From the NCBI GenBank assembly GCA_012813795.1, contig GCA_012813795.1_4087.1: a stretch of 64,000 bases of DNA; one strand, given 5' to 3'. Numbering within the stretch: the stretch's first letter is position 1; every line of letters begins with the position of its first letter. Source of the stretch: a phage. This document shows, in pieces, positions 1 to 64,000 of this stretch. The notes below the pieces were generated by a model. The model had not been told where the DNA came from and did no database searches. It saw only the letters and a list, made by a program, of their open reading frames with translations. A program made the position numbers and the translations under genes.

Positions 1-310
1 GTATACAATTCCTAAGAGAACTCGTTGTGTAAGTACTTAAATCATTTTCTGTAATGAAATGAACATTCCAGTTGACTTGTACTGGATAATCTCGTTTAAA
101 AAACAAAACTACTATAGGTCTTTCAGTACTCAATGCATTAATAAATTCGATTACACTATCATAGATTTCAGTACGGATATTATTGGTTTTTATTGTACTT
201 ATGTAATTCTGTTTAATTCCGTGCTCTTCATTGATTTGATACTCAAAAAACTTTTTAAACAATTCTTTGGTTAAATCAGATGAATTTTTAATATTCGTTG
301 CGTTACTCAT
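1..310 (-). CDS. hypothetical protein, partial (runs off window start); N-terminus MSNATNIKNSSDLTKELFKK
   Basis: Minus-strand ATG at 310-308 followed by more than 100 sense codons to position 1 with no stop; absent from ORF track because no stop is inside the window; hydrophilic K/E-rich composition. Confidence 0.4.
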   Translation of the reverse strand, partial: MSNATNIKNSSDLTKELFKKFFEYQINEEHGIKQNYISTIKTNNIRTEIYDSVIEFINALSTERPIVVLFFKRDYPVQVNWNVHFITENDLSTYTTSSLRNCI

Positions 311-400
311 TCACTTCGTTCTCTCGTAACTCAAGAATTCGTTTCGTTATCTACGATAACTCACTCATTCATATTAATTAATATTGTATTGTACTTTTAA

Positions 401-950
401 AGATTGACGGGATTTGTTGAGGACATTTTCATCCCCCCGCAGGGGAATGATATTAAAAAAGAACCAATGAAGGTTCTTGATTTTGACGCTGATGGCATCG
501 GAATTTATCGAATTGCGAATTTCTCCATATTTTGGACGGTTCAAGGGTGTCCAATTTTTGGAGAACGAAAGCGGGTTGCTCTGTTTCTCTCTATCGCAGT
601 CATATGCAACGGTCGCAGGTATTTTCATCCCCTGCACTAAAGTACTGGAACTATTCGATCAATTCAGTACTCGTTTTACTCAATTTTTGGGTGCAACTTT
701 CCCGTAGAAAAATTGACCGCTTGTTTTAAGTAAAACTCCCTTAGCAAATCTGGTAAGGTGCGATCCTTATACATCTATCGAGGAACTCTCTGTATGCTTA
801 TCGGAGTTCTTTATTGAGCCGTGTCGCCGTGTGATCCGTGTCTTATTTCGCGTTTGTATGAATGCACTTGGATGGTACTAACGGGTTTCTTTTGCTCATC
901 GCCTCAGTGGGAAGGCTCATCTATCCTTTACATTTTCAAGAGAAGTAGGT
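401..950. repeat. Direct-repeat element copy A: long non-coding region with invariant cores at 567-597 and 736-771 and a GC hairpin at 433-445
   Basis: About 720 bp without a convincing ORF; shares blocks with 63490-63965 including identical 31-nt and 36-nt cores at the same spacing (139 vs 141 nt) and a stem whose loop differs between copies. Confidence 0.55.
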
Positions 951-1030
951 TCTTCTTGTCCGTTGTTAAAACGTCCACTGACATTTTCCATTACAATATA
1001 ATTATAGCACAATATAAAGTATTGTCCCAA

Positions 1031-1444
1031 TTACATATAAACTTTTTTCAATTCTTTGCTGCTTCGTTCAAATACTGTTTCAATGAACTCAATATCCTGA
1101 AGAAGCTGTAGAGTACTGGCATCTGTCTCATTGCGTGACACATTTCTGTACTTTTGTTCAGGGTGATTGAATACCACCTTGACTACACTATTTAGGTCTA
1201 CAAAATTTGACGTTTTTTTCGTATAGGAAGCCTGAAGCTTAATATACTTCCCATTATCTTGTAGATTAGTTTTATGAATTAGTTCTTCAATACCTGTAAG
1301 ATGTAAATAACTATCTTCTTCTTTGACGAATGTAATAGTCAACAGTACTGTCTTTTCGTCTCCCATGTCAGAGATATTTTTCACAGCACTAACAATTTCC
1401 AAGTTTGAAAAATCTAAATCTTTAAGCATTACACATATTTCCAC
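1031..1444 (-). CDS. hypothetical protein
   Basis: 137-aa minus-strand ORF, hydrophilic composition, packed with neighbours. Confidence 0.5.
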   Translation of the reverse strand: MEICVMLKDLDFSNLEIVSAVKNISDMGDEKTVLLTITFVKEEDSYLHLTGIEELIHKTNLQDNGKYIKLQASYTKKTSNFVDLNSVVKVVFNHPEQKYRNVSRNETDASTLQLLQDIEFIETVFERSSKELKKVYM

Positions 1445-1785
1445 AAAGTTCTATAAGTGATAATTTCTTCTCTGGTAACAGAAACTTCATTGCACTTAAC
1501 ACCATCCGTTTCATACTCGAATGGTCGTTGTGGTCGATATTCTGTTAAACCTCGTTCATACGTACAATGATAATACTTGTTCTCGTTTATGTCAAGAAAA
1601 ACAAGATCAAATTCTTCAGTAAATCGTCTATGCCCTTTACTTTCATTGCAAATGATTTTGTACTGCACATCTGGACCAAAGGTTTCAGTACTGTCATCCC
1701 ATGCACCATAGTCAGTATACAAATCATCTTCATCTAACTCTGCAAGATGCCACATTAACTGTGGTAAAAAGATTTTTGATTTCAT
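1429..1785 (-). CDS. hypothetical protein
   Basis: 118-aa ORF; GGAG 8 nt upstream of ATG; 16-bp overlap with downstream gene. Confidence 0.5.
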   Translation of the reverse strand: MKSKIFLPQLMWHLAELDEDDLYTDYGAWDDSTETFGPDVQYKIICNESKGHRRFTEEFDLVFLDINENKYYHCTYERGLTEYRPQRPFEYETDGVKCNEVSVTREEIITYRTLWKYV

Positions 1786-1797
1786 TTATTTTCTCCA

Positions 1798-1826
1798 TTA
1801 AAAAAGGACTTGATTTCTCAAGTCCC
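1798..1826 (-). terminator. Intrinsic terminator candidate after the HNH gene
   Basis: 8-bp stem ggacttga/tcaagtcc (1806-1825) with 4-nt loop, followed on the minus strand by a U6 run (plus-strand aaaaaa 1800-1805). Confidence 0.55.
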
Positions 1827-1838
1827 TATTATAACATA

Positions 1839-2450
1839 TTACTCATGTTTATCCAACAGCTTTTGTGCCTTTTTTAATGCTTTCATGTGTCGCCCGTACT
1901 CACGAACATGCCACAGATGATCGTTATCCCATAGCTCTTGACGCAATTTACGTTCTTCGATCATTTCTGGTGTAGGACGTTTACTTTCCTTCTCAATCTT
2001 ATTGAAATAACGATTCATATGTTCTTCAAGTAGATTTAGGTTTTTGACTTTCTCAAGGAATTCATCAACCGTTTCAGTTTTATTTGAACGCATTTGGTTG
2101 CATCTTGAGCACATTGTATTAAAGTTGGACTCCAAATCAGCACCACCTTTAGATGCAAGATGATTATGATCTACAGTCATCATAACTTCATAAAGACCAC
2201 ATACTGCATACACATTTAAATGCGGTTTACCATATACCGGATCACTACAGTTAGAACGTTCGATTCGAACTTCTGTAGCCTCGATGCCACAAGCAATGCA
2301 CTTACAATTCTTAACGAATGTTAGTACTTTTTGTGGAAAGTATCTGAAAGTAATACCATTATAAGTATAACGTTTCATTTTGGTACTAGTATGATTGAGT
2401 TCATCTAGTAAACTCAATTTGGTTACATAATAAACATGATATTTAGACAT
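1839..2450 (-). CDS. HNH-family endonuclease, possibly a free-standing homing endonuclease
   Basis: Cys-rich core CIACG ... VDHNHLASKGGADLESNFNTMCSRCN matches the HNH His/Asn metal-finger pattern; own terminator downstream. Confidence 0.55.
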   Translation of the reverse strand: MSKYHVYYVTKLSLLDELNHTSTKMKRYTYNGITFRYFPQKVLTFVKNCKCIACGIEATEVRIERSNCSDPVYGKPHLNVYAVCGLYEVMMTVDHNHLASKGGADLESNFNTMCSRCNQMRSNKTETVDEFLEKVKNLNLLEEHMNRYFNKIEKESKRPTPEMIEERKLRQELWDNDHLWHVREYGRHMKALKKAQKLLDKHE

Positions 2451-2451
2451 A

Positions 2452-2766
2452 CTATTCCTTAACTTTTATGTTAACACGAATATTTTGGTCTTGGAGTTTG
2501 CGAATTGTATCAATTAGTGCATCATATCTCAGTGCACATTCATTGTATATGGAATCCCAACGCGTCAGAACGTTAAGAATTTCATCACCAGCATATCCTC
2601 TATTACCATGTGAGTCAACAACAATTTTTTTAGGAATTGGTGTATCTTCTTCGCATCGTTCTAATAAGATTTCCTGGGTGATTATTGGTGACGCTTGAAC
2701 TGGAACCTTATTAGAACACCCAGTGATAAACATAAAAGTAATCAAGAATGTTAATATGTATTTCAT
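2452..2766 (-). CDS. o-spanin (outer-membrane lipoprotein subunit)
   Basis: Signal peptide with lipobox FITGC then a short mature protein; start overlaps the stop of the upstream i-spanin-like gene by 4 nt, as in the T4 pseT.3/pseT.2 pair. Confidence 0.6.
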   Translation of the reverse strand: MKYILTFLITFMFITGCSNKVPVQASPIITQEILLERCEEDTPIPKKIVVDSHGNRGYAGDEILNVLTRWDSIYNECALRYDALIDTIRKLQDQNIRVNIKVKE

Positions 2767-3137
2767 TTAAATTTCTCTCTAGCTGCAAGTGAATTTTGTT
2801 TTAGATCATTCAAAAGTTTTACCCCTTCTTCATCTAAACATACATTTCTATAAACTTCACGCTCAATAATAACTGGTACTTTAGTTTCTATTACCTTTGC
2901 ATTATTTTGCATTATATGTTTAGTTTCTACATAGTTTTTGGTATTTTGGCTTTCAATTTTACTTAAAGCCGCATCTACTTTCTTCTCTATTTTTAATTCA
3001 ATACTTTCTTTATACCCAGTATAAAAAGTATTAGCCTTCCAGCCACCAAAAGTACATGATGCCATCAGGAGAACAAACGCAATTGGTTTCCAGAACGGTA
3101 TCAGTACTTTTGAAACAATAATATCTAGTACACTCAT
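2763..3137 (-). CDS. i-spanin (inner-membrane subunit)
   Basis: N-terminal transmembrane helix (IAFVLLMASCTFGGW) followed by charged coiled-coil-like region; immediately upstream of lipoprotein gene. Confidence 0.55.
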   Translation of the reverse strand: MSVLDIIVSKVLIPFWKPIAFVLLMASCTFGGWKANTFYTGYKESIELKIEKKVDAALSKIESQNTKNYVETKHIMQNNAKVIETKVPVIIEREVYRNVCLDEEGVKLLNDLKQNSLAAREKFK

Positions 3138-3182
3138 AATAATATCTCCTATAGATGATGATATTATTTAGAGTGCTGAAAA

Positions 3183-3608
3183 TTAGCGTTTATCGATCAT
3201 TGTTTGTACATGTTCTACGAGATGTACGATTCTGGAATCACCTGATTCATACTTATCTTCGATCTCAACCTTAAATTCATCTTCAAGTTCCATGATCATT
3301 TCTACCCAGTCCAGTGAATCAAATTTGAATTTTTCTTCAATTTCTAAGGAGGTTAAATGTAAATTCATCAGTACATCTGCCTCTGATACATCACCATAAC
3401 GTCCAGAAATGAATTTTGCAATTGCTTTCTCAACGTCAGTTGGTCCACGTGTACGGTATTCTGGTTCAAGGAACCATTCACCCTTATTGATAGCTTCTAA
3501 TTCTAGTTTAATTTCATGCATTACTTTATAACGATCAGTACTTTTATGGATGCGGCTAACTTCGCGATTCAGTACACGTAGTGCATCAATAATTGTTGAA
3601 TTCAGCAT
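3183..3608 (-). CDS. Acyl-carrier-protein-like protein with N-terminal extension
   Basis: C-terminal half carries the ACP phosphopantetheine-attachment signature FDSLDWVEMIMELEDEFKVEIED (DSL serine followed by acidic helix). Confidence 0.5.
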   Translation of the reverse strand: MLNSTIIDALRVLNREVSRIHKSTDRYKVMHEIKLELEAINKGEWFLEPEYRTRGPTDVEKAIAKFISGRYGDVSEADVLMNLHLTSLEIEEKFKFDSLDWVEMIMELEDEFKVEIEDKYESGDSRIVHLVEHVQTMIDKR

Positions 3609-3617
3609 ATAATCCTC

Positions 3618-4859
3618 TTATTTTTTACCATACCACTGCATTTCTCGAATATCGATTAGAACTTTTGCAGCTAGTTGAATGTTTGGTTTCTTTGGTAGAA
3701 CTGACTTAGGATACACCACATTGCGGATATAGTCAACCTTTTCATTGAAATAATCCATGACTTCTTCATATTTCCATTTGCCGTTGCGGATATCCATTAG
3801 CATATCAGCATCAGGACGTTTAACAAGGATAATACCGCTTTGTAATGCTTCTTCGGCACTATTTAGCAGCCTGATCGTATGCATAGCATGTTTTAAATCG
3901 AAGCCGTGCTGTGATTCCATAAGAGCACGTTTAGCATTACGATTCTCTTTCCATTTGTGATAACTTTTACGGTTCTCACTGTTCTCACTGTATTCTTTTT
4001 CATTGAATTTGACAATGAGTTCAGGTCGCACTTTCAATTCTTCAGTACTGCGTTCTTTGTTGAAATAACGTAAAGAACCATCAGCGTTAATTGTACTTTC
4101 ATTAGGATTGATAATAACACCAAAGATATTTTCACCGTAATGAATTAATTCGTACCCATTGTTATAATCCAATAAGTTGAAATCACGGTCTAGTACTTTA
4201 TCAGTACTGTAATTATGTACTAAACGTACAAAATGATACTGTTTCAACGGATGAGTTGAAACTAACTGCAATGAAGTATCACGCATGTATTTTTCAAAAT
4301 CAATTTTCTTAGCATTAAATGGATGTAGTTTAGAAGTATCTAAACGTTCTACCAAATAGTGTGGGAAATTTTCATACATCCATGCTAAAGTTTCATCTAC
4401 TGGAAAATCTTCTAAGATTTCATTTAGACGTTTTTCAGCAATACGCTCTTTATCCATCCACCCGTGGTGATTAGACATACGCTTAACCTGATTATATGCA
4501 TAACCGGTATAAGAGAATGCAATCTTAGAACTAAGTAATTGTTGATTGAATGTACGTAGATAATCATAGATTTCAGTACTTTCTACGATGTGTTCAGGAT
4601 CGACCCATAGTGATTCAAGAATATTTGGGTTAGCCTCTGTATATAGTCTTAAGTACTGGTTTAGTTCATAGAATTTAGTATCTTCTTCTCTTGAATCAGA
4701 AACTTCCTTTACATTATAAAAAGGCGTAAGGATGAATTCTTTGTTAGCAAGAAAAATACCACGATAATCCGTATCACTTTCAGGTGTACTGGTTCCATAC
4801 GCTTGTGAACCTGCTAAGTGCTTCACAATTGTTTGTTCAAGAAATTTGTTATTATTCAT
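3618..4859 (-). CDS. Pol-beta-superfamily nucleotidyltransferase (RlaP/PF10127-like)
   Basis: N-terminal HLAGSQAYGTSTPESDTDYRGIF fits the GS-x(9-13)-D-x-D minimal nucleotidyltransferase motif; 413 aa. Confidence 0.5.
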   Translation of the reverse strand: MNNNKFLEQTIVKHLAGSQAYGTSTPESDTDYRGIFLANKEFILTPFYNVKEVSDSREEDTKFYELNQYLRLYTEANPNILESLWVDPEHIVESTEIYDYLRTFNQQLLSSKIAFSYTGYAYNQVKRMSNHHGWMDKERIAEKRLNEILEDFPVDETLAWMYENFPHYLVERLDTSKLHPFNAKKIDFEKYMRDTSLQLVSTHPLKQYHFVRLVHNYSTDKVLDRDFNLLDYNNGYELIHYGENIFGVIINPNESTINADGSLRYFNKERSTEELKVRPELIVKFNEKEYSENSENRKSYHKWKENRNAKRALMESQHGFDLKHAMHTIRLLNSAEEALQSGIILVKRPDADMLMDIRNGKWKYEEVMDYFNEKVDYIRNVVYPKSVLPKKPNIQLAAKVLIDIREMQWYGKK

Positions 4860-5257
4860 AGATGTAATGTTAGCTCCTTAAGAAACCCATTATAGTACTT
4901 CATGAAATCTTTATGAAGAACTTTGTATTCTGATAAACTAAAACCTAGATTGATTATAGTATCTTCTTGAAAGAACTTTTCTTCTTCGGATAAATCCAGA
5001 GAAATAGATTGTTTGCCACCATTTAATATTTTAGTAAAGTGTAAACCATCATTATTGATTTCAACGTACATGAAGTTATTTTCACGGTCACGAGGGCAAA
5101 CAATATTAATGGAACTTTCACCAGTATCATCGTATTCGAATGATATTACATCATACTCCCCGATTCCATAAAATTGTTTATCACTCTTGTAACCACTATA
5201 TACTTTTTTATACGAATCCATCTGTCTTATGGTGCTATACACATCATCAAGATCCAT
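4856..5257 (-). CDS. hypothetical protein
   Basis: 133-aa ORF, 4-nt overlap with upstream gene. Confidence 0.45.
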   Translation of the reverse strand: MDLDDVYSTIRQMDSYKKVYSGYKSDKQFYGIGEYDVISFEYDDTGESSINIVCPRDRENNFMYVEINNDGLHFTKILNGGKQSISLDLSEEEKFFQEDTIINLGFSLSEYKVLHKDFMKYYNGFLKELTLHL

Positions 5258-5260
5258 ATA

Positions 5261-5764
5261 TTAACTCCTGTAATATTGTAAGTATTCGTTCTTTGCATCA
5301 TCCAATTCTTTTTGTTCCTGAATTTTCTTGTCGATATCTTTCACGTTAGTAATACTGTTATATAGTGCGTGAAGTACAAGAAAATCAGATACAGAAGTTG
5401 AAAAATCCTTCCACCCACCCGACATTTTAATACGCACACGTATATCACGTCTGTCCATCCAGAACATGAACCCTCGATTCCCACGTAAATCATTAATCAT
5501 ATACACTTTAAAACAAGAATCTCGTGTGCTGCTTTCTCGTCTTTCAAAATCTACATGAATACTGAACAAGTTTTTTGAACAGTACTTACAAAATGCATAG
5601 ATAACAGGATCACATTTTGAAAGAAGATATTTGTTTTGAATAATTTCTCTGCGATCTTTGTCTGATTTAATATTAGGTACTAATAAAGTACTTTTGTTTA
5701 AAATCAACGCAACTAAGTACTGAAGAATATCATTATCTTTTACTTTATGTTTACCGAAGATCAT
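5261..5764 (-). CDS. hypothetical protein, member 3 of tandem paralog triplet
   Basis: Shares S/T-D-x-D-R-R/K ... I ... K ... LS motif and C-terminal charged helix with 5764-6264 and 6274-6834. Confidence 0.5.
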   Translation of the reverse strand: MIFGKHKVKDNDILQYLVALILNKSTLLVPNIKSDKDRREIIQNKYLLSKCDPVIYAFCKYCSKNLFSIHVDFERRESSTRDSCFKVYMINDLRGNRGFMFWMDRRDIRVRIKMSGGWKDFSTSVSDFLVLHALYNSITNVKDIDKKIQEQKELDDAKNEYLQYYRS

Positions 5765-6264
5765 TAGTATAATCCTTTTAGTTTATTAAATTCATTAAGT
5801 TTATGCTGCTCGTATTCTAACTTCTTGTACTTTGTTTCAAGCTCACGAAGTGCAACGAGTAAATGAAACAAAAACATTTGTTCATGTTTAGGTAGAATAT
5901 TCGCATCTCCGTTAATATAAACAAATGTATGTTTTTCATCATAATCTTTAGATGAATATGTTACTGCATTAAAATCAACCTTAGTTTCGGTATCAAACAA
6001 TTTTACACGGTTGATATGATTACCATATATGAATACTGGTTCATATAACCAACGTTCACCGTATGGTTCTTTAACTAGGTCAGTGATTAGTTTCATTAGA
6101 GAATGAGAACTTAACATTTCTTTAATTTTAAGTATAGTTCTACGATCTTCATCAGTACTGATAATTTCTTTTAAAGAATAGCTTTTCATCAGTACTGGAA
6201 GAATTAATGTACACCACTCTACATTTTCTCTTTTGTGATCATTATTTTTCTTTTTGAAAAACAT
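5764..6264 (-). CDS. hypothetical protein, member 2 of tandem paralog triplet
   Basis: KEIISTDEDRRTILKIKEMLSSH aligns with KDFVKTDNDRKSLIELKYKLSKH in the upstream paralog. Confidence 0.5.
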   Translation of the reverse strand: MFFKKKNNDHKRENVEWCTLILPVLMKSYSLKEIISTDEDRRTILKIKEMLSSHSLMKLITDLVKEPYGERWLYEPVFIYGNHINRVKLFDTETKVDFNAVTYSSKDYDEKHTFVYINGDANILPKHEQMFLFHLLVALRELETKYKKLEYEQHKLNEFNKLKGLY

Positions 6265-6273
6265 AGTAACCTC

Positions 6274-6834
6274 TTAATATAAATCAGTTATTCTCTTTTG
6301 GATTTTGAATTTACGCTGTTCTTCTTCAATTTGTGATAACTTTTCTTTAATATCTTCAGCACCAATAATCACATGGAACAGGATCATTAACTCATCATCA
6401 TCAAGCATATCATAATGAACACCGAAGTTTGAAGAAACAACACATGACAAATCTCTTGATTGAATGATAGTTTCTTCGGTTCTGTGTTCAATCCCTGCTG
6501 GTGTATACTCAACCTTAAACATGATTGCATTTTTTAAATCGCGTAGTATGAATTCTTCATCACCACCCCACAGTTTTTTTTGAACCATAGACCAACGATC
6601 ACTGAATGGATTTTGGGTGTATTCTGCCAGTAATCCATATAGTTTATGCTTACTTAACTTGTACTTAAGTTCGATAAGTGATTTACGATCATTATCGGTT
6701 TTCACAAAATCTTTAAGAGTTACACTTTTGCATAGCAAACGAACTACTAGTGTATTCTGAAAGTGCTGCTCTTTTTCTTTTAAACGTTGTAACTGTGCGG
6801 GTGACAGTGGTGGTCTAAAACGTGATTGTACCAT
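6274..6834 (-). CDS. hypothetical protein, member 1 of tandem paralog triplet
   Basis: AGGAGG 7 nt upstream of ATG; paralogous to the two downstream genes. Confidence 0.5.
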   Translation of the reverse strand: MVQSRFRPPLSPAQLQRLKEKEQHFQNTLVVRLLCKSVTLKDFVKTDNDRKSLIELKYKLSKHKLYGLLAEYTQNPFSDRWSMVQKKLWGGDEEFILRDLKNAIMFKVEYTPAGIEHRTEETIIQSRDLSCVVSSNFGVHYDMLDDDELMILFHVIIGAEDIKEKLSQIEEEQRKFKIQKRITDLY

Positions 6835-6865
6835 AGATTCCTCCTAGTTTTTTAGCATTATACAG

Positions 6866-6896
6866 ATAAAAGAAAAGCCTGTCAATAGACAGGCTT
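6866..6896 (-). terminator. Intrinsic terminator candidate after fibre-like gene
   Basis: Stem agcctgtc/gacaggct (6876-6895) with loop aata; U-rich tract follows on the minus strand. Confidence 0.5.
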
Positions 6897-6902
6897 AATT
6901 TT

Positions 6903-9671
6903 TTAACTCCAACGAGTACCAGATTGTGATGGTAACCCAGAACTAGCTGGGATAGCAGAACCACGATTGTAGGTACTTGGGCGGTATAGCAAGAATCTGG
7001 ACACTTTTTCAGACTCGATTGATGCAATACCATTAGCATCAGTTACTATCTTACCAATGTAGGTTGATGTCATAGTTTCTGATAATTGATATAGTGATAT
7101 CTGATACGAAGCTGTAGATGTACCTCTATCCATAACCGCATATATGTAGAATGTTGAATTATCTGGTGTAGTACTTATGGTAGATAAGTCTATCATAGTC
7201 GGTGGTATCTTTGCAAACTTTCCACCCAAGAAAACTGGTACTTCTTGTGAAAAGTACACGTTGAACCCTTGTGCCACATCCTGTGAAGCAACAACTAAGT
7301 ACTGTGATATCGTTTCATTACCAGATATTAGTTTATCCATATCTGCTTCAGTAGTACCACATACAGCAAAAACTGATTTAGTTTGATAATCGTTTTTGTT
7401 CATTTGGTAATATCCAAACCCAATCCCTGGAATTGTACCTATATCAAATTGTGCGTTTGAAATATAAGTTGTTTCCATATATCGTTGACTTGAAATAATA
7501 CCATTTTTCACTTTAGCAATCATGTTAGGATAACGAGTCCATCCTGGGGTATCAATGCCATATAAAATGTTCACACCTAAGTAGTTAAAACCACTAAACT
7601 TAGCAACCGTCATACCAGCCCAACGTTTGATCATTTCATTTGGTGAAATTTGGAATGTATTCGTGATTGATGTATATCTTGCTGTATCAACACTAATACC
7701 ACGTAAAATTATAGTACCACTTGTACCCAGTGCACTACATGATATTTCGGAAAAAATAATATAACACACGTTGGTAGTACCGTTTAGTGCAGAAGTGACT
7801 GCAATAGATTTAGAATATGTAGTATCAGGTACATAATAAAAAACAGTTTTATGTTCAGTTATTCCAGTCAATCCAGCTTTAGCAACGGCATTATAACCTA
7901 TACCTGATAATGTAGTTCCTGAAATTTCATATCTATCACTGTTAAAGTCCATTGTAACAGGGTCGAATTTTCCATAAGCTGGTTTATCGATACCTTCTAT
8001 TAAAGAAGATCCATAAGTGCTGACATTTCCATTGGCATCAACCAATGTTACCATACCTGCATATTTGTAATCAGTACTTAAATAGTGTCTATTACCTGAT
8101 GGTGCAAAACCATTCATTGTGGTATTTTGTTCCAAGTTTTTATAACTATAAGTTGGATTCTCACCTATTTCAGTAAAAACTGTACTATCATAACCATAAG
8201 AAATTCCATCAGCAGTACCAGAACATGCAACAAGTATCTTACGTTTATCAACGAAACGAACACCTATTAAGTTTTCACCTACAGGTGAACCATAAACGGG
8301 CATTACTTCTACGCGTTTTAAATTACTACCAGTACGTGTTTTAGCAACCCAACTATCATAAGGTGTACCAGAAACTTTGTATGTTTGTACTGCATAGGTC
8401 GGCATGGATGACCATCTTGCTTTGGTAGTGAAAACAAAACCATCAGAAGTTTGACAGATTGAACCATAGTTACCAAGTGCACCATCATAAAACCCTGTAA
8501 AGTTTTCCATATTGATTGAAAACGGGTTTCTCACTGTTATACTGCCAGTTGATGCATTAGCTGATACTCTGATTGGACCACGTTCAGAACCGTCAAGTGT
8601 CATTGTTTTAGTACTGATATCATATGTAAAGCTAATGCCAAGTGAATATACACTAGATGTTTTTGTTTCAGTAAAGACACGAAACCCTGGATATATCGCT
8701 ACTCTTATTTTTGTACCATCAGGGCTAAGAACTGCTTGGGTATTAAACGTGTAATGTTGCCAGTCATCGATTTTGGAAACCCCATTATCATATGCTATTA
8801 GTGCATCACCACCTGAACCCAATACTGAATAGCTATCATAAACGCGAATATTATTTGAAGCTGAATATGTTACATCTCGTATAGTTCTTCCTGAATAACC
8901 ACTAATTTGTGTTACTGTCGAAACTGAACCAGTATTAAATGCAGTTAAAGGTACTGTGTATATGATAAATGCACAACCGCGAACACTATTAAGAACACTT
9001 GAATCCCTACACCATATATAAACTGAATCATTTACGATGTGTGCATAGATTGGTTTATTTGTTATTGCTGTTTTTGGAATTCTACAGTGTTTATGAGCAG
9101 ATTCATTTAATGTTTCATTTGTTAATGTAAGGTAGTATGATGCTCTATCAGTTGATTCCCAAAATAGTAATTCATATGCATTTGACCCATAAAATTCATA
9201 AATGTAATCAGTGCTTGGTAGCACAGAAGGTCTATACATCGTGTTGGTTGTAATTATATTATCTTGAGTTAGTGTTTCTATATCTCTTATATTTTTAATA
9301 TAAGCATAATAGTAACCATACGAACTTCCATTTGTACCTGCACGTAAAATTACACCAGTACCATCATTTTCAATGATACAAGGTTGCATTATTTTTGCAA
9401 ATGAAAAGGAAGAAGCACCTTCAAATGTACCGTTAATACTCATCGGTAGGTAATCTTGATCACCTACCCTTGAAACTGGAAGCATATCAAACATCTGATC
9501 TACTTCCGCTTTGTCATAATATTGGTAAGTGATTTTACCAGCAGAATCAGCAGGGAATCCATTAAAGGAACGTAATGCATACTTTCCATTAATTTTCAAA
9601 TTCCCTAGTATTTCTGCGTTTCCTATAATTCGTCTCGAAGCCATATATATTCCTTTACCATTCTGTCCCAC
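6903..9671 (-). CDS. Fibre-like beta-rich structural protein (tail fibre / receptor-binding candidate), paralog 2
   Basis: 922 aa, S/T/G/N/Y-rich; N-terminal and C-terminal regions shared with 10256-12955, central region divergent. Confidence 0.5.
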   Translation of the reverse strand: MGQNGKGIYMASRRIIGNAEILGNLKINGKYALRSFNGFPADSAGKITYQYYDKAEVDQMFDMLPVSRVGDQDYLPMSINGTFEGASSFSFAKIMQPCIIENDGTGVILRAGTNGSSYGYYYAYIKNIRDIETLTQDNIITTNTMYRPSVLPSTDYIYEFYGSNAYELLFWESTDRASYYLTLTNETLNESAHKHCRIPKTAITNKPIYAHIVNDSVYIWCRDSSVLNSVRGCAFIIYTVPLTAFNTGSVSTVTQISGYSGRTIRDVTYSASNNIRVYDSYSVLGSGGDALIAYDNGVSKIDDWQHYTFNTQAVLSPDGTKIRVAIYPGFRVFTETKTSSVYSLGISFTYDISTKTMTLDGSERGPIRVSANASTGSITVRNPFSINMENFTGFYDGALGNYGSICQTSDGFVFTTKARWSSMPTYAVQTYKVSGTPYDSWVAKTRTGSNLKRVEVMPVYGSPVGENLIGVRFVDKRKILVACSGTADGISYGYDSTVFTEIGENPTYSYKNLEQNTTMNGFAPSGNRHYLSTDYKYAGMVTLVDANGNVSTYGSSLIEGIDKPAYGKFDPVTMDFNSDRYEISGTTLSGIGYNAVAKAGLTGITEHKTVFYYVPDTTYSKSIAVTSALNGTTNVCYIIFSEISCSALGTSGTIILRGISVDTARYTSITNTFQISPNEMIKRWAGMTVAKFSGFNYLGVNILYGIDTPGWTRYPNMIAKVKNGIISSQRYMETTYISNAQFDIGTIPGIGFGYYQMNKNDYQTKSVFAVCGTTEADMDKLISGNETISQYLVVASQDVAQGFNVYFSQEVPVFLGGKFAKIPPTMIDLSTISTTPDNSTFYIYAVMDRGTSTASYQISLYQLSETMTSTYIGKIVTDANGIASIESEKVSRFLLYRPSTYNRGSAIPASSGLPSQSGTRWS

Positions 9672-10245
9672 TATTCACATCTGGTGTACCAGAACTGATA
9701 GGGATAGCTGAACCAATTTTTGTAGCACTTACTCTGAAGTCGTCAAATCTTGACACTTTATTTATACTGACCCCTGTAATGCCATCTGGGAAAACTGTCA
9801 TTTGTCCTATGTACATATTAACATTACTTTCAGGGCGTTGAGTTTTAGAAATGATGTAGTCAGCTACCCCAACATCTAATATAACATATACATAATGTGT
9901 TTCAATATTAGTTCCAGTAACGCCTGGGTCCGTTATTGTTTTAGCAGGGAGGGTATAAACCGCTCCCGCCATGAACAATGGTAATTCTTTACTGAAAGTT
10001 AATTTGAACCCAGCAGCAGTAATACCTAATGGTTCAGTACTGTAAAGTGAACCAAATTGTGATAACGGAAAGGAACTGGTAATGTAATTCACATCATCTG
10101 TACTCATGAGTGGTACATCAACATTCCCATTAGCATCAGCTTGATACACATTACCAGAACGATCAGTTATCGTGGTCCCAGTATTTTTTCCTTGTGATTT
10201 AACGGAAGCATACGCTTCCACATCAGATCTAAATTTATAAGCCAT
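9655..10245 (-). CDS. Short protein carrying the C-terminal domain of the fibre-like paralogs
   Basis: 196 aa; last ~120 aa (YVYVILDVG ... KVSRFDDF ... SSGTPDVNSGTEW) align to the C-termini of both large neighbours. Confidence 0.5.
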   Translation of the reverse strand: MAYKFRSDVEAYASVKSQGKNTGTTITDRSGNVYQADANGNVDVPLMSTDDVNYITSSFPLSQFGSLYSTEPLGITAAGFKLTFSKELPLFMAGAVYTLPAKTITDPGVTGTNIETHYVYVILDVGVADYIISKTQRPESNVNMYIGQMTVFPDGITGVSINKVSRFDDFRVSATKIGSAIPISSGTPDVNSGTEW

Positions 10246-10255
10246 ATTATCTCCA

Positions 10256-12955
10256 TTACCAATTCACATTACCAGAACTTGAAGGGAACCCAGAACTAAC
10301 TGGGAAGGAACTTCCGGCAGCGTCGAATGATGAACCAAACAGGTCTAAACGCGAACGTTTTTCTATATTAATTTCGGTTATTTGTAAATCATCAGTTTTC
10401 ACTGTACCAATCCAGTATATTGAATGAGTTTCAGCTAATTCAGTTGTTGATATGTGATAGTTTGCAATACCCTGTACTAATTTAATATACACATAAAATG
10501 TAGTATTGGCAGGATTTGCTTTCACAGTTGTTAAATCTATATTTGATATTGGTAATTTATAGTGTTTACCTGATAGCAGTACTGGTGTCTCTTCGGTGAA
10601 GTATATAATAAAACCTTGAGCAACATCTTGGGAAACAAGACATATAAATGGATTTCCTTTATCAGTCCATGCATTATAATCCGCTAATGTAGTACCATAT
10701 GTTCTAAAAATTGTTTTGTTTGTATTATCTATACTTTGAAGAATACCAAACCCAATATTAGGTAAAGCGAATGGTTGACCATCTAATGCATAGATAGGAC
10801 GTGCACCAGCTATATGGAAATTATTAAATTGGGCTGTCGCTTTATCCACTGTAGCACGGAAAAATGGAGAGTTTGTATTACCAACTGTATTAAAGAAACC
10901 TGGAATACCACCACCAATGAAGTAGAAAGAACCAGCATCATATATAGTAATACCAATACTTCCACTATCAAGATGATATGCGGTATCTGTTTTGTAATCC
11001 CCAGCTTGAACACTTTCATGTACTAAACGTTTGAACGACCATGTTGTAATATCACCAGTTCTTGTATTGACATTCAATTCAACAACTCGTACATATAAAC
11101 CACGGGCTGTAGTAGATGCTGCAAGAACACCAAAAACAGGAATATCAGTTTGTTGTGGAACAAATACAGATAATGTTTTTATTGATTCTGGTGATATATT
11201 CCATGAACTAGCAACTTTAGCAAATTCGGAATTTCGAATAGCATTCATTATATCTTGAGACATACTGATTGTACCATTATTCAGTACATTACCTTTATAA
11301 TCAAAACTAATAGGAGTTGATGTTCTATTATCTGCCACCAAAACACCACCATTAGTAGTGACCGTTGAACCAGAAATTGAACTTATAAAAATTCTAGATT
11401 CTGGTGTAGTTATAAACGCTCGGTCTGGTGTTGGTTCATAACCAGGAACAGTACCATAGTCTAGAGACTTAAATGTAAAGTTCGGTGTAGCTTTATGTAC
11501 AGCATAGGATGGATAAAAACGACCATCACCAGAACGTCTTGAATATTGTTTAGTACTGTTATTTGGTAATAACTCTACACCTACTTGGTATGAACCAACT
11601 GCTGAACCAAATCTTGGTGATACTACACCATTAATAAAATTAGTTGCTGATACACTTCTAACATTCATTAAATTAAACAATGACTGTGGTGGATATTTCG
11701 CATATGATAAGTTCAATGCTTCTGCGAGGTTTGGTGAGAATGAACAAAATGCATCACCAGTTGATGGTACATAGCAATAATTACTAAAAATATTACGACC
11801 ACCCGCGTGAAGATAAAATGGATCTTTTGTTATGCATTGACCCGTTACATTCATACTTGAACCCGTGTCATTAACAGCAACTGGTGTAGTCGTTAACATA
11901 TTATCTAATTTACATTGTTTTGTCACAACATCAAAAGTCATACTAAAACCATGTTGTGGGCGTGTGTCATATCGTCCATTTGTCATCCACATATCACCAC
12001 ATAATCTAAATCTGAATTCGGATGTACCAGATTTCTGTGCAACATATAAATCTGGATCTGTCATATAAACACCAAACCCAATAATACCACTTGGAATTAA
12101 AACGTATGGATTATCATTGGTATTTGTTGAATTTATTTTCATAGTTGGAACAATATTGTCATCATATACCATTGCATTATAAAAAGTTCTTGTGGCCCAA
12201 CCAGTAATTCTAGTAACACTATAAGTACCACCACCTGGGTTATTACTTGGACTAAAAGTAACTTTAGTAACGGATATTTTAAGAGTATTGCTTGGTGTAT
12301 CTAAACTGAAAAAGTATAATGAACCATCTTCAGCACGAATAACAAATTGTATTGCACCAAAAGGTTGTACGGCTGTATGGTCTGATAGAATAATACCAGT
12401 GTGCATTGTATCATTCATAGTACCATTATTGACTGAAACAAAAACTCTATCAATATATGTACCATCAGAATTTTCAGTTCTCACCAAACCACAAGTAATA
12501 TCATCACTGCTTGGATACAAATAAACTGCATACCCAGCACCAAAATAATTTGGTTTATATGCACGAGTAGTATTAACCATACGACTTGTATTTGTTGTAC
12601 CAACCGCCTGGGTCATATAACTATAATAAATCCCCTGTGTACTTCCATTAGTACCCGGACGTAACATTACTAAAGTGTTATCATCTTCCAAAAATAATTT
12701 TGTATTTCTGGAACTAGCATTTTCTGAAGAACCAACTGTTGTACCATTGACACCAGCAGGTAGATAGTTTTGTGTACCATAACGAGAAATGGGTAACATA
12801 CCAACCATTTCCAGCATATCATCTTGTGTATATGCATCTATTGTGAGATTGCCATTTTCATCAAATACGTTATCATTGATGCTCTGAACACTTCTCTTAC
12901 CTTTGACTGTTACATTATGTGTAACATCAATGCCACCATATATTTTCTTTGCCAT
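10256..12955 (-). CDS. Fibre-like beta-rich structural protein (tail fibre / receptor-binding candidate), paralog 1
   Basis: 899 aa; shares MLPISRYGTQNYLP ... LRPGTNGS N-terminal motifs and the conserved C-terminal domain with 6903-9671. Confidence 0.5.
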   Translation of the reverse strand: MAKKIYGGIDVTHNVTVKGKRSVQSINDNVFDENGNLTIDAYTQDDMLEMVGMLPISRYGTQNYLPAGVNGTTVGSSENASSRNTKLFLEDDNTLVMLRPGTNGSTQGIYYSYMTQAVGTTNTSRMVNTTRAYKPNYFGAGYAVYLYPSSDDITCGLVRTENSDGTYIDRVFVSVNNGTMNDTMHTGIILSDHTAVQPFGAIQFVIRAEDGSLYFFSLDTPSNTLKISVTKVTFSPSNNPGGGTYSVTRITGWATRTFYNAMVYDDNIVPTMKINSTNTNDNPYVLIPSGIIGFGVYMTDPDLYVAQKSGTSEFRFRLCGDMWMTNGRYDTRPQHGFSMTFDVVTKQCKLDNMLTTTPVAVNDTGSSMNVTGQCITKDPFYLHAGGRNIFSNYCYVPSTGDAFCSFSPNLAEALNLSYAKYPPQSLFNLMNVRSVSATNFINGVVSPRFGSAVGSYQVGVELLPNNSTKQYSRRSGDGRFYPSYAVHKATPNFTFKSLDYGTVPGYEPTPDRAFITTPESRIFISSISGSTVTTNGGVLVADNRTSTPISFDYKGNVLNNGTISMSQDIMNAIRNSEFAKVASSWNISPESIKTLSVFVPQQTDIPVFGVLAASTTARGLYVRVVELNVNTRTGDITTWSFKRLVHESVQAGDYKTDTAYHLDSGSIGITIYDAGSFYFIGGGIPGFFNTVGNTNSPFFRATVDKATAQFNNFHIAGARPIYALDGQPFALPNIGFGILQSIDNTNKTIFRTYGTTLADYNAWTDKGNPFICLVSQDVAQGFIIYFTEETPVLLSGKHYKLPISNIDLTTVKANPANTTFYVYIKLVQGIANYHISTTELAETHSIYWIGTVKTDDLQITEINIEKRSRLDLFGSSFDAAGSSFPVSSGFPSSSGNVNW

Positions 12956-12999
12956 ATATATCCCTTTTATCTAGATATCCATAGTGTATTTATAATAGT

Positions 13000-13025
13000 A
13001 TAAAAAAAGCACCCAAAGGGTGCTT
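13000..13025 (-). terminator. Intrinsic terminator candidate downstream of nrdG and small ORF
   Basis: Stem agcaccc/gggtgct (13008-13024) with loop aaa, followed on the minus strand by U7. Confidence 0.5.
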
Positions 13026-13032
13026 CTTCATA

Positions 13033-13191
13033 TTAACCGCCGTGTTTAGAAAATTCAACTGCTCTTAATTGTTTAAGTGCTTCTTTTCTGGTTGGGTGAC
13101 GACCGAGAACTTTCTTCCCTGTGTGGTCAGTAACAACCCACTCATTTCCACGTTTCTGTATCTTTTCCGAAATAATATCAAGATAACGCAT
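13033..13191 (-). CDS. Small ORF (52 aa) MRYLDIISEKIQKRGNEWVVTDHTGKKVLGRHPTRKEALKQLRAVEFSKHGG
   Basis: Below ORF-track size cutoff; ATG at 13191-13189 preceded by GGAG; start overlaps nrdG stop; ends just before terminator. Confidence 0.35.
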   Translation of the reverse strand: MRYLDIISEKIQKRGNEWVVTDHTGKKVLGRHPTRKEALKQLRAVEFSKHGG

Positions 13192-13657
13192 AATCTACTC
13201 CTTTACGAAGAATACGTTGATTATTAGAGCCTCTAAATGGTAATTCTAAATTCTTTTCTTCAAGAATAAATTTACCATCAACTAATACATCAATGTACTC
13301 TAGTATTGCGGAGGCATGATTATTTATTATTTCCTCTAAAGTATAACCACTCCAGCACCAAATATCTTTATTTGGATATTTTTCTTTTACTACTTTACAT
13401 AACTCAACAACAGTACTGATATTCTTTGGCATCAATGGATCACCACCAAGAAGTGACAACCCTTGTACATATGGCTTGTTAAGTTCATTCAGGATGATAT
13501 CAACTGTTTCAGTACTGAATTCTGAACCACTGCGATAATCCCATGCTTTTTCGTTGAAGCATTCTTCACATCCGTGGCTACACCCTGAAACAAAAAGGGA
13601 GCATCTAACTCCCTCTCCATTGACTAAATCATCCTTGATTATCGTCTGGTAATTCAT
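13178..13657 (-). CDS. nrdG: Anaerobic ribonucleotide reductase activating protein (radical SAM)
   Basis: N-terminal VNGEGVRCSLFVSGCSHGCEEC cysteine cluster typical of NrdG activases; directly downstream of nrdD. Confidence 0.85.
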   Translation of the reverse strand: MNYQTIIKDDLVNGEGVRCSLFVSGCSHGCEECFNEKAWDYRSGSEFSTETVDIILNELNKPYVQGLSLLGGDPLMPKNISTVVELCKVVKEKYPNKDIWCWSGYTLEEIINNHASAILEYIDVLVDGKFILEEKNLELPFRGSNNQRILRKGVDYALS

Positions 13658-13964
13658 CTAATATTGCACTCACTATTTCAACAAGAACATCTCCGTGACA
13701 TGATTTGGGCTTACAAAAGCACCCAAGACGCTTCCCAGCCAATTCAAGTAGTTCTTCGATAGTAACCTCACCATTATCAATTCTTTGGATAAGATACTCT
13801 CTGAACTTCTCAATCGACTCTTCTCGTGTCGGAACTATAAACTCTGCCTTTGTTTGTTTGTCATTAATGTGGGTAAATGGATTTCCCCATTTAGACCCAC
13901 GACCAATATACACATCATATGGTTCTTTATATTTGTTAACTACAATTGGTTTTAAGTCCATCAT
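13629..13964 (-). CDS. Conserved hypothetical protein with Cys/His cluster (DUF4326-like)
   Basis: [12 protein letters not shown] ... [15 protein letters not shown] motif pattern; 111 aa. Confidence 0.45.
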
Positions 13965-14323
13965 AGACCTTTAGTAAAAGTACGATTGATTACATCATCT
14001 TGTTGTTCTTTTGTTAGTGAATTGAAACGAACTGCATAACCACTAACACGAATTGTAAGTTGCGGATACTTTTCTGGATTATTTTGTGCATCAATGAGTT
14101 GTTCTTTAGATAGAACATTTACATTCAAGTGCTGACCACCTTCAATATTCGGTGCGTGTTGAATTTCCACATCACGCAGTACCTCACCATCAAAAGTACT
14201 CAAAAGTACTTCATCATCTTCGGAAATGGTCTTTGATACAATAATACGTGCAATATCATTTTCTATTAGCATGATAGTTCCACGGTGCTCACCAGACATG
14301 ACTTGTTTACCTTGAATTGACAT
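13961..14323 (-). CDS. grcA: Autonomous glycyl radical cofactor, GrcA/YfiD-like
   Basis: C-terminal [10 protein letters not shown] ... [21 protein letters not shown] ... RTFT is near-identical to the conserved GrcA glycyl-radical domain. Confidence 0.85.
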
Positions 14324-14332
14324 AATATCTCC

Positions 14333-16138
14333 TTACATGTGTTGTATACGTTGAATAACTTCAGCTTGTTTACCTTTATTGAACGGGCGACTATTTGGGG
14401 CACTAAGATATCCCGAAACTCTGCGAATAACCGACATTGTGCGTTCATTGCGGTTGTCACATACCGGACAATGGAAACCATTTTTATCTACACTAAATTC
14501 ACCCTCAAAATCACATTCAAAACACTTATCGACCTTCTGATTAATACCAAAATATGGAATTTTAGTATAAGCAAAATTTATTAATGTTTCAAGTGCTTGT
14601 ATATTATTAGCTAGATTTGGTGTTTCAACATAGCTAATATTACCACCATTGCTTAGATAAGCAAAGTTTTCCTCATAATCCCATTTAGCAAAAGGTGTAC
14701 TTTCAACCCATACTGGTTGATGGAATGAGTTAGTGATAAAGTCACGTTTCAGTACTGAAGGATGTTTTGCCTCAATACAACGTGCAAATTTATAACATAG
14801 TGATTCTGCTGGTGTACCGTAAAGACTAAATGCAATGTTACTCTCTTTTTTGAATTCATCACATTTTGCTTTCATGTAGTTCAAAATACTCATACAGAAC
14901 TCTTTACTAATAGAACCAGTGAGGATCTCTGAACACTCAGATAACCCAACATAACCAATACTGATACTAGCATAACCATTATAAAATAAATGGTCAATAG
15001 TGTCTTCAGGATCAAGACGTGCAATCGCACCTTCAGCGAAAAGTATAGGGTTTTGTTTTGCCTTTGTACCTTTTAAACGTTCTACACGGTTCATCTGTGC
15101 TCTGTAAGCAATATTCATGTGCTCATCAATCTTATCAAAGAAATCACCATCAGACTCACTCTCAAGAGCAATTAGTGGTAAGTTGATAGACACAACGCCA
15201 AGGTTGAATCTACCATTGTATTTTTCTTCTCCTTGTATATTTTCCCATTTCCCTAAGAAACTTCTGCATCCCATAGGAGTAACAGGAATAGTTGTGCTTC
15301 CAGTAACTTTTTGATTCAAAGGTACGGATACAAAATCAGGATAGATGCGTTTAGCTGCACAACGCATAGCTAATTGTTTTAAGTCATAATTACAATCAGT
15401 ACTGTTCATATTAATTCCATCCTGAAGAAAGAATATTACTTTAGGAAATACTGGAGTAATCTTATCTTTACCTAGTCCATTTTCATGTACTTTCAAATAT
15501 TGTTCAGTGATTAGTTTTTCAAATTTAGATGTACCTAATCCTAAACTCAAAGAAATGAACGCAGCCTGGCCATTAGTACTGATCATTGAGTTTGTTTGAT
15601 ATAGAATTGTTTGACAACCGTCATAAACTTCCTTACGCAACTCATCTTCGATGAATTCAGTGCTAAGATTGTATTTCTTTTGTTTTTCTAGGAGTTTATC
15701 CCATGACTTTTGTACATATGGTGCAAGGCCAGTGTCAATGTGAGCCAACGACTGACCACCGTATTGTGAGCTTGCAACAGCCTGAACGATCTGGGTTAGT
15801 ACTGTACAAGCTACCCCAAAGCTTTTTGGTTCTTCAATCTTGGCACAACCAATCATGAAGCCATTAGCAAGCATATCAGGATAATTAACTAAACAACAGT
15901 TTGTTAATGGGCTAATGTAATAGTCTAAATCATGAATATGACCGTAACCTTCATTATGCCACTTCATCAATTCATCAGGAATCACATCTTGGGAATAATG
16001 TTTAGAAAGAATACCTGCCAATAAATCACGATGTGTATTAACACATTTAGCGTCTTTATTTGCATTTTCGTTTGTTAAATCAGCGTTACTCTGGTTGAGG
16101 AAGTTAGTTACGTCCGTATATAATTTATCTATTTGCAT
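14333..16138 (-). CDS. nrdD: Anaerobic ribonucleoside-triphosphate reductase (class III), intact and uninterrupted
   Basis: 601 aa; C-terminal Zn ribbon CFECDFEGEF ... CPVCDN and glycyl radical motif RRVSGYLSAPNSRPFNKGKQAEV. Confidence 0.9.
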   Translation of the reverse strand: MQIDKLYTDVTNFLNQSNADLTNENANKDAKCVNTHRDLLAGILSKHYSQDVIPDELMKWHNEGYGHIHDLDYYISPLTNCCLVNYPDMLANGFMIGCAKIEEPKSFGVACTVLTQIVQAVASSQYGGQSLAHIDTGLAPYVQKSWDKLLEKQKKYNLSTEFIEDELRKEVYDGCQTILYQTNSMISTNGQAAFISLSLGLGTSKFEKLITEQYLKVHENGLGKDKITPVFPKVIFFLQDGINMNSTDCNYDLKQLAMRCAAKRIYPDFVSVPLNQKVTGSTTIPVTPMGCRSFLGKWENIQGEEKYNGRFNLGVVSINLPLIALESESDGDFFDKIDEHMNIAYRAQMNRVERLKGTKAKQNPILFAEGAIARLDPEDTIDHLFYNGYASISIGYVGLSECSEILTGSISKEFCMSILNYMKAKCDEFKKESNIAFSLYGTPAESLCYKFARCIEAKHPSVLKRDFITNSFHQPVWVESTPFAKWDYEENFAYLSNGGNISYVETPNLANNIQALETLINFAYTKIPYFGINQKVDKCFECDFEGEFSVDKNGFHCPVCDNRNERTMSVIRRVSGYLSAPNSRPFNKGKQAEVIQRIQHM

Positions 16139-16189
16139 TTCACATTCCTTGTATGTTATTCGTTTGGGTGAATTTATTTAACTTCAACA

Positions 16190-16240
16190 AAGAGCATTAT
16201 AGCCTCATATTGGCCTTTTTCTCTTGACCTAAATCAAGGA
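16190..16240 (-). promoter_or_regulatory. Putative FNR-dependent class II promoter of nrdD
   Basis: TTGAC-CTAA-ATCAA palindrome at 16224-16237 (9/10 match to FNR box TTGAT-N4-ATCAA) centred 41.5 bp upstream of predicted start site; perfect TATAAT on minus strand at 16201-16196. Confidence 0.45.
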
Positions 16241-16269
16241 AAAGTGCAATTGATTAAGTACTGTACAAA

Positions 16270-16294
16270 CACAAAAAGCACCACTTGGGTGCTT
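16270..16294 (-). terminator. Intrinsic terminator candidate upstream of nrdD promoter
   Basis: Stem agcacc/ggtgct (16277-16293) with 5-nt loop and U5 on the minus strand. Confidence 0.45.
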
Positions 16295-16371
16295 TATAGA
16301 ATAGACAAAATAACAACTGACCAGATTAGCATAACATATAAATTGCAATTACACAGCATCCAATGAATAGT

Positions 16372-16557
16372 TTAATTAGTCTCATCTGGACTCCATGTAA
16401 TAGTTACAGTAAATGTACCTTCCTGGAAGCCATATTCATCTTGTGGGATTTGTTCAGCTAATGGGTTAAATCTTGAATCAAAAGCTTCATGCACATCTCT
16501 TTGGATATCATATAGACTTTCACCATCATATTCTTTTTTGAAGATTTCATTCTGCAT
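16372..16557 (-). CDS. hypothetical protein
   Basis: 61-aa ORF, acidic. Confidence 0.4.
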   Translation of the reverse strand: MQNEIFKKEYDGESLYDIQRDVHEAFDSRFNPLAEQIPQDEYGFQEGTFTVTITWSPDETN

Positions 16558-16957
16558 TTAAACGTAACGACCCTCTGAATGTGTCTGGATAACTGTCTAA
16601 TAGATCGATTAGTCTATTAAACGCATGAGTACTGATGAATGGATGTTTCTTCGCGAGTTCGATGCGTTTCTCAAAATCCATTAATGTAATCTCGGTTCTA
16701 TTGAAACTACCTTTACGTCTGTACGTTAGTAAACGCTCTTTGTGTCCATTAAGCTGGAAATCAAAATATGTTGTTGTAGTATAATCACTATCATCACTGA
16801 TAGGCTTTGAAAAATCCAGATTATACGTAGAACCAAATGCGAAAAAGAAACCACCATCTTCCAATGGGATATCTTTATCGCTTAGATTGAAATCTGATTC
16901 ATCGCATAAAATATCAAATATCTTTCTACTTAATTTTAGAAACTCATCTTCTAACAT
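16547..16957 (-). CDS. hypothetical protein
   Basis: 136-aa ORF. Confidence 0.45.
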   Translation of the reverse strand: MLEDEFLKLSRKIFDILCDESDFNLSDKDIPLEDGGFFFAFGSTYNLDFSKPISDDSDYTTTTYFDFQLNGHKERLLTYRRKGSFNRTEITLMDFEKRIELAKKHPFISTHAFNRLIDLLDSYPDTFRGSLRLNAE

Positions 16958-16959
16958 AG

Positions 16960-17181
16960 TTATTCCTCGTTTTCATTTGGAATACAATATACAAATACTA
17001 AATGCTTAAAGTGATCAGTACTGGAATATAATGCCAATTCATGTAATGGGAAATTTGTATCTTTAAATTTACCATTTTCGTATATAGTTATTTGTAACGA
17101 ATGTTTTGGCTCAAAAATATAATAGTACATTATTGATTCACCAAAAAGTACAGTATGGTGCTGATATCGTTCAATTTTCAT
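16960..17181 (-). CDS. hypothetical protein
   Basis: Track ORF 16960-17229 trimmed to internal ATG at 17181 (MKIERYQHH), immediately after the stop of the deaminase gene. Confidence 0.4.
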   Translation of the reverse strand: MKIERYQHHTVLFGESIMYYYIFEPKHSLQITIYENGKFKDTNFPLHELALYSSTDHFKHLVFVYCIPNENEE

Positions 17182-17546
17182 GTATGGATAATCTCTTTTA
17201 CCCCGTACTCCTGAATTGCTAATGTACAAATCTCACAAGGTTTAGCTGGTACTGGGATACCATCTTTGCTTACACGAGCGATAAGAAGAGTATGTACTTC
17301 AGCACGAGCAGCAAGAAGACACGAAATTTCAGCGTGTAAAAATTCCCCTTGTGGACGACCAGCACGAATTGCAAAGCCTTTCTGCTTAGGGTGAGTCTGT
17401 GTGTAAGAGTTGGTACGAGTAGCCAGTACTCGACCTTTCTTATCCAGTGCACGAGCAATTACTCTATACCGTTTGTAATTGCCAACTTGTTCAATCGGCG
17501 GCATCTCACGGAGTTCTTCTACCAGTTTAAGCAATTTCGGGTTCAT
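17178..17546 (-). CDS. Zinc-dependent cytidine/deoxycytidylate deaminase-family protein
   Basis: HAE ... PCEIC zinc-binding signature (FLHAEISCL ... AKPCEICTLAI); 122 aa; distinct from the dCMP deaminase at 38228-38707. Confidence 0.5.
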   Translation of the reverse strand: MNPKLLKLVEELREMPPIEQVGNYKRYRVIARALDKKGRVLATRTNSYTQTHPKQKGFAIRAGRPQGEFLHAEISCLLAARAEVHTLLIARVSKDGIPVPAKPCEICTLAIQEYGVKEIIHT

Positions 17547-18160
17547 ATGTTGTAGTCTATACCTTTTCTAAGTGATTCCTCAAGCACCCATAGTTTACAT
17601 TCCTCGGATTGTAAATGTTTGTTTGCCTCTTCTTGTTCTTCTATTGTACAAGTTTTGAGGAATTCTTTCAAGGCTTTTATTGTACCTTTAATGTTTTCAA
17701 TATCACCTGGAATATAATCAAGTTCAATTTCAGATAATTTTGAGTTCTCCCATGTGTTACGAAGTTCTTCTGGTTGGAACATTGATGAAGGAAAAACACT
17801 TTTCGTCACTACACGCTGATGTACAGAATCATACTTAGCTTCCGCTTCTTCTTGTGTGTAATCACCGTACTTTTCTAGGATCTTGGTGTATAAATTATCA
17901 ATTGCTTCTTCATATGTATCACCACCACAATCCAACTCGTACTCATGTCCACGAACAAACTTCCCTTCGTCTTCATCGAAAAAAGGAGTTAGCATTTCGA
18001 TCCAGTACTGTGTTTTTGTATTCAGGGCCGGATAATCTTCAATTCGATTTGTGATGGGACATACATCGTGTGGCTCAACATCAATGCGAGCATCAACGTA
18101 GTCTTTATTGATAAATTCAGGGTGTCCCAAAATCCACCAGTACTTTTGTGATGTAGTCAT
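17543..18160 (-). CDS. hypothetical protein
   Basis: 205-aa ORF, acidic. Confidence 0.5.
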   Translation of the reverse strand: MTTSQKYWWILGHPEFINKDYVDARIDVEPHDVCPITNRIEDYPALNTKTQYWIEMLTPFFDEDEGKFVRGHEYELDCGGDTYEEAIDNLYTKILEKYGDYTQEEAEAKYDSVHQRVVTKSVFPSSMFQPEELRNTWENSKLSEIELDYIPGDIENIKGTIKALKEFLKTCTIEEQEEANKHLQSEECKLWVLEESLRKGIDYNI

Positions 18161-18204
18161 ATAGTCTCCATAAAAAGTACTGCCACATGGACAGTACTGA
18201 ACTA

Positions 18205-19008
18205 TTAGTAGTCTTCGTTATATGCAAAAGCGTAATGAGAAATTAGTTTATCGTTATACGATACTAAGGTGTAATGTCTACCTTCATCTGATTCAAATAA
18301 GCGGTATTCGATTTGACCCCATTTTTCTTTTTTAATGCGTTTTGCTTTTTCAACATCATATTCTTGCTTTAGGAATGCTTTACAATCAGCAGTCGTTTTG
18401 ATATCAACGGAATCGGGACTATACAATGAACGCCCAATAACTTCAGACATAAAGGCATTAATACCTTTATTCTTACTTTCATCAATATCCATATGACTTT
18501 CAAAAGTGCCAATTTCAATCAATTCTAAATTAGAAAGCTTACTCCATTCTATTAATGTAATATTATCAAGAAGGCAGTAATCATCTTCAAGTTCACCGAT
18601 ATTGGTTTTCATACCAAACATTAGATAAGTTCCATCATTTGCAGTATCCGGTTTACCTAAAACGACAGTTCCATCACAATTGTTTAATGCACATTTTAGG
18701 TCATCTGCTTCTTCTTCACAATCAACATCGGCATTTTTATAAATCGTATCAAAAACCCATTGTTTGTCATGTAACGGAATAACAAAATCATCAACATTGG
18801 TAATCTGTTCTTTCCAATCTAGTAATGGACTTACGGTTTGATTGATTTCTGGAATAACTAAAACGTTTGGTTCAGAAACTACTTCATCATATACATTAAC
18901 ATCTTCATAAGTGACGAGAAGAGAACGAGAAGGTTTAGGACATTTCAATGTATGTGGTTCATGGTAGAATTTAGTTTTTGAACAATGCTTACAGATTGGA
19001 TTCGACAT
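18205..19008 (-). CDS. hypothetical protein
   Basis: Track ORF 18205-19176 trimmed to ATG at 19008 (MSNPICKHCSK), which has GAGGA 7 nt upstream and abuts the stop of the upstream gene; the longer N-terminus looks non-protein-like. Confidence 0.5.
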   Translation of the reverse strand: MSNPICKHCSKTKFYHEPHTLKCPKPSRSLLVTYEDVNVYDEVVSEPNVLVIPEINQTVSPLLDWKEQITNVDDFVIPLHDKQWVFDTIYKNADVDCEEEADDLKCALNNCDGTVVLGKPDTANDGTYLMFGMKTNIGELEDDYCLLDNITLIEWSKLSNLELIEIGTFESHMDIDESKNKGINAFMSEVIGRSLYSPDSVDIKTTADCKAFLKQEYDVEKAKRIKKEKWGQIEYRLFESDEGRHYTLVSYNDKLISHYAFAYNEDY

Positions 19009-19018
19009 GGATTGATCC

Positions 19019-19378
19019 TCAGATATAACGTTTCTTTTTATAATCATACCCGATTGCTTTATAAAAGTCAAACAATGAAGCATGGGTAAACGTAGGTAAT
19101 AGATCATATGGGTGCTGATAGTTTGCAATGCCAACAATTTTAAGCATTGATACCGCAGTTCTTGCATTATCTTCATCCCATTCGTCTAAACGCCAAAGGG
19201 AACAAAGCACTGCTCGTTCATGTTGCTTACCGAGAAAGAATTCAGCTTCACGGTCACGGAATGCACCTACGCTGATAGTACTTTTGTACCAGTCTTTCTC
19301 ACCATAAGCTGGTAGACGAATGATGTGCTTTTCTTCAGCTTTACCAAAACGATGTAGGAATGCAACATAATCACTCAT
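19019..19378 (-). CDS. hypothetical protein
   Basis: 119-aa ORF. Confidence 0.45.
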   Translation of the reverse strand: MSDYVAFLHRFGKAEEKHIIRLPAYGEKDWYKSTISVGAFRDREAEFFLGKQHERAVLCSLWRLDEWDEDNARTAVSMLKIVGIANYQHPYDLLPTFTHASLFDFYKAIGYDYKKKRYI

Positions 19379-19400
19379 AGTTTATATCCCATTACGTCTT

Positions 19401-19634
19401 TCATTGAGCATCCCTTGGGACTGTTGTTAAGCGTTTGCGGTTAACAATTTTGCGACACATAAGATTTAGATCCTGTCCGTGACGCATCTCATGACAGGCA
19501 TAGAGTGTGCCATTATGATTCAGTTTAGTTAAGTCCTTACGGATCATTTCTGCATCCATCTCGTTAACTTTAGGTGCACAGCCGACGAGTAAGGTTGTCC
19601 CAGCAACTAAACAAGAAATGATAATCTTTTTCAT
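19401..19634 (-). CDS. Small putative lipoprotein
   Basis: Signal peptide ending in lipobox LLVGC; AGAGGA upstream of ATG. Confidence 0.5.
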   Translation of the reverse strand: MKKIIISCLVAGTTLLVGCAPKVNEMDAEMIRKDLTKLNHNGTLYACHEMRHGQDLNLMCRKIVNRKRLTTVPRDAQ

Positions 19635-19841
19635 GAATTAATCCTCTTTGTAAATGTATTGTAATTTTGTTTCACCATTAATGACATACATCTGATTACT
19701 TTCTAGTAAACAGTTATCTGGTGCTTCTTCAAACACTGAATAGTATTGTGTACTGTATTTAAAGTCCATTAGTGAACAAGATGATATTAACATTAATACT
19801 AATACATATGCAAGTCTTTTTATGATTATTTTCCAATGTTT

Positions 19842-20492
19842 TTAAGTTTTGGTCTTAGCTAATGCAATCTGGATTCGTGTAATGAACTCACGCTCAATTT
19901 CATCGGCATTTGTACCTTGGTATTGCGTCTTGAATAGTTCCATAGCTTTAAGTGCCATTTGTACTGAAATGTCAGCAATGCTCTCAGTACTGGAATTGTC
20001 AAATACACATTTGAGGCTTAGTTCACCGTCACTTACATCATCTACTAAAATTGGCGTTTTGTTCTGTTCATCAATGTAACGCAACGCTTTGTACTCTGCT
20101 TTGGTTAGATTTTCATACCAACGCGGATGGTTGAACAAATCATACATTGTAACTTTCGCTGATTCCATGAGAAGCAATAGCTCTTCATTTCTGCGAATAT
20201 GTTTTTCTTCACCTTTGTGATTTTTGTAAGCATATGCACAACGCATAATGGCTAAACGAACTTCACCTGCTTTGGTGATAGTATATGAATGTGTTGCATT
20301 ATCATAATCACTTTCCCATTGCTGTCCAGCGTATTCATACCAAAGATCATTAGTTTCCCATTTCAGGAAATCAAATTCCAATAAATTATCAATCAACTTA
20401 GCCATATGACCAACGTATTCTCGGCTAATAATATTGAAAGAACCGTTATGTTTAGCGTGATACAGAATCTTTTCTTGAGTTACATTTTTCAT
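19842..20492 (-). CDS. hypothetical protein
   Basis: 216-aa ORF. Confidence 0.5.
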   Translation of the reverse strand: MKNVTQEKILYHAKHNGSFNIISREYVGHMAKLIDNLLEFDFLKWETNDLWYEYAGQQWESDYDNATHSYTITKAGEVRLAIMRCAYAYKNHKGEEKHIRRNEELLLLMESAKVTMYDLFNHPRWYENLTKAEYKALRYIDEQNKTPILVDDVSDGELSLKCVFDNSSTESIADISVQMALKAMELFKTQYQGTNADEIEREFITRIQIALAKTKT

Positions 20493-20821
20493 TACATGTA
20501 ATCCTTGATATATTTTAGAAGTTTAGATTTCTCTTCAGTACTTAATGATTTCTTGTTCATTAAATGTTTCATTTCTTGACGTTCAATTTCTTCGCGACGT
20601 TGTGATTCTAACTGCAAACGGATATTGTATTCTTCATCCGTTTCTTCTCGTGTCCAAATTACATTGTATCCATCGAAACCGCCGTAACCACCGTCTGGTG
20701 AAAGACTAATGTGTCCCTTGTACTCTGCACGGTACTTATTAAGAGTGTCAATCAATGTATCAATACAACACTGTTCAATTTCAATATAGCCAATAACTAC
20801 ATCAACATCAACTTTGCTCAT
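20492..20821 (-). CDS. hypothetical protein
   Basis: Track ORF 20492-20983 trimmed to ATG at 20821 (MSKVDVDVVIGYIEIEQ); a stem-loop (20843-20858) sits between it and the upstream gene. Confidence 0.4.
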   Translation of the reverse strand: MSKVDVDVVIGYIEIEQCCIDTLIDTLNKYRAEYKGHISLSPDGGYGGFDGYNVIWTREETDEEYNIRLQLESQRREEIERQEMKHLMNKKSLSTEEKSKLLKYIKDYM

Positions 20822-20849
20822 AACGTTTAACCTATAAAAATAGGGAGCA

Positions 20850-21407
20850 TTAGCTCCCTTTGTATTGTTTTTTACGCTTAGTACTGTATTTCCAGCCAGT
20901 ACTGTGTCTTGTTCTAAAATCGTCCCAATATGTCGGTAGTGAACGCATCTTGCGTTTTCCACGAATATCAGGTTCACCATCATCCTTCAGTACTGCACAC
21001 GCCATACGACGCTCTTGTTGGGTCTTAGGACGTTTGTAGCGAGAATGGTTATGCTTGTACATGTAAGAGCGTTTGTGTCGCCATTCGGTGTCACGGGCCT
21101 TACGTTTATGTTCCCAGTACTCATTATAGAGAACCATGTATTCACCCATAAGTAAATCAGGCGATACTAATAAACCTTTTTCAGTACAGAGATAATAACC
21201 GACAAACTTTTCAGGATACATTTCGTAATAGAAACGATTTTTCCAGAATGATTCACGATTCTTCTTGTTGAACTCGGATAAATCAAATTTCATTTTGCTG
21301 TGAAATAGATCAACCCCTTCGTGGTCAGCAATATATTGTAGAAGATTATCAACAATCTCTACTTTTCCAGAATCATGGTACAACGTAAATGTTTGGTCAA
21401 AGAACAT
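20850..21407 (-). CDS. hypothetical protein with basic C-terminal tail
   Basis: 185 aa; C-terminus rich in K/R (KRKKQYKGS). Confidence 0.45.
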   Translation of the reverse strand: MFFDQTFTLYHDSGKVEIVDNLLQYIADHEGVDLFHSKMKFDLSEFNKKNRESFWKNRFYYEMYPEKFVGYYLCTEKGLLVSPDLLMGEYMVLYNEYWEHKRKARDTEWRHKRSYMYKHNHSRYKRPKTQQERRMACAVLKDDGEPDIRGKRKMRSLPTYWDDFRTRHSTGWKYSTKRKKQYKGS

Positions 21408-21470
21408 ATTATTTTCTCCATTAAGTTAAAGTTCCTTAATGGAAAGTCATGCGACCTCTGAAAGTATCTT

Positions 21471-22217
21471 TCATACATCCTCCTTGGGGTATAATTTTCT
21501 AAATTCAGTCATCAGTTTGTTGCGAATCGGTTTCGCATAATCAATAACAGCTTGTGCTTTTACATGATAATCACCATATGTTTCATCATATATCTTATAG
21601 ATGTTGTCGCGAATGTTCAGCATTTCAAGCACATCAAACTCTTGTTTCATTGACGCAATATTCATTTCATGTTCAGTATTGGATCTGTACAGATTGTAAT
21701 AATGCGTAATGATATAGATGAAGTGAATGCTATGCCAGATGTTCTTCAGTCCTAACATCTTATCGTAATCTTCCAGTACTGTCAACTTCTTTTTTCCTTT
21801 ATTAAAGGCTTTATCTGATGCAGTACTGCAAATTTTACGAATCTCACTGTTACGGCGTGTCATCATAACCGAACCGATATGACCAAGGTACATCAAAAGA
21901 TGATTTGCACATTTCGGTACAATAGTACCAAAACCGATGGTATAGTATTTAACATCACCACGCATTAATTCGACACGAAGATGATTGAGAGTCATACATT
22001 CAATATTGACAGGTATATCAATACAATCTAATTTTACAGAGAACTCACCTTCTTCAAACTCTTCTGGTACTATATTAATAACATCAATATCATTTGGTAA
22101 TTTGTCATCATACTTATACAAACAAAAAGTATTCCACGAACCATAGATAAATGGGCATTTATAACCAATTTTGATTAGTTCGGTGATGATTGCTTCGGTT
22201 TGTTTTTCAAGATCCAT
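21471..22217 (-). CDS. hypothetical protein, possible minimal nucleotidyltransferase fold
   Basis: FIYGSWNTF ... NDIDVI resembles GS ... D-x-D; weak. Confidence 0.35.
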   Translation of the reverse strand: MDLEKQTEAIITELIKIGYKCPFIYGSWNTFCLYKYDDKLPNDIDVINIVPEEFEEGEFSVKLDCIDIPVNIECMTLNHLRVELMRGDVKYYTIGFGTIVPKCANHLLMYLGHIGSVMMTRRNSEIRKICSTASDKAFNKGKKKLTVLEDYDKMLGLKNIWHSIHFIYIITHYYNLYRSNTEHEMNIASMKQEFDVLEMLNIRDNIYKIYDETYGDYHVKAQAVIDYAKPIRNKLMTEFRKLYPKEDV

Positions 22218-22229
22218 AGTTTACCACCA

Positions 22230-22259
22230 ATAAAAAATCCCTGCCAATTGACAGGGATG
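22230..22259 (-). terminator. Intrinsic terminator candidate
   Basis: 7-bp stem atccctg/cagggat (22237-22258) with U6 on the minus strand. Confidence 0.45.
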
Positions 22260-22361
22260 AAAAACTTACTGAAATAACACATGGAGTTCTTTTTAAATTC
22301 ATAAAAAGTATTATTATTCTTATGAAAGTATTTATTAAGAACTCCAAAAAAACGCGTTAAA

Positions 22362-22550
22362 TCAAAAACCTTTTTGTGCAACCAGTTCACGATATTGTGC
22401 ACGTGTTAGTACACCTTGCTTACGTAGAGACTGAAGCCCACTTAAAGTTTCAGCTTTACGTAGCTCATAAGTGCGTTGTTCTTTGGATTGAATAACTTTC
22501 ACTTTTTTAACTTTAACTTCTGGTTCTTTTTTCTTAGGTTGTTTAGCCAT
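22362..22550 (-). CDS. Small basic protein (possible nucleic-acid binding)
   Basis: 62 aa, lysine-rich N-terminus KKKEPEVKVKKVKV. Confidence 0.45.
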   Translation of the reverse strand: MAKQPKKKEPEVKVKKVKVIQSKEQRTYELRKAETLSGLQSLRKQGVLTRAQYRELVAQKGF

Positions 22551-22618
22551 GATTTACTTCCTTCTTCGATAATGGTGTGTTCATTATAGCAATGAACACA
22601 TTTAATGTCAATAATAGA

Positions 22619-24058
22619 TTACATATTTTCTTCTGCAAACTCTGCAAGTGCAGAACGTACAACACCTTCCAATTCAATGATACGACACCCTTCCCAATCT
22701 TTGAATTTTTCAGTTACATATGTCAAACCACTATTAACTGGACTAATAAACTTACTATCAATCTGTGCTAAGTTACCCATAATGATAACCTTACAGTTTT
22801 GACCAGCACGGGTAAGAATAGTCTTTGCCTGTGCAGGGGTGATGTTCTGGAATTCATCTACAATTAGAATTGTATTAGTAAAAGAACGACCACGAATAAA
22901 GTTCAATGCTTTAAACTGCATTACGTTACGTTTGAGAATCTCTTCAATGCTACCTTGTGGGTTAGCATCATCTTTGTGTAGATACTCTAGAGCATCGATT
23001 GCAGCCCCACAGAATGGGATGACCTTTTCAGCTTCAGAACCAGGCAAGAAACCAATTTCTTCAAATTGAGAATCTTGTGTTTTGGAGAAGATTATACGAT
23101 CATATTTACGTTTTTCCAGCACTAATTCAAGGGAAGTAGCAACGGTAATCAGTGTTTTACCAGTACCTGCTGAACCTAGTAGTACTGTCAAATGTACATC
23201 AGGGTCAAGAATACTGTTAATTGCTAGTGCCTGTTGAATATTCTTTGCTTTAATATCCCAAACTTTAGCACGAAGAGCGATACTTTGACCAATATCCTGG
23301 AATACCAAAATATCTTCAGGTGTTAGTGAACCGTCTTCTTCTTCGATAGCAGATTGACCTTCGTATACGAATAGTACATCAGCATTATCATATAGATAAT
23401 CACCAATACATAGATTATCTGGTAGAACATCTTGAATCAATGCGGTTGGAATATAGTGATATAGACGGCGACCTTCTTGTTGGGATTTAATTTCAGCATT
23501 GTTAACTTCACTGAATGTTTTCCAGAAATCAATATCAAGGTGGTGCTGTCCAATATGAATCAACTCACTATCTTCGATTGCAACGTCATGGCGGTAATCT
23601 TGTACCTCAACACCGTAGCTCATTGCTTTGATACGCATGTTAATGTCGCGAGTTACCAGTACTGATTGTGATGCCAAAGCCACTAGAATGATTTTGTCAT
23701 CTGGTACAGTACTTTTAAGTAGAGTTTCTACTTTATCTTCACTGCCGCCCATACGAATAAGTGCTTCAGCTTCTTCATTCGTCATAACGAATAGCTTACT
23801 GGATGCATCCATATTTTTGTGGATATTGGCAATATTAACACCAGTACTGCTGATTTCTTCATGAGTAGCATCTTTCAGAATTGCATCGATGTTACGGATT
23901 GCGAAACGTGCATCACGTGATACGTCAACATTACGGCTCTTGATTGAATCAAGTTCTTCAAGAACAGTGAATGGTAGAATCACTGCTGCCCCATCAAATG
24001 CTACGGTTGCATTTGGATCGGATAGTAGTACGTTTGTGTCAATTGTGTATTTTTTCAT
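22619..24058 (-). CDS. phoH: PIN-domain / PhoH-like ATPase fusion (PhoH2/YlaK-type)
   Basis: N-terminal PIN-like acidic residues (YTIDTNVLL ... LEELD); C-terminal Walker A LLGSAGTGKT and PhoH core ILIVDEFQN; start set at ATG 24058 with AAGGA upstream. Confidence 0.8.
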   Translation of the reverse strand: MKKYTIDTNVLLSDPNATVAFDGAAVILPFTVLEELDSIKSRNVDVSRDARFAIRNIDAILKDATHEEISSTGVNIANIHKNMDASSKLFVMTNEEAEALIRMGGSEDKVETLLKSTVPDDKIILVALASQSVLVTRDINMRIKAMSYGVEVQDYRHDVAIEDSELIHIGQHHLDIDFWKTFSEVNNAEIKSQQEGRRLYHYIPTALIQDVLPDNLCIGDYLYDNADVLFVYEGQSAIEEEDGSLTPEDILVFQDIGQSIALRAKVWDIKAKNIQQALAINSILDPDVHLTVLLGSAGTGKTLITVATSLELVLEKRKYDRIIFSKTQDSQFEEIGFLPGSEAEKVIPFCGAAIDALEYLHKDDANPQGSIEEILKRNVMQFKALNFIRGRSFTNTILIVDEFQNITPAQAKTILTRAGQNCKVIIMGNLAQIDSKFISPVNSGLTYVTEKFKDWEGCRIIELEGVVRSALAEFAEENM

Positions 24059-24122
24059 AAAACATCCTTGAGTTATGAGCACATCCTTGTGCTCTACGGT
24101 AGATTATAGACTCAGACACTTC

Positions 24123-24422
24123 TTATTGTGGCTCATAGTCAACGTAGCAGCGGTGACCGCGAGCCTTTTCTGTCCAGCATTCATTGTAAACAATTTGCCC
24201 AACTGAAACTGGTTTCCTTGATGCTCCATACTTAATAGACCCATCTTCAGTCTTATAAGTAAATGAACATGTATTTTCTTCACACTGCCCTATGTCAGTA
24301 ACAACAGCAGTACGGTAGTATATATCTCTGTGTTTGGTTTGATCTTGATGATAAAAGAACCAAAACCCAATAAGAAATATAATACTTGTGATTATAAAGC
24401 TTTGTATATGATGTTTTGTCAA
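24123..24422 (-). CDS. Small membrane protein
   Basis: N-terminal transmembrane helix SFIITSIIFLIGFWFFY. Confidence 0.45.
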   Translation of the reverse strand: MTKHHIQSFIITSIIFLIGFWFFYHQDQTKHRDIYYRTAVVTDIGQCEENTCSFTYKTEDGSIKYGASRKPVSVGQIVYNECWTEKARGHRCYVDYEPQ

Positions 24423-24751
24423 TTGTCCCCTCTCAAAAATCTAAAACCATTCTGTAAGTACGTGTCAATGTTGACCTTCCCTACAGGATTACTGCTATGG
24501 ATGATATAATCGAATTCAGTACTGATATTGTTTTCGACCATATAATCAATTAGAAATTTTGCAAATGAATACCCTGTCTTTTCATCCTCCCCAACATCAC
24601 CTAAGTCATGATCGAAGCTAATAAATTGTGGTAAACCATGTTCATTTACATAAGCACATGCACTTTCATAATCACGACATAAAACCATGTTTTGATTTGG
24701 ATAATACTTTTCAGGATCACGAATATCATCCAGAAACATTGAGTAAGACAT
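24419..24751 (-). CDS. hypothetical protein
   Basis: 110-aa ORF. Confidence 0.45.
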   Translation of the reverse strand: MSYSMFLDDIRDPEKYYPNQNMVLCRDYESACAYVNEHGLPQFISFDHDLGDVGEDEKTGYSFAKFLIDYMVENNISTEFDYIIHSSNPVGKVNIDTYLQNGFRFLRGDN

Positions 24752-24762
24752 TATAATTCACC

Positions 24763-25311
24763 TTATAAGTAACTAATCAGTAAATTCTCGGATTGAACAA
24801 GATGTTCTAATTCCATTTTAGCAGTTCCTATGAAGTTTTGTGTCATAAGATTATTATATCCTGCTTCTCGGTTTTGTCCCTTTGAATAACGAGAAATGTG
24901 ACATAAATTAACACCAGCCACTTCTGCACTTGCATGTTTAGCAGTACTGTATCCATCGCGAATCGCTTTCAATTCTTCGTAAGTAACTTCATAACTATAG
25001 CTATGGGTATGTGCTCCTGGATATAGTTCGTAAGTTTTCAATGGTTTCAATTGTTCGATAAAAATATTATAATTCATCTCTTCCTGAATTTCACGGAATA
25101 GTGCATCTTCTAAGGTGGCATCGGTATCTTCGACTGTTCCACCACAACCACCCAGTAAACCATCCCAACGAAGCTGGAGTAATACCAGATTCACAACAGG
25201 GATATCATTTAATTCATAACCTTTATATGGGTTACAATTTCGAGCAAAGAAGTAACAGAATACAAAGTTTGCTCGTTTACCATACTCACCTAGAGGTACT
25301 TCTCGAATCAT
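24763..25311 (-). CDS. hypothetical protein, divergent Nudix-like motif
   Basis: GGTVEDTDATLEDALFREIQEEMN approximates the Nudix box G-x5-E-x7-REUxEE but with altered spacing; weak. Confidence 0.3.
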   Translation of the reverse strand: MIREVPLGEYGKRANFVFCYFFARNCNPYKGYELNDIPVVNLVLLQLRWDGLLGGCGGTVEDTDATLEDALFREIQEEMNYNIFIEQLKPLKTYELYPGAHTHSYSYEVTYEELKAIRDGYSTAKHASAEVAGVNLCHISRYSKGQNREAGYNNLMTQNFIGTAKMELEHLVQSENLLISYL

Positions 25312-26060
25312 TTCATTCTATCCTTAATGATAGTTTCCAGTACTGGAATCGCTTTTGTAGCTGGTTTTATAATTTTTTCATTGAACATGAAATCGTTATC
25401 ATTTTTTCTGATGTTGATATTAACACTAAAGCATGGTAAACAAGCAACCAGATGTGACCATTTCAGTACTGTGTCACTGCTACCAATGACTACAACTGTA
25501 TCATCTTCTGTTAAGGATTGCAATACTAAATTACGCTCATCGTATATTGGGAGTTTTTCACCATCAACATAACGATAATATTCACCAATGAACACTACGT
25601 TTGGTTTCGCAAAGACACCTTCTTTCGGAATGTACGGTTCATAACCACAATCCACAATACTATAATCGTCACCACCAATTGTAAAATTCTCAATAACTTC
25701 TTTTAAATTACCATGTAACTTTAATTCATTACCACCAATACGAGTATAGAGATCATCCATATTCGAAGTCATATGTAAAAAGTTATCCCCGTATGTATCT
25801 TCTAGAGATTTGATATAATAATGCATATCATTAGGAACACAATCTTTCATTTTATCACGTAATGTATTATAGAAAGTGTGTACTAAATGATACTTAGTAC
25901 TAAGACGTGCAATGTTACATACATCATTTATTTGAAATTGATCCCATAGACCATCGTCCATGCGAAACGGTTCCATCCCACTTTCAACGGATAGACCTGC
26001 ACCGGAAATAACCAATACACGTTTATTACCTTTATTTTTTATAAAAGAGTCAGAAATCAT
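25308..26060 (-). CDS. Sir2-family NAD-dependent protein
   Basis: VLVISGAGLSVESGMEPFR (GAGxS ... PxFR), LHGN, PNVVFIGE and VVVIGSSDTV match Sir2 NAD-binding motifs. Confidence 0.6.
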   Translation of the reverse strand: MISDSFIKNKGNKRVLVISGAGLSVESGMEPFRMDDGLWDQFQINDVCNIARLSTKYHLVHTFYNTLRDKMKDCVPNDMHYYIKSLEDTYGDNFLHMTSNMDDLYTRIGGNELKLHGNLKEVIENFTIGGDDYSIVDCGYEPYIPKEGVFAKPNVVFIGEYYRYVDGEKLPIYDERNLVLQSLTEDDTVVVIGSSDTVLKWSHLVACLPCFSVNINIRKNDNDFMFNEKIIKPATKAIPVLETIIKDRMK

Positions 26061-26269
26061 AGCTTACCTACTGTACCTAATGAACTCAAATCATATACAA
26101 ATAATATACACACAACAGAGATGATAATATGATATACCATCCATCCATTGAATTTCTCTTTGTTTTTGATAATTTTATATATACATTTAATATTATTGTA
26201 CGCTGCAACTGCTAGAAATACAACAACAAAATAAACAAAGCATAGTGAAAAGTAATTGATAGTTATCAT
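26057..26269 (-). CDS. Small membrane protein
   Basis: Two predicted transmembrane helices; AAGGAG upstream. Confidence 0.4.
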   Translation of the reverse strand: MITINYFSLCFVYFVVVFLAVAAYNNIKCIYKIIKNKEKFNGWMVYHIIISVVCILFVYDLSSLGTVGKL

Positions 26270-26299
26270 AGTTATAATACTCTCCTTATTAAATTAATA

Positions 26300-26328
26300 T
26301 AGGGGATTATAAGAATCCCCTTTTTTGT
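26300..26328. terminator. Hairpin-plus-T-tract terminator candidate, orientation ambiguous
   Basis: Stem ggggatt/aatcccc (26303-26321) followed on the plus strand by tttttt; lies between two minus-strand genes. Confidence 0.4.
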
Positions 26329-26329
26329 A

Positions 26330-26932
26330 TTACAGCTTAGGATAGCTTAGTAAATCATACTCAGCACTAACGCTGGTGACATTATCACTTACAATTTTGA
26401 AGATAGAATCGGTGCGGTCAACCATCTTAACACCTGTTTCTTTTTGAACTTCAATATATGCTTGCATAGCTGCAATTGCATGATATGTCCCACTACCTAC
26501 TGACGTAATTTGAGTCTTCGGCTGGAGTACTGAAAAATCCCCTTGAACTTCATAAATTGTATGATTGTGGAGAATAATAAACTGTCCACCACCAACGTCT
26601 TGAGTTGTATCACGAGCACCCCATTCTTCTTTAAAGAGTGTGCGAATACGTGGGATTACCTCAAGTACTAAGTACTGTGAGAATGTTTGGTTTGATTGCT
26701 GTTCAGGTAAATCAAGTTTATACGTCAGCAATTGTCCCATGCGGAAGCTCGACGTGTATCCCATTGCCATAACTTCTTTGGTGCGATTCAATCCACTTTC
26801 ATCGATTTTGATGAATTCTTTTTCAAACACTTTTGGTTCAGTTTGAATTGCTTTAGTGAAACCATTACTACCCAGTTTGTCACCAGCGATAAAAGATGTG
26901 TTACCATCAGTATAAGCAATAATACAAGTCAT
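26330..26932 (-). CDS. HslV/proteasome-beta-like Ntn hydrolase
   Basis: N-terminus MTCIIAYTDGNTSFIAGD (Thr after Met, then IAGD) and later VGSGTYHAIAAMQA resemble HslV TTIVSV ... IAGD and IGSGGPYAQAAA. Confidence 0.55.
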   Translation of the reverse strand: MTCIIAYTDGNTSFIAGDKLGSNGFTKAIQTEPKVFEKEFIKIDESGLNRTKEVMAMGYTSSFRMGQLLTYKLDLPEQQSNQTFSQYLVLEVIPRIRTLFKEEWGARDTTQDVGGGQFIILHNHTIYEVQGDFSVLQPKTQITSVGSGTYHAIAAMQAYIEVQKETGVKMVDRTDSIFKIVSDNVTSVSAEYDLLSYPKL

Positions 26933-26943
26933 TGATATCTCCG

Positions 26944-27207
26944 TTATAAAAGGTGTGTTACATCTAAGATTGTGTACATGAAATACAATAGTAAACCCAA
27001 AATTATGAGTAAAATTGTATACGAAATTTTAAAGAAATAATAAAAGTACTTTTCAGTTTTAGAAGAAAACTCACCATTTTCTTCAAGAAAACCACTCTTA
27101 AAATCACTTGCCATAATCACTGATAAAAGAACAATGATTCCATATGTAACTATAGTAGCATAGAAGATGAACTCTGTCCAGCCTTGAAGATGTGATAATT
27201 CTGTCAT
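26944..27207 (-). CDS. Small membrane protein
   Basis: Two hydrophobic helices. Confidence 0.45.
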   Translation of the reverse strand: MTELSHLQGWTEFIFYATIVTYGIIVLLSVIMASDFKSGFLEENGEFSSKTEKYFYYFFKISYTILLIILGLLLYFMYTILDVTHLL

Positions 27208-27333
27208 TTTTTGTTTCCTTGGTTGTTAATGTACAACCATTATATCTTAAAATCGGGTGGCAGTACACCACCCTTAACCAAAATCATGAATTAGTATTAG
27301 GATTATATCATTGCTTCATAAAAAATACAACTT

Positions 27334-27939
27334 TTATTGAATAATTCCCCATTTAACTAGATCTGTTCTTCGTAAGACAACGATATCCTCACCATGTTTA
27401 GTACTGATATCAATGAGTGTTTCAGCGGGGATACCGTTATGTGCGTACAGTGTAAAAAGATACCCAACTTTAGTTGAGACTTGATGTGTAAACTCCATCA
27501 ACTGTCTAACTGAAACGAATGTAGTATCTGGATCTGCACCATTCGTAGATACCAGTGAGATGTTATGTAAACCCATCACTGCGGTATCACTCATATCCCT
27601 ACGTTCAGTTGATGCAGAGAAAAAAACCAGACTACAAGACGAATTACATTGCTTTGGGACATAAACAGTTAACTTTTTAGCAGCCACAAACAATCCCAAA
27701 TCTAATCCTGCATCAAAATCTCCACCTGGTGATGTAATTGTTAAAATTTTAAATCTTGTTTCTTTCCACAACTTCTTCACTTCTTGTACAGTTTCATCAT
27801 TTAGTTCACCATCAATTGACACAACATGTTCATTTAATAGAAAAACAGATGATTTTTTTGAAACTTCTGCCGCTGCCGGAAAGTTTAATGCAGCGATTAA
27901 AACAACGGTTTGTACAATCTCTTTCAAGATTCGTTTCAT
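27334..27939 (-). CDS. Signal-peptide-bearing ClpP/NfeD-fold serine peptidase-like protein
   Basis: N-terminal signal peptide (LIAALNFPAAAEV) then ITSPGGDFDAGLDL resembling the ClpP-family SPGG oxyanion motif. Confidence 0.45.
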   Translation of the reverse strand: MKRILKEIVQTVVLIAALNFPAAAEVSKKSSVFLLNEHVVSIDGELNDETVQEVKKLWKETRFKILTITSPGGDFDAGLDLGLFVAAKKLTVYVPKQCNSSCSLVFFSASTERRDMSDTAVMGLHNISLVSTNGADPDTTFVSVRQLMEFTHQVSTKVGYLFTLYAHNGIPAETLIDISTKHGEDIVVLRRTDLVKWGIIQ

Positions 27940-28083
27940 TTATTACCTCGGATTTGAGTTAAGGAACATAAATAATAGTATAATAATTGATCAATTATGT
28001 CAAGTACAAAACTGAACAATTATGACTGTAGTATCAAGTGTTTTTGTTAAGTTCATTGATTTACCAATTGACCATTTGAACTA

Positions 28084-28096
28084 TGGTATCATATTG
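28084..28096 (+). promoter_or_regulatory. Possible extended -10 promoter for the plus-strand Ig-like cassette
   Basis: TGgTATCAT at 28084-28092 about 45 nt upstream of ATG 28139; in the 200-bp divergent intergenic region. Confidence 0.25.
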
Positions 28097-28138
28097 GGAG
28101 GCAGTTTGCAATCCCATTTTTTAAGGTAAGGAGATGTT

Positions 28139-31100
28139 ATGAAACCAATAGCTGGCTTAGATCAATTTCCATTTGTTATAGGTGGATTGCAGGTTACTGC
28201 TGCAAAGATAGAAGGGCAAGTATTTGTTAAAGAATTGTATGTTATAAAACAAAGAACATTCGATTCGTATGATTTGATATCTGAAAATTTCAAGATTTAC
28301 AAAGATATAAAAATCACAGGTAGAAATAAAGATAAATCAACATTGACGTATGATGATGACGATGCTGAAATTGCTAAATCTTTAGCAAATAATACATTTT
28401 GCATAAAAGAATCTGATGATTTTAACAAAAAATATGGTTTTGGTATACAATATCAATTGAATAAAATAAAATTACATAATGGTGAAGTGATATTTAGACA
28501 ATCCTCAATTCGACCATCAGTACTTAATGGTGTTTTCATTACACCGAGTTCATTTGAGATTGATGTTGGTCAACAACAAGTATTTGACGCGATATATGAT
28601 CCACAAAGTTGGATTAATAAAAATGGTACTTGGGATTATGATAAATCAGTTTTTGATGTGGTTTCTTTTACACAAACATCAATCACACTTCTCGCTAAAC
28701 AAGATGCCATTAATACAGAAATAAAATATTCACCTACTGGACGAGAAATAAATCGCATAGCAGTCAGTATAGGTTCAGTAGTAGATAACACTTCTATAAT
28801 TAAAAACATTTCAATAACACCTAATGTCATAAATTCCAAATTATCTGAAGATTTTACAGTTAATGTAGTTTATGATCCTATCAAATATAAATTCAAATCA
28901 GGTAAATGGTCTGTCAGTGATACATCAGTACTACAATTTGTTTCTGGTGATGGTGAAACTGCGACATTTAAACCTATCAGCGTTGGTTCTTCCACAATAA
29001 CATTCACATTAGATAAAGATAGTACAAAAACTGCAACTGCATCAGTTGAAGTATCTTATGCAGATTTAAAATCCGTCACAATATCACCAGAAAATGTAAC
29101 TGGTACTATAGGTGAAACTGGTAGTATTTCAATAAGTTATGTACCAGATAATGCACAAAAAGGTGGTTCATGGGCTATTTCTGATAAATTAATACTAAAA
29201 GAATTATCATCGACAATATCAGAATTTGATTATGAATTGGTTGGTAATGGAACAACATATGCTACATTCGTCCCATTAGCTAATTATGATGGTTCAATGA
29301 TAACTGCTAAATTTGATGTTAACTATTCAAAACTTGAAAACATTGTTCTTACACCTTCATCAGTTAGTAATCTAGTTCCAGGCGACACAGGAAAAATTAG
29401 TATTGAATATACACCAAGTACTGTTGAAACTGGTGGTACATGGTCATTCAATCCAACTGGTGTAATAGAACAAGATCTCAGCAAAAGTACGAGTACTGAA
29501 ATGTATTATAATGTATTAATCCCAGGTACATCAACTGCAACATTCCACCCAACTGCGTCATATGATGGAACTCCTAAAACTGTTTCATTTGAAGTTGGGA
29601 ATTCCGAGTTAACTGGTATTACGCTAACACCTACTACATCAACCGTAAAAATTGGTGATGATTTCTATATTGATATTACATATGAACCAAACACTGCTCT
29701 ACATGAAGGTACATGGAATACATCAGATTTTGAGAAATATGTAACACTCGAATCAGATAGTACACCTGATCGTGCACATTTTAAAGCTATAGGTGTGATT
29801 GATTCTGTTAATCTGACATATTCAAAAGGAACAATTAGTGCAACTAACAAATGTGCAGTTAATTATTCTGATTTAAAATCTATCACATTAAGTCCAACTG
29901 CAACATATGCTAAACTTGGTGATGATTTCTATGTAGATATTGCATATGATCCAGACACAGCACAACACACGGGTTCATGGAATACATCAGATTTTGAGAA
30001 ATATGTAACACTAGAATCAGATAGTACACCTGACCGTGCACACTTCAAAGCAATTGATTTAGTTGATGAAGTTGATTTGGTATATTCGAATGGTAATATA
30101 AGTGATACGAATTATTGTGGAGTTAGTCGTCCACCATTAATTTCAGTTTCATTGTCACCTTCTTCTGAAAAAGTTAAAGTTGGTGATTCCTTTAATGTGA
30201 AGATTACATATAACCCTAATACTGCTCAACATTACGGTGAATGGAATTTGGATGAAATAAAAGAATATCTTACATATGATTCGGATCTTAGTGTTTATGA
30301 TGTGGCTGTGTTTGATGTTATTAAACGTTCTGAAACACCAATAGAATTGAAATTTACAAGTGCAGGTAAAACTGCAACAAACACTTGTGAATTTGAAGAA
30401 GCTGTGTTAACCGGAATTTCATTGAAAATACAAGAAAATACGCCAATATACGACAGCCTATATGTTGTACCATATAAAGGTGACATATATATTGATGTTC
30501 TACCTATTCCAGCCGACGCAAAATTACCAGACGATATTGGAACCATCACTGATAATACGGGATTATATGATTTAACGTTTTTTGATTTTTTGAGTTTTAA
30601 TAAAGAAAAAAGTACAAATCACCGTTTGTATTTTGATTTTGTTTCATCATTTGATGAGTATATGTATTTTATTGAGGAATCTTCAAAAGGATTAATATTC
30701 ACATATACACTGTCTAATGGTATGACGGTAGACTCACCGGCAATGGTAACAAATTTTCCAGAACTGACGAAAGTCACCCTTGTGCCATCATCTGGAAAAT
30801 GTGATGTTAACTCAATAATAAAATGCGAGGCAACACTTGATAATGGTATGTCAACTTATTATATTAATCCGTTGAGTACTTATACAAGTGAACACGAGGA
30901 TTATTTGGTAATTGAAGATAGAACATCCTTTCAGCCGTTTGATGAATTCCTTGAACCAATTGAAATTGTAGGTAAACTTCCAACAAATATATATGTACCA
31001 GATGGTAATTACGTATATTTCACATATACACTATCAACCACACCTGCCCAACCGTTGATTGATTATAATATTTACATATATGATAGTAATGAATGTATAA

Positions 31101-31426
31101 AAGGACGTATAAAAAATCCAACAGACGTAGTTAACATAAAATATATGAATGTCTTTTTCTTTGACATAGAGAATAATCCACCAAATGCTTTATATAGAGG
31201 AAAAATGGAAGGTGGTATTCCTGTTACGTTTCAATATGACACCCAAAATTCTAGATTAAATTCGTATACTTATATGGTACAGGGGGTAACTGATGGACCA
31301 ATAACTCTAAAATACACTTCATCTGCTACTGGTGTTATTAGAACTGCACAAGTTGATGTTACTGGACCAATGACTGATGATAGTAATAAAACTGATGAGG
31401 GGGGTGATGGTGATTTACTTAAATGA
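28139..31426 (+). CDS. Giant Ig-like (Big_2/Hoc-like) repeat protein 1
   Basis: 1095 aa built from ~85-90-aa repeats with Y.DLKS ... GD.FY.DI.Y.PDTA.H.G.W ... F.A pattern; AAGGAGA upstream; two near-identical 264-bp tandem DNA repeats inside. Confidence 0.65.
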   Translation: MKPIAGLDQFPFVIGGLQVTAAKIEGQVFVKELYVIKQRTFDSYDLISENFKIYKDIKITGRNKDKSTLTYDDDDAEIAKSLANNTFCIKESDDFNKKYGFGIQYQLNKIKLHNGEVIFRQSSIRPSVLNGVFITPSSFEIDVGQQQVFDAIYDPQSWINKNGTWDYDKSVFDVVSFTQTSITLLAKQDAINTEIKYSPTGREINRIAVSIGSVVDNTSIIKNISITPNVINSKLSEDFTVNVVYDPIKYKFKSGKWSVSDTSVLQFVSGDGETATFKPISVGSSTITFTLDKDSTKTATASVEVSYADLKSVTISPENVTGTIGETGSISISYVPDNAQKGGSWAISDKLILKELSSTISEFDYELVGNGTTYATFVPLANYDGSMITAKFDVNYSKLENIVLTPSSVSNLVPGDTGKISIEYTPSTVETGGTWSFNPTGVIEQDLSKSTSTEMYYNVLIPGTSTATFHPTASYDGTPKTVSFEVGNSELTGITLTPTTSTVKIGDDFYIDITYEPNTALHEGTWNTSDFEKYVTLESDSTPDRAHFKAIGVIDSVNLTYSKGTISATNKCAVNYSDLKSITLSPTATYAKLGDDFYVDIAYDPDTAQHTGSWNTSDFEKYVTLESDSTPDRAHFKAIDLVDEVDLVYSNGNISDTNYCGVSRPPLISVSLSPSSEKVKVGDSFNVKITYNPNTAQHYGEWNLDEIKEYLTYDSDLSVYDVAVFDVIKRSETPIELKFTSAGKTATNTCEFEEAVLTGISLKIQENTPIYDSLYVVPYKGDIYIDVLPIPADAKLPDDIGTITDNTGLYDLTFFDFLSFNKEKSTNHRLYFDFVSSFDEYMYFIEESSKGLIFTYTLSNGMTVDSPAMVTNFPELTKVTLVPSSGKCDVNSIIKCEATLDNGMSTYYINPLSTYTSEHEDYLVIEDRTSFQPFDEFLEPIEIVGKLPTNIYVPDGNYVYFTYTLSTTPAQPLIDYNIYIYDSNECIKGRIKNPTDVVNIKYMNVFFFDIENNPPNALYRGKMEGGIPVTFQYDTQNSRLNSYTYMVQGVTDGPITLKYTSSATGVIRTAQVDVTGPMTDDSNKTDEGGDGDLLK

Positions 31427-31462
31427 TTATAAATTAATTTTAATGCTAAGGAGAAATATTTT

Positions 31463-33982
31463 ATGGCAGAATTAAAATCAATTAGATTTAACAATAATGG
31501 TGTTGTAAACAGCACCATTTATAAAACCAGTACTATAACGGTTACATATGACCCAGTTGATTGGTATGATCAAACTGGGAAATGGGTATATGATAGTACG
31601 TATATTAAAGTGTTGTATAGGAGTGGTGAGAAACTTATTTTCAAAACACTCAAAGAAGGAAACACAAATATATCATTTTCACCAACTAATTATGATTCTT
31701 TAAAACAAACGTGTACTGTTGATATTCATACCGATACAGTTCAAAGTATCTCATTGAATCCAACTGAAAACATGTTGAAGTATAGTTCTGAATTTGAAAT
31801 CGATGTCACTTATAACCCACCAATTGGCACGGATCTTCCAACATGGACATATGATAAAAATGTTTTAACATATGATGCTGAAAAAAGTACAAGGGATAAA
31901 GCTTTCTTTAAAGTAAATTCTAGTGTTTTAAGTCCAGTATCAGGTAAGATTACATGTACGTATGGTGTAGATTTATCAGCGGAAAGTTTTTATTACGTGT
32001 CCGAAAACCCCGCATCACGTGTAAAATTGTCTCCTGATACATCAAACGTACTACTTGGTGATACGTTCTCAGTTAATATTTTATATGATCCACTTGGGTG
32101 TGATAAAACTGGTGTATGGAGTTACGATGATACATGTCTTGAATACAACGAATCACGCTCAACTTCTGATGTTGCATATTTTAAAGCAATTAAAACACCA
32201 GAAGGAAATAATGACACGTTAAAATTAACATATAAATGTGCATCATCCGTGTCCGATTCAACAACGTGTACAATATCATATGATCCATTGCAATCAGTTA
32301 AATTGACAACAATCCCAGCTTCATTGAATCCAGATGCAATGATAAACGTAAAAGCTGGGGATGGGTTTAGTGTTAAGGTCACATATGTCCCAGACACCGC
32401 CAGACATGATGGTGTTTTGAATTTTAACCCACTATATTTCACCTATGAAAAAGACCAATCTGCACAAGACACTTTTTTAATCACACCAATTCTACCATCT
32501 ATAGACACTGATGAACCTGTGCAGCCGATATCTTTTACTTCTAACGGGATTATATCAAATATACTCAATTTCACAATAGATTATTCTGACCTTGTTTCGG
32601 TATCTTTTGACCCACCAGAAGTTAATACAACCGCTGGTTCTGTATTTGGTGTAACTGTGATTTATAATCCAAGCACAGCTAAAAATGACGGTGAATGGAA
32701 CATTGCTAATGTTCTGGATTATATTAAAAAAGGAACAACAGTCGGTGATTCAACTTCATTCCAATCTTTGAAAGCCACAGTTGATAGTGATGGAAACCCA
32801 TCAAGTATAGATATGGTTTACAAAAGTGGTTATATCAGTACACCTATTAAATGTAACATTGATTATAGTGAGTTGAAATCTATTAATGTAAAATGTGATC
32901 CGTCATATCCACTGAATACTTCTCTTGGGATAATAGCAACATATACACCAGACACCGCAAAACATGATGGTGTATGGACATGTTCATCAGATTTAATTCC
33001 AGGTGCATCTACTCCAGATCTTGGGTCATTCCGTACAGGTAAATTAGTAAATGCAAAAAGTGTAGTTACTGTAACATCTAAATCCAATAAAGATATTGGT
33101 GCATCATGTGGATTTACCTCAACTTATTCTAAGTTAAAAGGTATAACAGTAACACCACTTGGAACAACAACAGTTAAACCTGGTGATTCATTTGGTATAC
33201 AAATATCGTATAATCCAAACACTGCACAGCATCTTGGTATGTATAATTGGGATTTTAACCCTGATTATTTTGAATATAACTATGAGTTGTCAGAGCCAAA
33301 CAAAGATATACAATATTTTAATGCTTTATTACCCACACCAGAAGAAGGTTCAGTACTAACATGTCTCCCACCTGAAGGGTCTGGTGCTACATCTGGTAAA
33401 TGTGTAATAACCGTTAGTTATCCTCCAATCAAATCAGTGTCTATTGAACCACCTGAATCAACTCATAAATTTGGTGATGTGTTCAACCTTATCGTGAAAT
33501 ATGATCCAGATACAGCAAGAAAAATGGGTACATGGGAATATGATAAAGATCGAATAGCATTAGTTAATCCGGTAACCGACCTTAACGATCAAGCAACATT
33601 TTATGTTATCAATAACGGTATAGGTGGAGAAACGGATATATCATATTCATATTATCCAGGCGTAACTGCAACACATAAGTGTACTGTAGAATATGAAAAC
33701 TTGGATACCCTAAGTTTAGTTCCTCCAAGAATCAAGAAAAAACCAGGTAATACTTTCTATATAAAAATCATATACACACCAGATGGTGCATTACATGATG
33801 GTACATGGACATACAATAAAACTGTATTTGAATATACACAGGAAAGTACTAAAGATTTGGGAGTTTTTAAAATTTCCGACACTGCTCCTGAAGGTGCATA
33901 CCAATTATCATATCAACCAAAAACTGCTGATCCAGATCAAACATTCCCACCTGTAATTTTACAATGCACTATTACAAAATAA
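31463..33982 (+). CDS. Giant Ig-like repeat protein 2
   Basis: 839 aa with the same repeat signature (YNPNTAQHLGMYNWD, YTPDTAKHDGVWT); AAGGAGA upstream. Confidence 0.65.
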   Translation: MAELKSIRFNNNGVVNSTIYKTSTITVTYDPVDWYDQTGKWVYDSTYIKVLYRSGEKLIFKTLKEGNTNISFSPTNYDSLKQTCTVDIHTDTVQSISLNPTENMLKYSSEFEIDVTYNPPIGTDLPTWTYDKNVLTYDAEKSTRDKAFFKVNSSVLSPVSGKITCTYGVDLSAESFYYVSENPASRVKLSPDTSNVLLGDTFSVNILYDPLGCDKTGVWSYDDTCLEYNESRSTSDVAYFKAIKTPEGNNDTLKLTYKCASSVSDSTTCTISYDPLQSVKLTTIPASLNPDAMINVKAGDGFSVKVTYVPDTARHDGVLNFNPLYFTYEKDQSAQDTFLITPILPSIDTDEPVQPISFTSNGIISNILNFTIDYSDLVSVSFDPPEVNTTAGSVFGVTVIYNPSTAKNDGEWNIANVLDYIKKGTTVGDSTSFQSLKATVDSDGNPSSIDMVYKSGYISTPIKCNIDYSELKSINVKCDPSYPLNTSLGIIATYTPDTAKHDGVWTCSSDLIPGASTPDLGSFRTGKLVNAKSVVTVTSKSNKDIGASCGFTSTYSKLKGITVTPLGTTTVKPGDSFGIQISYNPNTAQHLGMYNWDFNPDYFEYNYELSEPNKDIQYFNALLPTPEEGSVLTCLPPEGSGATSGKCVITVSYPPIKSVSIEPPESTHKFGDVFNLIVKYDPDTARKMGTWEYDKDRIALVNPVTDLNDQATFYVINNGIGGETDISYSYYPGVTATHKCTVEYENLDTLSLVPPRIKKKPGNTFYIKIIYTPDGALHDGTWTYNKTVFEYTQESTKDLGVFKISDTAPEGAYQLSYQPKTADPDQTFPPVILQCTITK

Positions 33983-34052
33983 TAGACTGAAATTACTTTA
34001 CAAAAAAAATGTGGTTGAATATTCAACCACATAATAAGAAGGAAACATAATT

Positions 34053-35678
34053 ATGATAGAAGATTCAAAAAATCTTATTTCAGTTAGTTTAAACAAAAGA
34101 ACTATTAGAACTTCTGTTCGTGATGTTAACACATTATATGTTAGTTTTAATCCACCTGACTATATTAATCAGGTTGGAACATGGACATATGATGAACAGT
34201 ATATTGAAATGATCACACAAGATAATTTGGTTTTTGTTTTTAAATCTATAAAAAGTGGTGTAACCACCATAACATACACACCACGTGATAATAAAGCATT
34301 ATCGAAGAATTGTATAGTTAATATTGAAAAAATACCATTATCATCAATTAGTCTTAACCCAAATTATATAACTTTATACAAAGGTCAAACTTTTGATATT
34401 GATATATCATATATCCCAGATGGAGCAGTTCATTCGGGTAATTGGAGTAATTTAAACAATGATATATTGTATATAGGTCAACAAAGTACACCTGATAAAT
34501 CAAGAATGCAAGTACTAACAACTGATGCTAAGATGATAACTTTATATTATACCAGTGGCGAAATATCAGTTCCTTTGAATTGTACTATATTGAACAACCC
34601 AGCAGATGAAATTATTTTCGATCCACCATCACCAATTAATGTAACAGTTGGTGAGAGTTTTTTTGTAAACATAAACTATGCACCAGAAAATGCGGATAAG
34701 GTTGGATTCTGGGAATATGATGATTCAGTACTGATGTTATTGAATGATAGTGATAAGGCATCCAGTGCACATTTTGTGGCTACCAAAAAAACCACATCAA
34801 CTGGAACTGAACTTAAATTCCGTTCAGGTGATGTGTACTCAACGTTACAGTGCTTTATAACTCCTGGTGTTTTAGATTTATTAACATTAACACCTAGTTA
34901 TGAAACGGTGGTTGTTGGTGACGCGTTTGACATTGGAATAACCTATTACCCAGAAGACATAATTCACAAAGGTATATGGGAATATGATTCTACATATTTC
35001 AAAAAAATGTTCGATGACTCAAATACTGCAACATTTAGATTAATCAAAAAATCCGACATACCATTAAAATTAAGATATATCTCTTATGGGAGAGCATTTA
35101 ATAATATATGCACTACTGTTGAAAATGGTGATTTAGTTTCATTACAATTAAACCCTAATTCCGAATCAGTTGAGGTTGGTAAAAGTTTTGATATCGCAAT
35201 AACATATAAACCTGATAATGCTTTACATAGTGGTATATGGGATTTCGATTCGGAATATATTAAATTGGAAAAATCAAGTACAGTGGATAAAGCAACATTT
35301 ACAGTACTGAAATATAATCCAAATCCATTAACATTAACTTATAAATCAGGTAAAACAACTGCAACAAACAAATGTATTACTGTAAAAAATACACCAGTAT
35401 TAAGTAGTATTAAAGTATCCCCAGAATCAACTGAAATGAAAGTTGGTGATACAGTATTATTATCAATTTCATACAACCCTAATACAGTAGAGCATATGGG
35501 AATGTGGTATTATGATAAAAAACTATTCAAATTAATAGACACAGGTCAAACACATGACTATGGTATATTTGAATGCTTGGCGGTGTCAGACGCAAAATCA
35601 CCAATAGTATTTTCAAGTGCTGGAAATGCTGATGCTTGTATTGTCACAACTAAAGAAAAAACAACTAAAGAGGATTAA
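34053..35678 (+). CDS. Giant Ig-like repeat protein 3
   Basis: 541 aa, same repeat signature (YIPDGAVHSGNW, YKPDNALHSGIW). Confidence 0.65.
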   Translation: MIEDSKNLISVSLNKRTIRTSVRDVNTLYVSFNPPDYINQVGTWTYDEQYIEMITQDNLVFVFKSIKSGVTTITYTPRDNKALSKNCIVNIEKIPLSSISLNPNYITLYKGQTFDIDISYIPDGAVHSGNWSNLNNDILYIGQQSTPDKSRMQVLTTDAKMITLYYTSGEISVPLNCTILNNPADEIIFDPPSPINVTVGESFFVNINYAPENADKVGFWEYDDSVLMLLNDSDKASSAHFVATKKTTSTGTELKFRSGDVYSTLQCFITPGVLDLLTLTPSYETVVVGDAFDIGITYYPEDIIHKGIWEYDSTYFKKMFDDSNTATFRLIKKSDIPLKLRYISYGRAFNNICTTVENGDLVSLQLNPNSESVEVGKSFDIAITYKPDNALHSGIWDFDSEYIKLEKSSTVDKATFTVLKYNPNPLTLTYKSGKTTATNKCITVKNTPVLSSIKVSPESTEMKVGDTVLLSISYNPNTVEHMGMWYYDKKLFKLIDTGQTHDYGIFECLAVSDAKSPIVFSSAGNADACIVTTKEKTTKED

Positions 35679-35681
35679 ATC

Positions 35682-37883
35682 ATGTCAAAAGATGATCAAT
35701 TAACATCTGTTACCCTACAACCAGAATCAGTAACACTGAATGTGGGTGACAATAAAATTGTATATGCAGTTTATACACCAAATACATATACACCAAAAAA
35801 AGGTAAATGGATATATGATGCAAATATTGTATCTGTTACACATGAAGAAGATACCTTTATGCAATTCATTGCAGTAAAACCTTCTGAAACTGAAATAACG
35901 TACATTCCATTGGGTGCACCTGAATTTGCTTGTAGTACAGTTGTTACAATTAAAGGTACTGATCCAACAGATGATTTGGTATTAGATCCAGAAAACGAAA
36001 CAGTTCAGGTCAATACTGATTTTTATATTAATGTAAAATATAATCAAGCAGATGGTATCCCAACATGGAAATATGACCAATCTGTAGTTAAATATATGCC
36101 TGATAGTACACCTAGTAAAGCACACTTTAAAGCACTAAAAACTACTGCGAATAGTATTCCTTTGGTTTGTGAATGCGGAAATAACACTAAAATGAATTTA
36201 TGTACAGTTGTTGATACTGCGGCCACCATATCATTGAATCCACAACACGTAACTAAACAAGTTGGTGACGACTATTATGTTGATATTTTTTACTCCAAAA
36301 AAGTTCAAGATCCAGTAGTTACATGGGACGGTACTGATGAGTTTTTAGAATTACAACCTGATAGCAACCCATACCGTGCTCATTTCAAAGTTGTAAAATA
36401 TTCTGAAGATCTTGTTTCAAGAAGAATTACAACTTCAATGGGTAAAAGTGCCACACATACCTGTGTTACACGTTATAGTGATTTGAAAAACATTTTCATT
36501 GATTATCCAAGTAAAAATTTAATGGTTGGTGACCAATTTAAATTAACAGCGTTGTATTATCCAGATACGGCAAATCATGATGCTAAATGGTCGTTTGATT
36601 CTGGTAATTTTATTATTGATAGTAGTAGAACCACGCCAAATGAAGCATACTTCACTGCACTAAAAGCAACATCAGGGGCAGACTTCAAGAGTATTACATT
36701 GAGTAGTGGTACATTTAAAGATGAATGTAAATGTATAATTAATGAATCCTCATACTCAGAAGAAGATAATGTGCCAGTACTAAATCAACGTGCAAGTGGG
36801 GATTTGGATAGTGTTGTAGTAACTCCATTAACAATTGCATCCAGAGTTGGGCAGCCTAAAATTATATCTGCGGTTTTCGAACCAAGAGATTATAGTGATA
36901 AATCAGGAACTTGGATGTATGATCCACAAACACTTGACGTATTGTCTGAACAAGATAACTATATAATCATAAAACCGAACCATATTAGTAATACATTTGT
37001 TGAATTTGTTTCCAATGATAAACCTTCATTTAGTTCTAATTGTTCCATCGTGGTTTCAAGTGATGGTTTTGTAATTTCACCAACACACCAACATGTAAAA
37101 TTAACTGAAGATTTTTATATTGATGTTTTATTCGATGAATCGAAAGGTAAACCAGTATGGAGATACGATACTAATTACATAAAAATGTTGGATGACAGTA
37201 CTGATACCAAACCACATTTTCAAGCATTTAATATGACAAGTGAGGATGAATTAATAACCAAATTAGTATGTTCGTATGACAATATGGAACAAATATTCAC
37301 TTGTTATATTGATAAAAATACTAACCCAATATCATGTCACCCATCAAAATCATTACAATTTATGTCATCTGATTTTTGGATAAATGTTGCATATGATAAA
37401 GAAAATACAAAATCTTCTTTATTGGATGTCGATTTTATTACATGGGATGATGATAATGAATACGTTGAACTACAACCTGACAGTACCTCTTTCGTAGCCC
37501 ATTTCAAAGTTGTGAAATATAAAAATGGTCAAATTACAAGAACAGCAACCTCCAAATCTGGACATACCGCCACATTTGCCATATCATTATATTCACCATA
37601 TACTTACATCGATATGACACCACAATTTGAAACTTATTCTATGAATAGTATTATAGTTTTGAGCATAAATTACGGAGGTAGTCCATATACACCTGAATAC
37701 AAAAAATTCAATGACATGTTAAATTATGATTCTAGATTTCTGCAATTGGAGGATGATAGTACTGGCGATAAACTATACTTCACTCCTTTATCTCCAACAG
37801 GAAATAACTTTACAACTGTTATATTTTCCGACGATAACACACGTTTGATGTCTGCAAAAAGTTGCATTACAATTAAAAAATAA
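35682..37883 (+). CDS. Giant Ig-like repeat protein 4
   Basis: 733 aa; more diverged repeats (YYPDTANHDAKWSFD); AGAGGA upstream; ends at bidirectional terminator. Confidence 0.6.
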   Translation: MSKDDQLTSVTLQPESVTLNVGDNKIVYAVYTPNTYTPKKGKWIYDANIVSVTHEEDTFMQFIAVKPSETEITYIPLGAPEFACSTVVTIKGTDPTDDLVLDPENETVQVNTDFYINVKYNQADGIPTWKYDQSVVKYMPDSTPSKAHFKALKTTANSIPLVCECGNNTKMNLCTVVDTAATISLNPQHVTKQVGDDYYVDIFYSKKVQDPVVTWDGTDEFLELQPDSNPYRAHFKVVKYSEDLVSRRITTSMGKSATHTCVTRYSDLKNIFIDYPSKNLMVGDQFKLTALYYPDTANHDAKWSFDSGNFIIDSSRTTPNEAYFTALKATSGADFKSITLSSGTFKDECKCIINESSYSEEDNVPVLNQRASGDLDSVVVTPLTIASRVGQPKIISAVFEPRDYSDKSGTWMYDPQTLDVLSEQDNYIIIKPNHISNTFVEFVSNDKPSFSSNCSIVVSSDGFVISPTHQHVKLTEDFYIDVLFDESKGKPVWRYDTNYIKMLDDSTDTKPHFQAFNMTSEDELITKLVCSYDNMEQIFTCYIDKNTNPISCHPSKSLQFMSSDFWINVAYDKENTKSSLLDVDFITWDDDNEYVELQPDSTSFVAHFKVVKYKNGQITRTATSKSGHTATFAISLYSPYTYIDMTPQFETYSMNSIIVLSINYGGSPYTPEYKKFNDMLNYDSRFLQLEDDSTGDKLYFTPLSPTGNNFTTVIFSDDNTRLMSAKSCITIKK

Positions 37884-37901
37884 TTATTATATTAAATAAT
37901 T

Positions 37902-37930
37902 TAAAGGAGCCATAAGGCTCCTTTTCTTTT
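37902..37930. terminator. Bidirectional intrinsic terminator between convergent genes
   Basis: 8-bp stem aaggagcc/ggctcctt (37904-37923) with ataa loop and T-rich tracts on both sides. Confidence 0.55.
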
Positions 37931-38231
37931 ATAGTTCAATATTACCAGATAACACACTGTAATCTTTATTCATAAGTTCACAAACATATGATACAGTTGA
38001 AACATCTTTGTAATAAATTGTTAACCCAAAACGACCACGGATACGTTCTTCTTTTTCTTGATACATGAATGTTCGTACAACGTAGTACTTATTATTCTTT
38101 GGTTCATAACGTGCTTCGTACCCTTTAACTTTGTAAGCACTAGTAGAAGTACAAATAATCAATGACACAATAACCCACACGATTATAAAGAATGCCATTA
38201 GTCCAAGAAAAACAAAAGCTTGAATCATCAT
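37929..38231 (-). CDS. Small membrane protein
   Basis: N-terminal hydrophobic helices AFVFLGLMAFFIIVWVIVSLII. Confidence 0.45.
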   Translation of the reverse strand: MMIQAFVFLGLMAFFIIVWVIVSLIICTSTSAYKVKGYEARYEPKNNKYYVVRTFMYQEKEERIRGRFGLTIYYKDVSTVSYVCELMNKDYSVLSGNIEL

Positions 38232-38707
38232 TTTAATCCCATGTCAAATATACAGTTAACTTCAATCCCAGCATCTTCCAGTACTTTAATAGCTTCTAGT
38301 GGAGTGCGAGGATACGATTTTTCGTAAATTACACGAGAAATACCACTACCAGCGATTAACTTAGAACAAGTATAGCACGGTTGGAGTGTGGTGTAAAGTG
38401 TTGCACCCTGACGTTCTTGTGGTGAACTATATAGTAATGCATTCATTTCCGCATGGATCTCATGAATGTTGCTCCACTCGTGATGTAAGTGTTTTGCATC
38501 TTCATCAATCCAATTTTGAAATTGACCATTGTTTACGAGATGTTTATTAACATCACAACAGTTAGGTTGCTTTGATGGTGTACCGTTATATCCAGTACTC
38601 AATACTCGGTTATTCTTTACAATAACACAACCTACTTTCTGGGAAAGACACTTACTTTCCTCAGCAACGACACTGGCTATCTTCAACCACGTTGTATGTT
38701 TCATCAT
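38228..38707 (-). CDS. cd: Deoxycytidylate (dCMP) deaminase
   Basis: HAEMNALL and PCYTCSKLIAGSGI zinc-binding motifs and overall similarity to T4 Cd as recalled from memory (not aligned). Confidence 0.8.
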   Translation of the reverse strand: MMKHTTWLKIASVVAEESKCLSQKVGCVIVKNNRVLSTGYNGTPSKQPNCCDVNKHLVNNGQFQNWIDEDAKHLHHEWSNIHEIHAEMNALLYSSPQERQGATLYTTLQPCYTCSKLIAGSGISRVIYEKSYPRTPLEAIKVLEDAGIEVNCIFDMGLK

Positions 38708-39182
38708 ATGTCCCTAAATTGGTTAATAGTTCTTTACAGATCTGATGCGTACGTAAAATACGCATATAGTCTACTATATCTTTCTGGGTAATGTCAAATG
38801 GTTTTGAGCTATAAACATTCCAGCAACGAACGATTTCCAGAATGAAATCCACTTCCTTATTCATAATCTTATCAACTGCCACGATAACATCTTTTTCGTT
38901 TTGTTCTAATGTACGACCAGTATCTGAAAAAATCCCACCTAATGTGAACATCGCCCCACTATACAACCCAATAAAAATATCAGATGGTTTGTACATATTA
39001 TACATAGTAAGTGCATAAATTTTCATGAAGATATTACGGTGAAAGTGTTTGTATGTTTTTTCTTTAGCTTCGTCTGATACACGGTCAGCTTCCGAAATAC
39101 ATTGTCGCACAAGTTCCAACGTATTGTTTACGTTCTTTAGCCAAATATCAGTATCTTCTTGTGATAATTGATTATAGTTCAT
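38661..39182 (-). CDS. hypothetical protein
   Basis: 173-aa ORF. Confidence 0.45.
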   Translation of the reverse strand: MNYNQLSQEDTDIWLKNVNNTLELVRQCISEADRVSDEAKEKTYKHFHRNIFMKIYALTMYNMYKPSDIFIGLYSGAMFTLGGIFSDTGRTLEQNEKDVIVAVDKIMNKEVDFILEIVRCWNVYSSKPFDITQKDIVDYMRILRTHQICKELLTNLGTYDETYNVVEDSQCRC

Positions 39183-39183
39183 A

Positions 39184-39693
39184 TCACTCCTTTAATTTTA
39201 AAGATTCAACCATCTCTTCACACATTTTCATGTGATGATATTGTTTTTCATCTAAAGTATATGGGATATTACGACTTTGTAAATCCATACTAATATCATA
39301 ATTTCTATACATAAATGACGAGTGCTTAATCATAAATGTTACAGCTTCCCAAACTTTACCCGATTCTTCATATATTTCCTTAGTATTGATTGATGTTAAT
39401 TTTCTAATTTTTTTAATATCCATACCAACAATTGTTGAATTGAAATCAAGTCCAATGTAATTAAAATTCATACAATTATATCTTAATACTAGTCCATCTC
39501 CCTCAGTTATAGTAGTAAGAAACCACTGGTAATCATTAATTTTATGATACCATTTTCTTGTATTCAAATAATTATCGTACCATTTCTTGGTTATTTCTAT
39601 TGCTTCAGTACTGATATTTTTTGCGTACTCATTTATTAAAAACATATTTTTTGAGAACTCAATACTGCTTTCTTTAGTGATTTTAAAGATCAT
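39184..39693 (-). CDS. hypothetical protein
   Basis: 169-aa ORF. Confidence 0.45.
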   Translation of the reverse strand: MIFKITKESSIEFSKNMFLINEYAKNISTEAIEITKKWYDNYLNTRKWYHKINDYQWFLTTITEGDGLVLRYNCMNFNYIGLDFNSTIVGMDIKKIRKLTSINTKEIYEESGKVWEAVTFMIKHSSFMYRNYDISMDLQSRNIPYTLDEKQYHHMKMCEEMVESLKLKE

Positions 39694-40046
39694 TAAAGTA
39701 TTACCTCCTTCCTAGTGTTACTTGCGTCGCACCAATAAAAGACGTGCCAGTCAGGAAACTCCTTCTTTATTTGTACTGCACAAGCTTGACTTAATATATG
39801 TGATGCTTGTTGGATCATAAACATCCCAGGTGCTTCCACATTTATCATATCCGATGGTGACAGATATGAACTCCAATTGGATGCCTCCCAAATTTGCTGG
39901 TAAACATACAAGCTATGCATTAAACCTGCACTAAAAAGTTTTTTGTATCCATCAAGATCATCATTAATCCAATAGTCTCCTGTTTTAGAAGTCCATATAG
40001 GATCAGATGAATAATCCATATCAACAGAAATGTAAACTTTACTCAT
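39693..40046 (-). CDS. hypothetical protein
   Basis: 117-aa ORF. Confidence 0.45.
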   Translation of the reverse strand: MSKVYISVDMDYSSDPIWTSKTGDYWINDDLDGYKKLFSAGLMHSLYVYQQIWEASNWSSYLSPSDMINVEAPGMFMIQQASHILSQACAVQIKKEFPDWHVFYWCDASNTRKEVIL

Positions 40047-40094
40047 ATAATTTACCTATGCGAAAAGGGAGTACAATGACTCCCATTTATTTAA

Positions 40095-40541
40095 TCACTT
40101 TTCGGTCGGTGTATAGTTATATTGTTGACAATCTTCAACAGTTAATACACCTTCATCGTAGCCGTACTGAAGTACAATATCAAATGCTTCATCTACCATA
40201 GTAACAACATCACGATAACGGACAATAGTATGTGCACGTTTTTCAACAGCTTTCATGATACCCATTAGCAGCCATTTACCTTCGTCGGTATGTAGTTTTG
40301 CAAAACGTGGTCGTTTAGTTGCTGCCATAATATCAGTCCAATCAGCCTTAAACACTTCAGGACGTTTAGGAATATCAAACAATGTAGTTGGGAAGGTTAC
40401 ATTGTTTTTCTTCATTGCGTCAGCTTGTGCAGCACGATAGCCTTGACGGAAAATTGGATGCTGCATTTTAAGTTGTTCTGGTGACAATACTAGTTTATTT
40501 TTAAACGCATCATAACCATCTTTGTATTGTTCATTAGCCAT
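40095..40541 (-). CDS. hypothetical protein
   Basis: Track ORF 40095-40634 trimmed to ATG at 40541 (MANEQYKDGY) with AAGGA upstream, just after the stop of the upstream gene. Confidence 0.45.
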   Translation of the reverse strand: MANEQYKDGYDAFKNKLVLSPEQLKMQHPIFRQGYRAAQADAMKKNNVTFPTTLFDIPKRPEVFKADWTDIMAATKRPRFAKLHTDEGKWLLMGIMKAVEKRAHTIVRYRDVVTMVDEAFDIVLQYGYDEGVLTVEDCQQYNYTPTEK

Positions 40542-40545
40542 TGTA

Positions 40546-40839
40546 TTATTCCTTATCTTCTGTGCTGACAGCTTTTTTCTCGTTGAATGAACCGTGTTCG
40601 GCTCGCAAATTTGCAGCATATTGCACTGCATCAATTGGTTTAATATTGTTCTTCATAAGAACTTCTTGCATCAATTCAAGAATTTCAGCCATACCAACCA
40701 GTAGGTCTTCTGATTCTTTAATGTCTTTTAGTGCTAACGCTTGAGTACTGATCTGCTCTAGTGCAGTACTGATGAATTCCGAATCATCAAGAATTTCAAC
40801 TTCTTCAGTGCTAGAGTTTCGTACAAGTTTCTTTGACAT
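40546..40839 (-). CDS. hypothetical acidic protein
   Basis: 97-aa ORF. Confidence 0.45.
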   Translation of the reverse strand: MSKKLVRNSSTEEVEILDDSEFISTALEQISTQALALKDIKESEDLLVGMAEILELMQEVLMKNNIKPIDAVQYAANLRAEHGSFNEKKAVSTEDKE

Positions 40840-40903
40840 TTTAACTCCTTAGAAAATGCCCCACATAGTGAGGCATAATATATTTTAAGTTTTTAGTACT
40901 GAA

Positions 40904-41599
40904 TTATACCCACTCTTCCACGCCACCGCGACGTTTAACTAGGTATTGACCTTTTTCATTACGTGGACCAAGGATAATACCATCGATAAATCCAAGTTCA
41001 CCATACTCAAGTGCTTCATCTGCACTCAACCACAAATCGCGGTCCGCATCTTCTAGTAGTTTTTCATGAGAAACACCTACAGCTTCAGCGATTTCTTTCG
41101 TCAGCAATGTGTTCAATGCATCAGAGTGTTTTAGTGCAATTTTCTGATCAGTGATCAGACCTTGTGTACCAGAACTTACTTGGTGACACATAAAGTACGA
41201 GCGTTTACCACCAAGACGATAACCTTTAGTACCAACTACTGATTGTGTGTAGCAACCCATTGATGCTGCATAACCCATCACTACTGTGCGGATTGGTGAT
41301 ACACAAGATTTAGCAATATCAGAAATACCCAAACCTGCATGAACACTACCACCCGGCGAGGAAATATAAAGAGTAATTGGTTCAGAACCTTGAGAATCCA
41401 ACCACACCAATTGTTGCTTGATGATATGTGCCATTTGGTCGTTGAAATCAGTATCAAGGAAAATGATACGGTCTTGCATCATACGAGATGCTAGATCATA
41501 AGTACGTTCGTTGCCATTAACTTTTTCAACTACATATGGAATTGAAATGTTAGTTGTTTCACCATTCGCATAACCACCAAACATAAATTGTTGAGTCAT
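40904..41599 (-). CDS. clpP: ATP-dependent Clp protease proteolytic subunit-like peptidase
   Basis: LYISSPGGSVHAGLGI and VVMGYAASMGCY match ClpP oxyanion and catalytic-Ser regions (GxAASMG). Confidence 0.8.
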   Translation of the reverse strand: MTQQFMFGGYANGETTNISIPYVVEKVNGNERTYDLASRMMQDRIIFLDTDFNDQMAHIIKQQLVWLDSQGSEPITLYISSPGGSVHAGLGISDIAKSCVSPIRTVVMGYAASMGCYTQSVVGTKGYRLGGKRSYFMCHQVSSGTQGLITDQKIALKHSDALNTLLTKEIAEAVGVSHEKLLEDADRDLWLSADEALEYGELGFIDGIILGPRNEKGQYLVKRRGGVEEWV

Positions 41600-41659
41600 T
41601 GTATATTTTCCTCTATTGTTTCATTGATGTGAGTATTATATCACAGTGTTCTTATTTGT

Positions 41660-42043
41660 CTACAATTTTCTTGTAAAATCTAGTAAACCGTAAATTGTTT
41701 CTTTGTTGTACAGAGTTGGGTCTATCTTCAGTAACCTAACCATACCTGTATCATACACAGAAGTGTTGGTAATGTCAAACAAAGAATGTGTATAAAATCG
41801 GTCAGTACTGACATAAATGAAGAATTCGTTCGATTTATCTAAATCTTCAAAGAAAACTGCATCATAGTATTCAGCATTGCCATCAATATACACTTCAACT
41901 GAATCATCATCAAGCCAGTAGTGAGAGATTTCAGTACTGTTCTGTTGTAACTTTGTTTCACCTCTCGTGTGGTGTAAGTTTGCATTTAACACGTACTTGA
42001 TTTCGTTATTATATACGATTGTGTACACAGTAATAAGTTTCAT
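41660..42043 (-). CDS. hypothetical protein
   Basis: 127-aa ORF. Confidence 0.45.
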   Translation of the reverse strand: MKLITVYTIVYNNEIKYVLNANLHHTRGETKLQQNSTEISHYWLDDDSVEVYIDGNAEYYDAVFFEDLDKSNEFFIYVSTDRFYTHSLFDITNTSVYDTGMVRLLKIDPTLYNKETIYGLLDFTRKL

Positions 42044-42438
42044 CAGTACTCCCTAATTGATACCAGTGCGTTAAGAAATTCTAAACGAATTCCACATGGT
42101 ATGGTATCAAAATCAACCTCAATCATTCTTAATGAATCAGAGAGTTCATTTCTAAAGAACATATTACATGCAAAAGTACTGAAAGGTAACACATCACCTT
42201 TACTATCATCACAAACAACAACGTACACTTTACCACTAAAAGAATCCAAATCATCTGCTCTCTGGATATCACGACTATAGTGATACCTATCTTTCAGTAC
42301 TGAGTTGATTCCTTTCTTATCATCATAGAATTGAACTTTATCACAATATGTCACCAGACGCATACCATATCTTTGGAACATACGAGCACTTCCATTGATT
42401 ACGATCATTTTGTCTTTTGTATGCAATGTATATATCAT
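42043..42438 (-). CDS. hypothetical protein
   Basis: 131-aa ORF. Confidence 0.45.
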   Translation of the reverse strand: MIYTLHTKDKMIVINGSARMFQRYGMRLVTYCDKVQFYDDKKGINSVLKDRYHYSRDIQRADDLDSFSGKVYVVVCDDSKGDVLPFSTFACNMFFRNELSDSLRMIEVDFDTIPCGIRLEFLNALVSIREY

Positions 42439-42447
42439 AGTAATCCC

Positions 42448-43239
42448 TTAGATTTCGAATACCAATTTAGGATTGTAATCGAAATTCTCACAAGCTCCAC
42501 TATAAGATTCGTAACCTCTTGGATTACAAATGATACGTGTCTTACCGATGTGGTAATCAAAGCTACTATGAACATGACCATGAATCCAAACATCAGCACC
42601 CAAATCTTCAATGTACTGATCCATGTCTGAACAGTAACAACCATTCAGTGAATCGTTTTTATATTTTGGTGAAACACTTTGAAAACTCGGTGCGTGATGG
42701 GTAATCACGATGACCTTGAAATCATTATCCTGCATTAAGCGTACTGTGTCAACTGAATTTTTGATAAATTGTTTATCTTTGTAATGCATGAACTCAGTAT
42801 CTTCTGGTGTCAGTTTCTTACGCCAAGGCTCGGATGTTGTTCCATGACGGATGTGTTTGTAATCGTTCATCTTCTGACGAGCATCAAACTTCGTCATGGA
42901 ATTACCTTTGTCAAAGTCTGTCCACAGAGTACTACCAACGAGCAAAACACCATCCAGCCATACAAATTTGTTTTGCAAAAAGATGAAATTAGGAAACTCA
43001 TCTTGCATATCGGACAGTACTTGATGCGTTTTGTAAATGTTCGAACCGTAGTACTCGTGATTACCAGGAACCAGTACTACATTCTTGAACTGCTTACACA
43101 GTGATTCGATACCAGTACGATAACGACTACGTTTAACTTCATCGAAGTCCCCAGCAATGATCAGTACTGTGTCACTGTAATCACCACTATGGAGGTAATC
43201 AGTGCCACCGTGTACATCAGATGTTACGACAAATTTCAT
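42448..43239 (-). CDS. Calcineurin-like metallophosphoesterase
   Basis: VTSDVHG, GDFDE, GNHEY, ITHHAP and WIHGHVH motifs; start trimmed to MKFVVTSDVHGG. Confidence 0.7.
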   Translation of the reverse strand: MKFVVTSDVHGGTDYLHSGDYSDTVLIIAGDFDEVKRSRYRTGIESLCKQFKNVVLVPGNHEYYGSNIYKTHQVLSDMQDEFPNFIFLQNKFVWLDGVLLVGSTLWTDFDKGNSMTKFDARQKMNDYKHIRHGTTSEPWRKKLTPEDTEFMHYKDKQFIKNSVDTVRLMQDNDFKVIVITHHAPSFQSVSPKYKNDSLNGCYCSDMDQYIEDLGADVWIHGHVHSSFDYHIGKTRIICNPRGYESYSGACENFDYNPKLVFEI

Positions 43240-43258
43240 AATTACCTCCAATAAATGT

Positions 43259-44677
43259 TTAGCCAAGTGATTCAATAATACTGTTTGAGAAGACCTCAAC
43301 TGCACTATCACGAATTTCTAAGATACGAGTATAATCGTCACAAGTGTTTTTGTCAAATCTAAATTCAATAAACACTGGTAAAAATAGTGATGGCTCACCA
43401 GTACGCTTGTCGAATACAATGTCATTACACTCAACTGTAACCACTTTACCAATAAGTTCTTGCATTCTTTCCCAAATGGTTTTAAATGTCCATTCAGCAT
43501 CTTTTTCGCGGATTCCTGTTCCTACGCTTACTTTTAGTGTACCACAAGCACTTTCCAGTTGTAAAGAACCAAGCATACCTTTACGCTTACCTTCACCTTC
43601 ATTGAAACCAACAATACGCAAGTCCAGTTGCATTTTCAATTTCATTTTCAACTGCTTAGGAGAAGTATGTGATTTCCAGATACCATCTTCACATTTCAGT
43701 ACTGAACCTTCTTCACCTGAACTCATGAGTTCAGAGTTGTAAGCAAAGGCTTCTTTGAGATCCTTCACCTTACGATATCCAACCATACGCACGAATTCAC
43801 TACCTAATGCATTGATTGCACCTTCAAGAATCTCGCGACGTTCCTTACGTTTTACATCCCAGATACCATCACAATATGCATCGTATGGCACTACATCCCA
43901 GAGAACGAATACTGTACGCATTGCTTCGTTTTGGGTGATAGTATCTTTACCTGCTTTCTGAATGATGCCGTTACCAGTTGTACGTGGAAGAATAGTTTCC
44001 CCATCAGTATCCAGTACTAAACCCTCGCCCATAAAGACTACACCACTACTGAAACGTTCATCTGTACTTTGGATATGATGAGCAAGGCCAGCCATTTCAG
44101 CATCACGACAACCGAGGAAGTCGTAAATCTTACCATTACGGGAAGTGGATGTTAATGATGCATTGATAACAACGTGGTTCAAGTACTGACCATCCATCTT
44201 AACTTCAGCAACGGCATAACCATAATCTTTGAAGTTGATGTTCTTAGCAGTTTTCTTGTCAATCAATGAACAACGCATATAAGGTTCATCTTTAATGAAG
44301 CCTTTACCGAATACATCATTACAGTTCTTTTCCTGAATACCACAATCAAGGTTCTTCGTGAGCATTTTACGGAGAACTTCCTGGTCATCTTCAGGAACAG
44401 CACCCAGTACTGAAGCAATGAAATCACGCCCTGTATTACCCGTCACACCACGCTTATAGATGCATTCTAGCTTATCAATAGCTTCATCTAACGTCATATG
44501 TTGATACACGTCAGCAGCGTCTGGTAGCTTCTTATAGCCACTTACGATAGTAGGGTCTAGCGTATATTTCAGTACTTTTTTGAGTGTTTCATTGTTTTTG
44601 TTTTCTTCAAGGATTGCTTTCTTACCAAGTGTACTTGAAGTCTTTTTGATTTGTTCCAGAATTGCTAAAATGCTCAT
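43259..44677 (-). CDS. ATP-dependent DNA ligase
   Basis: Adenylation motif I AVAEVKMDGQ (KxDG); N-terminus MSILAILEQIKKTSSTLGKKAILEENKNNETLKKV resembles T4 gp30 as recalled. Confidence 0.85.
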   Translation of the reverse strand: MSILAILEQIKKTSSTLGKKAILEENKNNETLKKVLKYTLDPTIVSGYKKLPDAADVYQHMTLDEAIDKLECIYKRGVTGNTGRDFIASVLGAVPEDDQEVLRKMLTKNLDCGIQEKNCNDVFGKGFIKDEPYMRCSLIDKKTAKNINFKDYGYAVAEVKMDGQYLNHVVINASLTSTSRNGKIYDFLGCRDAEMAGLAHHIQSTDERFSSGVVFMGEGLVLDTDGETILPRTTGNGIIQKAGKDTITQNEAMRTVFVLWDVVPYDAYCDGIWDVKRKERREILEGAINALGSEFVRMVGYRKVKDLKEAFAYNSELMSSGEEGSVLKCEDGIWKSHTSPKQLKMKLKMQLDLRIVGFNEGEGKRKGMLGSLQLESACGTLKVSVGTGIREKDAEWTFKTIWERMQELIGKVVTVECNDIVFDKRTGEPSLFLPVFIEFRFDKNTCDDYTRILEIRDSAVEVFSNSIIESLG

Positions 44678-44686
44678 TATATTCCC

Positions 44687-45886
44687 TTATAGATAATAGG
44701 TTCCATAAAAAATAGGACAGTCAGTGCTAATATGAACCATAGGTTTTTTATTAGATTCTGATGTATTATTACTGTATCGTTTGGTTGGTGGATAGAAAGG
44801 TGAATTATAACCACGCCATGTATTGAAAGATGTATGTTTATCGATATCAACATCCATTGACATTACACCATTCGCATCAACTTCTACTGGGTATCCGCAG
44901 TATTTTTCAAAATCACCCTTGTACGCTATAGAATAATCATGGCGATAATATCCATAGGAATTTCTGCTGTTGTTATCTGAAATACCAAAGAATACACGAT
45001 ATTTTTGACCATTCTGTTCAGTCATGAATAATACGTTTTCATTGAAACGACCATTAACAAGAACGTCTTTAGTGATTTCAGTGTATTTTACTTTCATATC
45101 AGTACTTTTAAATGATTTAGTACTGATCAGTACTGGTCTATTGCATTCACCTAATGCGTTCTCAGTTCGCATTCGGTACGTATTGAAATACGCATTTGCT
45201 TTAACAATTTCAGCTTCCATTGTTGTTTTAACGTTATGGAGTGCTCTGGGTGTTAATTCGTATCGGTCAAGGCTTGCACATACACCATATGTACCATCAG
45301 CGATACAATACACCATATGATAGAAAGAACTTTTGTTAGGTAAAGAGAATTCTTTAGTTTTCTTCAAACAAAGAGTATGAACGCGACCACAATAGTAGTA
45401 CTCTTTTTTGTTATAAAGGAATCCATCACCAACTTTCAACTCACCAACAACGCATTTACGTTCTTCAGCTTTCTCTTGCTTCTCTTGCATCTTAGCAAAT
45501 GTTTTTGTATTACCATTAATGAGTTCAAGATTATTATTAAAGAACATAGCATCTTGGAATACACCATTAACGATATCATTGTGTGTGATTAAGTCCAGCA
45601 TATTGTTTGCAGTGATATTGAACTCAAATCCTTCTGGGTGACGGCAAACGAAATAAGTATCTCGACCACTGTGAATCAATTTCTGAACAATAGCGAAACC
45701 TTTTTTCGGTTCATTGTCGAGTGTAAGTGACGGCATATTATTGGTTCTTGCCCAGTACTCAACACGTTCTTTCTTATTTTCAAATGCTTTAGTGTGAGTT
45801 TTAGTTGCGTCGATAATAAATCCGTCAACCTGATCTCCACTAACAAAACGTCTTGCGACGAAAATCTTTTCAGGAAAATTCATCAA
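44687..45886 (-). CDS. hypothetical protein
   Basis: 399-aa ORF. Confidence 0.5.
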   Translation of the reverse strand: MMNFPEKIFVARRFVSGDQVDGFIIDATKTHTKAFENKKERVEYWARTNNMPSLTLDNEPKKGFAIVQKLIHSGRDTYFVCRHPEGFEFNITANNMLDLITHNDIVNGVFQDAMFFNNNLELINGNTKTFAKMQEKQEKAEERKCVVGELKVGDGFLYNKKEYYYCGRVHTLCLKKTKEFSLPNKSSFYHMVYCIADGTYGVCASLDRYELTPRALHNVKTTMEAEIVKANAYFNTYRMRTENALGECNRPVLISTKSFKSTDMKVKYTEITKDVLVNGRFNENVLFMTEQNGQKYRVFFGISDNNSRNSYGYYRHDYSIAYKGDFEKYCGYPVEVDANGVMSMDVDIDKHTSFNTWRGYNSPFYPPTKRYSNNTSESNKKPMVHISTDCPIFYGTYYL

Positions 45887-46302
45887 ATAGTCCTCATTGT
45901 ACTCATAGCTTTTAGTGTTTCGTACATATGACCGTATTTGGAAAATAGCTGTAAATCAGACATTGGGTCGTTAGTACGCATCAGTGCCATGTCATCAATC
46001 ATTTCTTCAGTGCATAGTACTGCTACACTAGTGAGGGTATCGTTCAAACCTGGTTCATTGAATTTAGCAAATGGAACCTTGCCCTGTTTGGATAGATTCT
46101 CGTAATGAGTGGTTAATTTATCTTGGTTGCCAGCATTGAGAATTACAATAGTTTCGTGCTCATTATACCATTCATCGATTAGAGTACTGAATACTGTACC
46201 TTCATATTCTTTGACGAGTTTAATACCAGCATGAAATGCCTGAACGCCAGCCTGAACACCCTGACAGTACATGTTTGTTAAGCAATATAGTTTCACTTCC
46301 AT
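45883..46302 (-). CDS. hypothetical protein
   Basis: 139-aa ORF. Confidence 0.45.
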   Translation of the reverse strand: MEVKLYCLTNMYCQGVQAGVQAFHAGIKLVKEYEGTVFSTLIDEWYNEHETIVILNAGNQDKLTTHYENLSKQGKVPFAKFNEPGLNDTLTSVAVLCTEEMIDDMALMRTNDPMSDLQLFSKYGHMYETLKAMSTMRTI

Positions 46303-46520
46303 ACCTCTTGTTTTTCTACATATCCTTTACCATCACAATCTGGACATGCATAATAGCGACGAAATTCTTCATCGGGAACTTGTTGTGATCCGTTACATTT
46401 AGGACAAATGCGACGAACACCAGAAATAATACGTTCATGATGCTCAGCTTGTTTAGCTGAATCAAAAATGCGACCATCTTCAGTTTGATATTTTTCAACC
46501 TGAACATAAATTACTTTCAT
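46293..46520 (-). CDS. Small zinc-ribbon protein
   Basis: CPKCNG ... CPDCDG paired CxxC motifs. Confidence 0.45.
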   Translation of the reverse strand: MKVIYVQVEKYQTEDGRIFDSAKQAEHHERIISGVRRICPKCNGSQQVPDEEFRRYYACPDCDGKGYVEKQEVWK

Positions 46521-46529
46521 TTTATATCC

Positions 46530-46808
46530 TTATAAAAAAGTTAAATCTTCAGTACTTAATTGTACAAAACATTTGTTAGTTTCATTGTCAACCAGAATTT
46601 CAACATACACCTTCACTTCATGAATTGTTACAATTCTATGAATCACACCAACAGTAGTTCCATCTATATATGGTAGCTCAACCCAACGACCAACCAATTT
46701 ATCACTTAAATGGTCTTTCATTTGTTGGTTGGTATCATTGATTATTGTATCGAGTGATTTTTTAAAAAAGTTAAATTCGGTTAATGAACTATCAATCATG
46801 TCATGCAT
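46530..46808 (-). CDS. Small-protein paralog family member
   Basis: 92 aa; N-terminal helix then DKLVGRWVEL motif of the K-x-[YL]-[IV]-G-[KR] family. Confidence 0.45.
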   Translation of the reverse strand: MHDMIDSSLTEFNFFKKSLDTIINDTNQQMKDHLSDKLVGRWVELPYIDGTTVGVIHRIVTIHEVKVYVEILVDNETNKCFVQLSTEDLTFL

Positions 46809-46813
46809 AATAA

Positions 46814-47557
46814 TTACCTCTTGAATCGACTAAATGAATATTCGTCTTTTTCTTTACGCAAATAACACATCTTACCACCTTGAGGGGTAGCAATAGTCAA
46901 ATCACCAGTAAGAAACTGACTGTCAATCCAGATACGGTTACCATAAATGAGGGGATCAAACACGGCAGTATGCCCACTAAGTACATAATCTACGTTGGTA
47001 ATACGTGATGCATTAAAGACGTTGTTGGCTTTACAGAAATCAAATGTCTTTCTGTCCCATAGGCATGACTCAATTGTATCACTGGACATTGATTTTGTCC
47101 CAGTAATGAACTTATTCCAGTCAGTGTGCTTAAGGTCTACACTTGCATGTACGAGGCCAATCTTGAGTCCTCTGTGATTGATTTGGATAATCATAGGTAG
47201 CTGGTTCAAGTACTGACGGAAGAATTCCACTCCTGATACACCAACTTCTTCCAGGAACTTATCGCCCCCATTCTGTGTCCAGCAATGATACCAGTCACGA
47301 TGAGTTGCAGAATCAACACACATCGATTCATGATTGCCCATGATCATATATCGATTCTCAGCGAATAAAAACTCAAACAAAAGGTGAGCACTTTGCTCAC
47401 CTCTGTCAATTAAATCGCCTAAACTGAATACATAATCTTCAGGAGTAATACCAAATTCTTTCTTGGTATGTTCCCATAGTTTTGCATTACCGTGAATGTC
47501 TCCTACTATATACAAATCTTTTTCATCAGGAACTGTTACTTCTAAGAAATGTTTCAT
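46814..47557 (-). CDS. Ser/Thr protein phosphatase (lambda-PPase/ApaH-like)
   Basis: GDIHGN, GDLIDRG and GNHE phosphoesterase signature motifs. Confidence 0.75.
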   Translation of the reverse strand: MKHFLEVTVPDEKDLYIVGDIHGNAKLWEHTKKEFGITPEDYVFSLGDLIDRGEQSAHLLFEFLFAENRYMIMGNHESMCVDSATHRDWYHCWTQNGGDKFLEEVGVSGVEFFRQYLNQLPMIIQINHRGLKIGLVHASVDLKHTDWNKFITGTKSMSSDTIESCLWDRKTFDFCKANNVFNASRITNVDYVLSGHTAVFDPLIYGNRIWIDSQFLTGDLTIATPQGGKMCYLRKEKDEYSFSRFKR

Positions 47558-47808
47558 TGTTCTTTAATCCATATAATTCTATCATAGGTGACAACTTGAG
47601 TATTGGCAATTTGGTCATTGACATAGCAATCTACGTAATATCGCACATCACCATGATATGTTCCCATATCTCTTATGCATATTTTTTGCCAACCTCTGGA
47701 GTGTTTAAGAAGAATTTCTTGACCAATATATTTGTGCTTAGCACGTTGGACAAAATCATCATATAACGATTGTAACATCTTTAACTGTTCAATTTCAGTC
47801 TTTGTCAT
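47554..47808 (-). CDS. Small-protein paralog family member
   Basis: 84 aa; KHKYIGQEILL motif. Confidence 0.45.
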   Translation of the reverse strand: MTKTEIEQLKMLQSLYDDFVQRAKHKYIGQEILLKHSRGWQKICIRDMGTYHGDVRYYVDCYVNDQIANTQVVTYDRIIWIKEQ

Positions 47809-48031
47809 GTTTCTTCTTCTTGAATTTTGTTAGTGTATTGTAAAAATCTTTACAGATTGAAATGAAAAGATACACCAACGACACAGGCCACAGTACTGAT
47901 AACATAGAGCAGGTACTAATATTAATCATTGTGGTATGGGTATCTTTAAAAGAACCCCAGTTGATGATAAGAAAAGTACTCAAAAATGTACTCAGTACTC
48001 CTACACCATACAAAGCAAAAAATAAAATCAT
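47795..48031 (-). CDS. Small membrane protein
   Basis: Two hydrophobic helices. Confidence 0.4.
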   Translation of the reverse strand: MILFFALYGVGVLSTFLSTFLIINWGSFKDTHTTMINISTCSMLSVLWPVSLVYLFISICKDFYNTLTKFKKKKHDKD

Positions 48032-48376
48032 TTATTCCTCTTCTATTAGTTCTAAACGATCTAAACGGTAAGTGAATCCGTACCATTCAGAACTTTTTGG
48101 ATTTTCATATTCCACATCAACATAGATTGATGAATTCTTTACTCGCAACAAAGTAATAAACATAACTGTATTTTCGTTGATATGAGAAGCTTCATCATCA
48201 CAATAAATCCAGTCAGAATCTACTTCATCCTCCTTAGCCTTATTGATGTGGTCAATATACTCTTGAGTGAATTTTACTTTTTTGCCTATTAATTTATTTT
48301 TTAAGGTACTAACGAATTCTGATTGAAGATCAAGGAGAGATTCGAAGTACCTTAGTTCAGATGATAACGGAACCAT
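48032..48376 (-). CDS. Small-protein paralog family member
   Basis: 114 aa; KNKLIGKKVKF motif. Confidence 0.45.
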   Translation of the reverse strand: MVPLSSELRYFESLLDLQSEFVSTLKNKLIGKKVKFTQEYIDHINKAKEDEVDSDWIYCDDEASHINENTVMFITLLRVKNSSIYVDVEYENPKSSEWYGFTYRLDRLELIEEE

Positions 48377-48984
48377 TAATCACAGCTTCCTGAACTTGAG
48401 CTTGAACTATCACAAGAGCCACTATCATAAGAGGAAGATGAGTCGCTATAGGATGAAGTACTGATAATTGCGGCAGTTGTTGCTGCTGTCAGTAGAACAG
48501 TGCTTGTACCATCATCAGTACTGGTAGTACTGGAAGATGCTTCCTTATCAGTTTTAGTGCTTTTGCGAGTTGTACTGGTTTTTTTGGTATTTTTAGTGCT
48601 AGTCTTGCGACCTTTTGTTTTCTTAGAAGTTTTTGCTTTTGTTTTAGTTGTTGGTGCTTTTGGTTGTGGTTCTTCTTTTACTGGAACTTCTTCCTGAACT
48701 GATTTAACTTCTTCAGCAGCACCATCAATGTAAACGTCATCAACTGTTAAAGTTGGCGTATATCCTTCAAAAACTGGTACATCATGTACTGCTTTATCAC
48801 GATTATCGTCAATGACTAGTGACATGTCACGGCGACCCATAATAATGAGTAAACCTAGTTCTAGTACTGGCGTAAAAATAATACCAAATACTGTGTATAC
48901 CAGTGCATTACGGTTGTAAGATTTTGCCAAAAACCAACCAATAACCAGACCAAGTACGTATAGTACGTATAGTGCATAAATCAT
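48376..48984 (-). CDS. Membrane-anchored protein with basic K/T-rich and Ser-rich low-complexity tail
   Basis: N-terminal transmembrane helices, then TKTKAKTSKKTKGRK ... SSSSYDSGSCDSSSSSSGSCD. Confidence 0.45.
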   Translation of the reverse strand: MIYALYVLYVLGLVIGWFLAKSYNRNALVYTVFGIIFTPVLELGLLIIMGRRDMSLVIDDNRDKAVHDVPVFEGYTPTLTVDDVYIDGAAEEVKSVQEEVPVKEEPQPKAPTTKTKAKTSKKTKGRKTSTKNTKKTSTTRKSTKTDKEASSSTTSTDDGTSTVLLTAATTAAIISTSSYSDSSSSYDSGSCDSSSSSSGSCD

Positions 48985-49280
48985 AGTATGACTCCTTTAA
49001 TTACAATTATTTTACCGATATCTTCGATATAATTAGAAAAGTGATAGTTGTCTTGGTATATCAACCACGCACCAAACCCATCTACTATTTCGATTATATT
49101 AATTTCTTCAATTGGATTATTTTTACATTCAGCAACGAACGGACAAAAATAATCATTTAAAATTTGAAGATATATTTTACTTACCTCTAACCATTCAGTT
49201 CTATTATAGTATTTGTCAAAAATAAAAGTTTCCCACAGAAGTTTATATGTTTCTTCTGCTTCATATAATGTTTTAATCAT
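48981..49280 (-). CDS. hypothetical protein
   Basis: 99-aa ORF. Confidence 0.4.
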   Translation of the reverse strand: MIKTLYEAEETYKLLWETFIFDKYYNRTEWLEVSKIYLQILNDYFCPFVAECKNNPIEEINIIEIVDGFGAWLIYQDNYHFSNYIEDIGKIIVIKGVIL

Positions 49281-49579
49281 ATACTAATAATTTCGTTAGT
49301 GGATACTACTCTTCCGTACATCAATGGGATTACGTACACATTTGGAATCGAAATCCCCACTGATTTAATTGTATCACATAGCTCATTATTTGTCCTGGCA
49401 TTTTTGAACTTTATTTCTCTACCTTCAAATGCATCAATAACAGATTGTGAATATGAATCCATTAACACCCTGAAGTTAATCATCATAGTTGGGTAGTCTA
49501 GTATCCCCTCAATTCGCATATCATGGCACGTTCTGAATAGCATAATGTATGTTTTATGACAAAGTAATAGTTCATTCAT
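49277..49579 (-). CDS. hypothetical protein
   Basis: 100-aa ORF. Confidence 0.4.
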   Translation of the reverse strand: MNELLLCHKTYIMLFRTCHDMRIEGILDYPTMMINFRVLMDSYSQSVIDAFEGREIKFKNARTNNELCDTIKSVGISIPNVYVIPLMYGRVVSTNEIISI

Positions 49580-49893
49580 ATGAAAATCTCATCCAGATAC
49601 AATGTAGTACTGGGTCTGTCTGTATTAACATCAGTACTGCAATCAATCATCAGACCGTAGTCAGTACCCCATATTTGCTTGATATAAATGTCATAATCAC
49701 GACTGGTATTTGCTTCATATACTACATTATTATAAAAAAGATCAGTCAATTCGTAATAGAAATCTTTAACAAGTTTATTCACCTCTTTTCTGTACATATC
49801 CATCTCAACGTTATCAATGTACAATAACCATTTCAGACAATAATTAAAATGATTCTCGTACATTATTAATTTATTATATTCTTCTTGTGTCAT
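49576..49893 (-). CDS. hypothetical protein, paralog of 49890-50213
   Basis: IWGTDYGLMIDC ... YLDEIFI parallels VFGTSHGIFVDY ... MYIEEIEL in the neighbour. Confidence 0.45.
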   Translation of the reverse strand: MTQEEYNKLIMYENHFNYCLKWLLYIDNVEMDMYRKEVNKLVKDFYYELTDLFYNNVVYEANTSRDYDIYIKQIWGTDYGLMIDCSTDVNTDRPSTTLYLDEIFI

Positions 49894-50213
49894 AGTTCAA
49901 TCTCTTCTATGTACATACTATTTTCTGTGTACGGATCAAATGGGTGTATTTTATAATCAACAAAGATTCCATGTGATGTACCAAAAACACCATGAATATA
50001 TACAATTTCATCTTCGCACTTAATAGTTCTGTACTTAAATCTCTTTTCCAATGATTCATATATTTCACTAATTATACAGTTAATATAGTTCTTAAACTGA
50101 CGGTTTGATTTAGTGCATTGTTCTTCAAGAAGTATATTATATATAATCAGAAAGTGTCTGTTTATATAATTCAAATAATCTAATTCACTTTTTGTTATTA
50201 AAGTGTTGCTCAT
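49890..50213 (-). CDS. hypothetical protein, paralog of 49576-49893
   Basis: 107-aa ORF, tandem paralog. Confidence 0.45.
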   Translation of the reverse strand: MSNTLITKSELDYLNYINRHFLIIYNILLEEQCTKSNRQFKNYINCIISEIYESLEKRFKYRTIKCEDEIVYIHGVFGTSHGIFVDYKIHPFDPYTENSMYIEEIEL

Positions 50214-50601
50214 ATATAATCTCTATCTCGTTTGAATCGTAATATGCTTTATGGGTTCTTGTTTTATTTTGGTATTTTATTTTGGTTTTGATAAAATATA
50301 TAACCTTTTTCCATTCATAATACACGTACTCAATTTTACCATAGTCACCAGTACTAAGTAATACTTTTTTACCTTTGTACAGTTCTTGTAATTGTGTTTT
50401 ATAATCCTCAAGAAATCTACTTTCAAAAATTTTTACATCACTTTCCATCACAAGGTCGATAAGAATAGCAAGATGCCTATCCAATAATAGTAAGTTCTCT
50501 TGATCGTATTGCATAATATCTTTGTCCATTATCAGATTTTGCCGTATACATGTATGCCCCATAAGAATATGATATGTTGGTAATTTCAACTTCTCTTCCA
50601 A
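50185..50601 (-). CDS. Small-protein paralog family member (start uncertain)
   Basis: ELYKGKKVLL motif; N-terminal part of track ORF overlaps upstream gene, true start probably internal. Confidence 0.35.
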   Translation of the reverse strand: MEEKLKLPTYHILMGHTCIRQNLIMDKDIMQYDQENLLLLDRHLAILIDLVMESDVKIFESRFLEDYKTQLQELYKGKKVLLSTGDYGKIEYVYYEWKKVIYFIKTKIKYQNKTRTHKAYYDSNEIEIIYEQHFNNKK

Positions 50602-50782
50602 GATATATAGCTTTTGTTCCTACGTATTTTTTAAGCAGTGGTGTAGTTAGTTCAAGGAGATAGGTTTCAAGGAAATCGGAAATATCATAAGATGGATAAT
50701 AATCATCCATTTGGGTATGAAAGAAACGACGTGTATCTCTTATTAATTTCACGTGCCTGTCATACAATTCTAATTTCGTCAT
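50477..50782 (-). CDS. Small-protein paralog family member (start uncertain)
   Basis: KKYVGTKAIYLGREVEI motif; track ORF begins at a TTG, so trimmed to ATG at 50782. Confidence 0.35.
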   Translation of the reverse strand: MTKLELYDRHVKLIRDTRRFFHTQMDDYYPSYDISDFLETYLLELTTPLLKKYVGTKAIYLGREVEITNISYSYGAYMYTAKSDNGQRYYAIRSRELTIIG

Positions 50783-51041
50783 ATGTTGCATCCCATAAAA
50801 AACCTGCTCGTTCGCACCTGTACAAAATATTACCATTCCATGTCGCCACTTCAATAATTGTCCAAGTTAAATCAGTATCATCTAGAACATTGACACCAAA
50901 AACCGATTTAGACAATTCGTTCTCGTAATTATCCATCAGTACTGATAATGATGTTAGTAATCTTTCATCGGATTCTGAAAAATATAAACTACGTAAAATA
51001 CGATAATGATAATAAAAAAACTTCAATGAATCATTATTCAT
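50760..51041 (-). CDS. hypothetical small protein
   Basis: 93-aa ORF. Confidence 0.4.
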   Translation of the reverse strand: MNNDSLKFFYYHYRILRSLYFSESDERLLTSLSVLMDNYENELSKSVFGVNVLDDTDLTWTIIEVATWNGNILYRCERAGFLWDATYDEIRIV

Positions 51042-51343
51042 GAAAAAATAAACCTCGAATATATTCTTGAGCGAAATGTTATATCACTTGGGATATATTT
51101 GCAACAAAGGTATGGATATCCGTAAGTACTGGATTCGATTTCGGTAATAATAACATCACTACCTCGATATTTGCACTGAACATTTGAGTATTTTTTATTC
51201 AAAAAGTCAAGATATTCATCATGGAAATAAATGAGTTGTTCTTCAAACTTGTATTGTTTTTCATTATACATTGCAAGAGATTCTTCTTTAAGAAGATATA
51301 ATGTTTTCATTAATGCTTGGAATTCATTCGTATTCATATCCAT
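51038..51343 (-). CDS. hypothetical small protein
   Basis: 101-aa ORF. Confidence 0.4.
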   Translation of the reverse strand: MDMNTNEFQALMKTLYLLKEESLAMYNEKQYKFEEQLIYFHDEYLDFLNKKYSNVQCKYRGSDVIITEIESSTYGYPYLCCKYIPSDITFRSRIYSRFIFS

Positions 51344-51590
51344 CCACTGTAGTTATTGTTGCTCGCGTTGTGAATTGGTATCTATGCCCATACATATCAA
51401 CGCCAGATACAACTATATTATTGTTAGTATCAAGATATACTGAATCAATTTTAATAATGCGTTCCCAGTCACTTGTATCATAGACACATTTAACATATGT
51501 ATCTTTATATTTTTCTGATAGTTGCTTTACTAAATTTTTCAGTACTTGAATATGTGAATTAACAAATTGGAAATCTATATTAATATTCAT
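51324..51590 (-). CDS. hypothetical small protein
   Basis: 88-aa ORF. Confidence 0.4.
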   Translation of the reverse strand: MNINIDFQFVNSHIQVLKNLVKQLSEKYKDTYVKCVYDTSDWERIIKIDSVYLDTNNNIVVSGVDMYGHRYQFTTRATITTVDGYEYE

Positions 51591-51592
51591 GT

Positions 51593-51853
51593 TTATTCAT
51601 CCGATATAGATAATTCAGAGATAATTTTTACCATATGTTCACCCAAGAAATCGTTAGATCCAGTTAGGAATATTTTAGCTTTTATTTTAATTTCATCACT
51701 AAGTGGAGAATAATAAATCTCTACAATTTGCCCACGTCTTCCAGTTGATAAACATGTAGCAATTTTGCCTATGTACTTGATTCGCAACTCTTCCATTAGG
51801 GAGTGTAAAACCAACTGGCATTGTTTGAAATGTACATCATAACTATTATCCAT
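51593..51853 (-). CDS. Small-protein paralog family member
   Basis: 86 aa; RIKYIGKIATCL motif. Confidence 0.45.
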   Translation of the reverse strand: MDNSYDVHFKQCQLVLHSLMEELRIKYIGKIATCLSTGRRGQIVEIYYSPLSDEIKIKAKIFLTGSNDFLGEHMVKIISELSISDE

Positions 51854-51868
51854 TATATCACCTAAATT

Positions 51869-51897
51869 AAAAGAAAAGGGATCAGTACTGATCCCTT
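51869..51897 (-). terminator. Intrinsic terminator candidate after pseT; stem is a perfect palindrome centred on AGTACT
   Basis: aagggatcagtactgatccctt (51876-51897) perfect 22-nt palindrome followed on the minus strand by ttttctt. Confidence 0.5.
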
Positions 51898-51905
51898 TGT
51901 AATAA

Positions 51906-52838
51906 TCAAAATAGTCCAGGTTCCACCTGAAATACTTTCAAGCCTAGTAGCTTACGCCACATGAATACAACTTGTGATCTATCATCAAATACTTTCTTAA
52001 CATCGTAATGATTAACAACGTTATTCATATACAACTCGAATTTGACAACATCATCAGGACGTTTATCATCGATAGCTCGCATTAACAATACATCGTAGGG
52101 AATGCCCCAATTCTTAAGCCACTGTTCAGTATCAGCACGACACCCTTCAGTACGCCCACTCATGACGATTACCTTACGCTTATGGAAAACAGCCTCAGCA
52201 ATGACAGACAGAATTACTTCTTCATCTGGTGTATCCTGAAGGACAGTACTTTCATCAAACGGGTTACGTCCCCACTTATGAGCAAGAGTACCGTCGATAT
52301 CAACAATGATAGCAGCTTCACGTGCATTACCATAGTAACCAATGTGCATCGCCTTACTATAATAGTACGTATTTGCCATAGTGTCAATGATTTCATCTTG
52401 TACTGAACGCTCACGCTGGAGGTTATATTTCTTACAAAGTTTTACGAACTCTTTAATCTTAAAGAATTCATGAACATCTGCACCACGGTCTTCATTAGGT
52501 ACAAAATCATCATAGAAGTTCTTTTCTTTGTAATCATAACCATTATCTTTAGCCCACATTTTCCATTGATCACGGAAATGTGGTTTAAGGTTCGTATCGG
52601 ATACGATGATATTCCAACTATTCTCCGCTGCTGAATTTGCTGCACTGAACTGTAAATTAGTTACGTACTTCTCATTAGCATCGTTGAATTTGTAAGCATC
52701 ATGTGACCCAGCCATAGATTCACGAATATCATCACGGTTGATGTTGATAGTCTTGGATTTGGCTTTTTTAATCTCTTGCACTGCCCATGTAGTTTTACCA
52801 CACCCTGGCAATCCAACTGTTAGTGTAATAGTTGGCAT
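51906..52838 (-). CDS. pseT: Polynucleotide 5'-kinase / 3'-phosphatase
   Basis: N-terminal Walker A GLPGCGKTT and C-terminal HAD phosphatase motif IVDIDGTLA. Confidence 0.85.
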   Translation of the reverse strand: MPTITLTVGLPGCGKTTWAVQEIKKAKSKTININRDDIRESMAGSHDAYKFNDANEKYVTNLQFSAANSAAENSWNIIVSDTNLKPHFRDQWKMWAKDNGYDYKEKNFYDDFVPNEDRGADVHEFFKIKEFVKLCKKYNLQRERSVQDEIIDTMANTYYYSKAMHIGYYGNAREAAIIVDIDGTLAHKWGRNPFDESTVLQDTPDEEVILSVIAEAVFHKRKVIVMSGRTEGCRADTEQWLKNWGIPYDVLLMRAIDDKRPDDVVKFELYMNNVVNHYDVKKVFDDRSQVVFMWRKLLGLKVFQVEPGLF

Positions 52839-53150
52839 TTAATCCTCAATAAATTTCACATTCTTTAGATTGTACCACGAAAAACGTTCATGACGTGTGT
52901 TGTGTCCTATAGTTACTTCTACATAGCACTCGTCAGTAATGTGATGAGTAACTACATGAAATTTGACATTAACATCACTAATGATAGTTTCGAACCATGT
53001 TTTAGTGTTGTAATCCCAGCATTCAACTTTCTTACCAATGAGTGATTTCTTGTATTGTGTAATCATATCATGAACAATTTCAGAAATAGTATTAGTTAAT
53101 TCAATTTCTGCATTCATTAAATTATGAAGTTCTTTTAATGCTTTATTCAT
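52839..53150 (-). CDS. Small-protein paralog family member
   Basis: 103 aa; KKSLIGKKVECW motif. Confidence 0.45.
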   Translation of the reverse strand: MNKALKELHNLMNAEIELTNTISEIVHDMITQYKKSLIGKKVECWDYNTKTWFETIISDVNVKFHVVTHHITDECYVEVTIGHNTRHERFSWYNLKNVKFIED

Positions 53151-53422
53151 TAGATTACCTCAATAATATCATCAATTGAGATATCAATACAATTATCGAC
53201 AATGATATTCAATGTAAAATCATCATCTACATATACATTAGTGATTTTACCATAAACATTCATCCCATCATAAGATGATTTATAACGTACTCTTTTGTTA
53301 ATATATTTTGCACGTAGAGTATTACTCTCACGGTACAATATATCCGTCAAACATTCTGATAGTACTTTATAATATAACAAATCACTTGAATGATTGTTTT
53401 TCATTGTATTTCCCAACTCCAA
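53150..53422 (-). CDS. Small-protein paralog family member
   Basis: 90 aa; RAKYINKRVRYK motif. Confidence 0.4.
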   Translation of the reverse strand: MELGNTMKNNHSSDLLYYKVLSECLTDILYRESNTLRAKYINKRVRYKSSYDGMNVYGKITNVYVDDDFTLNIIVDNCIDISIDDIIEVI

Positions 53423-53618
53423 ATCGCTTGGAGATTTTTACAAGTACAGCTTCATCACAACGAATACTAGCAGTGTTATTGGATGAACTGTACTTTAAGG
53501 GGGTCCACTGTAATTGAGATTCTTCAAGGAACTTGATACATCTGAAGTAATCTTTCAGAGAAAGAAACTTAACCACTGACATATCCTGAACAATACTATG
53601 CTGAACTTCAACTTTCAT
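53382..53618 (-). CDS. hypothetical small protein
   Basis: 78-aa ORF. Confidence 0.4.
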   Translation of the reverse strand: MKVEVQHSIVQDMSVVKFLSLKDYFRCIKFLEESQLQWTPLKYSSSNNTASIRCDEAVLVKISKRFGVGKYNEKQSFK

Positions 53619-53627
53619 ATGAACTCC

Positions 53628-53885
53628 TTATAGTGGATCGAATTTATTTTCACGTTTCGATGTATAGCGAGTTACATCATGTATTCTCGGCTTAACATCC
53701 TTTGGTTTCCTTTTCTTCTTATATTCAGTACTACTACACCCAAAAGTATTCTCGATTCGCTTCTTACTAATCTTCACACCTTTCATTGAGCGTTTGTGCT
53801 GTAAATCATCGATTTCTTGTTGTATTTTCCTGAACTCAGTAGGAGAAAGGGAACCATCATTTTTATACTTAGGTTTAGCCATCAC
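53628..53885 (-). CDS. Small basic protein
   Basis: 85 aa, K/R-rich (KKKRKPKDVKPR). Confidence 0.45.
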   Translation of the reverse strand: MMAKPKYKNDGSLSPTEFRKIQQEIDDLQHKRSMKGVKISKKRIENTFGCSSTEYKKKRKPKDVKPRIHDVTRYTSKRENKFDPL

Positions 53886-53911
53886 TTCTCCTTGTGCTGG
53901 GCTAGTTAGTA

Positions 53912-55057
53912 CTAAAAATCCTTTAGTACATCTTTGTAGTACTTTAGTAAAGTCTCTTTATAATCGACACTTTTGCCATTGTACAACGCAAAGGCCAAGC
54001 CTTGTCGGTTCAATACATTAGGTAAATCTTGCTGAACCTTTTGAGCGAATTCCTTTCGCTCTAAGTGCTTGTATGCATGGACGAAGCTTTCTACCTCATC
54101 TTGTAAAGCATTATAGCACGAAAATACCAATTGTTCCATTCTTAATATCTTATCCATAGCATATGTATCAGTACTGAACAATTGTTTTAAGTCATCACTT
54201 GCACCAGTCAGTACAGCTTCATATAAATGGGAATCAATAAGAATGGAATCTTTTGTTAAATGCAAAGAGCAATACCAGTCAGTTTTGATTTTGCACATTG
54301 TACCATCTTTCATTATACACACAAAACCTTCAATGTCAAGCATAGAACGTACTTTATCGATTGACTCTTTAAATGTAGGCATAATCGGGAATGTATGATG
54401 AATGTCATTACCTGTCATATTAGTACTGTACTGTGAAAGGCATGGAAACTTATCACGTAGTGCTTTACCGCATAACAACTCACCACTAATACGATGACGA
54501 ACGTTAAGAACAAATAACTGTTCCACCTGATATGGTAACACAATTCGATACTCTGGGCTTGTGTATTCCAGATTCACAGTATAGCCCAAACGGTCTGCTT
54601 CATCAATGTATTGATAGAGATTTTGGTTCTCGTTCAAAAGTCGAGTACTGTTAATAGCATGGTCAGAAGATAACGAAGTGTGTGATTTACAACGGATTTC
54701 ACCATCGTTATCACGGAATGTGCTGATGATAGAACCATCTAGCTTAGGCATTACAACCGCAATATCATCACAGGTAGTATCAGTACTGAACATTGTGTAC
54801 GGGTTTTCATATGCATTGAAGAACTTTTTCATTGTACGTGCTGCACAACGAATCATAATTCCGTTGGAATCGATTTCCCACATAGAACCACGAGTTTCTA
54901 GTGCATTTTTATTTGTGAAATCGGTATAAGATGCCAGACGATAGGTGAATACACGGTATAAACCACCACCAGGGCTTGTATGATCTATATAGAAAAATGC
55001 ATCATTAGATTCACATAGTTCCATTAAATCATTGTATATTTCTCGCAAATTACTCAT
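53912..55057 (-). CDS. rnlA: RNA ligase 1
   Basis: Nucleotidyltransferase motif I VVMPKLDGSI (KxDG); N-terminus LMELCESNDAFFY and VCIMKDGTMCKIKTDWY parallel T4 Rnl1 as recalled. Confidence 0.85.
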   Translation of the reverse strand: MSNLREIYNDLMELCESNDAFFYIDHTSPGGGLYRVFTYRLASYTDFTNKNALETRGSMWEIDSNGIMIRCAARTMKKFFNAYENPYTMFSTDTTCDDIAVVMPKLDGSIISTFRDNDGEIRCKSHTSLSSDHAINSTRLLNENQNLYQYIDEADRLGYTVNLEYTSPEYRIVLPYQVEQLFVLNVRHRISGELLCGKALRDKFPCLSQYSTNMTGNDIHHTFPIMPTFKESIDKVRSMLDIEGFVCIMKDGTMCKIKTDWYCSLHLTKDSILIDSHLYEAVLTGASDDLKQLFSTDTYAMDKILRMEQLVFSCYNALQDEVESFVHAYKHLERKEFAQKVQQDLPNVLNRQGLAFALYNGKSVDYKETLLKYYKDVLKDF

Positions 55058-55362
55058 CTAATTACCTCTATATCTACATCTGTGCCATAGTAGGAAACGT
55101 AACCATTATCTGACTTACATTGAATTGATAACTCTGATTCATAGTATGTTACTTTGTTCACTGTTAGAACTTTTTCTTCAATTTCTCCCGTTAAATAATC
55201 CATTTCACGAACACGAACGTTGGTTCCTTTTGGGAGTTCTTGTGCAATTTTATTAACAAGTTCAAAAGCAGCTTCTTCAAGTGTGTGCAACAATTGCAAT
55301 CTATCTTGGATATTCATATTATTTCCACCAACTGGTATCTCGACCACCAGACAAAGATTCAT
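55054..55362 (-). CDS. hypothetical small protein
   Basis: 102-aa ORF. Confidence 0.4.
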   Translation of the reverse strand: MNLCLVVEIPVGGNNMNIQDRLQLLHTLEEAAFELVNKIAQELPKGTNVRVREMDYLTGEIEEKVLTVNKVTYYESELSIQCKSDNGYVSYYGTDVDIEVIR

Positions 55363-56008
55363 TGTACTGATGCCTGAAATTAGTATTTGGATTATTTGTC
55401 ATTGTACTAATAAAATCAAATTTAGTGTTCTCTTGGATATATTCAATAACACTATCTTTAAACTTGATAGTACTGAAATCTAAATCCAAATGTTCATACG
55501 ATACTGGATGACAAAACTCATGATTACACAATGATCTCATCGTATCTTTAATGTATTGTACGGTGTTAATCATTGCTTCATAGTCTGGCATTGCACGCAT
55601 CATCATAAGCTGGAAGTGTTCTTCCTCTGTCATTGATTCATCCAAATCAATAACAACTTCTTCATTCTTAGAGTCATATACTTTAATCTTACTATTCGTA
55701 GGGTCAAGCATAGCCCAATCAGGGTACAGGCATGTTTTCCAGAAAGGATTATTACACTGAAACATACTGACCAGTACTTGATTTTTATCGAAGATTGCAA
55801 AACCAAGATCATTACTGGGCTGTACTTCACACACATATATATCATATGCAGAGTCTTCAGTGCAGAATGAACCAACTACATTTGATATATGAGTGTATGG
55901 AGTTTCTCTTGATTTTAATTCAAAGGCTCTCTCCATGCGGTTAATCTGTGGTTGTAAAGTAATTACACCCCTTAGTACATATAAAATTCTATCTAAATCT
56001 TTAATCAA
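55319..56008 (-). CDS. hypothetical protein
   Basis: 229-aa ORF. Confidence 0.45.
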   Translation of the reverse strand: MIKDLDRILYVLRGVITLQPQINRMERAFELKSRETPYTHISNVVGSFCTEDSAYDIYVCEVQPSNDLGFAIFDKNQVLVSMFQCNNPFWKTCLYPDWAMLDPTNSKIKVYDSKNEEVVIDLDESMTEEEHFQLMMMRAMPDYEAMINTVQYIKDTMRSLCNHEFCHPVSYEHLDLDFSTIKFKDSVIEYIQENTKFDFISTMTNNPNTNFRHQYNESLSGGRDTSWWK

Positions 56009-56583
56009 AATTCTATCCCCGTGTCGGTTAATTTTGCCCCGTCCATGTACCTGACAGTTATTTCAATACGACTCTCGGTACTCAATTTCTGAAGTTCACT
56101 GTAGTACAATTTAAATTCTTCAAAGAACTCAAACGGTGGAATATCGAATAGAGTACTCATCTGGAAGTGCTCAGGTAAGCCAAAATCTAATATATTAATC
56201 TTAGGAATAAGACCATCTGATGCTGCACCTTCAGGTGTACTGCTATCTGCTATATAAAACATAGAATCACCATGACGCTGGATAACGAATATACAATCAT
56301 CTTCAGTTACATAAATTATATTTCCTAGGTATGGATCATTATCACACCACTCATCATGGACGAGTTCTTCAACTTGAAGTAAATCTTTTATAATTCCCTG
56401 CCCACTATCATCAACTCGAATATGTAAACTAGAATCATCTTTACTCAACCAGCGGTATCTGGCATCTGATTCTGATTCCATGAATGGATATTTGGAAAAA
56501 TCCATATCAGTACCGTTATAATACCAATTGTACCACTCATTACGCATAGTAATCAGCTTAGTACTTAATTCTACAATATTCAT
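56005..56583 (-). CDS. hypothetical protein
   Basis: 192-aa ORF. Confidence 0.45.
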   Translation of the reverse strand: MNIVELSTKLITMRNEWYNWYYNGTDMDFSKYPFMESESDARYRWLSKDDSSLHIRVDDSGQGIIKDLLQVEELVHDEWCDNDPYLGNIIYVTEDDCIFVIQRHGDSMFYIADSSTPEGAASDGLIPKINILDFGLPEHFQMSTLFDIPPFEFFEEFKLYYSELQKLSTESRIEITVRYMDGAKLTDTGIEF

Positions 56584-56879
56584 TTTAGTTTTAACCTTTT
56601 AGCAACATATTCTCTTAATTTTCCATCAGGAAGTTCTACTACAAAATATGGATGATATGTTAGTCTCAGTGTAACCCTTTTTATTACACCTCGGTCATAT
56701 GATATGGGAATTCCATAGGGATCATCAATTTCAACTTCCTTGCCATATAACATTGCATTGCAGGTATAGGTGTATTGCGTGAGTATACCGTGCATAGCAC
56801 TGACGGAACCACCACTGCTCCATCTGGCAGCATCTGCGAGCATTGTTATCGTACTACTAACTAATTGTATTTTGTCCAT
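56580..56879 (-). CDS. Small-protein paralog family member
   Basis: 99 aa; AMLYGKEVEI motif. Confidence 0.4.
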   Translation of the reverse strand: MDKIQLVSSTITMLADAARWSSGGSVSAMHGILTQYTYTCNAMLYGKEVEIDDPYGIPISYDRGVIKRVTLRLTYHPYFVVELPDGKLREYVAKRLKLK

Positions 56880-56922
56880 AATGTACCTACAAAAAAGACC
56901 AGCAATCCATGCTGGCCTGTAC

Positions 56923-57201
56923 TTATTTTAATTCTTTATACGTGTATATACCAACAGTATCATTTGAGAAAATAATATAAAAATACACACCATGTGTATC
57001 AAAATCAATTTCATCAATGATACCTGATTTATTCATTGATTTATGTGTAACTTCTTTATTAGTATAAAGTGGAATAAACTCAGAAGAAAAATCATCTATC
57101 AAAGCCCTTATATCGTCTATGTATGGTTTATTTTTAATATACATATCACCATAAAGTTCTAAAAGATATTCATATATCCACACATCTCTTTGTAAATTCA
57201 T
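56923..57201 (-). CDS. hypothetical small protein
   Basis: 92-aa ORF. Confidence 0.4.
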   Translation of the reverse strand: MNLQRDVWIYEYLLELYGDMYIKNKPYIDDIRALIDDFSSEFIPLYTNKEVTHKSMNKSGIIDEIDFDTHGVYFYIIFSNDTVGIYTYKELK

Positions 57202-57209
57202 AACTTACC

Positions 57210-57938
57210 TTAGAAGTAAATCATACCAAGTAATTCAGAATCATCAGGTCTGTTATAATCTTGCTTCTTAACTTTGAAGTAGAAAGACTCATGTTCTTCT
57301 AAATTATATCTCTTTTTAAGGCAACGTGTATAAGTTTGACAGTTAGGTGTGACCCATTCATAAATGTGGACACCATTCTCATCATAACCATTTACACTAC
57401 AACGATTGCCTTCGTGCTTTTTGTAGTTTTTACTCTTTTCAGTAAATTCACGAGCACATGTGGTATGTGGTTTTTTATAATCAAAAGGTACTTCAGTTAT
57501 ACGGAAATAATAGAAAAATTCGTCTTCATCATATCCCAAGAGCACTGTGTTAGTTTCACGTACATTGTAATGATTCTTACTTTTTGCTTCATTTTCGTAT
57601 ATATCTTTCAGTACTTCATCAAATACTACATCACTTGCAGCATTCGGGTTTGACACACCTGATACACGGCGTTCAATAATAAAATCGGTAAACTTACGTT
57701 CTTCTTCAATATCACCGTTCATATACAGACTAACAAACTTATCCTTGTATGTTTTGACTGAATATTGTTTACCTTGCACTTCACTGTATACATCAGCTAG
57801 TAAATTCTCTTGTCCGCATTGGACACCACTTACTGAATATGCAGTTGCATGTTCTGCCATTACGGATGTTAGCATTTGGAAATTTGCAATGTTTAATTGG
57901 TTTGCTAACTCGCTGGCAAATCTGATACGGTCAATCAC
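57210..57938 (-). CDS. hypothetical protein
   Basis: 242-aa ORF. Confidence 0.5.
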   Translation of the reverse strand: MIDRIRFASELANQLNIANFQMLTSVMAEHATAYSVSGVQCGQENLLADVYSEVQGKQYSVKTYKDKFVSLYMNGDIEEERKFTDFIIERRVSGVSNPNAASDVVFDEVLKDIYENEAKSKNHYNVRETNTVLLGYDEDEFFYYFRITEVPFDYKKPHTTCAREFTEKSKNYKKHEGNRCSVNGYDENGVHIYEWVTPNCQTYTRCLKKRYNLEEHESFYFKVKKQDYNRPDDSELLGMIYF

Positions 57939-57996
57939 TCTACACGCTCCTTGTGTTAGATATTATTCCATACCAACAATTATATCACTACTTATA

Positions 57997-58299
57997 CTAC
58001 TGTCCCGCTTTATAACAATAAAGATTCTCTAATTTGAAGTCCGCAAGGTCACATTCAGAACGTACTCGGTTCTTGTTCCAGTACAAAATACGAATCCTTT
58101 CATAATCACGATAAACACTAATAATGCTTTTGTGCTTGGATTTATAGTATTCCTGCACAGTCACAAGATACACGGTCCTCAATAAAGACTTAATGGGATA
58201 GGGCATATTCTGTGCTGTAGTAATACTATAAATCATCTTCATTGTTTCAGCAATAAGTACTTCATTTGTTTGATTTGTCATTGAAATCCTTACATACAC
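57997..58299 (-). CDS. hypothetical small protein
   Basis: 100-aa ORF. Confidence 0.4.
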   Translation of the reverse strand: MYVRISMTNQTNEVLIAETMKMIYSITTAQNMPYPIKSLLRTVYLVTVQEYYKSKHKSIISVYRDYERIRILYWNKNRVRSECDLADFKLENLYCYKAGQ

Positions 58300-58444
58300 T
58301 ATGTAAAGTAAATCCTAAACCTACACCTACGAATGGGAATAGTAAATTAATGTACCAGACATTCATTGTCGATAAGAAACAAATCCCACCTACTGTCAGT
58401 ACTGCAAGAGAAAAAAGACTCCAGATAAAAAATAATGTTCTCAT
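58262..58444 (-). CDS. Small membrane protein
   Basis: 60 aa, two hydrophobic helices. Confidence 0.35.
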   Translation of the reverse strand: MRTLFFIWSLFSLAVLTVGGICFLSTMNVWYINLLFPFVGVGLGFTLHSVCKDFNDKSNK

Positions 58445-58731
58445 AAAAAGGTTACCTCATCGAATGAAAAGTTTAAGTACGTTGGTGAATTTTGGTCTAA
58501 ACTATGAATGGTAATATGACCATTGAAATAAAAAGAAACATCTTCTACTTGAAGTTTTGGATATTTTCTAGTACTGAAATATCTTCCTACTACTAAGTCA
58601 GAAAACATATTTCTGTATTCTTGTGTTACGTTTTTGTATAGGTTATGTAGAGCACTTTCTTGTGAATCGAAAGTAATGGAATAATCTTTCACCAATATAG
58701 CATATGTTTTCTGTATTAAAATAATATTCAC
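58441..58731 (-). CDS. Small-protein paralog family member
   Basis: 96 aa; DLVVGRYFST motif. Confidence 0.4.
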   Translation of the reverse strand: MNIILIQKTYAILVKDYSITFDSQESALHNLYKNVTQEYRNMFSDLVVGRYFSTRKYPKLQVEDVSFYFNGHITIHSLDQNSPTYLNFSFDEVTFL

Positions 58732-58991
58732 AAATCACCTAAGATTTCAAAAATTATTGATACTGGGTATACTGGGTTATCAGTTGAAGTAATACATACT
58801 ATTAGTACGTTTTTTCCGGGTGCTATATCTTTTATCGTGAAATTAAAATCATTAAGATTCAGTGATTTTCCAAGATAATGTTCTTTTAAGGATTCAATAA
58901 AATAGTCCAGTACTGGATTATCTGCACCACAGGATAACTCAGTACTGGCTATCATTTTATATGTATGAACTATTAGTTCAGCTTTAGTCAT
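58728..58991 (-). CDS. hypothetical small protein
   Basis: Track ORF trimmed to ATG at 58991, which overlaps the upstream stop as ATGACTAA. Confidence 0.4.
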   Translation of the reverse strand: MTKAELIVHTYKMIASTELSCGADNPVLDYFIESLKEHYLGKSLNLNDFNFTIKDIAPGKNVLIVCITSTDNPVYPVSIIFEILGDL

Positions 58992-59184
58992 GTACACGCT
59001 CACAATTAAGGCAATAAATGCACTCAATGTCTGGTCGCCATGATTTATCAAAATCTTTGTGCTGTTCTTCAGTGTATTCCGCATCATCATTGATGGGAAA
59101 GAAATCCCCAGCACCAGTGGCCCAGTCTGAATCTAAGCGGAAACGAGCTAATTGAGTACTGTTACAATATGGACACTTATTCAA
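58984..59184 (-). CDS. Small zinc-ribbon protein
   Basis: CPYC ... CIYCLNC paired Cys motifs. Confidence 0.4.
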   Translation of the reverse strand: MNKCPYCNSTQLARFRLDSDWATGAGDFFPINDDAEYTEEQHKDFDKSWRPDIECIYCLNCERVHD

Positions 59185-59464
59185 AATTTATTCCTTCTAA
59201 CTGATATACGTTTAATGAAAATGACCCACTATTATTATCGCATCTGAAACACAGTGTTAAAGAACCATTAAAACTAACGACATCCGTACAGGTACATTTT
59301 TCACCATTGGATATGATAGATTTTCCTATATATAAATCTCTTACTATAGTACGGTAATGTTGCCATAAAAAATAATACACACTTTCATAGTACTCATCTG
59401 TTACATATGACAAGTATAAGAATCTATAAAATACTTGTATTTCCTTTAAGTTGTTTTTCATCAT
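59177..59464 (-). CDS. Small-protein paralog, member of 5-gene tandem array
   Basis: RDLYIGKSIISNGEKCTCTDVVSFNGSL aligns with the three genes upstream. Confidence 0.45.
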   Translation of the reverse strand: MMKNNLKEIQVFYRFLYLSYVTDEYYESVYYFLWQHYRTIVRDLYIGKSIISNGEKCTCTDVVSFNGSLTLCFRCDNNSGSFSLNVYQLEGINFE

Positions 59465-59724
59465 TTAAAATCCAGTAAATTTATACCAATGAAGTCCCCG
59501 TCTCTGCGGTAGAATTCTAAACGCAACCTACCTCTATGACTTACTACATCAGTACAACGATAGTTTTTATTATTTCTACGTATTGGAAGTCCTATAAAAT
59601 GATGTTGTATCTCAGATAGATAATTTGACCATATTTTATTATGTACTTCATAGTAGAAACCTAATTCGTTATTCATATCATCATATAAAAGTTGATACGT
59701 GAATTGTAAATCATGATAGTTCAT
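59461..59724 (-). CDS. Small-protein paralog, member of 5-gene tandem array
   Basis: MNYHDLQFTYQLLY ... HHFIGLPI ... RCTDVVSHRGRL. Confidence 0.5.
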   Translation of the reverse strand: MNYHDLQFTYQLLYDDMNNELGFYYEVHNKIWSNYLSEIQHHFIGLPIRRNNKNYRCTDVVSHRGRLRLEFYRRDGDFIGINLLDFK

Positions 59725-59996
59725 AGGTACTCCAAATCAACAAATCCGCTTTTCGCCTTTTCATTGTTATAGTAAATTCCAACAAGACTTCCATTATAAC
59801 TTTTAATTCTGATAATACGTACAGTCATGTCGTCAATCATATATTCTTTATCAACAAAAATCTCGTTAATCATTGCCAAATATTCACACCACAATGTAAG
59901 AAAAAAATCTCGTTCATCGTAAGTTAATATTCCTTCACCACGTTCATATTGTTCATGAAGAATTTTGTACGTGAATTGTAAATCCTTATAATTCAT
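59721..59996 (-). CDS. Small-protein paralog, member of 5-gene tandem array
   Basis: Trimmed to ATG at 59996 so protein begins MNYKDLQFTYKIL like its neighbours. Confidence 0.45.
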   Translation of the reverse strand: MNYKDLQFTYKILHEQYERGEGILTYDERDFFLTLWCEYLAMINEIFVDKEYMIDDMTVRIIRIKSYNGSLVGIYYNNEKAKSGFVDLEYL

Positions 59997-60252
59997 AGAT
60001 ATAAATCTCATGTAATCCATCACTAGAATCTCTACCCCTGAAGCATAGATCCCCGTTGTAACTATCAACTTGAAATATTTTTACTGTTTTACCTTCGTAT
60101 TGAATTATAGTACCTATAAAATGTTCACGTAAAGATTTTATATAATCACTCCACAAACGATGATAAAATGCATTATCCATGCAGTTGTTATCAGCGTAAC
60201 GATACATATAAAATGTTAGTTTATAGGTGAAATGTAAATCCTTATAATTCAT
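59986..60252 (-). CDS. Small-protein paralog, member of 5-gene tandem array
   Basis: MNYKDLHFTYKL ... EHFIGTIIQYEGK ... VDSYNGDL. Confidence 0.5.
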   Translation of the reverse strand: MNYKDLHFTYKLTFYMYRYADNNCMDNAFYHRLWSDYIKSLREHFIGTIIQYEGKTVKIFQVDSYNGDLCFRGRDSSDGLHEIYIYEL

Positions 60253-60524
60253 TATAATATCTCTAAATTTATAGATTGTTGTCCAATAATAGAATCAGTA
60301 TAGAATAACACAATTTCACCACCTATACTATCAACGCGTGTTAGCTTACGCATTTCACCATCTATAAAGATTTCGTTAGCGTAAAAGTAATTTTGAATCA
60401 TTGTAAAATATTCATTCCATATAATATAAACTGGATTTTTATAAATGATAGGATTATGTACTTTACTTTCAATATATGTTTTGTATAAAGCTTTATATGT
60501 TCTATTCAGTACTCGATAATCCAT
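60252..60524 (-). CDS. Small-protein paralog, member of 5-gene tandem array
   Basis: MDYRVLNRTYKALY ... RVDSIGGEI. Confidence 0.45.
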   Translation of the reverse strand: MDYRVLNRTYKALYKTYIESKVHNPIIYKNPVYIIWNEYFTMIQNYFYANEIFIDGEMRKLTRVDSIGGEIVLFYTDSIIGQQSINLEIL

Positions 60525-60569
60525 TTACTTTTCCTTAAAAAGATGCCCGAACTAAGTCGGGCATAATTA

Positions 60570-61226
60570 TTATTCATCGTCGTCATCATCATCCAGTTCG
60601 ATGTAGATTTCACCATCATCGTCATCAAAGCTTTCAACGATAACACCTGGAATGTTCAGAGTACTGAATAATACGTCATATTTTTCATCTGAAGGAATTA
60701 AGACAAATTCTTCAATATCTTGAATCTCTGGCATCTTATCTTCAGGGATACCCATCTGAAGAAGTGATTGAACCATCTTTGCTTTGAATTCTTCAAATTT
60801 CTCTTTAGATGCAAAATCCATGATAAGTTGTGCTACATATCCATCTTCATTACCAAAAGCAATTGCCATTTGTGGATCTGTACCTACTAAACACCATGTA
60901 GTTTTTGCTGTGTTAGTTTCAATAAATTTATGAATTTCTTTGATTACATCATGTCTTGAACTGTTTACGATGCAATCTAGATTCTCAATGCCGTTCATAA
61001 TACCAGTACTGTCATTGGTTTCTTCAAACTCACCGAAGTCACCCAGAACATACTGTACACCATCATCATAAATGGAATATGCATAATCTAAATCAGCAAG
61101 AGAATCACATTTACCTCGAATTGGACGAAGGGATAGCCCAAGGCGTAGATAACGAAAATAAGTATTACTGTTTGTATTTGTCAAAATAGTTCTCCTTGGT
61201 GAGATAGAATAAATGATCACTTCCAA
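60570..61226 (-). CDS. hypothetical protein with poly-acidic C-terminus (start uncertain)
   Basis: Ends DDDDGEIYIELDDDDDDE; N-terminal part of track ORF overlaps upstream gene. Confidence 0.4.
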   Translation of the reverse strand: MEVIIYSISPRRTILTNTNSNTYFRYLRLGLSLRPIRGKCDSLADLDYAYSIYDDGVQYVLGDFGEFEETNDSTGIMNGIENLDCIVNSSRHDVIKEIHKFIETNTAKTTWCLVGTDPQMAIAFGNEDGYVAQLIMDFASKEKFEEFKAKMVQSLLQMGIPEDKMPEIQDIEEFVLIPSDEKYDVLFSTLNIPGVIVESFDDDDGEIYIELDDDDDDE

Positions 61227-61455
61227 GATAAATTATATATCCAGTATATGAAAGACTCGGTGATGACCTCACTGTACACAGTTTACCTTCAGTACTGTGC
61301 GAAGTCAAGAGTTTTTTGCATTCAGTACTGAAGCCATTGATACCACGGCATTTAATGTGCCATAGTTCTATACCGTCTAGTACTGAAAATGTTTCGTATG
61401 ATCCTAAAATACACTCATCCAATATGATAGAAGTGATATCATTTATTTCAGACAT
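61165..61455 (-). CDS. hypothetical small protein
   Basis: 96-aa ORF. Confidence 0.4.
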   Translation of the reverse strand: MSEINDITSIILDECILGSYETFSVLDGIELWHIKCRGINGFSTECKKLLTSHSTEGKLCTVRSSPSLSYTGYIIYLGSDHLFYLTKENYFDKYKQ

Positions 61456-61741
61456 GTAAATTGTCCAGTAAGTTGATTACATCATCGTGTGTAAGTTCAG
61501 TATCAGTACAAAGGAAGTTCATAATGAACTGCATTTGTGAATAAAGATTAGCGAGAAATTCAACTTCATCCAGACGATATGAATAACCCATTGGAACCAC
61601 TTGACATGTCCATTCACCTAGGGTTTTGTTCGCAACAACCGATACAATAGTGTTACCTTTGTATTCTACTTGGATATTACGATATCCTGAACTTTCATTT
61701 TGTTCCCATAGTACTGGGTTAGTTTTGAAGAGTACTGTCAT
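61448..61741 (-). CDS. hypothetical small protein
   Basis: 97-aa ORF. Confidence 0.4.
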   Translation of the reverse strand: MTVLFKTNPVLWEQNESSGYRNIQVEYKGNTIVSVVANKTLGEWTCQVVPMGYSYRLDEVEFLANLYSQMQFIMNFLCTDTELTHDDVINLLDNLHV

Positions 61742-62277
61742 GGTTCTTTCCTCATGTATTTTATTACATCTTTAAAAAGTTTTATTTTCAAGTCATTATC
61801 ATCACCTGGTAGATAAGAACTAAAGCTTTCAAAATCATCACGCTTAGCAAAAGAACGCATTTCAGTTGAACTGTACTTGCTAACGTTTCGGTCAATACCA
61901 GCTTGGATTGCTTTTATATTACGAAAATTATACAAGTTTCCATTGTATCTGTCAAGTACATTTTGAAAGTTTTCTATCCTGTCTGAACCACATATGAAAA
62001 GAACATCACTGTACTTACCATTCAATTCCTGCATAATATCAAAAAGATTATCTTCAGTACTGATGTTGTGTTGAATTCTTGGATAGAAACCCTCAGTGTA
62101 ATACATTTTCAATTCAGGTGGTAATGGATTCTTAATACAATCTTGTGTAGTACTAAGGTATATTTTTAAATCAGCATTGTATTGTTCTTTCATCGATACG
62201 GCTTTATCAAAAATTAACCCATGTCCCAAATGCACTGGATTTATACGTCCATACGTTACTATACAAGTGTCTTTCAT
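61738..62277 (-). CDS. HxGH-family nucleotidyltransferase, NMN adenylyltransferase-like (NadM/PPAT type)
   Basis: N-terminal YGRINPVHLGHG (GRxxPxHxGH) and later KYSSTEMR (ISSTxxR-like) motifs; 179 aa. Confidence 0.55.
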   Translation of the reverse strand: MKDTCIVTYGRINPVHLGHGLIFDKAVSMKEQYNADLKIYLSTTQDCIKNPLPPELKMYYTEGFYPRIQHNISTEDNLFDIMQELNGKYSDVLFICGSDRIENFQNVLDRYNGNLYNFRNIKAIQAGIDRNVSKYSSTEMRSFAKRDDFESFSSYLPGDDNDLKIKLFKDVIKYMRKEP

Positions 62278-62801
62278 ATATTCTTCATCACCTGACCGAG
62301 AGATTTAAGATAGTTGATTTTAGCTGGTGTTAAGTACTTATCCAGTACTATTAAACAGCTAGGGAATGGAGCACTATCAGTCTTTTTATCTGGTTCTTCA
62401 GGGATGCCAAATTTTAAACGTCCTTTAATAAAACAAATACAGTCACAAAGCTTAGATGCATATTCCTGAAATGCAATTGTATCAGTACGTGATGGAACAA
62501 GTATCAGTACTGTTGCACCATTATTATAAGCATCAACTGCCTTAGATAGCCAAGGTTTTAAGTCACTGTAAGGGGGATTTAACCAGACGATATTGTTTCC
62601 CCAATCCTGTGAAAGACTATCATCTTCCGGTGTAAAAAACTTGTCACATAATGCAGTTTCTTTAACACATGCTGCATCCAGTGTGAATTCCCAGACTTCA
62701 TCCAAATCTTCAAAGAATTCCTTTGGAGTAGTCCAGTTATCTTTTCCAGTACTGAAGTGTACCGAATGTTTGTTTTTTGTGGGATTATCCTTTTTCCCCA
62801 T
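62274..62801 (-). CDS. Phage-type DNA N6-adenine methyltransferase (Dam family)
   Basis: WTTPKEFF ... FTLDAAC ... VWLNPPYS matches the Dam motif pattern (DAAC, NPPY). Confidence 0.8.
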   Translation of the reverse strand: MGKKDNPTKNKHSVHFSTGKDNWTTPKEFFEDLDEVWEFTLDAACVKETALCDKFFTPEDDSLSQDWGNNIVWLNPPYSDLKPWLSKAVDAYNNGATVLILVPSRTDTIAFQEYASKLCDCICFIKGRLKFGIPEEPDKKTDSAPFPSCLIVLDKYLTPAKINYLKSLGQVMKNI

Positions 62802-62818
62802 ATCATTAAGTCCTTTAA

Positions 62819-63361
62819 TTATAGACAGTTCTGTAAGATATTATCGAACAGTTTACTGTCCAGGTTGTACTCATATAAAAATTTAAATCTAGAACCGTAC
62901 TTCATCATTATATTGAATGCTTCATCTTCTGCTAATACATAGAAGTTGAAGTCATCTACTGTACCATTGAACCCAATAAAATCCATAATTTCAATAGTAA
63001 CATCATGTCCTTGATGGAAGTACTTCACTGACAAAGGGAGTCCAAGAACACTATATTGTCTGGATTCCCCTTCTAATTTCCCATCTACTACATGGAATTT
63101 CCTTGATACTGTATTAGAATTATATCGCTCTTCTCCGTAATGTCCATAGCGAACAGAAAAAATTACTGGGTTTTTTGTAGGTCTACAAGTGATTTTTGCT
63201 AGTTCTACACCTCCCATGTACTCAACAATATGATTGATAGTTCCTTTTTCTTTTACTATTTTATATCCATCAAATGAATCTCTATCAAATTCTTCTAGTA
63301 CTTCAAATTCTTTTGATTTATAAATGATCTCTGTTGTTTTGTTCTTTGAAAATACAGGCAT
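62819..63361 (-). CDS. hypothetical protein
   Basis: 180-aa ORF; AAGGA upstream; lies immediately downstream of repeat element copy B. Confidence 0.5.
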   Translation of the reverse strand: MPVFSKNKTTEIIYKSKEFEVLEEFDRDSFDGYKIVKEKGTINHIVEYMGGVELAKITCRPTKNPVIFSVRYGHYGEERYNSNTVSRKFHVVDGKLEGESRQYSVLGLPLSVKYFHQGHDVTIEIMDFIGFNGTVDDFNFYVLAEDEAFNIMMKYGSRFKFLYEYNLDSKLFDNILQNCL

Positions 63362-63489
63362 TATTATTCCTTTTTAGGAAACATCAAATAATGTACTCGA
63401 TATTGATTTCGTTTGCACTCAATCAACATCAGTAGAATTAATTCATCGCTACGCTCTGAATAATTCTAATAGTACTAAATGGTTTTAAT

Positions 63490-63965
63490 TAATATTGACG
63501 AGGTTTGGAAGAGCATATTTCATCCCCCCACTGGGGGAAAGAATTAAAATTTGACGCTGGTGGTCTTCACATATTTCATATCACGAATTCTCTTAACGAG
63601 GCGAAAGCGGGTTGCTCTGTTTCTCTCTATCGCGGTTCTTGTAGCAACGGTCGTCGGTCTTAAACATCCCGACACATAATACGAGTACCATATGAACAGT
63701 ACTGGTATTTGATTTCACCAAATTTTGGACGCAACTATCTTGTACAAATAGTTGACCGCAATTTCTAATGAAATCTCCCTTAGCAAATCTGGTAAGGTGC
63801 GATCCTTATATGTCTATCTAGGAACTCTCTGTGTGCTTATCGGAGTTCTTTATACAGCCGCATTGCCGTGAGGGGTTCATAATATGCCCACATCTGACGG
63901 GTTTCATCTGCTGTTCGTACTGAAAGGACTACTCATCTACCCTCTACATTTTCGAGTGGATTAGG
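63490..63965. repeat. Direct-repeat element copy B: invariant cores at 63603-63633 and 63774-63809, GC hairpin at 63524-63538
   Basis: No ORF of 60 aa or more in 63362-64000; same block order, spacing and conserved terminal segment as copy A. Confidence 0.55.
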
Positions 63966-64000
63966 CTCTTAATCATTTCCATATGGAACCTTTCAGGATT

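What the first reader, a model, noticed from the sequence alone, without database searches (positions are those of the whole stretch)
48376..48984. Membrane-anchored protein with an extreme low-complexity tail
The 202-aa ORF has two N-terminal transmembrane helices, then a lysine/threonine-rich basic stretch (TKTKAKTSKKTKGRKTSTKNTKKTSTTRKSTKTDK) and a serine-rich tail ending in repeated SGSCD. The underlying DNA is repetitive and also yields a long plus-strand ORF (48500-48697), so the coding strand should be verified. If real, this is an unusual surface-exposed or intrinsically disordered membrane protein.
Basis: seen in the sequence. Interest (0 to 1): 0.35.

Follow-up and report, generated by a model that had tools for sequence, protein, structure and literature searches.

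The report
Membrane-tethered disordered jumbo-phage protein
This is a real, conserved gene of a giant E. coli phage that encodes a protein anchored in the cell membrane by two helices and trailing a long floppy tail; the tail ends in a conserved cysteine-aspartate motif that also occurs on unrelated proteins of other enterobacterial phages, and its function is still unknown.

Summary
The 202-aa minus-strand ORF (48376..48984) is a genuine gene of an Asteriusvirus jumbo coliphage, 97.9% identical to phage A4 (gene A4_442, phrog_29057). Codon usage, dN/dS of 0.2-0.3 (tail 0.10-0.25), in-frame indels and orthologs at about 40% identity all support the minus frame. The plus-strand ORF is an antisense artefact, and the DNA is not a repeat. 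The protein has a two-helix membrane hairpin followed by about 150 residues predicted to be disordered: an acidic linker, a Lys/Thr-rich basic block, a short hydrophobic patch and a Ser/Tyr/Asp tail ending SYDSGSCDSSSSSSGSCD. Both ends are portable modules. The hairpin occurs in about 270 protein clusters, a third of them with zinc ribbons. The tail matches the C-terminal half of Pfam DUF7206 from rV5-like phages (hhalign 97.6%; score 52 versus 12±3 for shuffles), where 49 of 50 proteins end in [S/G]CD with two cysteines. The phAPEC6 ortholog is absent from the virion proteome. My best reading is an inner-membrane-tethered protein with a cytoplasmic tail whose C-terminal Cys-Asp motif docks a partner or a metal. 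The function is not established. Interest is moderate.

The parts
48376..48984 (-). Complete CDS (202 aa plus a TAA stop at 48376-48378). It is the ortholog of A4_442, PBECO4 gp117 and phAPEC6 gp366c, and belongs to PHROG 29057.
48992..48998 (-). Shine-Dalgarno sequence AAAGGAG, 7 nt upstream of the ATG. The ATG overlaps the stop of the upstream gene (ATGA), and the stop overlaps the start of the downstream gene (TAATG), which suggests translational coupling within a long minus-strand operon.
   Evidence: read directly
48919..48981 (-). TM helix 1 (residues 2-22).
48835..48906 (-). TM helix 2 (residues 27-50). Together with TM1 and the N-R-N/S loop (R25 invariant) it forms the portable hairpin module (phrog_9201).
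48655..48825 (-). Acidic, Val/Glu/Pro-rich disordered linker (residues 54-110). It is the most variable segment and carries the in-frame indels relative to A4.
48541..48654 (-). Basic Lys/Thr-rich block (residues 111-148; net charge about +9 to +12). The K..KK...TKGK core is conserved.
48463..48498 (-). Short hydrophobic patch of small residues, VLLTAATTAAII (residues 163-174; T166, A167, A168 and A172 are conserved). It is too weak to act as an autonomous TM segment (Hessa sum +4.2 kcal/mol).
48379..48432 (-). Conserved C-terminal motif SYDSGSCDSSSSSSGSCD-COOH (residues 185-202). There are always two Cys, and the protein always ends in CD. It aligns with the C-terminus of DUF7206.
48500..48697 (+). 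Antisense 65-codon ORF (GTG start). It is not a gene; it is a by-product of the Lys/Thr/Ser codon composition on the coding strand.

Best explanation
This is a bona fide, non-virion gene of an Asteriusvirus jumbo phage. It encodes a two-module, membrane-tethered intrinsically disordered protein. Shown: an N-terminal helical hairpin (a widespread, portable 2-TM anchor) is followed by about 150 residues predicted to be disordered and net-neutral, arranged as an acidic linker, a Lys/Thr basic block, a short hydrophobic patch and a Ser/Tyr/Asp tail ending ...SYDSGSCD-S6-GSCD-COOH. The last ~55 residues form a conserved module that is also found at the C-terminus of DUF7206 proteins of rV5-like (Vequintavirinae) phages, which carry a different N-terminus that looks like an amphipathic helix. 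Inferred: the hairpin inserts N-in/C-in, so the tail lies on the cytoplasmic face of the inner membrane (about 70% likely). The basic block holds the tail near anionic lipid or nucleic acid. The strictly C-terminal Cys-Asp...Cys-Asp motif acts as a short linear docking site, through its two thiol-plus-carboxylate pairs, for a metal ion or for a host or phage partner found in Enterobacteriaceae. The protein would then work as a membrane-localised tether or decoy during the non-structural phase of infection, in host take-over or exclusion. The partner and the phenotype are unknown.
For: Real gene: codon score; dN/dS 0.20-0.33 overall and 0.10-0.25 in the tail at unsaturated distances; indels of 3, 9 and 9 nt relative to A4; orthologs at about 40% identity with the same layout; a strong Shine-Dalgarno sequence and coupled start/stop codons; conserved synteny Rnl1 - PNK - small-gene array - this gene - lambda-type phosphatase - DNA ligase - ClpP, extending to Klebsiella phage RCIP0023 and metagenomic relatives. 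Architecture: AlphaFold2 helices 2-22 and 27-50, with residues 53-202 below pLDDT 50; tail net charge per residue of -0.04 to +0.01 in all 7 relatives, with charge segregation z = 2.2-3.4 in 4 of 7. Hairpin as a module: about 270 clusters match profile positions ~5-53 only; 13 are stand-alone and 51 of 152 carry a CxxC..CxxC zinc ribbon after TM2; RB49p211 is another example. Tail as a module: hhalign of A3 against DUF7206 gives 97.6% probability, E = 3e-12, 53 columns, in register to the C-terminus; the tail-only score is 52.1 against 12.4±2.6 (maximum 19) for 40 column shuffles and 18.7 when reversed; 49 of 50 DUF7206 proteins end in [SG]CD, and 47 of 50 have exactly two Cys in the last 35 residues, spaced 6-10 apart. 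Cytoplasmic orientation: the zinc-ribbon fusions; K+R higher in the C-flank than in the loop in 100 of 152 proteins and lower in 20; DUF7206 proteins have no TM segment or signal-like h-region, but an N-terminal helix with muH 0.45-0.66. Non-structural: phAPEC6 gp366c is absent from the 62-protein virion MS list (PMC7247149). A metal-binding hint: the Cys-less relative P0012 has a His-rich tail instead.
Against: There is no experimental or homology-based function: Pfam, NCBIfam, PADLOC, PDB and the literature gave nothing. Topology is not decisive. The TM1-TM2 loop carries an invariant Arg, about 2 K/R per 8 residues and almost no acidic residues, and many hairpin homologs start with 'ME', a feature of translocated N-tails. 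The Pro/Glu-then-Lys linker resembles the periplasmic spacer of TonB (12.5 bits only). Two conserved Cys would also fit a periplasmic disulfide. The window protein itself scores below the Pfam threshold for DUF7206 (13.1 against 25.6 bits). Expression timing is inferred from gene neighbourhood only (searches found no data). Absence from a virion MS list is weak evidence for a Lys-rich membrane protein.
Confidence: 0.5

Rival explanations
1. A periplasm-spanning envelope tether with N-out/C-out topology. The hairpin loop stays in the cytoplasm, and the acidic-then-basic linker extends across the periplasm as in TonB or TolA. The two Cys form a disulfide loop, and the Ser-rich end contacts peptidoglycan or an outer-membrane component, for example to exclude superinfecting phage or to modulate lysis.
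For: The loop has an invariant Arg, about 2 K/R per 8 residues and almost no acidic residues, and many homologs begin with 'ME'. The JNE01/Turkey5-type linkers are Pro/Glu/Val-rich and followed by a Lys block, as in TonB, with a weak TonB NCBIfam hit over that block. Exactly two Cys are conserved.
Against: 51 of 152 hairpin homologs carry a zinc ribbon directly after TM2, and K+R in the C-flank exceeds the loop in 100 and is lower in 20. The same tail sits on DUF7206 proteins that have no signal peptide or TM segment. Exporting a block with 17-24 Lys/Arg is unfavourable. The TonB hit is 12.5 bits against a cutoff of 315, and no TonB C-terminal domain is present. The Pro-rich character is absent from the window protein and from RCIP0023.
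Confidence: 0.22
2. A lysis-cassette component (holin, antiholin or i-spanin analogue): a small membrane protein with a charged C-terminal domain, located a few kb from the pseT (PNK) homolog, as the T4 spanins pseT.2 and pseT.3 are.
For: It has two TM helices plus a highly charged hydrophilic C-terminal region. It lies about 3 kb downstream of PNK on the same strand. The T4 analogy is from my own knowledge.
Against: No endolysin is annotated or detected among the neighbours, and no adjacent ORF has a lipobox that could serve as an o-spanin partner. i-Spanins have one TM segment and a coiled-coil periplasmic domain, whereas this tail is predicted to be disordered. The tail module also occurs on non-TM proteins. 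At 202 aa with a 150-aa disordered region it is atypical for holins.
Confidence: 0.05
3. A post-translationally modified Ser/Gly/Cys tail, acting as a substrate module. Options are azole heterocycles at G-S-C sites as in microcin B17, siderophore attachment as in class IIb microcins, or Ser/Thr/Tyr phosphorylation reversed by the lambda-type phosphatase encoded 0-5 genes downstream.
For: The motifs SGSCD, GGCD and GSCD have Gly one or two residues before Cys. The tail holds 56 Ser+Thr out of 202 residues. Gene linkage to a Metallophos/NinI-like phosphatase is conserved, and the two genes are adjacent in RCIP0023. The microcin parallels are from my own knowledge.
Against: No leader peptide, cyclodehydratase (YcaO/McbBCD), kinase or siderophore-transfer gene was seen in the regions examined. 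The linkage to the phosphatase is part of a wholly collinear region, so it is not independent evidence. rV5-like DUF7206 loci have no phosphatase nearby.
Confidence: 0.05
4. Not a gene: a non-coding simple repeat, or a spurious ORF created by biased composition.
For: Extreme low complexity, and a long antisense ORF.
Against: Codon statistics favour only this frame, in every sub-segment. There is purifying selection and all indels are in frame. There are no tandem repeats. Full-length orthologs exist across two jumbo-phage genera.
Confidence: 0.01

Closest known systems
PHROG phrog_29057 and its annotated orthologs: Escherichia phage A4 A4_442 (USL83518.1), PBECO4 gp117 (YP_009150431.1), phAPEC6 gp366c (QDF13990.1), and the Klebsiella phage RCIP0023 homolog
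   Same: Full-length match (E = 8e-19), the same module order, the same genomic position, and the same C-terminal ...SYDS.SCD...SCD.
   Different: Nothing essential differs; identity is 98% to A4 and about 40% to the others. All are annotated as 'hypothetical protein' and none has been studied.
Pfam DUF7206 (PF23836; phrog_17348), e.g. Cronobacter phage GAP31_237, Escherichia phage 4MG gp033 and a Salmonella phage SPLA5a protein
   Same: The C-terminal ~55 residues share the order basic, acidic, short hydrophobic patch, Ser(/His)-rich, SY.SGSCD-(S/G)n-[SG]CD-COOH. hhalign gives 97.6% probability, and the score is far above shuffled controls.
   Different: The N-terminus is an amphipathic-looking M.KFFKWL helix plus a long central helix instead of a 2-TM hairpin. 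The host phages are about 148-kb Vequintavirinae. The window protein is below the Pfam gathering threshold. The function of DUF7206 is also unknown.
Small 2-TM hairpin proteins: phrog_9201, phrog_25625 (RB49p211, NP_891782.1), and bacterial or phage hairpin-plus-zinc-ribbon (UPF0547) or hairpin-plus-SHOCT proteins
   Same: The N-terminal anchor with the motif WA..(N/G)R(S/N)..GY.LLSL..SP(L/I/V)....LL..G.
   Different: The C-terminal parts are completely different. Only 9 of the 152 hairpin-bearing relatives examined carry the Ser-rich tail (8 of them ending in CD), and all 9 are members of this same family.
TonB, TolA and ZipA-type membrane-tethered proteins with charged disordered spacers
   Same: An N-terminal membrane anchor followed by an acidic-then-basic low-complexity spacer, with a weak compositional hit to the TonB spacer. 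This is an analogy of design only.
   Different: There are two TM helices rather than one, there is no globular C-terminal domain, and the score is 12.5 bits against a cutoff of 315. The likely topology is the opposite one.
T4 Imm and other small phage inner-membrane exclusion or take-over proteins
   Same: A small, non-virion, 2-TM phage protein encoded among non-structural genes (analogy from my own knowledge).
   Different: There is no sequence relationship: no Pfam Imm_superinfect hit or any other. Imm lacks a long disordered tail.

Membership tests
PHROG phrog_29057 (Asteriusvirus/Alcyoneusvirus hairpin-plus-tail proteins) | Full-length profile match | tested here: met
   E = 8e-19, residues 7-202 against profile positions 9-209 of 209
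PHROG phrog_29057 (Asteriusvirus/Alcyoneusvirus hairpin-plus-tail proteins) | Conserved position between PNK and the lambda-type Ser/Thr phosphatase | tested here: met
   The same order is seen in A4, JNE01, PBECO4, Turkey5, CMSTMSU, phAPEC6, RCIP0023 and two metagenomic contigs
Pfam DUF7206 (PF23836) | Score at or above the gathering threshold (25.6 bits) | tested here: not met
   The window protein scores 13.1 bits and its relatives 18.7-20.7 bits. The true member P0123 scores 28.6 bits.
Pfam DUF7206 (PF23836) | N-terminal M.KFFKWL amphipathic helix and a long central helix | tested here: not met
   The target has a 2-TM hairpin instead
Pfam DUF7206 (PF23836) | C-terminal module ending SY.SGSCD...[SG]CD-COOH with two Cys | tested here: met
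   hhalign 97.6% probability, E = 3e-12. The tail-only score is 52.1 against 12.4±2.6 for shuffled columns.
2-TM hairpin module (phrog_9201) | Profile match over both helices and the conserved Arg loop | tested here: met
   phrog_9201 E = 1.3e-6 over residues 6-52. About 270 representative clusters match profile positions ~5-53.
TonB | NCBIfam equivalog score, a single N-terminal TM segment and the C-terminal TonB domain | tested here: not met
   12.5 bits against a cutoff of 315, matching only the Lys-rich spacer. There is no C-terminal domain.
Holin / spanin lysis proteins | Adjacency to an endolysin; for spanins, a partner lipoprotein ORF with a lipobox | tested here: not met
   No neighbour within about 3 kb has a lipobox or a lysozyme-type hit. 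Holins have no universal sequence signature, so this does not exclude holin-like activity.
T4 Imm-type superinfection immunity (Pfam Imm_superinfect) | Pfam profile match | tested here: not met
   No hit even at E <= 10
Virion structural protein | Detection in purified particles by MS | tested here: not met
   phAPEC6 gp366c is not among the 62 virion proteins (PMC7247149). The caveat is poor detectability of this sequence type.
Microcin-like RiPP precursor (MccB17 / class IIb) | A leader peptide plus a cognate modification enzyme encoded by the phage or the host | not tested
   Only the 64-kb window and 99 kb of A4 were scanned for the tail and the hairpin, not for enzymes. The resemblance is recalled from memory.
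Anti-phage defence / PADLOC families | Profile match | tested here: not met
   No hits for the target or its orthologs

The most novel reading that the evidence does not exclude
The C-terminal 'CD-tail' is a previously unrecognised portable effector or targeting module of phages that infect Enterobacteriaceae. Its layout is basic, acidic, short hydrophobic patch, Ser-rich, SY.SGSCD-(S/G)6-10-[SG]CD-COOH. It is delivered to the inner face of the cytoplasmic membrane by at least two unrelated anchors: a 2-TM hairpin in 350-kb jumbo phages and an amphipathic helix in 148-kb rV5-like phages. There it binds a metal or a conserved host membrane-associated protein. If so, these proteins would define a new class of membrane-tethered disordered phage effectors.
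Probability: 0.3. Interest if true: 0.55.

Novelty: new variant of a known kind. Interest (0 to 1): 0.38.

Why it matters
Jumbo phages encode hundreds of 'hypothetical' proteins, and this one stands out by composition. The analysis shows that it is a genuine gene under selection rather than a junk ORF. Its strange tail is an ordered, conserved module shared with an independent protein family (DUF7206) in a different phage lineage, in both cases on a protein with an apparent membrane-targeting N-terminus. Two different anchors carrying the same strictly C-terminal Cys-Asp motif is the pattern expected of a functional docking or metal-binding peptide acting at the host inner membrane. It gives a concrete handle of 18 residues and two cysteines for finding the host or phage partner. 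The practical value is modest until a phenotype is found.

Tried and rejected
(1) Non-coding repeat or wrong strand: rejected by codon statistics, dN/dS, in-frame indels, TRF and the non-conservation of the antisense ORF.
(2) A third TM helix at residues 159-177: rejected as an autonomous TM segment (Hessa sum +4.2 to +6.9 kcal/mol; no helix in AlphaFold2).
(3) Annotated domains: Pfam, NCBIfam, PADLOC and PDB gave only sub-threshold compositional hits such as TonB, GAGA_bind, PAP1 and the N-terminal region of cardiolipin synthase.
(4) A tail-only profile search of 5.8 billion proteins gave no hit at E <= 0.01, because the profile is short and compositionally biased.
(6) An IMG/VR scan with the family alignment returned only phage 121Q.
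(7) Literature: nothing on DUF7206, and no transcript-timing data for this region in the 121Q/RaK2/PA5oct clade.
(8) Other copies of the tail or the hairpin in the same phage: none in the 64-kb window or in the first 99 kb of A4. The remaining ~256 kb was not scanned.
(9) Paralogy of the surrounding small genes: only one weak pair (E = 5e-4).
(10) Fold search was not run, because both models are mostly below pLDDT 50.
Full report
ORIGIN OF THE WINDOW. The region 46-52 kb is 97.9% identical over its full length to Escherichia phage A4 (ON286972.1, 355.5 kb, genus Asteriusvirus). It is more distantly related to PBECO4, 121Q, phAPEC6 and similar phages. The exact protein is recorded at NCBI as 'hypothetical protein ABV23_RS02465 [Escherichia coli]' on a 357,761-bp contig. 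So the window comes from a complete jumbo-phage genome deposited inside an E. coli assembly. That phenomenon has been described for 189 Asteriusvirus genomes (PMC12768965).

CHECK OF THE OBSERVATION. It is preceded by AAAGGAG 7 nt upstream of the ATG. Its ATG overlaps the stop of the upstream gene (ATGA), and its TAA overlaps the start of the downstream gene (TAATG). It therefore sits in a tightly coupled minus-strand array. A codon-usage log-likelihood trained on 42 long ORFs of the window gives +0.36 bits per codon for this frame, against 0.285±0.06 for the training genes, and negative values for the other five frames. Each of four sub-segments (TM region, linker, basic block, tail) is positive only, or most strongly, in this frame. 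Relative to A4 there are six substitutions and three indels of 3, 9 and 9 nt, all in frame. Nei-Gojobori dN/dS is 0.25 (JNE01 versus Turkey5) and 0.28 (PBECO4 versus CMSTMSU) overall, and 0.11 and 0.25 in the tail. The plus-strand ORF 48500..48697 exists but scores negative. The longest antisense open stretch varies between 55 and 147 codons among orthologs, so it is a by-product of AAA/ACN/AGY/TCN-rich coding sequence. The claim that the DNA is repetitive does not hold. TRF finds three trivial 19-27-nt items, the repeat finder finds one 13-nt pair, and the 29 Ser codons are spread evenly over five codons. The low complexity is real at the protein level: the minimum 30-aa Shannon entropy is 2.06 bits, the lowest of 100 ORFs of at least 80 aa in the window (next lowest 2.92, median 3.28).

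ANATOMY. Hydropathy and AlphaFold2 agree on two helices, residues 2-22 and 27-50 (pLDDT 61-72), joined by a tight loop with an invariant Arg25. Residues 53-202 are below pLDDT 50 with no secondary structure. Orthologs at only about 40% identity (JNE01, Turkey5, PBECO4, CMSTMSU), Klebsiella phage RCIP0023 at 33-35%, and two metagenomic relatives (P0008, P0012) all keep the same order. That order is: hairpin; an acidic Val/Glu/Pro linker; a Lys-rich block with the core K..KK...TKGK; a short patch of small hydrophobic residues (TAA..AA); and a Ser/Tyr/Asp tail ending SYDS[GS]SCD-(S)5-7-(G)SCD. The patch has a Hessa sum of +4.2 to +6.9 kcal/mol, so it is not an autonomous TM segment. The disordered part is net-neutral in all seven relatives (net charge per residue -0.04 to +0.01). 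Its charges are more segregated than in shuffles in four of seven (z = 2.2-3.4; 0.9-1.6 in the others). There are always two Cys in the tail, except in P0012, whose tail lacks Cys and is instead His-rich.

TWO PORTABLE MODULES. A profile of the family searched against 1.84 billion representative proteins found about 270 relatives at E <= 1e-3, and nearly all match only profile positions ~5-53. This hairpin (phrog_9201) occurs alone in proteins of 48-60 aa. It also occurs fused to UPF0547-type zinc ribbons, SHOCT domains or other C-terminal parts. In RB49-like T4-type phages it heads a 114-aa protein, RB49p211 (phrog_25625), which is encoded two genes from the DNA ligase gene, next to an HNH endonuclease gene. 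One hit, P0123, matched only the tail. It is a true member of Pfam DUF7206 (28.6 bits against a cutoff of 25.6) and lacks the hairpin. DUF7206 comprises about 50 clusters, almost all on 147-150-kb Vequintavirinae-type contigs (GAP31_237, 4MG gp033, SPLA5a, KE23), and all are 'hypothetical'. In that family 49 of 50 proteins end in [S/G]CD, and 47 of 50 have exactly two Cys in the last 35 residues, spaced 6-10 apart. The order RRR, DDD, hydrophobic patch, Ser/His-rich, (DDGG)SYSSGSCDSGSSSGGCD mirrors the target. Profile-profile alignment of the two families gives 97.6% probability (E = 3e-12) over 53 columns, in register to the C-terminus. With the tail alone the score is 52.1, against 12.4±2.6 (maximum 19.0) for 40 column-shuffled controls and 18.7 for the reversed tail. 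The similarity is therefore an ordered motif and not composition alone. The window protein itself is below the DUF7206 gathering threshold (13.1 bits) and lacks the DUF7206 N-terminal part. I therefore describe it as sharing a module with DUF7206, not as a member.

CONTEXT. The gene order is conserved from Asteriusvirus to Klebsiella phage RCIP0023 and to metagenomic relatives. It runs: Rnl1-type RNA ligase; PNK; an array of roughly 10-25 small genes; this gene; 0-5 small genes; a lambda/NinI-type Ser/Thr phosphatase (Metallophos, phrog_246); a DnaJ-type zinc-finger protein; DNA ligase; ClpP. Because the whole region is collinear, the linkage to the phosphatase is not independent evidence of a functional tie. 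The neighbours are non-structural nucleic-acid repair and metabolism genes. The phAPEC6 ortholog gp366c is not among the 62 virion proteins detected by MS. No transcript-timing data exist for this region. Related PA5oct relies on host RNA polymerase. The promoter scan is not above the shuffle expectation.

TOPOLOGY (INFERENCE). Three indirect lines favour an N-in/C-in arrangement with a cytoplasmic tail.
(a) 51 of 152 hairpin homologs carry a CxxC...CxxC zinc ribbon within 70 residues after TM2, a domain type normally cytoplasmic.
(b) K+R in the 15-residue C-flank exceeds that in the loop in 100 proteins and is lower in 20.
(c) DUF7206 proteins carry the same tail but have no TM segment or signal-like h-region. 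Their N-terminus is predicted as a helix (residues 2-13) with a high hydrophobic moment (0.45-0.66, against 0.14 for a TM helix), typical of peripheral binding to the cytoplasmic face.
Against this, the loop is short, holds about 2 K/R per 8 residues including the invariant Arg, and has almost no acidic residues. Many homologs also start with 'ME'. I put the cytoplasmic orientation at about 70%.

MECHANISM. Shown: a genuine gene under selection that encodes a membrane-anchored protein predicted to be mostly disordered and built from two portable modules. Inferred: the hairpin fixes the protein in the inner membrane, and the net-neutral, charge-blocked spacer projects the C-terminal module along the cytoplasmic face. 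The Lys/Thr block can associate with anionic lipid or nucleic acid. The strictly terminal Cys-Asp...Cys-Asp motif acts as a short docking peptide for a metal ion or a partner protein. Three observations point to a specific partner conserved in Enterobacteriaceae: the motif is always at the very C-terminus, it is preserved on two different membrane-targeting scaffolds, and it was found only in phages of E. coli, Salmonella, Klebsiella, Cronobacter and Enterobacter. The His-rich, Cys-less variant P0012 hints at metal binding. Which process is affected (host take-over, exclusion, division or membrane proteostasis) cannot be decided from sequence.

RIVALS. A periplasmic, TonB-like tether with a disulfide loop remains possible (about 0.2). 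A lysis role (holin or spanin) is unlikely. There is no endolysin or lipobox partner nearby, the tail is predicted to be disordered rather than coiled-coil, and the tail also occurs on non-TM proteins. A post-translationally modified, microcin-like or phospho-regulated tail is a speculative reading based on recalled resemblances, and no modifying enzyme was seen. The 'not a gene' reading is refuted.

NOVELTY AND SCORE. The gene is already catalogued as a hypothetical protein and as phrog_29057, and its two modules exist in databases without function. What this analysis adds is the modular dissection, the statistically controlled link between the tail and DUF7206, and the pattern of one tail on two anchors. 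A specialist would find this mildly interesting rather than surprising. It offers an easily testable 18-residue motif but no phenotype. Interest is 0.38, and the novelty class is a new variant (a new architecture) of known but uncharacterised kinds.

Noticed in passing
whole window (protein P0001; NCBI contig of 357,761 bp): The window is a lytic Asteriusvirus jumbo-phage genome deposited as part of an E. coli assembly (locus tag ABV23_RS02465). This matches the 'bacterial assembly-associated phage sequences' described for 189 Asteriusvirus genomes.
   Followed up: partly
window 48981-51590 (-), continuing to about 51.85 kb: An array of about ten tightly packed ORFs of 88-138 aa with overlapping start and stop codons lies between PNK and the target gene. 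Only one pair shows weak paralogy (49576-49893 versus 49890-50213, E = 5e-4). Relatives have 10-25 such genes at the same place.
   Followed up: partly
window 48655-48825 and 48500-48540 (-): All three length differences from phage A4 inside the target gene are in-frame indels (3, 9 and 9 nt) within the disordered region, for example QEEV versus QEEVEEV and SSSTTSTDD versus SSSTDD. The disordered linker is plastic in length while the termini stay fixed.
   Followed up: yes
window 54339-54312 (-) and 52387-52359 (-): A perfect sigma-70 consensus (TTGACA-16-TATAAT, 12 of 12) and an 11-of-12 match both lie inside ORFs, namely the RNA ligase and PNK genes as judged from A4 coordinates. The total count of promoter-like sites is not above the shuffle expectation.
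   Followed up: no
window 51898-51875 (-): A terminator-like hairpin (10-bp stem followed by a T-run) lies at the 3' end of the PNK gene, just upstream of the small-gene array that leads to the target.
   Followed up: no
window 46293-46520 (-) and 46814-47557 (-): A 75-aa ORF with CxxC motifs (A4 annotates the ortholog as a putative DnaJ-like chaperone; the L016 counterpart has faint DnaJ_CXXCXGXG and weak Anti-TRAP Pfam hits) and a lambda NinI-type Ser/Thr phosphatase (Metallophos, E = 2e-14; phrog_246, E = 1e-64) lie just downstream of the target. The same trio recurs in all relatives.
   Followed up: partly
window 47795-48031 (-): Two genes downstream of the target is a very hydrophobic 78-aa ORF, probably a small membrane protein. 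It has no Pfam or PHROG family hit.
   Followed up: no
L007:3983-4327 (phage RB49, RB49p211): In RB49-like T4-type phages the same 2-TM hairpin heads a 114-aa protein with a helical C-terminal part. Its gene lies next to an HNH endonuclease gene and two genes from the DNA ligase gene (gp30), so hairpin genes lie close to a ligase gene in two very different phage groups.
   Followed up: no
P0012 (L017:8001-8600, 77.9-kb metagenomic contig): A syntenic relative has lost both cysteines. Its tail is His-rich instead (…GGHSGHSVSHSRHDDSSSYHHSHSSDHSSSYDSGSSYSSSSSD), which fits a metal-binding role for the tail.
   Followed up: partly
L011:1490-2059 (Cronobacter phage GAP31_241): A DUF1190-annotated protein with an N-terminus that looks like a lipoprotein signal and a Ser/Gly-rich C-terminus lies about 1 kb upstream of the DUF7206 gene in GAP31. 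The relationship, if any, is unknown.
   Followed up: no

What the first reader, a model, noticed from the sequence alone, without database searches (positions are those of the whole stretch)
63490..63965. Direct-repeat element copy B at the right end of the window
Second copy of the element described for 401-950, in the same orientation. It carries the identical 31-nt and 36-nt cores, the GC hairpin with a different loop, and the conserved terminal segment, and it lies immediately upstream of the start of gene 62819-63361. The copies are too diverged and too long to be attachment-site duplications, so this is not read as a prophage boundary.
Basis: seen in the sequence. Interest (0 to 1): 0.7.

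Follow-up and report, generated by a model that had tools for sequence, protein, structure and literature searches.

The report
New large pseudoknotted jumbo-phage RNA gene
The repeat at the right end of the window is one of several ancient copies of a gene for a roughly 500-nucleotide, intricately folded non-coding RNA.

Summary
Window 63490-63965 is a second, same-orientation, about 78% identical copy of the element at about 400-950, sharing exact 36-nt and 32-nt cores.

The window is the reverse complement of Escherichia phage A4, a 355-kb Rak2-like jumbo phage. The element is neither a recombination repeat nor an attachment site.

It belongs to a family of 96 distinct copies, with 2-5 per genome at conserved positions. 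The family occurs across Escherichia, Salmonella, Klebsiella, Yersinia, Erwinia, Serratia, Pectobacterium, Cronobacter and Xanthomonas jumbo phages and related metagenome contigs.

Covariation strongly supports a multi-pseudoknot fold:
- Whole element: 94.9% of cells paired against 77% in shuffles, with 54 of 77 pairs changed on both sides.
- Core domain: 98.6% paired.

The RNA strand is the window's minus strand:
- G-U pairs outnumber A-C pairs 203 to 7 in the core.
- 73 of 79 copies carry a minus-strand TGnTATAAT promoter just outside the element. The other six have near variants.
- 35 of 61 copies end in an intrinsic terminator. Copy B and its orthologues do not.

There is no conserved ORF, no Rfam match, no homology to the PA5oct lncRNAs, and no literature report. 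Function is unknown. The best guess is a trans-acting RNA scaffold or ribozyme-like RNA, with an origin-primer RNA as the main rival.

The parts
63493..63969 (-). Copy B: conserved RNA body (63969 down to 63553) plus conserved 3' tail (63552 down to 63493)
   Evidence: nhmmer and covariance-model hits; coordinates mapped from alignment A6; 99.8% identical to Escherichia phage A4 65138-65738.
63970..64000 (-). 5' leader of copy B, cut by the window end. In phage A4 the leader continues to the equivalent of window 64037. The promoter (-10 GTGATATAAT) lies at the equivalent of 64038-64048.
   Evidence: Locus L001 (A4 flank) and alignment A6.
63611..63648 (-). Core hairpin: stem GUUGC/GCAAC closing a purine-rich loop of about 28 nt. 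It lies mostly within the 32-nt block identical in copies A and B (63602-63633).
   Evidence: The stem covaries in divergent copies (GUUAC/GUAAC, GUUGU/ACAAC).
63603..63627 (-). H-type pseudoknot PK2: core-loop GAGAG (63623-63627) pairs with CUUUC (63603-63607) just 3' of the core stem
   Evidence: 99.7% of cells paired. One pair shows AU 31, GC 24 and CG 2. The central pair shows G-U 41 and A-U 19.
63576..63586 (-). An 11-nt bridging strand. It pairs with the P5 hairpin loop (63690-63695) and with the core-hairpin loop (63630-63634).
   Evidence: Helices at A6 columns 565-570/724-729 (100% Watson-Crick, 6 of 6 pairs covary) and 628-632/719-723 (99% paired, 4 of 5 covary).
63678..63709 (-). 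P5 hairpin, whose loop forms the long-range pseudoknot
   Evidence: All 8 pairs show changes on both sides; G-U 62 against A-C 4.
63652..63674 (-). P4 hairpin of variable length
   Evidence: 4 of 5 pairs covary.
63589..63601 (-). P2 hairpin. It is short in copy B; copy A carries a 32-nt insertion here.
63775..63810 (-). The 36-nt block identical in copies A and B. It holds the hairpin UAAGG...CCUUA (63793-63808) and the near-invariant GCUAAGGGAG (63775-63785), whose UGC pairs with the loop of the hairpin at 63824-63846.
63824..63956 (-). 5' domain of the RNA: helices Ha (63942-63956), Hb (63917-63932), Hc (63910-63914 with 63854-63858) and hairpin 63824-63846
   Evidence: Each helix has 2-4 covarying pairs and 87-100% of cells paired.
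63524..63537 (.). GC hairpin (C6-ACT-G5). It is present in every copy with a variable loop, and it is not followed by a U-run on either strand.
63495..63523 (+). Conserved block that reads as a sigma-70-like promoter on the plus strand (TTGACG, 17 nt, TTTCAT) and faces into the element. Its function is unresolved.
   Evidence: Invariant positions across 61 copies. The -10 hexamer lacks the A at position 2, so the promoter scan does not report it. The promoter spacing is lost in the divergent subfamily while the G-run and AUGRAAAU remain.
62819..63361 (-). Downstream co-directional gene (180 aa, phrog_16210, unknown function), followed by the Dam methyltransferase gene at 62274-62801
402..953 (-). 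Copy A: RNA body, intrinsic terminator (hairpin 460-477 plus U-run 453-459), GC hairpin (434-445) and tail (402-433)
954..1031 (-). Copy A promoter (-35-like TTGGGACA at 1023-1031, extended -10 TGCTATAAT at 1001-1009) and 5' leader (954-999)
   Evidence: The promoter scan scores it 10 of 12 with a TG extension. The promoter is conserved across copies.

Best explanation
Copy B is one member of a family of paralogous genes (2-5 per genome) in Rak2-like jumbo phages. Each gene encodes a non-coding RNA of roughly 0.5 kb.

Shown here:
- The RNA is the window's minus strand.
- A conserved promoter lies 20-70 nt upstream of the conserved body. It has a -35-like TG(G/A)(G/A)AC(A/G) and an extended -10 TGnTATAAT.
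- The RNA has a compact, evolutionarily maintained fold. The 5' domain contains nested helices and two loop-to-strand pseudoknots. In the core, one hairpin loop forms an H-type pseudoknot with the sequence just 3' of its own stem. A single 11-nt strand bridges that loop and the loop of a second hairpin.
- Most paralogues end in an intrinsic terminator. Copy B's orthologous group lacks it and probably reads into the downstream genes.

Inferred, not shown: the RNA acts in trans. I propose it is a folded scaffold that binds a conserved protein or machine (an RNP or decoy), or that it is itself catalytic. Its 30-nt invariant loops would be the functional surface, and the paralogues would supply dosage or differently timed expression.

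My rough split, given that it is an RNA gene: trans-acting RNP or ribozyme-like RNA 0.45; replication-origin primer transcript 0.2; cis-acting leader or antitermination element 0.1; something else 0.25.

The confidence value given here refers to the shown part (a conserved structured-RNA gene on the minus strand), not to the inferred function.
For: Family and conservation:
- BLAST finds the element in 62-72 phage records, all of them Rak2-like jumbo phages, with 2-5 places per record.
- There are 96 distinct copies after the IMG/VR and metagenome scans. 64 of 67 metagenome pattern hits are true members.
- Positions are syntenic across genera.

Structure:
- RNAalifold finds compensatory changes in 27 of 48 pairs.
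- For a 77-pair, 17-helix structure with pseudoknots, 94.9% of cells pair, against 77.1% in shuffles (0 of 500 reach the observed value) and 33-41% when partners are slid. 54 pairs change on both sides. The covariation score is 0.464 against 0.160.
- For the core domain, 98.6% of cells pair against 81.6% in shuffles, and 25 of 32 pairs covary.

Strand:
- G-U pairs number 203 against 7 A-C pairs in the core. That makes 98.7% of pairs canonical in minus sense against 88.6% in plus sense.
- In helices chosen without regard to strand, G-U pairs number 110 against 59 A-C pairs.
- 73 of 79 copies have TGnTAYAMT on the minus strand in the right flank, and none have it on the plus strand. Shuffles give a mean of 2.3.
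- Copy A has a canonical minus-strand terminator. Its stem has A-C mismatches in plus sense, which are G-U pairs in minus sense.

Not coding: the longest ORFs differ in frame, strand and position between copies. Copy B has 6-11 stop codons in every frame.

Independent gene: at the endonuclease VII locus the RNA gene is divergent from and convergent with its neighbours, yet it keeps its own promoter and terminator.

Promoter class: the CBB phage paper describes a TGAAACG -35 plus TATA -10 promoter class that is concentrated upstream of DNA-synthesis genes (PMC5259590).
Against: - There is no transcript evidence for any phage of this group.
- Folding energy of single sequences is not better than shuffles on either strand (z = -0.27 and -1.34).
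- A block at the 3' end, beyond the terminator, is as conserved as the RNA body. It holds the GC hairpin, GGGGGAU and a plus-strand TTGACG-N17-TTTCAT. The simple gene model does not explain it.
- Some helices carry A-C as well as G-U departures. P2 has 30 A-C against 14 G-U.
- Copy B has no terminator, so here the RNA may be only the 5' part of an mRNA.
- The proposed trans-acting function is pure inference.
Confidence: 0.8

Rival explanations
1. Replication-origin elements. A middle-type promoter would drive a structured pre-primer RNA that forms a persistent RNA-DNA hybrid at the G-run and C-run at its 3' end. RNase H would then process the hybrid to prime leading-strand synthesis. This resembles ColE1 RNA II and the phage T4 oriF/oriG architecture of a promoter plus a downstream element. 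Several dispersed copies would then be the multiple origins of a 350-kb genome.
For: - There are 2-5 dispersed copies per genome at conserved positions, in one orientation in the genomes examined.
- The promoter belongs to the class reported upstream of DNA-synthesis genes in CBB and GAP32 (PMC5259590).
- An invariant GGGGGAU in the RNA sense, together with conserved sequence beyond the terminator, could be a hybrid-forming or start site.
- A convergent plus-strand promoter-like motif recalls an antisense regulator.
- That T4 origins and ColE1 work this way is established knowledge, not something tested here.
Against: - Priming needs no 500-nt fold with invariant 30-nt loops and four pseudoknot helices conserved across genera.
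- There is no GC-skew inflection at copy B.
- Most copies place an intrinsic terminator before the G-run.
- I identified no adjacent AT-rich unwinding element.
Confidence: 0.15
2. A cis-acting leader. The folded nascent RNA would modify the transcribing RNA polymerase, as in HK022 put-like processive antitermination. Alternatively it would control translation or stability of the co-directional genes downstream.
For: - Copy B and all its orthologues lie directly upstream of a long co-directional gene array and lack a terminator.
- The element sits just downstream of a promoter.
- In other copies a terminator follows immediately, as it does after put sites. The put comparison is from prior knowledge.
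Against: - At the conserved endonuclease VII locus there is no co-directional gene downstream. The RNA gene converges on the baseplate-hub genes.
- The downstream genes differ between loci.
- The element is about seven times longer than put RNA.
- 35 of 61 copies have a canonical terminator at the end of the body.
Confidence: 0.08
3. The plus strand, is the functional RNA. It would be transcribed from the TTGACG-N17-TTTCAT motif, antisense to most neighbouring genes.
For: - The motif is conserved, with perfect 17-nt spacing, in 61 copies.
- Some U-G pairs at helix ends fit the plus sense.
- At the endonuclease VII locus the flanking genes are on this strand.
Against: - Core helices show 203 G-U against 7 A-C in minus sense. 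The central G-U of PK2 would be an A-C mismatch in 41 sequences.
- The -10 hexamer lacks the critical A at position 2.
- The promoter spacing is lost in the divergent subfamily.
- Helix strands overlap the second TTGACG-like motif.
- No plus-strand extended -10 motif is found in the right flank of any of 79 copies.
Confidence: 0.05
4. A DNA-level repeat, such as a recombination hotspot, a packaging or partition site, or a degenerate mobile element, with no RNA function.
For: - The repeats are dispersed and share one orientation in the genomes examined.
- Part of the element (the tail block) is conserved without any detected base-pairing partner.
Against: - Compensatory double substitutions preserve long-range pairings up to about 150 nt apart. 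G-U asymmetry between the strands also points to a single-stranded RNA fold.
- Positions are fixed and syntenic across genera, so the element is not mobile.
- The interval between copies is retained in the Asteriusvirus genomes listed.
Confidence: 0.04

Closest known systems
GOLLD, ROOL, OLE and raiA-type large 'ornate' bacterial and phage non-coding RNAs
   Same: They are more than 400 nt long, rich in pseudoknots, and have very highly conserved loops. They have no ORF, are often carried by phages or prophages, and their function is unknown. They were discovered through covariation.
   Different: No Rfam 15 model matches on either strand, even at E = 10. This family is confined to one clade of jumbo phages. 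It is present in 2-5 paralogous copies at fixed loci, each with a recognisable promoter.
Putative lncRNAs ncRNA001-004 of Pseudomonas jumbo phage PA5oct (PMC7318152)
   Same: The phage belongs to a related clade. It has four intergenic transcripts of 236-619 nt without ORFs. Two of them are among the most abundant phage transcripts, which shows that such phages do make long non-coding RNAs.
   Different: There is no detectable homology. nhmmer finds no hit, and the covariance model of the core scores at most 15 bits anywhere in the four loci, with nothing on the annotated RNAs.
ColE1 RNA II, and phage T4 oriF/oriG origin transcripts
   Same: A promoter is followed by a transcript of a few hundred nucleotides whose folding matters (RNA II is about 550 nt). 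A G-rich 3' region could form an RNA-DNA hybrid. T4 also has multiple origins per genome.
   Different: No initiation data exist and there is no GC-skew signal. A terminator precedes the G-run in most copies. Sequence and pseudoknot conservation far exceed what priming is known to require.
HK022 put RNA and other cis-acting processive antitermination RNAs
   Same: A structured RNA is encoded immediately downstream of a promoter and upstream of long operons. Copy B's locus fits that layout.
   Different: This element is seven times larger. One conserved locus has no co-directional downstream gene. Most copies look like terminated, free-standing transcripts.
Sibling (multi-copy) regulatory RNAs such as Qrr1-5 or CsrB/CsrC
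   Same: There are several paralogous genes per genome with a shared core and variable periphery, each with its own promoter and terminator.
   Different: Those RNAs are much smaller or are built from repeated simple motifs. None has a multi-pseudoknot core.

Membership tests
Any Rfam 15 family (4227 models, including group I/II introns, RNase P, tmRNA, 6S, GOLLD, ROOL, OLE, HEARO, raiA) | Covariance-model score at or above the family's gathering threshold | tested here: not met
   There are no matches in the whole window at gathering thresholds. In E-value mode on both copies and both strands, the best scores are 13-23 bits against thresholds of 39-90 bits.
Free-standing bacterial or phage ncRNA gene | Own promoter upstream on the RNA strand | tested here: met
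   73 of 79 copies have a minus-strand TGnTAYAMT with a -35-like TGRRAC motif. None have it on the plus strand, and shuffles give 2.3. For copy A it lies at 1000-1031. For copy B it lies just beyond the window end.
Free-standing bacterial or phage ncRNA gene | Intrinsic terminator at the 3' end | tested here: inconclusive
   It is present in copy A (453-477) and in 35 of 61 copies. It is absent from copy B and all its orthologues.
Free-standing bacterial or phage ncRNA gene | Secondary structure maintained by compensatory substitutions | tested here: met
   54 of 77 pairs, and 25 of 32 in the core, change on both sides. No shuffle out of 500 reaches the observed values.
Free-standing bacterial or phage ncRNA gene | No conserved ORF | tested here: met
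   The small ORFs annotated in some records are inconsistent between genomes.
Free-standing bacterial or phage ncRNA gene | A discrete transcript is detected | not testable with these tools
   I found no RNA-seq data for any Rak2-like phage.
Attachment-site or prophage-boundary direct repeats | Short identical repeats flanking an integrated element with an integrase, in a bacterial chromosome | tested here: not met
   The window is a virulent jumbo-phage genome. The copies are about 500 nt long and 78% identical, and they sit at positions conserved in all relatives.
Mobile repeat (MITE or IS remnant) | Variable insertion sites between related genomes | tested here: not met
   The loci are syntenic across genera. 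I did not look for terminal inverted repeats or target-site duplications.
Replication origin of ColE1 RNA II or T4 oriF type | A promoter directing a transcript into the origin | tested here: met
Replication origin of ColE1 RNA II or T4 oriF type | Mapped start of DNA synthesis, a persistent R-loop, or a compositional skew switch | tested here: inconclusive
   There is no GC-skew inflection across 12.6 kb around copy B. Initiation and R-loops cannot be tested with these tools.
Cis-acting antitermination or leader RNA (put-like) | Always followed by co-directional genes that it controls | tested here: not met
   This holds at copy B's locus. It fails at the endonuclease VII locus, where the downstream genes are on the opposite strand.
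PA5oct lncRNAs | Detectable sequence or structure homology | tested here: not met
   nhmmer finds no hit. The covariance model scores at most 15 bits with filters off.
CRISPR repeat (weak Rfam hits CRISPR-DR39, DR37 and DR57 at the GC hairpin of copy A) | Tandem array of repeats separated by spacers | tested here: not met
   Each element has a single occurrence, with scores of 18-23 bits against thresholds of 39-40 bits. I did not run a repeat search of the flanks; the statement that there is no array rests on reading the sequence.

The most novel reading that the evidence does not exclude
This would be a previously undescribed class of large (about 450-600 nt) multi-pseudoknot RNA. It would be a core, multi-copy component of all Rak2-like jumbo phages (Asteriusvirus, Mimasvirus, Eneladusvirus, Alcyoneusvirus and uncultivated relatives). 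Its function would be of a kind not yet known for phages: a ribozyme, an RNA-only or RNP machine that reprograms a host process, or a structured origin-primer RNA.
Probability: 0.65. Interest if true: 0.85.

Novelty: new member of a known kind. Interest (0 to 1): 0.78.

Why it matters
Large, highly structured RNAs with invariant loops are rare. They have repeatedly turned out to be ribozymes, RNP cores or unusual assemblies. Recent work shows that GOLLD and ROOL form RNA-only complexes (bioRxiv 10.1101/2024.12.08.627333, seen only as an abstract).

Most genes of Rak2-like jumbo phages have unknown function, and these phages are being developed for therapy.

This RNA is conserved across genera that share only about a third of their proteins (CBB paper, PMC5259590). 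It is kept in 2-5 copies at fixed loci, each with its own promoter. That makes it one of the most constrained features of these genomes, yet it goes unannotated or is mis-annotated as tiny ORFs.

It offers a tractable target. E. coli phages 121Q, PBECO4 and A4 are available for finding a new RNA function. It may also give a handle on transcription timing or replication origins in giant phages.

At the least, the covariance model can correct annotation in more than 70 deposited genomes.

Tried and rejected
1. The TTGACG-N17-TTTCAT motifs looked like promoters, and CGAAAG/CGGAAG/CGCAAG looked like a GNRA tetraloop. I rejected it for three reasons. The second TTGACG motif overlaps helix strands. 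The 'GNRA' variation is really covariation of pseudoknot PK2 in minus sense. G-U pairs outnumber A-C pairs 203 to 7.

2. Protein coding. Rejected.

3. Thermodynamic support from single sequences. It is uninformative on both strands.

4. Rfam, tRNA and tmRNA searches. Nothing found.

5. Homology with the PA5oct lncRNAs. None found.

6. The pattern GCGGGTTGC-N26-32-GCAACGGTC in IMG/VR returned GC-rich coding sequences that are chance matches (loci L104-L107 and L109-L114). They were discarded after inspection and an nhmmer check.

7. A small ORF starting at the AUG after the G-run. Rejected because 1-nt indels between copies break the frame.

8. Resemblances of short motifs to the 3' end of 16S rRNA: UAAGG/CCUUA, and CCUGCGG in the GC-hairpin loop. 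The 16S comparison is from memory. I rejected it because those positions covary or vary freely.

9. GC skew as a test for an origin. No signal.

10. Flanking proteins as functional clues. All are of unknown function apart from Dam.

11. Literature searches for any description of the element. Nothing found. Two of the searches were badly targeted.
Full report
**What is in the sequence**

Window 63490-63965 and window about 400-950 are homologous. They share 78% mean column identity and are interrupted by indels of 23, 32, 18 and 24 nt and several of 1-5 nt.

Exact shared blocks are 36 nt (736 = 63775), 32 nt (566 = 63602), 20 nt and 13 nt. Neither long block occurs anywhere else in the 64-kb window. 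The two copies have 41% G+C against 34% for the window.

This covers the GC hairpin with a different loop, the conserved terminal segment, and the position 128 nt upstream of the minus-strand gene 62819-63361. A profile search and a covariance model each find exactly these two copies in the window.

**Where the window comes from**

Copy B is 99.8% identical to Escherichia phage A4 (ON286972.1, Asteriusvirus, 355.5 kb) at 65138-65738 on the reverse strand. Copy A matches 125708-126368. The window is therefore part of a virulent Rak2-like jumbo phage genome, read as its reverse complement. Nearly all ORFs flanking both copies are on the window's minus strand.

**The element is a family, not a pair**

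BLAST with four different copies finds 62-72 phage records. All are Rak2-like jumbo phages of Escherichia, Salmonella, Klebsiella, Yersinia, Erwinia, Serratia, Pectobacterium, Cronobacter and Xanthomonas. Most records have 4-5 places, and the RaK2/K64-1 group has 2.

Pattern scans of IMG/VR, JGI/ENA metagenomes and GTDB genomes, followed by profile filtering, raised the set to 96 distinct copies. 64 of the 67 metagenome hits are true members.

In 100,044 species-representative bacterial and archaeal genomes there are only three true hits. Two lie on contigs of 299 kb and 185 kb that look like jumbo-phage DNA inside bacterial assemblies.

A more divergent subfamily in metagenome contigs keeps the core at 103-128 bits and keeps the promoter, but has a different 5' half.

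**The copies are ancient paralogues at fixed loci**

- Copy B's neighbourhood is Dam methyltransferase, a 180-aa protein, the element, and a 280-aa protein. The same order recurs in XaC1, fENko-Kae01, EJP2, Kaldavass, XbC2 and GAP32.
- A second locus always lies between baseplate-hub genes and DNA endonuclease VII.
- Copy A's type lies at about 260 kb in GAP32, fHe-Yen9-04 and XbC2, and BLAST places it at a similar position in Serratia BF and CBB.
- In the five Asteriusvirus genomes where I computed it, the two window copies are 54.7-60.6 kb apart, in the same orientation.

The interval is not lost or rearranged, and nothing suggests recombination between the repeats.

**It is not coding**

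The longest ORFs within the element differ in strand, frame, position and length (26-90 codons) from copy to copy. Copy B has 6-11 stop codons in each of the six frames. The little ORFs annotated in some records are inconsistent between genomes.

**It has a conserved, complex fold**

RNAalifold on 24 copies already gave 27 of 48 pairs with compensatory double changes. On a 61-sequence alignment, with copies more than 96.5% identical removed, I assembled a 77-pair, 17-helix structure that includes four pseudoknot helices. The results were:

| Measure | Observed | Column shuffles | Partners slid 1-3 columns |
|---|---|---|---|
| Cells forming standard pairs | 94.9% | 77.1% (0 of 500 reach it) | 33-41% |
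| Covariation score | 0.464 | 0.160 | at most 0.087 |
| Pairs changed on both sides | 54 of 77 | 40.9 | 18-37 |

The core domain is the most striking part (alignment A7). There, 98.6% of cells pair and 25 of 32 pairs covary.

The core's architecture has three parts:
- **Core hairpin.** A hairpin with the near-invariant stem GUUGC/GCAAC closes a purine-rich loop of about 26 nt. The stem itself covaries as GUUAC/GUAAC and GUUGU/ACAAC in divergent copies.
- **H-type pseudoknot.** The 3' part of that loop (GAGAG) pairs with CUUUC immediately after the stem. One pair of this helix shows AU 31, GC 24 and CG 2.
- **Bridging strand.** Another part of the loop (UGCGA) and the loop of a second hairpin (P5) both pair with one 11-nt strand about 90-150 nt downstream. 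One of these two helices is 100% Watson-Crick with all six pairs covarying.

Single-sequence folding energies are unremarkable on both strands, as is common for RNAs held together by tertiary contacts.

**Which strand**

Three independent lines point to the window's minus strand.

1. *Wobble pairs.* In the core helices, G-U pairs number 203 against 7 A-C pairs in minus sense. That makes 98.7% of pairs canonical, against 88.6% if read in plus sense. In helices picked by strand-neutral criteria the ratio is 110 to 59. The central pair of the H-type pseudoknot alternates G-U (41) with A-U (19), which in plus sense would be an A-C mismatch in two-thirds of the sequences.

None of the 79 has it on the plus strand, and shuffles give 2.3. 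It is preceded at 16-17 nt by TG(G/A)(G/A)AC(A/G). In copy A this is 1000-1031, which the generic scan scores 10 of 12 with a TG extension. In copy B it lies at the equivalent of 64038-64075, beyond the window end. The TGAAACG-type -35 with a TATA -10 is the promoter class that the CBB phage paper found concentrated upstream of DNA-synthesis genes (PMC5259590).

3. *Terminator.* 35 of 61 copies have a hairpin plus U-run at the end of the conserved body in minus sense. Copy A's is flagged as a canonical terminator at 478-459. Its stem shows A-C in plus sense, which is G-U in minus sense.

**Copy B in particular**

In RNA sense, copy B runs as follows:
- The promoter lies outside the window.
- A 68-nt leader follows. 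It contains a hairpin and a U10 run that also serves as the terminator of the upstream 279-aa gene. That gene's stop codon appears to overlap the -10 (read from the sequence, not verified by translation).
- The conserved body runs from 63969 down to 63553.
- The conserved GC hairpin and tail run down to 63493.

Copy B and all of its orthologues in other genera lack the intrinsic terminator. At this locus transcription probably continues into the 180-aa gene (phrog_16210, unknown function) and the Dam gene.

**What it most likely is and does**

The facts established here describe a free-standing gene for a structured RNA, repeated as 2-5 paralogues. These facts are the conserved promoter, the covarying multi-pseudoknot fold, the usual terminator, the absence of an ORF, and fixed multi-copy loci.

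At the endonuclease VII locus the RNA gene is divergent from endonuclease VII and convergent with the baseplate-hub genes. It still keeps its own promoter and terminator. That argues for an independent, trans-acting product and against a general role as a leader for downstream genes.

Invariant 30-nt loops, in phages that share only about a third of their proteins, point to a specific macromolecular partner or to catalysis. I therefore commit to a trans-acting RNA scaffold or ribozyme-like RNA as the most likely mechanism, at about 0.45 given that it is an RNA gene. This step is inference.

**The main rival**

The main rival, at about 0.15-0.2, is an origin-primer transcript in the manner of ColE1 RNA II or T4 oriF/oriG. 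In its favour:
- The promoter is of the middle type.
- There are several dispersed copies, in one orientation in the genomes examined.
- An unexplained, strongly conserved block lies beyond the terminator. It holds the GC hairpin and an invariant GGGGGAU, and it reads on the plus strand as a TTGACG-N17-TTTCAT promoter look-alike.

Against it:
- Such a fold is unnecessary for priming.
- A terminator precedes the G-run in most copies.
- There is no GC-skew signal.

**Comparison with what is known**

- No Rfam 15 family matches on either strand, even at E = 10.
- ARAGORN finds no tRNA or tmRNA in the window.
- The four lncRNAs found by RNA-seq in the related jumbo phage PA5oct (PMC7318152) are the nearest precedent in kind. 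They show no homology by nhmmer or by the covariance model with filters off.
- Full-text searches found no description of this element.
- A large screen of viral structured RNAs reported motifs of only 29-151 nt (PMC10690425). It might contain fragments of this RNA.
- In kind it belongs with the large 'ornate' RNAs such as GOLLD, ROOL, OLE and raiA. It is not a member of any of them.

**Unexplained remainder**

- The conserved tail block beyond the terminator, and its plus-strand promoter-like reading.
- A short module that appears optionally at two different places in the RNA: the tip of P2, and between P5 and GCUAAGGGAG. In plus sense it reads AAUUUUGGACG, then a hairpin with a UAUUGUAUAAA-like loop, then CGC.
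- Why one orthologous group has lost the terminator.

**Verdict**

The real finding, however, is a new family of large pseudoknotted RNA genes on the opposite strand.

Confidence that it is a conserved structured-RNA gene on the minus strand is about 0.8. Its function is open.

Noticed in passing
window 63495-63537 and 406-445; alignment A5 columns 17-60: A block at the RNA's 3' end, beyond the terminator, is conserved in all 61 aligned copies. On the plus strand it reads TTGACG-N17-T(T/A)TCAT followed by a C5-6/G4-6 hairpin. In RNA sense the invariant part is GGGGGAU. I found no pairing partner for it. The promoter-like spacing is lost in the divergent subfamily.
   Followed up: partly
window 529-560 and 683-720 (copy A); 63729-63763 (copy B): A short module occurs optionally at two different positions of the RNA in different copies, as if it were an insertable sub-domain. 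In plus sense it reads AATTTTGGACG, then a hairpin with a TATTGTAYAAA-like loop, then CGC.
   Followed up: no
L199 (WJYB01000004.1, 299 kb, 'Enterobacteriaceae bacterium RIT714') and L200 (NZ_JAMGZK010000045.1, 185 kb, Silvania hatchlandensis): Two bacterial genome assemblies contain very long contigs that carry a full-scoring copy of the RNA core (153-158 bits). They are probably jumbo-phage genomes co-assembled with the host, from a carrier state or contamination.
   Followed up: partly
L135, L137, L138, L159, L172, L174 (ENA metagenome contigs OERT.../OEQO...): A divergent subfamily keeps the promoter, the core domain and the G-run tail. Its 5' half is different and more G+C-rich.
   Followed up: partly
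L001 6600-6660 (phage A4; equivalent to window 63999-64059): At copy B's locus the upstream gene's stop codon appears to overlap the RNA promoter's -10. A hairpin plus T10 terminator lies directly after the predicted start site. Read-through from upstream would therefore be stopped, while transcripts started at the promoter may escape. The same layout recurs in orthologues from other genera.
   Followed up: partly
L001 7550-7858 and 9794-10171 (phage A4 genes A4_402 and A4_397): Two putative HNH homing-endonuclease genes lie within 4 kb upstream of copy B in A4. They are not present at this locus in the other genera examined.
   Followed up: no
window 28139-37883: An island of four large plus-strand ORFs (1095, 839, 541 and 733 aa) interrupts the otherwise minus-strand gene array between the two RNA copies. 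The strand switches do not coincide with the RNA genes.
   Followed up: no
L004 1943-2839 (RaK2_00244): In Klebsiella phage RaK2, one RNA copy lies next to a putative RNA polymerase sigma-factor gene.
   Followed up: no
window 1031-1444: The gene just upstream of copy A's promoter encodes a DUF7325 protein (E = 4e-58) of unknown function.
   Followed up: no
L115 2873-3030 (Escherichia phage UE-S1): One deposited genome annotates part of a paralogous copy as a 'repeat_region'. The accompanying paper does not discuss it (PMC12805682).
   Followed up: yes
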